Source of the DNA: Raja brachyura | Lineage: Eukaryota | Assembly: GCA_963514005.1 (NCBI GenBank) | Contig: OY740807.1 | Location: 17,546,001-17,610,000, forward strand | Length of the DNA stretch: 64,000 bases | Reading direction: 5' to 3' | Shown here: one piece after another, positions 1-64,000 of the stretch | How positions within the stretch are numbered: the stretch's first letter is position 1 | Layout: the number at the start of each line of letters is the position of its first letter | Program-made: the position numbers and the translations under genes | The notes under the pieces: generated by a model | Told to the model about the DNA's origin: nothing | Databases searched by the model: none | The model's input: the letters and a program-made list of their open reading frames with translations, nothing else

Positions 1-12849: not shown

Positions 12850-12950
12850 GGCAGGCGGCGGGTGCGGGTGCCGGTGCGGGTGCGGGTGCCGGTGCGGGTG
12901 CCGGTGCGGGTGCGGGTGCTGAGCCAGTCGGCTGGTGCGGGTGCGGGTCC
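12850..12950 (+). repeat. (GGTGCG/GGTGCC)n hexamer repeat
   Basis: Directly visible tandem hexamers just upstream of the miR host promoter. Confidence 0.9.
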
Positions 12951-12989
12951 CGGCCACCGCTCCGAGCTGCTCTCCCACCCAGCGCAGCC

Positions 12990-13135
12990 TGTTTATTAAT
13001 AACCCGCGAGCATTGCGGAGTGCGGTCCTGACGTAGAGCGTGCGCAGTGTGTCGGTGCTCGGGATTCGCTCGCCGGGGATCTCACTCTCACATCTCCGTA
13101 TAAAAGCAGCCGCGGCAGCAACTCAGCCGCCTGTG
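12990..13135 (+). promoter_or_regulatory. Candidate promoter of the pri-miR-212/132 host transcript
   Basis: MEF2-type palindrome TTATTAATAA (12993-13002), CRE-like TGACGTAG (13029-13036) and TATAAAAG (13099-13106) in a CpG island. Donors follow at 13245/6 (CG|GTAAGA) and 13374/5 (AG|GTGAGC). Confidence 0.65.
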
Positions 13136-14615
13136 TAACCACCAGCCACGCCGGACTGACCCGACCCACCGATGCGCCGGGCCGCCTTTCCACTCGTCCT
13201 GTCTGCTTCGTGGTCCCTTTGGATGTTGCTGCTCGGTAGACTACGGTAAGACTGCGGCTCGTTCTCCGCATCCCCCCCCCCCCAAAAAAAAAACCGAGCT
13301 GGAGTCGCGGCATCAACACGTGGGCACGGCGGCGAGCATCATCCGGACGGACAGACCGACCCGCTGTGCCCGAGGTGAGCGAGGACTGAGGTGGGATTCA
13401 CTCTGAGTTGGGATTATTTGAACTGGGCTGATATGTCAGCGAGTGGGCACGGATCTAGAGCCTGGGTTCAAGCCGGATGTGTCTGGGTTGAGACGTGGAA
13501 TTCGGATTGTGTTGGGTTGGGATGGCTAAGTGTGGATGAGGTTGGGAAATGGCATGATTCAGTTTAGTTTGGGTTGGGTTGGGATGAGTTGGGATTGCTC
13601 TGGTGTGGTTGGGTCTGAGCGAGACTGAGTGGGGATGAACCGCGTGAGTGTCTCCCGGGCACATTCTGCGGTCTCTGGTCTTCACTGTCCTGGGTTTGGG
13701 TCGGGTAGCCGCGTGGTCCCACAGTGTCGGCACTTGGCTCGGGACAGTGTGACAGGCTAAGCCTCCAACTCGCCGACACACCCACCCGCCCGTACCCGTG
13801 CCGCGCTGTAACTCCACTCCGGTTTCAACTATTCCAACGGGGCCGTTGGCTCCGGGAAGGGAACCCGGATAACATGTGGGCTGGGAAGGTCCACGTACGC
13901 CCAGAGTTTGCAGAGACGGGCCGAATGGTTGAAGCGGTGGGTGGAGAGCTGGGACTGCGGGCGAGGGGGCGGGTGGGAGGGTGGGAGGGGTATGTGTAGA
14001 CGTCCCAAAATGGATAGCCATTGCGATGCACGGCGAGTAGCGAATGTGAAGGTGCTTTTCCGTGATGTTGTTGGACTGAGGTAGCGGGGGGCGGTGGGAG
14101 CCCTCGGGGGGAGTGCAGCGCGTCCCCGGACACCTGGCTCACACCGACCCCGGGACAGAGCGGCGCCATCTCCATTTGTTCCTCCGCATCGCAATCCCAA
14201 ACACCGACCGTCAATCTGTGAGACTCTTCCGGGATACGAGGGGGCACGACCTCCCCGCGACAGCCCGTGGACCCTGAAACCACGCTGACCCTTCAGCGAG
14301 CCTCCTCGCACTCTCCTGGGCTGTGGAAACACTGTGGAAACACAGTCCCAGGTAACGCAACCCCCTTCCCACGGGACACCCCGTCCCTGCAACCTGTCCT
14401 CCCGCCCCGGACAGTGAGGACACCCACCCCGTGTGCAAGCCCCGGGGCCCTGCTGTCCGGCGCTATCTCCCTGCCTCGGCACTGCCCCAGTCCCCGGCGG
14501 CGTTTCGCGCAGTCCGGGTGGGGAATGTGAGCGGCGGTGGTTACTGGGTTAATGCGGGGTCCGGTCGGGCGGGCGGGCGGGCAGGGCGGTGGGCAGCGAG
14601 GGGTTAAGCGGGGAG

Positions 14616-14719
14616 TGACGGAGGTAGAGAGGCGCCGGTTGGCCGAGAGTCGCTACGTCAGGCCGCGGATGTGCGAGCGCTTCACCCCCGCCCCCGCCTG
14701 CGTCAGAGAGAGCGCGTCA
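14616..14719. promoter_or_regulatory. CRE half-site cluster plus EGR site immediately upstream of miR-212
   Basis: TGACG 14616-20, TACGTCA 14654-60, TGCGTCA 14699-705, CGTCA 14715-19 and EGR CGCCCCCGC 14689-97. CREB control of miR-212/132 is established in mammals. Confidence 0.65.
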
Positions 14720-14798
14720 GCCGCCGGGACCTTGGCTGTGGACTGATTACTGTGCGCTACCGGGTAACAGTCTACAGTCATGGCTACTGGAGCCTGAC
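14716..14798 (+). ncRNA. mir212: microRNA precursor miR-212
   Basis: 3p arm TAACAGTCTACAGTCATGGCT (14765-14785) matches fish miR-212-3p. 5p arm ACCTTGGCTGTGGACTGATTACT (14729-14751) pairs with it. Lower stem gtcag/ctgac and apical UGUG. Confidence 0.95.
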
Positions 14799-15066
14799 AC
14801 AAGCCGCAGTGGGAGCCGGCGTGGGCACATCGTCCCTGCAGAGCACTGAGCGGAGCGGCGCCGGGAGCAGTCAAACACCCCCTCGGTCTACCGCCCCCAT
14901 CCCCACACGTGGGCGGCTAGACCGGCAGCTGAATGCAACGTGGGTGGGGCGACCCGACCCGGCATCACCAACACCCTCATACAGCTCCCGGGCCGTTCTA
15001 CCCCCCGCCTCAGCGGGCCAGGGAGATGGAGGTGTAACACAGATAAACCCGCCTCCAGCGGTTATA

Positions 15067-15487
15067 GGGGACGGGTCCCACACACACTGGCACTCACTGG
15101 GGGACGGGTCCCACACACACTGGCACTCACTGGGGGACGGGTCCCACACACACTGGCACTCACTGGGGGACGGGTCCCACACACACTGGCACTCACTGGG
15201 GGACGGGTCCCACACACACTGGCACTCACTGGGGGACGGGTCCCACACACACTGGCCCTCACTGGGGGACGGGTCCCACACACACTGGCACTCACTGGGG
15301 AACGGGTCCCACACACACTGGCCCTCACTGGGGGACGGGTCACACACACACTGGCACTCACTGGGGGACGGGTCCCACACACACTGGAACTCACTGGGGG
15401 ACGGGTCACACACACTGGCACTCACTGGGGGACGGGTCCCACACACACTGGCACTCACTGGGGGACGGGTCCCACACACACACACTG
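15067..15487 (+). repeat. 33-bp minisatellite (gggggacgggtcccacacacactggcactcact), about 13 copies
   Basis: Near-identical tandem units. One inverted unit at ~15797-15846. Confidence 0.95.
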
Positions 15488-15936
15488 AGATTTGGGACAT
15501 TTGAGATGTATTGGTTATAGAGCGGTGAGATGAAAAGAGAGCGCTGATTGTTGAGCGATCGAGCCTCTGTGTGGTGGAGTCTTGCTGAATCGCAGATGGA
15601 CCCGGTTTGCCTGGCTTCACTCCACCGTGTCTCCGGCTGTGTAGTTCGGACCAAGGACTCGGCGGCCGTGAAACCTGGATCCATCTCCCGACCCGCAGCT
15701 ACCTGTATGGCTGTTTAAACATCATCGTTGCTCCCCGCCCTCCCGGCGTAGTAGTGTCTGACGCACTCGGGTTAATGCAATTCAAGTCGCAGTCCCCTAG
15801 TGAGGGTCAGTGTGTGTGTGTGTGTGTGTGACCCGTCCCCCAGTGATCCGGGGTCACAGACGGGCCCCGACCGCCTCCACCCACAACACTGCGGGTCCGG
15901 GGCGGCGACGTTAGGGACCCGGGGAAGGGATGCGGC

Positions 15937-15993
15937 GCTACCTTGGTTACCGTGTACTGTTGCCGTGGTTACGTGGGGCGTTACCATGGGTAC
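15937..15993. promoter_or_regulatory. Three tandem RFX X-box motifs
   Basis: On the minus strand GTAACC-AA-GGTAGC (15937-50), GTAACC-AC-GGCAAC (15959-72, perfect) and GTACCC-AT-GGTAAC (15980-93), spaced 22 and 21 bp. Confidence 0.55.
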
Positions 15994-16555
15994 GGCATGT
16001 TGTTTGGATACGCCGTTCTGTCCATCGCTCAGTGCTGTGGGAAGCATCAGCACCCACTACCACCACCCTCACCTCCCCACCCTGCTCACTCACTAACCCT
16101 CATCCCCACCCCGTGCACCGACCCCCCCCCCCCACCTCTCACCATCCACACGCCATCCCACTCTCACATAGCCACTCCCAAGCTCACCATCTCTCTCCCT
16201 CACCCTTATCCCGGCACACACACACCCTCACCATTCCCACCCCATCACACTCTCACCTAGCCAGTCTTATCCTCACCAGCCCTCTCCCTCATCGTGTCTT
16301 CCCCAACCTACCCCTGCCCACACCGCACCCACACATCCTCCCTCCATTTCTCCCTCCACCCAATTCCTCCCCCCAACCTGCATAATCTCATCATTCACCC
16401 CTTCCCTGTTTCCCGCCCATTCCCACACCCCTTACCTTGTTTGTAGGGGATGTGTATGGGGTGAGAGGTTCGGTTGGTGATATGGTGATGTGGGAGGTGC
16501 AGTCACTGTGCGGTTCAGGTGACCCGCCCTGGGCCAGGCAGTGGGAGACTTGACC

Positions 16556-16645
16556 AGCCCTGCCCACGGAGACCGTGGCTTTAGATCGTTACTGTGAGTC
16601 CGGGGTGGTAACAGTCTACAGCCATGGTCGCTGAGCCAGGGAGTC
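16556..16645 (+). ncRNA. mir132: microRNA precursor miR-132
   Basis: 3p arm TAACAGTCTACAGCCATGGTCG (16609-16630) is identical to vertebrate miR-132-3p. 5p arm is ACCGTGGCTTTAGATCGTTACT (16572-16593). Apical UGUG and a downstream CNNC (CGTC at 16646). Confidence 0.97.
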
Positions 16646-17004
16646 CGTCCCGACCCCACCGGGCCTGGCCACGGGAACACAGCCTCCATTCTTGGGGAAA
16701 GTAGGTGGATGGAGTGGGAGGGGGGGGGGGGGGGGGGTGATATGAAGGTGGAATGGTAGGAGCGATGGATGACGAGGGCGAGGAAAGGAGGGATGACTGG
16801 AGGGGAGGGGAGAGGTAGGATGGATGGGGTGGGGGAGAGGGGATAAGATTTACGCAGGAGGGGGGCTTGATGGAGTTGGGGGGGGAGAGGAGAGGAAGGA
16901 CAAATTGAGGGGAAGGGGAGGGAAACAGATTGATGGAGTGGGAGAGGAGAAAGGACGGGTGTAGGGGAGGGGAAAAGAAAGGGAGGGAGGTGGGGGGGAT
17001 GGAT

Positions 17005-18520
17005 CATAGAACGCTGAATAGTATTTCACAGGGACAGGTCCTTTGGCCCACAATGTCTGTACCGAACACGATACCAATCTAATCTAGGACCATCTTCCAA
17101 CGTTTGTATTATATTCCTCTTTTCCTTGTCCGTCTAATTGCGTCTTAAACATCACTTACACACCTGCCTCCAATGGCAGCGCATTCCAGGCACCCACCAC
17201 TCTGTCTGTTTGTGTGTAAAAACAAAAAGTTGCCCCACAGATTGTTAAACTATCTCTCTCACCCTAAAGCAATGGCCTCTAGCTTTTGTGTAGGAAGGAA
17301 TTGCAGATGCTGGTTTAAACCGAAGATAGACACCCAAAACTGGAGTAACTCGACGAGATAGGCATCTTCTCTGGAGGGAAGGAATGGGTGATGTTTCGGA
17401 TCGAGACCCTTCTCAGTCTGAAGAAACGTCACCCAGTCCTTCCCTTCAGAGATGCTGCCTGTCTCGCGGAATTACTCCAGCTTTTTGTGTCTATCTTCGG
17501 CTTCTAGCTTTTCAAGTTTTAGTCATGGGAGAAAGGTTGTGAATGTTTGTGATGCCCTGATAGTTTTATAAACTTCTATCAGCTCTCCCCTCAACCTCCA
17601 ACTCTCCAGAGGAAACAATCCATGTTTGTCCAACCTCCCATTATAGCTAATACCTTCTAATACAGGTGACATCCTGGCGAACTTCTTTTGCGCCTTTTCC
17701 AAAGCCTTCATATCCTTTCTGTAACAGAGCAAGCAGTACTGCACGCAATACCCCAAAAGTGGCTTAATCAAAATAGTATTCAACAATTCAACAACATTAT
17801 GCCAAATGATTTGCTAACATTTCAACTCAATGACCCAACCAATGAAGGCAAGCATGCTGTATACCTTCTGTACACCGGCCAACTGTGTTGCCACATTCGG
17901 GAACGCCAGGATCCCCACCCCCCCCTCCCCCCTCTGCTTCCGAGGGTCCTGTCATTTACTGTATTATTTCATCTCCTTGGTCCTTGAATGAATCTGCCCT
18001 GTCCCTAGATACCCTTTCGCTTATAATATATGTGTAGGATGCCGTGAGATATTCCTTAATTCCGTTTGACAAGCACATTTCATGTTCCATCCAGCCCTCG
18101 TGATACCTTACTTCTTTCCTGCTTCCTTTATACACCTCAAGGGCCTTGTTCGATTTCAACTGCGAAACTCTATATACATTTCTCATTCCTTTTTGACTAA
18201 ACTTACAACGTCGTTTGTCATCCAAGCTTGCAATCTCTATCTTTTATCTTCTCAGGAACATGCTGGCCCTGAATGCCACCCGCCTGGTATTTATGAGGAT
18301 CCCACATGTCAAATGTGGATTTACACAATGGAAGTCTTCCGAACAACTTTCTCAGTAACTGTCTAATACCGTTGTAATTATCCTCCCACAATTTAGCCCT
18401 TCCTCTGAGGTCCTCATCTATAACCGTCATGAAGCATGCGGGGTTATGATCCCGGGGAATATGCTCCCCCACTGAATATCCGTTGGCTTGACCAGCCTTA
18501 TTGCCCAATATCAGGTATAG
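17005..18520 (-). mobile_element. Degenerate CR1 LINE fragment
   Basis: Minus ORF pieces (KPLLGYCVQY...KDMKALEKAQKKFARM...RLRGELIEVYK) are CR1 RT C-terminus. Contains a nested palindromic element. Confidence 0.8.
17288..17502. mobile_element. Palindromic (head-to-head) Penelope-derived short element with 10-bp TSD
   Basis: Two opposed copies of the hammerhead-bearing unit, flanked by tctagctttt at 17278-87 and 17503-12. Confidence 0.75.
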
Positions 18521-18728
18521 TATGAAGATAGACACATAAGACTTGAGTAACTCAGAGGGTCCGACAGCTTCTCTGGGGGAAATGAATATTTGACATTTCG
18601 GGTCGAGACCCTTCTTCAGACAATGTATGTATTCAGACCATAGTATGCCCCTTCCCCTTCCCCGCTTGGACTATCGACATATCGTTTCAACTACTCGCCG
18701 CCCCCCCCCCCCCCCCCCCCCCTCACAG

Positions 18729-18995
18729 ATGCGCAGATTCTCCAGAAAATCGTGGAGTTCCTCCCTGGAGACGAGGAGAGACTGACCTGGCCATCTCACT
18801 GCCGATAACTGTGCAGTGGACCCGTCCTCCGTCACTGGCCACCAACCACACTCTCGGGCGAGAGCCCCTGTGGTGCCAGCTGACCCCAGCATCGCCGGAA
18901 TGAAGACAGGGGAATCCTCCCTGGGCTCCTCCAGGAACTCGGGCCTGCAGGGGTCTCAGGGGTCTTGGGCCCGAGAGGTGCTCCCACCACGAGAG
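18729..18995 (+). ncRNA. Candidate downstream non-coding exon of the miR-212/132 host
   Basis: Acceptor (C-run)tcacag| and donor GAG|GTAATC around unique sequence with stops in all three frames. AATAAA at 20337-20342. Confidence 0.35.
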
Positions 18996-19109
18996 GTAAT
19001 CTATCATACCGAGGGATGGGAATGGATACAACGTGCGAGAGTACCTCAAGTAGCATCTCTGGAGAACATGGATAGGTAACGTTTAGGGTCGGGACCTTTC
19101 TTCATACCC

Positions 19110-19390
19110 TTCTTCCGAGAGGTGGTCTCTCCAAACCTAGAGGTGGTCCCCTACACCTAGAGATGGTCCCATCACAGAAGAGAGGTGGTTCTATTACACA
19201 GAGAGGTGGCCCCACCCCCCTCCACCACACCCTGAGATGGCCCCACCGCAAGGAGAGGTTGTCCCTCCCACGGAGAGGTGATCTCCCCACACGAAGAGGT
19301 GGTCCCGCCACACTGGGGAGTGGTCTCGCCACACTGAAAGGCGGTCACACCAAACCCAGATGTGGTCCCACGACACCGGGGAGACCGCAC
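19110..19390 (+). repeat. Degenerate ~22-bp tandem repeat (gagaggtggtccccccacac)
   Basis: Repeated gaggtggtc units visible. Confidence 0.75.
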
Positions 19391-22229
19391 CAGCTCTGAT
19401 CATCGGCGGTGATGGGGTGGACGCGCGTCCTGATGTAGGTCCACGCTGCTCTGTGTGCGGGGATTGAACGGTGCGCGGGGAAGGAAGGAAGGGGACGATC
19501 GTCATCATAACCCCGGCTCACTCTTTCAATCCGTCCGATAGAACGGCATCAACTGAAACGTCGTCTGTCCGTGACTACCACAGATGCTGCCTGACCCGCT
19601 GAGTTGCTCCAGCACTTTGTATTTTGCTGTAGATCCCAGCCTCTGCGAACGCACAGCTCTCGCAGCACCGCCCTGTGACCTCGCAGCCTGTAATTCAAGA
19701 AAAATGTCCATAACCTTTCGAAAAGTAAAATCTCTTCCTCTCTCCGTTCTCACCATTAGCGGAGGTAGCGGTGTATGTGAGGGGACGGTGTGGAGGGAGC
19801 TGTCCCACCCTGCGGCGTGGAATGGGACCGTGTAGAGGGATCTTCGCCCTGTGTCATTCCCTGGGGATGTGCGATGGGACAAGTGCTGCCGCTTACCTGG
19901 ACCGTATCTCCTACCTGTGCCGTCGAACTGCGATTGTTCCCGGTGTCCGGACTGCAGTCGCGTCAGTGTCCAGGCTTCGGCCATGTGTGGGCAGCGGCCG
20001 TGTTTGGTGTCCGGGCCGGGTCTCCGCCTGTTGTCCGGCTCGGTGACGGTGTGACTTGCCTCTCTCAACTGTAAAAGTTTACGTGCTGACCCGATCTTAC
20101 AGCACTTAAACTCTTACTGTTCTGTGAATCAAGTCTTTCCACCGGAGCAACGCACGGACAGGTCCCGGCCCCTCGGCCTCGCTCCTCGTGTAGGTGAACT
20201 CACCCAGACCCCTGCCCGGCAGAGACCCTCCTCCCCACCAGAGACCACCCGCCCCGTAGAGAGACCTCCCTTCCCCTGTGGAGACCCCTCCCGTGTAAAA
20301 CTCCCTTCCCACCAGAGACCCCCCCTTCCCCTACAAAATAAAACAGCTGAAAAAAACACTGCCCCCCCCCCTTCACTGTGAGCACCAAGCGTACCAGTTG
20401 GGCCCAATCTCTCCCCAGATGCTACTCCCTCCAAGCTCACCATCATTGCTCATCCACCCTCACCCTACCCCACCAGGAAACTGTCGGTACTCACTTTCCA
20501 TTGAAATTACTTACATCCCACCCTTTGCCTCCAACACTGCCCCCCCCCCCCTCACTGCCCCCACAGCCCCTTGCAAACTTGGTCACTATTTCCACCTCCA
20601 CCCCCCCCCCCCGCCCCCCCTCTCTAGACTCATCTGCCAATCAAACCCCTCTGACCTTTACCCACCTGTCACTTGCCAAGTTTGTCGCAGCCGACACTCT
20701 GTGCAGTTTTCTATAATCAGTGTGGCGCCCTGACCTGAAACACCATCTGCCCATTTCCTCCACAGATGCTGCCTGACCTGCTGAGTGCCTCCAGCACTTT
20801 GTTTTGCTCTAGATTCCAGCATCTGCAGACTCTGTGTCTCGTTTGACGGAAGAGGTCAGAGTGATCCGGTTGACCCCGGGCTGGTGACCTTCGGATGGTG
20901 ATCCCTGGACATTGGGGGCCGAGCTGATGTCAGAGCGGGAGAACTCTCACCAACTGAGGAGGAGCAGATGATGAAGGGTCAGCCAGCAGCAGTAAACCAT
21001 TGGGCAAAGAACAAGCAGCTGACGGGGTCATGAATGTAGGGCAAAGGTCAGAGTACGGACATGCCTGAGCACTTGGGCACAAACAAACGGCGAGTGTGAC
21101 AGAGCCTGGTGCAAACACAGAGACACATCATGAAAGAGGAGGAGTGTGAAGAAGGTGTGCCACACATAGGCCAGTCCAGTGAACTGGCGAGACTACATAG
21201 GCCACATAGGCCAGTCTAGTGAACAGGGATCAGTACCAACACAGTCAGATTACACCAGCATAGAATCACAGAACCGCACAGCACAGAAACAGGCTCTTCA
21301 GCCCACCTCGTCCATGCTGGCTGCGATGCCTATTTATGCTAGGCCCATTTTGCTGTGCTTGGCCCATATACCTCTAAACCTTCCATTTCCATGCACGTCC
21401 AAATGTCTTTTAAATGCTGTTTTTCTACCTGCCTCAACTACTTCCTCTGGCAGCGTTATATAAACATAGCAAATAGGAGCAGGATAGGCCCTTTGGTCCT
21501 TCGACCCATTCCTGCTTTCTCCTCACATCCCTTGATTCCGTTATGATAACCACCACTATCTTTGTGAAAATGTTGCCCCTGGGATCTCCTTTAAAGTTCT
21601 TCACTCCCACTTTCAACTTGTGCCCTCCAATTCTACACTCACCTGCCCTGGGAAAATAATGTAATCCACTCCAAGAAGTAATGGAACCAGGTAATTCAGC
21701 CCAACTAGTCCATGCTGACCAAGATGTCTTATCTAAGCTAGTACCACATGCATACATTTGGCCCATATCCCTTTAAATCTTTCTAGCACACAGTGCACAG
21801 GTCTGGTACCACATACCCACCAGTTAGTGTGACTGCATTGTCTATAATCATCTTTTGCGTGTGTACAAGATCTATTGCAAACACATCACAGACTCATCAT
21901 AAAGAGTGAACAGGCACCTGTAGAATCACAATGTGGATAGCGGCTAAAGGGAACAAGTGTTGCTGCACCGGCTTATGAATAGGGTTTTGTATAAACCTAC
22001 AAGGGATGTACAAGGTAATGTGAGGAGAGGCAAATATGGACAAGCAACTGACTGATAAGACCTGCTCAAATACCCCCACAGACCCACTAGTGAGGGCAAT
22101 CTAGTGGAAACAACCAGCACAGCCATGTAGGCCTTGCATGGACACACCCAAAATTCACTACCTAAAAGGAGAAATAGTGAGAGTTCAGGGCCAACGAGTT
22201 CTGAGACTAAAAGCCAGGGGTGACATGTA

Positions 22230-24600
22230 CACGGGAATCTGGATATCAAGGGATATTGAGGGTTAGATAGAGAGAAAATAGAAGCATGTGCCAAGTGTTG
22301 GGAACTAGTCAGAAGATCCCGGTATAAAATAGTGTAGGGGGCACTTAAAGACACACCTAGCGAAGCAATGGTCACAAAAAAATTAGATATGAACAGGATT
22401 CATGTAAATTCAAAGGTGCTTTATCAGTATATTAAGGACAAAAGAATAACTAAGGAAAGAGTTAGGCCCATTATGGACACCAGTGTACGTGCAGCCATAT
22501 GGTAGAGGCAGAGTCATAAATGAAAACTTTTCAATGGTATTCATAAAGGATTCAGCGCAGGTGAAATTCTTGTAGAATTAATAAAGAGATGCTCAGTGCC
22601 TCAATGGGCTTAAATCCCAGGGCCGGATGAGATTTGTCCTGAGCTGCTATTGGAGACAACAACGTGATTGCTGTGGCTCTGGCTGAGATTTTCACAACTT
22701 GGCTGGATGCACATGAGGTACCAGATTACAGGAGGATGATAAATATGGTCCTCCTTGTCAAGAAGCACACAGGAAAAAGGTAAACCTAATATCATAGGGG
22801 GGATTTTATTGGAAAACATTCAGTGGGACAGGATTAATGATTACATGGAAACACAGAGGAATCAGACATAGCCAAATCTTGTCAGGCCAAGTTAATTGCA
22901 TTTCCTGATTGGGGTAACAAAGTGTATTGATGAGGATGGGGCATTAAATGTTATTGATATGGACTATGGCAAGGCTGGTCCATAATGTCAGGGCTCTCCC
23001 TCTCTCTGGATGCTTTCAAGAGAGAGCTAGATAGGGCTCTTAAAAATAGCGGAGTCAGGGGATATGGGGAGAAGGCAGGTCTCCCCATATCCTGCCTTCT
23101 CCCCATATCCCCTGACCCCCGGTACTGATTGTGGATGATCAGCCATGACCACATTGAACGGCGGTGCTGGCTCGAAGGGCCGAATTGCCTACTCCTACAC
23201 CTATTGTCTATTGTCTATTGGATCTTGGATCCAGGGAAAGTTGGTAACTTAGATCCAGAATTGGTCTGTTTGCAATAGGAAATGTAGGGTGATGTTAGAG
23301 GATTCTTCTTGTGATTGCATGTTTATAACTAGTGGTCTTCCAGTAGGATCAGTGCTGGCATGCTTACAGTTTGTAATATATATACATGATGTGGATGTGG
23401 ATGGCATGATCAGCAAGTTCACAAACCTGCCGTGATGCATTTTGGGAGCACTAATGAGGCCAGGGCAGAAGGGTTTCAGCCCGAACGTTGCCTATCTCCT
23501 TCGCTCCATAGATGCTGCTGCACCCGCTGAGTTTCTCCAGCATTTTGTGTACTCTTGAAGGGAGCAGTGCAGGTCGATAACATAGCTGGGAAGGCATATG
23601 GGATGCTGGCCTTCGTTAGTCGGGGATTGAATGCAAGAGTAGGGACTTTATGCTCAACTTTATAAAACTGACCAATGTTCCATTTCATCTGACCAATGTT
23701 TTATAAAGCCATCACACAACGGGAAAGATGAAATAGTGACAGAGAGGGCACAGAGGAGATTGACCAGGATGTTGCCAGGATGGAATGTTTCCATCATGGG
23801 GAGCCTGGAGAGGTTGGGTCTGTTCTCCCTAGACCAGAGTCGGTTAAGAGGGGCATGACTGATTCATATAAAATATGAGAGATATAAATAGGGTAGAATG
23901 CAGCAAACATTCCGGGGTGGAAGATTGCAACCTTCACGTGGTCCGCCCTGTTTCGACTAATACGATCAACTCGACGTGCACAAACGGAAGCTCAAATAGA
24001 ACAAGTTGTCCTACAACTTTAGGCTGTGCACGCCTCACGAAAGAAGAAGCAAACATTCCCATGTCAGAGACAGATAAAACTAGGGGATATAGATTTGGGG
24101 TAAGGGGTCAAAATTCAGAGGAGGTGTGAGGGGGACCTTCTTCGCCTAGAGAATGGTGAGTACTTGGAACACACTGCTAGAGAGAGTCACAAAAATATCT
24201 CAGGAATTCTCTGCCTCAGAAGGCAGTGGAGGCCGATTCACTGGATGGCTTCAAAAGAGAGTTCGAGCTCTTAGGGCTCGCGGAATCAAGGGGTATGGAG
24301 AGAAGGCAGGAACGGGGTACCGATTGTGGATGATCAGCCATGATCACATTGAATGGCGGTGCTGGCTTGAAGAGCCGAATGGCCTACCTTTGCACCTATT
24401 GTCTATGTATCTATGTTAAATGCTGGAGTAACTCAGCGGGACAGGCAGCATCTCTGGAGAGAATGGATGGGTGACGTTTCGGGTCGAGACCCTTCTTTAG
24501 ACTGCTAGAGAGAGTGCTGGAAGCAGAGTCACTGACATCCTTTAGGTACATGGATACCACCTGAATCGCCCATGCATTCAAGGCGACTGGGAGATTTCGG
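22230..24600 (+). mobile_element. Old CR1 LINE remnants with nested younger CR1 3' ends and hammerhead-type elements
   Basis: RT-like pieces (atcccagggccggatgagatttgtcc, ggtcttccagtaggatcagtgctgg). Young 3' ends at 23005-23220 and 24205-24416. Short elements at 23467-23552 and 24418-24503. Confidence 0.7.
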
Positions 24601-25488
24601 AGCCCACTGCTTGCCATTGACACGGTGAGCCGAATGGTCTGTTTCCATTAACTCGATAACAACCCCATTGACATGCCAGCTGGCAAGGAGAGGATCAGGG
24701 ACAAACACCTCACACGCGTTAGAGTTGGGACATACGGCTTGACACAAACACACCAGCTGATCTGAAAAAGATTTTCTGCAAGCACTATCCTAATGCATTG
24801 TTGGTGTAAACACGACAGAGGAGCAAGAGTGGTGCGTGTGTAGCAGAGGGTGTAACCAGTGACTGCAAACAGACAGCTGAAATCTCTCTGGAATGTGAAG
24901 TGGATTCGTCCAGCCAGAGACCTGATCTGCCAACAAGTCTTTAGCTAAAGAACAGAGTGTTCTGCACAACAGGAAGTGTGAGAGTCATTCCAAACCTCAA
25001 GCCCACCGGGATACGAGTCAACACCCCAGGACTGGCTCCTCGCTCACTTTTCCAACATGTGCCAATGCTGGGTAGACTAGAGATTATACACACACACGCA
25101 CACACACACAGCAGGCTCCTGCAGGAACATTCATAACCAATATCGCATCCCAACCAACACTACGCCCTGTCACTCAGCACCATAAACACATTCCTCGGGA
25201 GACGTCCGATAATGTAAGGCACCAGCTCCACACACATCCCTATACAAAATATAGACATGTCCCCCTCCCAGAGCCAGTATGTTGGGCTGCCCGCCCAGAC
25301 TTGGTGGTGCTGAGGCACAGGGCATCAGACAACTGGGGCTCGACAGCCTGGCTCTGTGCCCGTGGCCGGAGGCAGGTGGTGCAGTTGGATCATCACCTGC
25401 AACACTGTCCAGCACCAGGCACCAGTGTTGGGCACAACCTCGAGCACAGCTGCACCCACCCCTCCCCGTCTGTTCAGGGTGAGGGTCA

Positions 25489-26318
25489 CTAACTGTACAG
25501 ACATTGTTTGTTCAGGGTCGGGGAGGGAGCTTCCCTCCGTGGCAGCAACCTCGCTGCTTTTGTTCCTGTTGTAATGGATGAGCGGGGGCAAATGTCGTGA
25601 AGGTGTAGCATCGCCACAGCAGAGCGTGTCCCTGAGCGATCAATACCTGGTGTGAACCAGCAGCAGCAGCAGCACCTACAGTGAGCCGTCTGCTCCCCGC
25701 CTCCGTCTCGACATCACCTCTTGTCACATCTGCCAACCGGTTCCCATTGTCCCGCCTGAGATTAAACACTCTGCTTCCTCGTCTCACTCACCGCCCTGAC
25801 CTGCATCGGCTGGTCCCCGAGGCAATGCCAACACATTAACCCCCCCCCCCCCCCCCTCCACCCTCTGACGGTCCCACTGACCTCCGGCACCAGAGCCGCT
25901 GTTTCAGCTGCCCCTGCCCGCGGACTCCACGCCAGGTGCGGCCTTCCCGGGGCTGGGCGAACCGAGGCCGCCGCTCCCTGCAATCCTTCCCCTCGCCGGG
26001 GCCGTTGCTCTGCCCACACCACAGCCTCGCCGTAGGATCTGGCTGATCAAACGCTGGGGTCCACACCGCCCCGCCCTAAGTAAAGATACCTCGCCGGCTG
26101 TACACCATCTTTGGTGCCTAGTAGAGGACGTGAAAGTGGAGAGAATCCTCCACGTCCCACTCCTACCGCCCTCACCACCCCCCCCCCCCCCCCCGAGCCC
26201 CCCCCCCCCCCCCCCCCCCACACACACACAACCACTCCCCACCGAGTGAATCACCCGCCTGAAACACGCTGGCGTCCGAACCAGGCTGGGGCCCTTTGAA
26301 ACCCAGCTCGCAATACAT
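25489..26318 (-). CDS. Speculative small spliced ORF (26318-26255, 26117-26090, 25675-25489; 92 aa, MYCELGFKGPQPGSDASVFQAGTKDGVQPARCCCCCWFTP...)
   Basis: Consistently oriented GT/AG sites with compatible phases, short G-run introns and an in-frame upstream stop. No recognised homologue, and the last acceptor is weak. Confidence 0.25.
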
Positions 26319-26379
26319 CGCATCGATTCAGCCCATCCACAACACATCGCGCCAGTGATGCCTAAACACTACGAGAGTA

Positions 26380-26670
26380 AAAACAGAGGTAGATAGAGAG
26401 AGATAATAAGATAAAGGGAGAGACAGACAGACACATAGAGAGAGAGGGGTAGAGAGAGAGAAAGGGAGAGAGATAGGGAAAGGCAGAGAGAAACAAACAG
26501 AGAGAGAGGGGCAGAGAGGCAGACAAACAGAGAGCGAAGGAGTGAAGACAGAAAGACCGGGAGAGATGGAGAGAGAGATGGAGCATGAGAGAGAGGGGGA
26601 AAGACAGAGAGCCAGACAGACAGAGATGACTGACTGGCAAGAAGAGGGCGAGACTGTTTGGGAAGTGGAG
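26380..26670 (+). repeat. (AG)n/(AGAC)n purine-rich simple repeat
   Basis: Directly visible. Reads as a long polypyrimidine tract on the minus strand ahead of the acceptor at 26361. Confidence 0.9.
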
Positions 26671-26682
26671 ACAAAAACCTAC

Positions 26683-26753
26683 CGAGATCCTGCTCCGGGC
26701 CAGCCGCACTCTCACAGGCGAGAGTCTCTTTATTTTAAGCCGCTATAAATAGC
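26683..26753 (-). promoter_or_regulatory. MEF2 site / TATA-like promoter with short non-coding first exon
   Basis: Perfect MEF2 consensus CTATAAATAG (26743-52), A/T box at 26729-38 and donor CG|GTAGGT at 26683/2. Confidence 0.45.
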
Positions 26754-26909
26754 TGGGCTGTGGCTGAGAGAGAGAAGGGTTCCCGCCCACACGCTCCGGG
26801 CTCCCGTTCGCTCATCCTCCGGACACCGAACGGGAGGCGACGCCGCGGAGCTGCACCGTCGATTTGTTTGAGTCAAAATCTGGGTACCGCCGAATTAAAT
26901 TAGATCACA

Positions 26910-27062
26910 TTCAGGAGGCCGTTCAGCCCTTCGCACCGGGACAGCAAGAGGCCGTTCAGCCCTTTCACCCTGTTACACAGGGACAGCAGGAGGCCGTTCA
27001 GCCCTTTCATCCTGTTACACAGGGACAGCAGGAGGCCGTTCAGCCCCTTCATCCTGTTACAC
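26910..27062 (+). repeat. 42-bp tandem repeat (acagggacagcaggaggccgttcagccctttcatcctgttac)
   Basis: About 3.5 copies. A further unit at ~27395-27430, beyond a CR1 3' end inserted at 27098-27395. Confidence 0.85.
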
Positions 27063-27829
27063 GTGGACAGTTGACGTGGATAAGCTTTTTCCTTTGAGAG
27101 TAGGGAACAAAAGGGCATGATTTGAGAATGAAGGGACAAAAGATTAGGGGTAACATGAGGGGGAACTTCTTTACTCAGAGAGTGGTAGCTGTGTGGAATG
27201 AGCTTCCAGTGGAAGTGGTGGAGGCAGGTTCGATTTTATCATTTAAAAATAAATTGGATAGGTATATGGACGGAAAGGAATGGAGGGGTATGGTCTGAGT
27301 GCAGGTAGATGGGACTAGGTGAGAGTAAGTGTTCGGCACGGACGAGAAGGGCCGAGATGGCCTGTTTCCGTGCTGTAATTGTTATATGGTTATATACAGA
27401 GACAGCAGGAGGCCGTTCAGCCCTTCCACCGTGGTAAACGGTATACAGCAGATAGACAGAAAATGCTGGAGTATCACAACGACAGGCAGCATCTCTGGAG
27501 AGAAGGAATGGGTGACGTTTGGAGTCGAGACCCTACTTCACAGTTACTCCAGCATTTAGTGTCTATCTTCGGTTTAAATCAACATCTGCAGTTCCTTCCT
27601 AAACGAGGCCGCTCGCCCCCTGGAGACCGTGCGGAGAGCTAACTGAGTGTTGCCGATGATGCGCCGGCGCCGGTCTCCCCCGCACAGCAGCTGCCGTTTG
27701 GAGCTCGGGTGGGGAAGGAGTGGGAGCTTGGGTACCCATCTTAGGACAGACCCCGGTACCCGACCCCACCGGGCTGGCAATCCGCGGGCCGTTACACCAG
27801 CTGCCTGGGATTCACTCGGGGTGAGGGAC

Positions 27830-28013
27830 ATCTGGCCGGGTTTGAGGGAACATTTGGTCGGGTTTAGGGTATATCCCGCCGGGTTTGAGGGAACACCTGG
27901 CCGGGTTGAGGGAACACCTGGCCGGGTTGAGGGAACACCTGGCCGGGTTGAGGGAACACCTGGCCGGGTTTGAGGGAACACCTGGCCGGGTTGAAGGAAC
28001 ATCTGGCCGGGTT
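27830..28013 (+). repeat. 21-22-bp minisatellite (tgagggaacacctggccgggt)
   Basis: About 8 tandem units. Confidence 0.9.
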
Positions 28014-28326
28014 TGATGCATTGAGACGAGGGAACGTGATGCCATTTTGGTCAAAGTCAAATCACCCTCCGACTGGCCTGGGTTTATATGGGGTTGGGTC
28101 CGAGCTCGGGTTCCGGTGTGCGGTTCAGACCAGCGAGCGAAGTCGTGACTGAGGCCCGAATCGAGAGCCTGCTTTGGTTTGTGCGCGGCGCGGGTTCGGA
28201 AGCTGGTTACTGGGTGAAGAGGGAAGCAGAGAGCCACCGACCTACCGGGCCAGGTCCGGGCCATCGACCTACCTCACCAAAGCCGGTTCACCTGGTAAAA
28301 GGCCAGTCCGCTTCACGTAACCCCGG

Positions 28327-28440
28327 ATAGACACAACAAAGCTGGAGTAACTCAGCGGGACAGGCAGCATCTCTGGAGAGAAGGAATGGGTGACGTTTCG
28401 GGTCGAGACCCTTCTTCAGACTTCAGACCCTTCTTTAGTC
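28327..28440 (-). mobile_element. Short Penelope-derived element with intact minimal hammerhead core
   Basis: Minus strand gtCTGAAGAagggtctcgacccGAAAcGTCacccattcc. Confidence 0.75.
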
Positions 28441-29254
28441 AAACATTGGTTAGTTAGGGGGCTCGCGGGTGTAGTTAGTCCCTGGCTAATTGGAGTAATT
28501 AATCCCTGGTCAGTTGTAGAGTGGTGGGATATAGTTAGCCCCTGGTTAGCTCGGGAGCACTCGGGTGCAGTCGTCGCTGGCTCGATTGGGTATGATCGGT
28601 TTGAAGGTGGGAATCAAACACTGGTTTATTTATTCCCGGAATTGTATTAACTGCAGAACATTCTGAAAACATTCATAAGCATCTGTGGAGAGAGCAGTTT
28701 TCGTTGAAGACTTTGAATCGGAACGGGAATATTTCTCTCCCCACAGGCGCTGCCCGGCCGGTTGAGAATTTATGGCAGTTAGTTTCTATTTCAGATTTCC
28801 AGCAGTTATTTTTGCCCCGTGCTCCCTGTGATTGGTTCTTTAAAATGCGTTGTGAATGAGGAGTCTGGGTTGAGATCATGTTGGGTTGTTCGGCTGGGGG
28901 AAGACGTCAGGCTCAGCTGCAGATGCCTTTGTTTGTTGACGCTGTGAGCCGCCCCTCCCGGCCCGGCTCCGGGAACAACTGACAGTGAGTCAGAGGGAAC
29001 ACAGCCCAGAGGCATAATTCGCAGATGGAGGGTGTGGGGAGGAGGCCCAGGCAGTGAGGCAGGAGAGGGCTCTGCAGCTGAGAGGGCCCAAAATTAGGTG
29101 TTCCATACCAAGACATCCGAGATGTTCCTCGTTCCACATGGGACGACGCCTTCACAGGTGCCTTCTCGGTACCCCGCAGTTCCGCTTTTGGTCTCCCTCC
29201 TCCTAGTCGCAACTGGGTGGTTCTTACTTTTCAACTTTTACAGGTTAGGCAGAT

Positions 29255-29812
29255 GTTCATTTGCATTTCCTCCAACCTCATCCACTGTATCAGTTGTTCA
29301 ACGTGTGGACTCTTATACATCTGCTAGAGACCAAAAGTAGGCGAGGCGATCATTTCGCTGAACACCTTAGCTCAGTCTGCCTGAGCCTACCTTCCCATTC
29401 CCACACTGACGTTTCTGTCCTGGGCCTCCTCAATTGTCAGAGTGAGGCCAAACGCAAATTGGGGGAACAACACCTCATATTTCGTTTGGGCGGCTTACAA
29501 CATAACGGTATGAATTGGGATTTCTCTAACTTCAGGTAACCCATGTATCCGTCTCTCCTTCCCTCCCCCACCCAAGTCGCTGTAATAGCGCCAATTCTTA
29601 TTGAGTTTTCACATAAGCCACAGCCATTCATTTTATCATCGTTACTTTTGTGCATATCTTTAATTCATTTGCTCTACATCTCTGTATATCACTGTCTCAC
29701 TTCCCTGTGCCCCAAGTCAGTCTGAAAAAGCGTTGCAACCCAAAACGTCACCCATTCCCTTTGTTTAGATATGCTATCTGACCCGCTGAGTTACCCCAGC
29801 TTTGCGTCTATC
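29255..29812 (+). mobile_element. Penelope-like element 3' part (GIY-YIG endonuclease plus terminal repeat)
   Basis: CSTCGLLYI..ETKSRRGDHFAEHL...RKLGEQHLIFRLG...NGMN is the Penelope GIY-YIG region. Followed by a degenerate hammerhead-bearing terminal unit (29720-29812). Confidence 0.85.
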
Positions 29813-29921
29813 TAAGGTTTTGATGGATATGGGCCAAATGCGAGCAAATGGGACTAAATAGGTGGGGCATCTTGGCCGGCATGGATGCGTTGGGCAGAAG
29901 GGCTGGTTTCAGTGCTGTATG

Positions 29922-30020
29922 ACTGAAGTCTGAAGAAGGGTCTCGACCCGAAACGTCGCCTATCTCCTTCGCTCCTTAGATGCTGCTGCACCCGCTAAGT
30001 TTCTCCAGCCTTTTGTGTAC
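29922..30020 (+). mobile_element. Short Penelope-derived element with intact minimal hammerhead core
   Basis: CTGAAGAagggtctcgacccGAAAcGTC at 29930-29957. Confidence 0.75.
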
Positions 30021-30793
30021 CAAGATCCAAAGCATTGTCGCTCATCTGTGAAACATGGTGGTGGGGGTGTTATGGCCTGGGCATGTATGGCTGCTGAATG
30101 TACTGCCTCACTTATCTTCATTGATGATACAACTGCTGATGGTAGTAGCGTAGTGCATTCTGAAGTGTATAGACACATCCTATCTGCTCAAGTTCAAACA
30201 AATGCCTAAAAACTCATTGGCTGGTGGTTCATTCTACAGCAAGACAATGATCCCAGACATACTGCTAAAGCAACAAGGGAGTTTTTCAAAGCTAAAAATG
30301 TCAATTCTTGAGTGGTCGTCATTCATCCGATCTGATCCCAATTGAGCATGTTTTTTTATATGCTGCAGAGAAAACTAAAGGGGACGCCACCAAAACAAGC
30401 ATAAACTAAAGATGGCTGCAATACAGGCCTGGCAGAGCTTCACCAGAGAGGACACCCAGCAACTGGTGATGTTCATAAATCGCAGACTTCAAGAAGTCAT
30501 TGCTTGCAAAGGATATGCAACACAATACTAAACCTGACTAATTTCATTTACATGACATTGCTGTGTCCCATACATTATGTTGCCCTTAAGTGGTGGTGGT
30601 GAGGACTATGTATAAACACTGCTGTCATTTCTACATGGTAGAAATGTATAGAAATTGCCTTTTACTAAAGTCTGACAATGTGCACTTTTACCACATGTAA
30701 TTTTTTTTTCTATTACAAATCACAAATTGTGGAGTACAGAGGCAAATAAATAAATGAGGGGTCTTTGTCCCAAACATTATGGAGGGCACTGTA
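30021..30793 (+). mobile_element. Tc1/mariner DNA transposon, 3' half (inactive)
   Basis: SVKHGGGGVMAWACM ... LQQDNDPRHT ... PIEH catalytic-domain motifs with stops. Right TIR ...cccaaacattatggagggcactg followed by TA (30792-93). Confidence 0.9.
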
Positions 30794-33700
30794 GGTGCAG
30801 TGTTAGTAAGATCCTACATAATCGATGCAAGACATCTCTACTCATGTACTCCAAACCTCTCTAAATGTATCCTTTGCCTTCATCGCTTGCAGAAAATACT
30901 CAGAAAATAAGGGAGCACATGTGGGAAAAATACACTCCCCATTGTAGGTCTGACACTTCGTCCAGTTCTGAAGAAGGGGCAAAGCCTGGAATTTTGTTTG
31001 ACTATTTCCCCGAGGGGACTTTATTGAAAAGCTTTCTAAAAATCCAATACACCTGGTTCCTCCTCAACTATTCTAGCAATCACATCCTCAAAGACTTCCA
31101 GTGGAAAGGTCAAGCATAATTTCAATGTCATCAAACCATGTTGACTCTGTTCAAACCTATTTTTCTTTGCAGTGTCCCACCCATTATAGAGTTCAGCATT
31201 TTCTCCACCTCTGCCATTATGAAATAGGTTGGTCATTCCCTGCATCTCTTCTTCCTTTCTTACAGTGGGACCACATTTGCTGCCTTCCAATCCACAAGAA
31301 CAATCAGGGCGCTGGATTGCCAATAACCAATTGTCCATCAATGTTGCAGCCACCTCCCTCAGCCTCAGTTTCACGAGAAACATTTTAAAAATATTACATT
31401 TTCTTCAGTTGCTGAATCCCACTCAACCCTTCATGTTTCGGCATTTTTGGCTGGTTTGCAGTAAGTACCTGCCCAGGTAAGCTCACAGCTTTCTGGGCAG
31501 TAACGGGTCCAACAGTGCTAACCTCAGTCCACCCCCACTCCAGGATCCGCAGTGTAATCCAGAGTGACACTCCCATGCCCAGGTAGAGCATCATCTGGGC
31601 CCTGCGTTCTGAAAGAACCTCTCATTAGAGGACATAAGGGATCCTACAGCACTAACAGAAAGTGAAAAACGATACCCATCCTGGCCAATATTTATCGAGT
31701 TACAACATTTAATATACTTATGGAATTGTAGAGTTGTACAGCACAGACACAGGCCCCTCGGCCCACCAGTTCTATGACTGTTGTTTGCAGAATCGTGTGT
31801 ACATACTGACTGAAAGATATCCTTATTTTATAGGATTGGCTGCCCGACAGTCTTTGACCGTGGAAGGCTTCACAGGTCTCCCAGATATGTGAGCAGGATT
31901 CTCTTAAGGACAGGACCTTCACACTTACTGGAAACCATTGTGCCCACAGACATGGCGCTGACCAGATACATGGTGGGTGTTCAGGTGTTGTGCAGACAGG
32001 GCAAGCTGTGGGCCAGCAGTCACTGGTGCAGCTTGCTCTACCACTGGCGGAGGGAAGGAAAGAATGCCCTGCGTGGGATCATTGTCTAGGCACCAGGCGG
32101 CCTCTGCCCCATAGCTCTGAAATGTCCCATCTTGTCCCACAAGCCTACATGTTGGAGTTGTCGTCTGTCAGCCACCGGAACCACAGGGCATAAACCTGCA
32201 GACTGGGATGGAGGATGGTATGGGGTTAAGTATAGACAGACTGAAATACTGTGGAACAAACCTCGCCCTGCACCATCTGGGAATGATTTTAAAGCAGATT
32301 AATAACAGACAGTCAGTGCAAGAGTTGGGAGCCACATTCTGCATGTCCTGCTAATTGGCTCATTGTAAGGACAGGGCTAAATTCCAGTTCCACAGTCGCT
32401 GAAGGGGAAGGCAGCACATTCCCCAGTGCTGGTCTCCTGCCAGGATTGGCAGAGCACATACCTGCCATTCCCAGCAGAAAATTATTTATCCCAGCAAAAT
32501 CCTACAACCTCCCCACAACCACTGGTCACTGAGTGACACAGCCCTCTGCTGGCATCTGTGGGCATCACAGGACAGGGACAGCACATCCATTGGAGCATCC
32601 TAACAGGCACTGCATACCATAGGAAGCATGTACATGGGTCGGGGGATCAGCTCGATGGGCTGAACGGCCTTGCCTCTGTTGGTAATAAAACTATTTTTAG
32701 GATTCCCCTCATTAAATGCCTTCCCAGTTAATATTTAAAGGGAAGCAGGAAGCACAACGGAGAAAGCAGTATTTTCAGTTAAGGGATGGGAAGGGCAGCT
32801 GAATCAATCGTCTGTCCAACAGCTGCTCAGGGACTTCAGCCATCCCCACCACCCACTGTGTCAGACATGCTCCTTTGCTCCTTAAGCTAATCGTGTGCAT
32901 TTGGCTCAAGTCTGAGAAAGCAGGAATCAGACCTGGCCATACTGACAGGCCTCTGTTGATCTACCGACAGTGGACCCAGCCAGGGCAGCACCCGCCGTGG
33001 AGCAGAAACCAAATGGCATTGTGGCCAAGAGTGGCAACAGCATACATACCAACACCCTGCCATCTTGAGGCAAGGCCAGCCAAGGAGTTGGTGATATAGC
33101 CCGTAGCCATGGGCTGCACCCATGCCACTTACCTCCAATTGTCCCTCTCCAGACACCAGCTGGCTGACACACATTAAATACCAAAGATAGCTGGAGTAAC
33201 TCAGTGGGTCATGCAGCATCTCCGGAGAAAAAGGATGAGTGATGTTTCAGGTCGGAATTCTTCTTCAGACTGGAAGTGGGGAGGTGGGGGGGAAGGGGAG
33301 CACTGGAGGCAGGAATAGGCCAGAACAAACCAGGGCCGGCAACATTCATCCTGTGAGCACAGAGTATCAGCCACGGATTATCTGGAAATTCAGCCACCAT
33401 GTGTAGGGTGATGACAAGGACTCAGTGGCTTAGGTAAAATAATAGAGACACAGGAGACAGAAGATGCTGGAAATTCACCTTTGCTGCAGGCGGTGTTTCA
33501 ATGTCTCCAGTGGGGACACTTTCAGCAGGTGAGACACCAATCAGACTGGGTCAGCTGGCTGGGGTCTGGCCACTGAGAGCTGCACTGCTCGTGGACACCT
33601 TATGCTGCTTCTTTCAAATATGCATGGGTCGGGTTGGGAGGGAAAGGGGTTGGATAGTTACTTGAAAGGAAGATCGATGAGCAGAGAAACCCAACTCCAT

Positions 33701-34012
33701 TCCACCTTCCAAGGCTGACTACATCTGAATATGTGCAGCAAAGAATTTGCAGCTCCCATTCCACCTTTCCTTCATCCCAATCGCTCCCTGCCCTAACCCC
33801 CTACAACCCATAATTTCCTCCTCCAATAATACATCAGTCCCAGAGTCCAATTTCAAAGGAGCTTTACAACAATGTGATCAGGTTTTACACAGCAAACCCA
33901 GGACGTTTGCAACAGGCTGACTCGAAGACTTTCTCCTTTGCTTCTCCCGATTCCCCTCAGTTCCAGGCAGCAGCAGCAGCCCCTGCGAGGTCAGGGTCCA
34001 GCAAATGGCCAT

Positions 34013-34127
34013 CTACCAGCTGTAGCCAGCAGGGGGAGCCTTGTCATCCTTATTGCTCTCCAGGGAGAAGGGTGGGATCCGCACATCGAGCTGTGAACCC
34101 TCGGGTCTCTCAAAGCGAAACGTCCCC
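34013..34127 (-). CDS. POLDIP2: POLDIP2 exon 11 (canonical terminal exon)
   Basis: ctacag|G GTFRFERPEGSQLDVRIPPFSLESNKDDKAPPAGYSW*. Confidence 0.95.
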
Positions 34128-37100
34128 CTGTAGACAGGATGAAAGGAGCAGATTAAATGATACAACTCTACTGCGCCTGAGGCCGTAGTCCCTGGCACAG
34201 CAACCAGGGTCTGAGTTCTCCACTCAGATAGGTTGTGTCAGCTCTCCCAGTCACCCAGGTGGTTCCCCGAGGGGCAGCCTTTACTGATGCGCCCTATCAT
34301 CGTGTAATATGTACTCCACAGGCTGCATCTTCAGGTTCCTTCTCTTGGGCCACAAGCACTTGTTGCCCCACTTCTTGCTCAGTCAATGCTGGAAACCTGT
34401 TCCAGTTCCTATTCACTCTTGTATCTCTCCACACACGATACCCAATCTCCTAAGTATCTCCAGCGTTTGCATTGTTTTGCTTTGATTCATGAACGACTGA
34501 AGTCCAGTCAGGGGCGAGACGTTTATGGGTGAAGAGGTCCAACGCTGCAGGAAATGCAACTGGTTCCTCTTCTTCCACTGGGCCCTGCCACCATGTGCTA
34601 GGCTTTCCGTGGGGGTAGAAGATTTCACACTGGGATACCATATGCTAACATTGAATAAGGGGGGAAACAGATAATCCAATCAAAAATGTTTATTTAAACT
34701 AGTCAATAAACATCAGGAGCAGGAGCACAGATATAGGCACAGCAAATAATGAAGCAAATTTCACTCAGGTGTTCTTGGGTAGGTTTTTATACAGTGATTG
34801 CTGGTAACTGTGTGGCCTCACAACAACTGGCCTTCCCAAAATGCTGAAGAGCGCCACTCCTGACATAACCTGGGTCCAGAACTGTCCAAAGCCCAACTGG
34901 TTGCTAAACCCTGGCACCAAGTACCCATCTGGCAGATCATCTCTGGATACTCTGCAGTAATAAGCAGAGTATCCAATGGCTCTGTAGCTCATCAAGGCAA
35001 CAGGAGCAATCACCAGGGTTGGATACGAATCAGCACGGACGTTCAGACACAAGTAATGCCCCGTCCCAGGGTATTCAATAATTCCATACTGCCAGTAAAC
35101 AGTGGCAGAACAAATTCCAGCCACTGCTTTAATCAAACATTTCTGTGCTTGTTAATCCACCTGACTTGTACCTATCGCTTTCTGGTGTAGAGACAAGCCC
35201 AATATTGCCCCCAGTGCTACATAGGGAGACATGTACCAATCAAATTTAGACAGTAACAAACCAGCATCTACCACTACTGGACCCAGACTAAACAGAAAAT
35301 AGCCTAATGTTACTCAGTGACAGAAGTCCCCACAAGTACTGTACCCCAGTGTTATACAGTGACAGACATGTCTCCACCAATACTGCACCCCAGTGTTATA
35401 CAGTGACAGAAGTCTCCACCAATACTGTACTCCTGTGTTATAAGTGACAGATGTCCTCACCAGTTCTGTACCCGTGTTATAGTGAGAGCCGTCCCTATCA
35501 ATACCGTACCCCAGTACTTAACATAAAATGTTGCCATAGCAACAAGTTTGAAAAACAGAATATGGAACTGTTTTGTAGCATTGGCATAGGTCATCCATAC
35601 CATTACACATATTGGGCTCCCAAGTACCAGGGGTACACTATTGTCCTGTCTCCAGTGAAGTTTGATTCTTATATAACTTCACAATACAGTACAGCGGACC
35701 TCATAAAAGCAAGTAGAACAGAGAAAGCACACAGCACTGTTTCTCCAAAAAGGTGCTCCTGGACTACAGGACAATTAGCAAGAAGCCAATCCTGCTCCTA
35801 ATTAATATGTTATTAATTAACCCCAACTCAACACCAGCAACCATTTACCCTGCCACCACTCACCTCATCATCTCCATCCAAATCTACCTGCCTCAACTCA
35901 CCTCATCCATCTCCATCCAAATCTAACCCCCAACAGAAGCCTGAGTGAGTGCGCATATTATGGTGGAACTGGCCACATGTCCCTGTGCAGAGGCTGGTGA
36001 TGTGCCACATCTTTGTCCAGGCAGCACGACCCCTGGAGTTGGGTCCACTGGTGCTCTGGTTCGAGGAAAGATCCTGAGTGCAGACTGTGTTTAGTTACTC
36101 CATCATTTGCTGGAGGCAAATACTCAGACCGGGGAGGAGAAGGGCCCGCCGTCCTCACTACTGCTCTCGAGAGAAAAGGATGGGATGGAAACATCAAAGG
36201 TGCTGCTGTCTGGCCTTCGGAAAGTGAACGAGCCCCTGTGGAAGGTGCAAACAGTAATAAGCAGCAGCAATCTGTCCATCTGCTTTAGCACAGCTCCACA
36301 ACACACTAAAAACCCCAAACAACCCTGCCCCTCCTAACACTTCTTCACATTTCTTGTACAAGGTAACCTCTATAGCCATTTACCCCATCTCCCGAACCAA
36401 TCCCGTTTAACACAGGACATTAATCATATCAACACCCCCTTATTTACTGAGAATTCACCCATGTCTGTCATAAATATATACAAACTCTGTTTTCATAAAC
36501 CTTTGCGGTAGAAAGTTGCCGAGTCACAACCTTTTAAGAGAAAAAATCTCCTTGCTTTTTAACAGAAGCCTCCAGTTCTATATTTCTCAACAAAGGGAAA
36601 TATTTTTTTTACCACATCCATCCTGTTAGATCCTCTGAAGATCTTTTATTTTTCCGTCAAATTGTTTCACATTTCCAAATTCCAGGAAATACAAGTCCAA
36701 CCTCTCCAACTATTCCTCGTTGCGTAACCAGCCTATTTCTGCACCAGTCCAGCAAAATTTATCGGAACTGCTTTCAACTCATTAATATCCTTCCTTAAAT
36801 AAGGTTGGTACTGTGCACAATATTCCAAGTGGTCTCAACAACATCTATTTAACTGCACATAACACCTCCACTTATGTAAACAATCCCCAAAGCAATTAAC
36901 AATAACATTGTTAGTTTACAGGGTTATTTGCCAAACCCCATTAATCCTTTAGCTTTAAAGAAGGAACTGCAGATGCTGGAGAATCGAGGGTTACACAAAA
37001 AGCTGGAGGAGATAGGCGACGTTTCGGGTCGAGACCCTTCTTCAGACTGAAGAAGGGTCTCGACCCGAAACGTCGCCTATCTCCTTCGCTCCTTAGATGC

Positions 37101-40100
37101 TGCTGCACCCGCTGAGTTTCTCCAGCTTTTTGTGTAATCCTTTAGCTTGTTGTTCAGAAATCCTGATTCTTCGGCCACTGACTCACTACAGCCCAATTCC
37201 CACACTCCCTTTGATTCACAGGACCCAATTCCCTCACTTCCTTTGACTTACTGGGGCCCCGTTACACATTCCTTTGATTCACCAGGGCCCAATCCCTCAC
37301 TCCCTTTGACGCAGCAGAGCCTTGATTCCCATGTTCCCGTGAAACTCACCTGAGCCTGTTTTCCATGCTCCCTTGAACACACTAGGGCCCCATTTTCCAG
37401 GTTCCCTTTAAACCTACCCGATACACTATAATCTTTATATTACTCTAACATCTTAACAAAGATGTGAAATTGAAAATCTGTTGAATTGCCAATCGAAATG
37501 ATGTGCAATAATCCAGAAAAATTGCCAGCCTGACACCAAAATCCTGAGCATGCTGAATTAATGTTCTGAGTTTTACGATATATTTGTAAATCATGCATTG
37601 GAACTCCTAAATTCCTCGCCATTTGGACTTCTATTTAAATTTAATATTAGCTTTAATTTCAAGAGGATTGAAATAAAAGTGTGGGGATGTCTTGCTTAAT
37701 TACAGGGCCCTGGTGAAACTAAACCTGGAATATTATGTCTGAGTTTCATAGCCAAGGGGAAACTTGCCATGGTGGAACTCAGTGATGAATATACAGATGG
37801 AGTTCAGGCTTAAGCTGGATGAGCAGAAATTAGAACATTGAACAGTAAAGCGCAGGAACAGATACTTTGACAATGAACCCCGATGTTCCAGAGAAAACAA
37901 CGAATCTTCCTAATGAAGGCAGGCATACCACATACCTTCATGATACCAAGTTATCTCCTCTGCCTACATGTGATCCATATCTCTCCATTCTCTGCATATC
38001 CACATGCCTATCTAAAAGCCTCTTAATCGTCACTTTTATATCTGCCTTCACCACCCCTGGCAGCACAACACAGGCACCCACCATTTTCTGTGTAAAAATC
38101 TTACCCTGTACATCTCCTTTGAACTTTGCCCCTCTCACCTTAAAGCTATGCCCTCTAGTCCTTGACATTTTGATTGTGGGGAAAGGGTTCTGATTGTCTA
38201 TCCCATGTATGCTTCTCATAATTTTAATGTACTTCCATCAGGTCTAGCCTCAAACTCTGACGTTCCAGAGAAAGCAATGAATCTTCCTGATGAAGGCAGG
38301 CATACCACATACCTTCTTTACCACTATTTACTTGTATGTCACTTTCAGGGAGCAAGCATTAGAAAAACAAGGAATGTGCTCTCCATTGTATGGCAGAATG
38401 CAAGGTAGTCTCTGAATCAATGAGTGATGTGACAAGATAGATGCAGAGATATTTCCCATGGCAAGGGTATCAGTATAAGGATTCAGTCTCATATGTAGTT
38501 GGATATTCCGAGCAGATATGCAAAAATATCACCTAAGGCATGGTGAATCTCCAGAATTTTCTCCACAAAAGGGTTATGGAAGCTCCGCCACCGGGTTTAT
38601 TCACCAGTGAGAAGAACGTGGAAGCTGGAGATGGGAGTGAAATACTAGTATTCTGGAGCATGTCTGTATCAGAAGGACAGGAATATTGGAGCTACATCAG
38701 TGGAAAATTCCCTAGAACATGATAAAATCTATCTCAGGATACAAAGGGAAGAAAAGGGGATGGGAGGTTGCTTGGGAACTGATGGAAAATTTTGAAACTT
38801 CATTTGCCATGGATTAAGTACCTGAACACTGCAGGGAAGCTCATATTGTCTCTATTCAAGAGAGGCAGTGGAAATAAGCTTGGAAATTACAGGGAGCATC
38901 ACATGTAGGTAGGGAAACTGAAAAAATGCTGAGGAACAGGATTTATGTTCATTTGAAAAGGCTGGGACTGATTATGAGTTAGAACGACTTTCTGCAGAGA
39001 ATATCATGTCTCACAAATCCGTGTATTTTGAGGAGGTAACTAAAAAAAAAATCAAGGAAGGCAGAGCAATAGACATGTTTAAGGCTTTTGACAAAATCCT
39101 GCATAGTAGGCTCTCAGAAGGTTAAGGCACAAGAGATCCAAGGTGTGTTGACAAAATGGATAAAAAATTGGTTTGGTGATAGAATGCAGAGGGCATCGCT
39201 GGATGGATGTCTTTCTGACTGGAAACCCTTAATACGAGGCCAACCTAACAGAACTGGCAGAGTTTTCACCAGAAGAACAGCAACAGCTCGAGAAGATGCT
39301 CACCATCACTTTCCTAAAGGTGACTAGGGATGAGCATTAAATGGTGGGCTTGCTTGTGACATCTACATTGGGGAATGATTAAAGAAACAGTACAACTGCT
39401 TACAATATGCCACCTTCGTGTGTGGCTGCATCAGGCGGAGTGTAGAGCCAAGGCACGTGGGCACCAAGTGTCACTACCTGCTGAGGTTCTACCTGTCCCC
39501 GGTGTTGCGAAGGATGGGCCTGGCGCAGATGCCACGCAATGTGCCAGTCAGGTGGTCACTGCCGCCCCATCTGTCGTCTGTGGAAAGGTTCTTCCGGACC
39601 AACACCTTTGACCACATGTCCATTGGGCAGTGGTCAGCACAGAATGTCCTGCAGGTACTGCAGGGAAAGGACTCGATGGACCCGGTGGCGTGGTTCCCTG
39701 AGCAGACTGCCCAGCTTGTCTGGCAAAATGCCTCATCGCCAGAACTCACCAACAAGCACCAAGACCTGGCTTGGCTGGCGGTGAGGGGAGCCCTCCCAGT
39801 CAGATCCTTCCTGCACCATCGGAACCTCACTACCAGCGCACGCTGCCCTCGGGACGGCTGCTATGGAGTGGAGACGGTTGCCCACCTCTTTGCAGAGTGT
39901 GGATTTGCCCAAAGAGTCTGGAGGAAAATGCAAGGGTCCCTGGTACGCTTTATTCCAAACAGCTCTGTCACAGAGGACTCTGTGATTTACGGACTGTTCC
40001 CAGGGACACATTCAGAGACTGACATCAAGTGCTGCTGGAAGGTTATCAACTCGGTGAAAGACGCTCTCTTGTCTGCCCGAGCTTTGTTCACCACCCAGCA

Positions 40101-43100
40101 GAGCGAGATGTCCGTCGGGGAATGTTGCCGACTGGCCCACTGCAGACTGCAGGAGTACGTACTAAGGGACGCACTGAAGCTCGGTGCAGCCAACGCCAAG
40201 GCTCGGTGGGGGAGGGCCACAGTCTAAGGTCCTTCCGCTGCTGGACATGGGGGGCACTGTATGGTGGAGACGCCCCTCAAAATAAGGGAAGGTATCCCAT
40301 GCCGGGGGGCCACATGAGTGGCACGGGTGGGGGATTAATTAGTAAAATTTGAAAATGTATATAGACTGCATGGAAGAATTTGTATAGCCTCCGAAAATGT
40401 CGGATGGATTTTTCGCACGGTTGATGTATTGTAAATATTTATTACTTGAATAAAGTCTATTTTGAAATATTAAAAAAAATATATTCCTTTTAAGTAATAA
40501 GGTGACAACATTTTAATTCAGAGATCACCTACAACAATCCTATCTAATAGCCTGACATACTGCTTGGTACGTTCAATATTGGTCAGAGGCAGCAAATGAG
40601 GCATGGTAATTGATGCGATTATTTAAAATACTGATAAAGGAGAATGGAAAAAAATCACACTATTGCAATAACTATGTAGTATGCCATTGTCCAATCATGT
40701 AATACACGTCTACAAACTGCTGCAGCAATGCCATAAATGTACCTATCATTACGGCATCATAGTATGAATTGGTGAAATTCTCATCATTCTACAGTGATAG
40801 TCAGTTCTATCCAACAGGAACAGATACCTCACCTTCTGGTTATTGTTGAGCCTAACTGAACTTCTATTCCACAGATTGGGGTCAGCACAAACCTATTTCC
40901 CCAAAGTCTATTGCTACCTTTACACTTTTTATCATTGTAGTGAGAGACTGCAGTAACTACCTCGTACTTAGGTTAAGGAGGAGAATGGGCCTGGCAAGAA
41001 CCCATTGGGAGAGTCGCCGTTGTTGCTTTCGAGGGAGAATGGTGGAATACGAACATCGAGGAGACTCCGGTTGGTGCTCTCAAAGCGATAGGAACCCCTG
41101 TGGAATGCAGAGACAAGATCAGTCTCCGGAAATGGCCCCCCAACAACTGATTATAGTATCTATGGAAGCAAGGCTAGGAAAGTGGGAAGGGAGGGGGTTA
41201 GCTGGGATAAAATCTAAAGGGAAGGTTTATTCATAGACTCTTGTGAGTACAGTACCCATGGACATGCTCTTATTAACACATTCCAAATCAGTCTTTCTGA
41301 GAACTAATGCGTTGTTTGTAATGTAATAAAATACCCTCGACGTCTCTCAGAAGTTTGAGCAAACATGATTAGGACACTGATCCTAGGGAGATATCAGAGA
41401 ATCACAAAATGTTTGCAATCCCCACATATTGCACTTGAGACTCAAGGGAGGGTTCCCTGTCTGCCCTGAGCTCAGCCACGCTGGGAAGTGTGGGGCTGGA
41501 AGGGAAAGTCTAACACAGACCTTCAACTGCAGCAAGCCTCCTGGAAAGGAGAAGCAAGCTCAATGGGTGACCGTAGCATACACAAAGTATGTTTTTTTGA
41601 CTTAGTAAAGCATAAGCAGGCAATCAGTGACCTAGACAACTCCCTATATGGGCTCCAGGAGCTGGGTAATGGGGGTGGGGGGGAAGAGAAATCCTAAGGG
41701 CAGAAATTGCTGAGTCCCAAGACATAGGTCTCTAAAGCAATCCCCAGTGGAAATCATAATTACTGAAATTTACAGCTCTGACAGAGGTCATTCAGCCCAT
41801 TGTATTCTTGCTGGCCAAGAGTCACTGGATTTTGTGACGCATTTCCTAACTCTCGGTCAGTGACCCAGCAGGTTGTGACTGTCATCAAGGAGTGTGGTCC
41901 CCCTCACCATATCAGCAACTCAGAACACTTCAATAAATAAACAAATCTCTGCGTGCAAAACACAAATTGCTGAAGTAACTCAGTAGGTCACGCAGCATCT
42001 CTGGAGGGAATGGACGGTAACATTTCCGGTCGGGAGCCCTTCTTCAGACTCTGCATGCCATTCTCCCTCCTCCAACTCCTCTCATGAACGTTGTCACTTA
42101 CCTCCAGTAAAGGGACATAGGTAACTGCTATGGTAACTGCTATCTTTACTACCAAGAAAAACAAACAGTTTCTCATCAATTATAATTTCCATCTTGGAAC
42201 CATCCTCTGCACCTCTCTGGTGCTGTCACATCCTTCCCACTGACGTTGTTGGCCAATTGATGACAGTGCCAGTGAGATCGAGCTGCTCCAGCGTGCAGTA
42301 TCTTGCACTGAATCCCATCTGCTGATCTGCACACCAGTCCCACTGATCTCCTCTACAGCCCAAAACGTTTCTCCTCAGTACCAACTGCACCACTTATTCT
42401 GGTAGCTGAAACGAACATCTTGATTATGACCACTATATCCAAGTCCAATGCACTACAAAAATACAAATGAGTGGACTCTATGGAAGCCCATTACTTACAG
42501 CCCCCTGATCACTAAAACCCTTTATCATCTATTATCTTTGCTTTCGGCCACCAAATTCATTTTTAAACCAAGACGATTTTTCAACCAGATCCCATCGACC
42601 TTCCCTTTGATGATCAGACTGCTGTGTCGACTCTACCAAACATCACGCTAAGATCCACACAAAGGCAAACGCATCCATATTCGATTTATGCCACCCCTTG
42701 GAATTTTATCCATCTGTTACCCACCACCATTGGCAGCCCAACAGACCCACAGTTACACAGTTGTCCCCTTTCTCTTGTTAAACAATGGTATTGCATAACT
42801 ACATTCCAGCCATTCAGTAAATCCCCTCCCTGCTCTTAATCCTCATGCACATTCACCAGATTAATTTTGAGTAAGATTTGGCTGAATCCCATGGACAGCT
42901 GGGAATAAATCCACCAGAGAGCACTGAAGTGGTTAGGAATAATTGGGTTGTGAAAATTAGGCTGGATTATATGGGAAGCCCAATTCGCATATTGAAGATT
43001 ACAAGGTCATGGAGGGAAATGCCAGAACATAACTAATATTTCATACATCTTGTATTCAAAGACTGAGCATGAAAATCTCAAGTGAAATTTAAAGAGCAGA

Positions 43101-46100
43101 ATTTTAAGAAATGCACAAAATCAGTCGAACGATTGACAAAAAATAGATCTCATGAGCTGACAAAGATACCAAAAATGAGTAGGAGCCAGTTATGTACTGC
43201 AGAGGAAGCATCATCGCTGCAAACATAAGTTCCTTATCACCTGGACAGGCTATATCCAGCAGCCTGTGTGCATGGTAGATTCATTCACTATCTGTGCATT
43301 TGCTACAATGCATTCACATCATTGAAGTCAGTGGCTGCCACCCTCAACAGAAGACTCTGCTAGGGGAAGGAAGGGTTGGATTTAGCAATATAACAGATGG
43401 CATGCGAGCCTGTGATCTAGCATAAAACTGGCACCAGCCCATTGGAGCCATGAAGTCCATGGAAGCCCATTGGAGCTTTAGATTTACCATGGACTTTTAA
43501 GACAGCAACAAATCTCACAGGCCAACGCCAGCAGCAAGCTGAGCTTTGTAGTTTACTTCCGAGACACCAACTGTGGATGGGACTCCATTATGCTTTTGGT
43601 CTATTCCTATTTAAGAAAGTCTCCCTCTCGGGCTCAAACTCAAGGCCGCCAAAAGATAGGGCAGAGAAATAGCACCAGCTAATGACATAGCAGGCAACCT
43701 TCCAACTTCTAAACCAATTTGTTTCTATTTTTAAAAACTCCTGCTTATTAGCTTATGACAACACCAGTGTACTTTCCTAATTTAGTTTAGTTTAGAGATA
43801 AACTAGATTAAACTAAACTAAATTTAGTTTAGTTTAGTTTAGCGGAAACAGGTCTGTCGGCCCACCGGGTCCGCGCCGACAAGCGATCCTCGCATATTAA
43901 CACTATTATTAACACTATCCTACACACACACACACGGGAACATTTTTACATTTCCCAAGCCAATTAACCTAGATACCTGTACGTCTTTGGAGTGTGAGAG
44001 GAAACCGAAGATCTCGGAGAAAACCCACGTAGGCAACTTTTGTACCAACAACTTTAGAAAAATGTGATAATTCTTGCAACATAAATTTTAAAAGCTAGAT
44101 CACAGATAAAAGTGCAGGACCTTAAGGTATTCAGGGATGGGAAACAGAATATATGTACAGTTTGGGATGAAGTGAGTGGTGCAGTGAGATGCAGTCAAAG
44201 GTACGAAAGTCAAGAATGCAGATCAGACATGGATGAGATCAGGCATATGAGAGTTTAAATTGCATCTATGTTAAAGCGTGGAGTCTGACTGGTAAAGCAG
44301 TTAAACTTAAGGAGTATTGCCCAACAACTGGAAGTATGATAGTTGCTATTACAGAGGCATGCATGGTTGAAATACAGGCAGGACCGGTAGCTCAACATTC
44401 CAAGCTGTAAAATCCTCACGCATGAAAGGACAACATGCAATGGAGGTAGTAGTGTAATGTTGATTAGGGAATCCACTATTGAAAAAAAATAAATGAGGGA
44501 GGATATCTCAATGCCAGGTAGATGGACCTTGTGTGTTGTGACCATTGGCAGACCAATTTCCCTCCGGGGTGAATAAAAATAGGAATGAATAATCTGCTGG
44601 GAGTAGACAACAGGCCTTGTAACAGCACCCAGAAGATAGAGCAGACATGTTGACAGATAAAAGAGAAATGCAAGCGTAATAGTGCCATAATAATAGGGGA
44701 TTTCAATATGCCCAAAATTAAATGGGATGGCTTTAGTGTGAAGTAAGTAGCAGGGGTGGAATTTTTAAGTGCATCCATGCAAGCTGTTTGAGGCAGTACT
44801 TAGACGGAAAAAGGGCAAAACCTGACCTAATATCAGTGACTGTCGATGGCAGGTGGTCAAAGTGTCAGTAAGAGAGCATTTTGCAGGTTGAGTCAATGTG
44901 TCTTTAAGTTTCAAGGTAGTTATGGAAAGGGCCTTGGAAGAGGATGGTTTGGGGAAAAAAAGGGTCCTGAAATGGAAGAGTTCAATTCAATAGCACACCA
45001 CCTGACAAAAGTAGCTTGGGAACAGTTACATAAAGGCAGTTTTATATCTGACAAGTAGTTATTCAAAAGGGAAATTGTAGGAGAGTTCAGGGCCAGCATG
45101 TTGCTATTAGGGAAGTCATGGAACTCAGGGTGGCTGGACAAAAAAAAAGCATATGGCAGGCACAGAGAACTGAAAATAGGGAACAACATTCAGGAGTACA
45201 GAAATTGTAGTGGGGTATTAAAAAGAGACATTAGGAGAGAAAAGAGAGGGTGTGAAATATCACTGATGGACATGATAACAGAAGACCCCAAAGCAGATTT
45301 TAAGTAATATTTAGGGGAAAAGAATAATCATAAAATTAGATATAAAAACAGCAATCTGTATGTGTGGAGCCAGAGGAAGGAAGCAAGGTATTAAATTAAT
45401 GCTTCCCACGTATATTACCAGGGAATTGTAGTTGGGGGATTCAGTGAGAGGGATGGTAAAATTCTGGAACATGTTATCATTAAAGACAACAAGATGTGTC
45501 CCAGGTTGCTATGGGAGGTAGGGAGGAAGGGCCCAAACAAATATTTAAATCTTCATTGGCCGCAGGGTAGGAGACAAGATGACTGGAGGTTAGGAAATTT
45601 GGTACTTTTACGCAAGAAGAGCAACCTGGATATATCTGATAAATATAGACCAGCAAGTCCAATGGCAGGTTATTGGAAATAGTTCTAATGAACATGATTA
45701 ATCTGCAGTTAAATAGGCAGGGATCAATGATAGGTAGTCAGTATGGCTTTAATAAAGGGAAAATCCCATCTGAATAATTTGACTGCAATTTTCAGAGATA
45801 ACAAAATATATTGGTGGGCAATGACAAATGGAACTTCAGCAAGACATGGGAAACTGTCCCCAATGGTTAAAGCTCATGGGATCCAAGATAAAATTGATCA
45901 AAAAACTGGCTTTATAATAGGTGGCAGAAGGTGATGAAGAAGGTCTGCGTCTGTATTTGGAAGCTTGAGACCCGTGGGATACCCTACGGATCAACACTGG
46001 GACCCTTACTGTATGTTTTATACATTTAATAATTTGAACGCAAATGCTGGAGTTAGCAAGTTTGCCGATGACAGGAAAATTAGCAAAGATTTTTATAATG

Positions 46101-49100
46101 AGAGGATGGTCACACAATACAAGATAATACTGTTCAGCTGTTAAACTGCAAAATAATGGTATATGGAATTTAATTTGATTGATATAAAAATTCATTCAGA
46201 ATGGCAACAAGCTCCTCACCCACTGAGTCCAAGCTGATCAGCGATTCCTCAATCACACTAGATTCGCGTTATTCCACTTTCACACCAGTCCCTACACACC
46301 AGTGTCAATTTAGAGGCCAATTAACCTTCAACTCGCCAAGTCTTTGGAATGTGGGAGGAAACCCCAATGATCACAGGGAAAACATGTAAACTCCAGACAG
46401 CACCCGAGGTCAGGATCAAACCACGTCTCTGGTGCTGTGTCATAGATGCTCCAAACTGCTCTTAACTGCTTTCAGAAATGGCCACAGCGGAAGGGCAATA
46501 AGTGCCAGCTATGCAAGCTACACTCACATCCTGCAGAAGAACAAGGATTAAAAAATATACATCAGCCTGGACAATCACTCCAAGAGACAGAAGCCAGAAC
46601 GGAAAAGCAGCAGAGAAGCACGTCAGGCAGCAGACAAAAGTCTGTCAGTACCTTTAATCAAAAAGCAGAGTCAGCAGTCACGTAACCACCTCAAAACTAA
46701 TGACCTCGCCCAGCCTGCAAGCATAGTTGAATTCATGATCAGTGAATTAGATCGCTAAATAAAACATCGGCCTCCTTTGTGAGCAGTGCACGGATGTCCT
46801 TATACTTCAGTTAGTTTTGGCCTTCAAACAACAAATTGATAATCAGCACATATGAACACATGAATAAAGAGCACAAGTAGGACGCTATCCCCCTCAGGCC
46901 AGCTCAATCATTCAACCAGACGATGCTGTGATAGTAACCTCAGTACCACATTTCTGTCTACACTTGGCAACCTCTCACCCTCTTGCCTATTATCTATCTA
47001 TCTATCCACTTAGTCACAAAAAGTGACCACATAATTAACAGCTACAACAAATGCATGCTAATTTTGCCCACTGAATATGTCTCTGGGATAGTTCCGTTTT
47101 GACACTGGGGCTCCCATGCCTTCCTGGCTGGACCTCTACTTCAATAGTGACTAACTGTAAACCCTGGTGAAAGATAGTGGGAGGAAGTTTGAAAATCTAT
47201 TTTTTTTTAAAATTAAAAATAACAAAACAGAAAATGCTGAGGATCTTCAACCTGAAACATTACCTCACTTACTTGTACTGTTAAAGCAGAGATTTGAACC
47301 TCAAACTTTGGTTCACAGTAAGCAAGCTTCAGCAGCTTTAAACAAAATCACATGGCTTTCCATGCTGGTAAGGGGAGTAAAAATGCCTGACAAGATTGTC
47401 AATTATTACAATGTTAGATGTTGTTTGGTTTGAGCAGTAAGTAGTGGTGAAGAAACGACAGCATGACACCTGGTCAGGAAGAGGTATACATTTGTTTCAG
47501 GCTTCAGGATACTAGCAGGCAGCAGGAAATTAAAAATAGATATCTCTAAAGTTAAGTCAAAGCATTCCACTGCGGTTACAAACGCCCAGAGAAATAGTAT
47601 TCCTTATGTGTTTCTGTTGTTCCGAAAGTGCACACAAAAACAAGGGACAGGCCATAACCCTCTGATGGTGCTCCCTGGATATGCACAAATTTACACACAC
47701 ATTTACACTTACACAAAAACACACCCACACGGCAATGCCCCTTCAGTGATTAGTACAAGAACCTTGGCTGATTTTGCTGCTAGATAATCCGACAATTGTA
47801 TCAACCTTGCTCCAATCATCCTGGCAAATACAAGTGCTAGATAGAGCAGGGACCTTTGCATTTGTATGTCTGTAACACACAGATTACCTGCTGTGCCACA
47901 CAGAGGGTCTATATTTGTGCAAATAGACAAACTCCATTCCAAATGGTTTTATTTTATAGAAACCAGGCAATGCAGCAAACAGTGAGGCAATCACAAAGCT
48001 GGATGTAACTGCAGCAACGGGCTTACTCACCACATGTGACCACTGGGTGCCTGCAGTGAGACGTGGCTGCTGTACTGAAATGCAGGCTGCTCCTTCGATA
48101 GAACCGGCTCCTAAACAGAGAGAATGGAAAATAAAATACATTTACCTTTTAATCAGAAAGTACAAAGAAGAGGGAATAGAGTGGAGTATGGGTTTTATGA
48201 GCTGAAGTTAATGAAGGACATGAATATTCAGCGTTTCTGTTAGCACTTGCTTTCAGTTTAAATTAAGTTCTCAGTGCCTGAGGCCTAATAGCAGTGCAGT
48301 CAAGGTCACCCTAGGTACAATGTCATTGAGCTGGAAAGGGTGTAAAAGAGATTCACGTGATTGGGACTGGAGGGTATGAGTTATAAGGTGAGCCTGGATA
48401 GGCTACTGATTTTTCCCCTGGTGCATTGAAGCCAAGGGGTGACCTTATGGAGATACATAAAATCACGAGAAGCATAGATGAGGTGAATAACGGCATTCTT
48501 GTTCCTAAGGTAGAGGACATTTTAAGGTGAGTGGTGAAAGATTTATTGGGGATCTGAGTGACAACTTTTTCCACACAGAGGGTGGGTGGTATGGGAAATG
48601 AGCTACCAAAGGTAGTGGTAGAGGCGGGTACAATTACAACGTTTGGACAGGTACATAGATAGTAAAAGTTGAGGGATATGGGCATGGGCAAATGGGACTA
48701 GCTCAGGTAGACAACTTGATCTGCAATGGATTTCAACATACAGCAACACTGTCATCACCATTAGAATTAACATGGAGAAAGCAAGAGAGATCTCAGCACA
48801 GGCAATGTGTCCTTGTCCATATTGGAGACATGAATCGCAATTTCCTGTAACAGTGATATTACAATAATGAACTCTGTTCACTATGTGTTACCTCTGTCAG
48901 CCCAATGTCTGCTGTAAAGTAGGTCCTGGAGAAATGGTTTGGGTTATTAAGCTTCAGCAAACATTTGTGAATGGAAGTATTTCATCTCATCTTCCCATTG
49001 TGATTACCTTCTAATATAGTCATCAACATTTCCTTATTTAACTTTTCCATTCATTTTAGAATTGGAAACTGATCAGATCTCCCTTTCAACTTCACTCCCG

Positions 49101-52100
49101 AGTGTTCTCCATCTTACAGCACAGCTCTAATATACTCTGTCAAGAGTTCCACTGAATCTGACCAGCAATGTTTCTCCAGTCCTCAAGGCCATGCTTCGGG
49201 AGCACAAACAGGAGCCCTGTATTAGCGGTAGAATAATTACACCATCTTACAAACTAAGAATCACCCACCCCTTCAGTCGCCTGCTGCCCCATCTAGGATG
49301 AGTTTGCTGCTCAATCATTTCAGCCACCGCACAATGCACAAAAGCACAGTGAAAATAAGTCATCCTTGATCCTAAGAAAGATACCTTTAAACGGATTATA
49401 ATAAACTAGTCCAAATTTTAGGAAGCCTCTTAAATCTCTCAAGAACAAATTAATTGTGTTATATCACATCAACTATTTGTATATTTTAATTTACTCATTT
49501 GCAGAAAGTTTGTGTACAGCTCATCTGAAATTGCCTCTGTAAAAGGTCGTGGTGGGAGTTTGATGAGTTGATTTCCTGAACTGCTGCAGTATTTCTCCTG
49601 AAGGTGGAGGAAAAGGTATTCTGAACTGAACAAGCCACACCAGCAGATACCTCCAAACACAGCATGCCTGGGAGCAGATACACAGGAGCATTAGAGGTTG
49701 GCAAGATTTCATTTATTATACCATGCCAAGTTTCTTGAAACTAGTCTGCATTATCCTTGCTGATGAAACTCTGGTAAATAAATTGCTGCCCTATGAGGCC
49801 AAGTGTTAACAAAAAACTAATTTGGAAGCAGATTTAATATCCTCATCATCATCATATAGACATGATAACTTTACCCAAGGCTTTCCTTAAGGCACTTTGC
49901 ACTGATCTCCCCTGCAGGTGAAAATAAGTACGTCTTTGTTAGCAAATCAGTTCACAACTTAGTTTGACATGCTCATTTCTAAAAATAAATTGTTCCCTGT
50001 AAACATAGTTCTTGCAATATGCATCTGTCAAGAGGATCATCAAGAACTGTTTTTGGGAGCTATGTGATAGCTGAAACATGATTATACACCTGTGTACTGA
50101 GCACTATGTGATAACAAGGCCACTGTGACTAGGCAGACAGTATATCTGCCTCGATTGTTCAGTGCTAGACTTGCTAAATCACCCATTAACACATGAATTC
50201 CATTAATAAGTGCCCCAGACACTTTGTTTACTTATATTTACATTCCTCAGGTTGCAGCAACATCAGATACACATTTCAAACTGCTTATTGCTCAAACCAA
50301 GCCCTTCTATTTTACCAGTCTTGATGAAATCCTTGGGCACACCAGAGCGTTAAATGGAATGGGGAGCTTAATATAATCAAATATTGTAAAGCTTGCTTAA
50401 AGAATAAATCAAACATGATCTTAAAGAACATCACAGTCTGAAGGCTCACCACATGAAATATTACCAATTCATGTTCTCTGGAGATGCTGCCTGAAATTAT
50501 TCTTGCAATGTATTTTAAAAGAGTAAATTCTTGGGAATACTGGGGTGGTGGGGAGCGAGATGGGATCAATCAGCATCGCATGGTACTCACCCTGCCCACA
50601 ACTCCTCTTCCTCGCACTGTCTCCAGCGTCCCAGACAGGCTAAAGATCCGCCAGTGCCTTTCCCGAAGCTGTACCACTTCAGTCCCAAGGTTCTCTAGTC
50701 GGATACAGTATCGCCACTGAGGAAGGAGACAGTGAGATACAATCAGAGCCTCAAAATGAATCAGCATCAGTCCACAGACCTGTGTGTGCTCCTGTGTCAG
50801 CCGCCCTTTAAACTTCTTGCATGTTATTCCTACACTGGTATTCCACTTAGTGCTCAAGATGTTTTCCCAGGCACAAAAGTAAAACTGGAATCTGCGTTAA
50901 TAGAGGGGGGGGGGGGGGGGGTAAATTGTAGCATTGGCTGTTGAGTGTTTCTACAGAAAAATCTTCACCTGGGGGCAGCAATGCAAGGAGATGGGAAGCA
51001 GCAGCATCAATCACTTCCAACAGATGGGAAACCATAGGATTCAGCAATCCATGAAAAGTTGCAGCATCGCTGCCCTTTCTAGCAATGGCTCACAGTCATT
51101 ACATTGGTTTTGTGCAGTCGAGAGCCATGGATCTCAGGGCTGAGAAGCCACATCTTTTGCCCTGCCTGCCCTACACCAGCCCTCATAGACGGTCTTCACA
51201 GCAGCTCTGTGGATCAGCCACACCAAGAAGAACATGGATGAGATCAGCATTCCAGCGCTACCACCAGATTCAGGAACTGCTTCTTCCCCAGTCATCAGAC
51301 TGCTGAATGGACTTCTCACAAGCTAAGGTGTAGCCCTGATCTCCCACCCTACCACTATGTGACCCTTGCACCCTTTCTTTTTTTGTCTGCACTTCTCAGT
51401 CGCTATAAGTTTGTATTCTGTACTCTGTTTATTTCTTCTCTTTGCACTGCATATTGTACGTGTATAGTTTGATTGTACTTGGGTACGGTATGATTTAATT
51501 GGATAGCACACAAAACAACGTTTTTCACTGTATCTCAGTACACATGACAATAAACTAATACCTACAGGAGCATCAGCACAGGGCAGGAATTTGCACAAGG
51601 CTCCCGCATAGCGCAGGATCAAATCTCCCTAACGTATAGGACCAATGTAGTAATTCAGCAATCTACAGGATAGTGGCAGTCATAGTACCAAGATATTGAA
51701 TTGCTGGATTCATCAAAGTACGATAGATTAGACCCAGGCCAGGTGACGGCAAAGCGACAATGTCAAATGTCAGCAATGTGGATAGGAACAGTGCTTGCCT
51801 CTCGTGGATCAAGACCATATGACAATTGAATGTTGAATGTGCTCTTAACCACATGGACCTCCAACAATCCCTCCCTTGACTACTCCATGTCAGACCCCCT
51901 GCGCCCTCCCAGCTCCAAAACCTCCCCTCAGAAAAAAATCTCTCACTTCCTTCCAAACAGAAAACCCCTCTCTTCCACTATTACACAAACTATCCCCCTT
52001 TAATCTTTTCTCCCCCCAGTTCCTCCCATCCCATCAGATAGTACTGTTTCATTTCTATTTCTTACTATGGCTGTGTTTGCAGTATTTGCCATGTGAATAT

Positions 52101-64000: not shown

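Follow-up and report, generated by a model that had tools for sequence, protein, structure and literature searches.

Three paralogous terminal exons of POLDIP2 in the skate Raja brachyura and their distribution among vertebrates

How many C termini can the POLDIP2 gene of the skate Raja brachyura encode, how old are these alternatives, and what do they change in the protein? We analyzed a 64,000-nt stretch of contig OY740807.1 (hereafter the window), for which an initial annotation had proposed two paralogous terminal exons that replace one another. On its minus strand the window harbors an entire POLDIP2 gene, whose ten common exons run from 63021 to 48031 with AG/GT borders and keep the frame open over 968 nt, up to a phase 2 end. 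Coding exon 1 (62888..63021) opens with the ATG at 63021 and, by analogy with human POLDIP2, likely encodes a mitochondrial presequence; it is followed by exon 2 (62135..62216; AG/GT boundaries and an open frame), exon 3 (61625..61722) with the YccV-like domain (Pfam PF08755 on orthologues), exons 4 (59944..60043), 5 (58484..58559), and 6 (54932..55039), exon 7 (53070..53206), in which DUF525/ApaG starts, and a 27-nt exon 8 (52171..52197). Exon 9 (50591..50716) contains the arginine cluster and the GxGxxG motif common to all isoforms, residues whose function is taken from the human protein. The last common exon is exon 10 (48110-48031), which, as had been annotated, ends in phase 2; a GT donor follows it. 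The N terminus is near-identical to that of the skate proteins P0001 and P0012, and PF08755 and PF04379 are both above cut-off in skate isoforms with each of the endings A, B, and C described below, i.e., YccV-like and DUF525 domains in one chain. On the basis of human data, skate POLDIP2 is presumed to be imported into mitochondria and to bind CLPX. Reading through the exon 10 donor (48033-47948, minus strand) leads to an immediate stop with an AATAAA 78 nt further, and database models from Cetorhinus, gar, lamprey, and chicken end at this donor; such read-through may yield a fourth ending, made by intronic polyadenylation and missing the final two strands of ApaG.

Behind exon 10 and on the same strand, the window contains three rather than two paralogous terminal exons. 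Exon A (40968..41097) comprises 42 codons and a stop and completes a 365-aa isoform, exon B (36124..36235) comprises 36 codons and a stop for a 359-aa isoform, and the human-type exon C (34013..34127) comprises 37 codons and a stop for a 360-aa isoform; each has an AG acceptor in the phase of exon 10, an open frame, and a single stop. The peptides and coordinates of B and C and the lengths of their isoforms are just as initially described; the intact exon A, missed at that stage, first surfaced at 41097-40968 in a motif scan of the window. A leave-best-out BLOSUM scan of every 24-codon position on both strands (~128,000 positions) scores the three copies at 161, 145, and 138, with the next best at 39, and an HMM built from 99 distinct POLDIP2 tails gives exactly three matches in the window, which are A, B, and C. 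Neither analysis finds a fourth or decayed copy in the 64-kb window. Elsewhere in the genome, the B peptide retrieves a single match (G000:C1, E 4.07), which is unconfirmed in three frames and treated as chance. Exon C is the orthologue of the human ending (E 1e-15 to 6Z9C), and the exon tree discussed below agrees. The contrast of basic and acidic tails that had been drawn between the isoforms is wrong, as the net charge is -1 for the C peptide (5 K/R, 6 D/E), -3 for B, and -1 for A. The RPD and FDV of B do match the human sequence as claimed, but RPD varies among B sequences, with RPG in Rhinoraja and RAD in sharks and chimaera, and of the RPE and LDV ascribed to the canonical copy, LDV/LDI represents a change in C of cartilaginous fishes.

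Sequence comparison places the origin of these copies far back. The cores of A, B, and C are pairwise identical at 13 to 17 of 24 amino acids; those of B and C are colinear with 15/24 identical residues, in line with the initial annotation, and share 15, 19, and 7 of 24 nucleotides at codon positions 1, 2, and 3. Between the paralogues of the window, pN is 0.20-0.29 versus a pS of 0.58-0.93, and synonymous sites approach saturation. As had been noted, B and C are unrelated over their 300 nt of upstream sequence (score 17 versus 18.0+-2.1 in 200 shuffles); the downstream comparison took in the coding tails and is thus no clean test of the flanks. At the DNA level only the cores of A and C align (75% over 87 nt). 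A recent segmental duplication or an assembly artefact is rejected on the basis of the dissimilar B and C upstream sequences, the restriction of DNA alignment to the A and C cores, and the near-saturated synonymous sites. We consider it very likely that exons A, B, and C are real and under selection. The acceptors of A (41113-41098) and B (36253-36236), both on the minus strand, have TGCA..TTCCACAG in common, which fits a common origin or a shared splicing element.

As for the surroundings of the gene, a search with short motifs of TNFAIP1, the neighbor of POLDIP2 in human, finds no convincing match in the window. Pfam analysis of the 150 longest of the 212 ORFs below 34.5 kb recovers nothing but a LINE-type endonuclease fragment (7758-8621, minus strand; PF14529, E 1e-12). 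A GC-rich tandem repeat with a ~33-nt unit (about 15,000-15,480) opens long reading frames without Pfam matches, and a 79-nt near-perfect palindrome (37007-37085) is found in a SINE-like element between exons A and B.

Since A, B, and C each have their own stop, they do not belong to the internal type of mutually exclusive exon. By a crude consensus count, the best donor-like match after the stop of A is 6/9 and none of at least 6/9 lies near the end of B, compared with 6-8/9 for the ten constitutive donors. An own stop in each exon and the lack of a strong donor nearby lead us to regard all three as alternative last exons rather than internal cassettes. Candidate poly(A) hexamers are found about 450-530 nt behind A (ATTAAA at 40517 and AATAAA at 40443, within 40438..40517, in a U-rich context) and 1430 nt behind B (AATAAA, 34694-34689), all on the minus strand. 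The latter had been proposed to end the proximal isoform; the hexamer exists, but it is a candidate signal only, with one seen versus 0.56 expected in the interval between B and C, and over 48-30 kb the eight hexamers seen versus 5.9 expected are not above chance. The A and B endings rest on computed database annotations, and the spliced Logan products in our sample (P0021, P0022, and P0181) are all C-type. RefSeq alternative isoforms are usually backed by RNA alignments. In two models of Scyliorhinus torazame and one of Bagarius, two of the exons are joined to each other. In the S. torazame model P0160, the last B codon is spliced into C in another frame and yields a short basic tail; the B-to-C join in the window (36130 / 34127, minus strand) would add few residues, and its donor is weak.

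We next consider how the three endings are distributed. By querying with exon A and with the C-terminal part of the A isoform and then looking up three clusters, we collected 366 proteins, drawn from the best 120 of 555 matches and up to 15 members per cluster. Among these are 62 type A tails, 24 B-like tails (20 from jawed vertebrates and four from lamprey), 268 C or invertebrate tails, ten proteins without the anchor motif, and two non-homologous endings. All three types are annotated in Rhinoraja (XP_078278715.1, XP_078278717.1, and XP_078278718.1 for A, B, and C, respectively), Callorhinchus (XP_007894668.1, XP_007894670.1, and XP_007894669.1), Acipenser ruthenus (XP_033904826.3, XP_033904828.3, and XP_033904827.3), Heterodontus, Pygocentrus, and Colossoma. 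Type B is further found in Carcharodon, Scyliorhinus torazame, eel, salmonids, Salminus, and Astyanax. Type A occurs in chimaera, rays, sharks, bichirs, sturgeons, paddlefish, gar, and bowfin, and, among non-acanthomorph teleosts, in mormyrids, herrings, loaches, pike, and salmonids. POLDIP2 models of lamprey have one of two endings, which is C-type or an alternative of A/B type, GPFANLV (four proteins).

A tree of 47 chosen exon peptides over only 37 columns separates A, B, and the lamprey alternative from C and the invertebrate endings (support 100/99), a split that we take as supporting evidence only, since it leans on the tail itself; B forms a single clade (90/89), and A is not recovered as one. 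Because lamprey has C plus one exon of A/B type, the terminal-exon duplication likely predates the split of lampreys and jawed vertebrates; the last common ancestor of lamprey and teleosts is dated to over 500 million years before the present in passages of PMC3516227. The initial proposal of an old exon duplication, kept by selection and giving rise to alternative last exons, is supported by B orthologues that extend from chimaera to salmon, neither absent nor disrupted, and by pN below pS. Old as it was taken to be, the age was understated, the array being far older than the cartilaginous fishes. The same data bear on whether, in R. brachyura, the duplicates A and B have fallen silent or are decaying and the database isoforms are propagated predictions. 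The somewhat long branch of skate B (0.22 in the exon tree) and its altered terminal motif are what one might expect of decay, yet acceptors and frames are intact with near-saturated synonymous sites, intact orthologues are found across the whole jawed-fish tree, and A is the sole terminal exon in the Amblyraja and Leucoraja models seen; we judge such silence highly improbable.

Lampreys and the caecilian Geotrypetes also have a second, divergent "POLDIP2-like" gene with another tail (P0089, P0185-P0190, P0099, and P0301); a search of the skate's own genome with the B peptide, a weak test, finds none. The B peptide matches 0 of 5 candidates among longer proteins, and phmmer with this peptide against 1.84 billion 50%-representatives returns two unrelated repeat proteins; both database searches are uninformative because the isoforms are hidden inside clusters.

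Two lineages appear to have lost the additional exons. A or B tails are found in 0 of the 87 tetrapod proteins sampled (83 C, two without the anchor, and two with unrelated endings; two caecilian "POLDIP2-like" paralogue rows, neither of them A/B, are left out of the count) and in 0 of the 70 acanthomorph proteins sampled, the sample being without coelacanth, lungfish, and hagfish. With an A-type query, the top 26 matches (114-147 bits; next 93) are all from cartilaginous or non-acanthomorph ray-finned fishes, a ranking that we take as fair evidence for the absence of A from tetrapods and acanthomorphs. The evidence is weaker for B, as B-type representatives score near the bottom of the best 120 of 555 matches, with up to 15 members per cluster. 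A tree of exons 1-10 from 41 chosen proteins, with terminal exons left out, contains a clade (97/97) in which all seven acanthomorph rows stand with 11 C-type rows and none of the 17 A/B carriers. One teleost duplicate gene appears to be C-only, and on the simplest reading one copy would have dropped A and B after the teleost genome duplication, with acanthomorphs keeping only that copy.

What does the exchange alter in the protein? The exchanged part comprises the final two strands of ApaG with their loop and the C-terminal tail. In a model of the B isoform, the exon contributes strand 337-347 in full and the second half of strand 322-331 (pLDDT about 70-88), and residues 350-361 form a low-confidence coil; mean pLDDT is 45.8 overall, and only the DUF525 part, with eight strands, is usable. 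This modelled domain matches the ApaG domain of FBXO3 (TM 0.79), and its fold matches 6Z9C and ApaG domains. AlphaFold of the A isoform (mean pLDDT 34.0) is too low to use. Strack et al. (passages of PMC7647994) describe one DUF525 sheet as beta12-beta11-beta14-beta15; with the eight model strands mapped onto this numbering, the swapped exon would encode beta14/beta15, in the same sheet as the strands holding R282 and R297. Kulik et al. (passages of PMC8138528) assign CEACAM1 binding to the beta16-beta17 loop, which by strand mapping would be the loop inside the swapped exon.

Other functions map elsewhere. According to passages of the respective papers, PrimPol stimulation requires human R282 and R297 (PMC7913696), CHCHD2 binding requires the GxGxxG motif (bioRxiv 10.64898/2026.03.14.711777), and CLPX docking occurs through the N-terminal domain of human POLDIP2, the ApaG domain being the proposed substrate-binding module, with no CLPXP ligand identified in that structure paper (PMC7647994). 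These mapped determinants are all in the shared exons, and the edge strands of the hydrophobic cleft, by strand mapping, are probably there as well. A change of the PrimPol or ClpXP functions by the swap is accordingly unsupported: with R282, R297, and the CLPX-docking domain outside the exchanged region, any such effect would be indirect.

The exposed surface separates B from the other two types. In human numbering, all 14 B peptides have T/S/N at 335, Q/R at 337, S/A at 347, and S at 350, positions that remain R/K, E, R/K, and P in A (16/16), invertebrates (8/8), and, apart from one Cys at 335, C (15/15). The alternating positions 334, 344, 346, 348, 351, and 353 are still hydrophobic in B, and this alternation would place the changes at 335, 337, and 347 on the exposed face. 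The loss of R335, E337, R347, and P350, which are kept in invertebrates and nearly all A and C peptides, together with the sufficiency of the N-terminal domain alone for CLPX docking, would suit a dominant-negative or decoy role in which B (and the lamprey alternative) docks on and stabilizes CLPX without client engagement by DUF525. We regard this as quite improbable; the B positions vary little or not at all among 14 sequences, a pattern more in keeping with gain of function than with its loss, and the GxGxxG motif and arginine cluster are unaltered.

A and C have almost identical strand cores across species and differ in their tails. The C terminus of A and B is (G/S)P(F/Y)xxL-hydrophobic, and C ends in PP(A/S)G(Y/L)x-aromatic. 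The unstructured A tail is near-invariant from chimaera to salmon. Constraint on the tails is not uniform, as the A motif is frameshifted or shortened in Heterodontus, Scyliorhinus torazame, and Narcine models, and skate B ends in SSPV, its penultimate residue being Pro, as against ASLV in sharks and chimaera. In Heterodontus isoform X1 (P0016), the A tail is apparently frameshifted past the SP dipeptide, which appears to be either an assembly error or a real loss of the terminal motif.

The near-identity of the A and C cores, the location of known binding determinants in shared exons, and the 3' UTR that necessarily comes with each exon raise the alternative that the array matters for alternative 3' UTRs or protein half-life, the coding copies merely completing the domain of interchangeable proteins. 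We consider this unlikely, given that completion of the fold requires neither the near-invariant unstructured A tail nor the class-specific, fixed surface changes of B.

The reading that we favor, and hold to be probable, is that each transcript uses one last exon, which gives three adaptors with different client surfaces and tails and a tissue-regulated choice among them. Before lampreys and jawed vertebrates split, the ancestral last exon would have given rise by duplication to C and a precursor of A and B; this precursor would have gained the GP(F/Y)xxL-hydrophobic C terminus, and a second duplication, ahead of the separation of cartilaginous and bony fishes, would have produced A and B. 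Both would then have been lost towards tetrapods and, independently, from one of the teleost duplicate genes, which is the sole copy seen in acanthomorphs. Cleavage and polyadenylation behind A or B would compete with splicing to an acceptor further on, and this competition, probably by tissue, would set the choice; for A or B to be used, the transcript would have to be cleaved and polyadenylated before splicing reaches the next acceptor. The three isoforms would have in common the presequence, the CLPX-docking domain, and most of the ApaG domain, with the differing last strands, loop, and tail conferring different partner or substrate preferences. The A isoform would keep the ancestral strand surface and change in loop and tail only. 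The B isoform would remove two exposed arginines from the sheet that bears the PrimPol arginine cluster, and for this reason is predicted to differ most in binding.

More tentatively, and on balance doubtful, early vertebrates may have had a splice switch on a mitochondrial CLPXP adaptor, in which A, B, and the lamprey alternative end in a so far undescribed short binding motif, GP(F/Y)xxL-hydrophobic, that retargets or times proteolysis, be it as a degron recognized by a matrix protease, as a plug for the protein's own ApaG groove, or as the ligand of a tissue-specific partner. If so, a control layer some 500 million years old would persist in fishes and would have been discarded twice, including in our own lineage.

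The arrangement of last exons in tandem is itself a known class, and the isoforms are already modelled in RefSeq and UniRef. Passages of Martinez-Gomez et al. (2022, PMC9741552) count 77 C-terminal cases among 236 human substitutions derived from tandem exon duplication and cite the tropomyosins with three duplicated 3' exons. The POLDIP2 array resembles this class in having ancient, homologous 3' coding exons in tandem, each able to replace the others in frame: the exons are homologous, the replacement is in frame with a stop, and the copies are ancient and under purifying selection. Unlike the human events described in those passages, the POLDIP2 swap cuts through the beta-sandwich fold of a mitochondrial protein, and tetrapods appear to have lost the additional exons. 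Human POLDIP2/PDIP38 (PDB 6Z9C and 6ZLX; passages of PMC8138528 and PMC7647994) has the same YccV-like and DUF525/ApaG domains and the exon C ending; no A or B ending occurs among the 87 tetrapod proteins sampled, and the word isoform does not occur in the main text of the structure paper. The RefSeq and UniRef models encode the same A, B, and C endings as computed isoforms X1-X5, under names that convey nothing of paralogy, age, or function. POLDIP2 is not mentioned in the passages and supplement of PMC9741552 or the searchable supplements of PMC4494069, and a literature search with bioRxiv supplements and most subscription journals outside its range found no description of duplicated POLDIP2 last exons.

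The new element is that an array of three exons, roughly 500 million years old, is recognized in a mitochondrial protease adaptor, with a shared terminal motif and two apparent losses. Each exon version has been conserved over hundreds of millions of years, and these three natural versions of the last two strands and tail are ready-made variants for mapping surface to partner. The array also illustrates clearly how old splice isoforms can be lost, which appears to have happened once on the way to tetrapods and once in a teleost duplicate gene. It carries a warning, since medaka, fugu, and mammals show only one of the three ancestral forms, whereas salmonids, characins, sturgeon, and skates retain all three or most of them.
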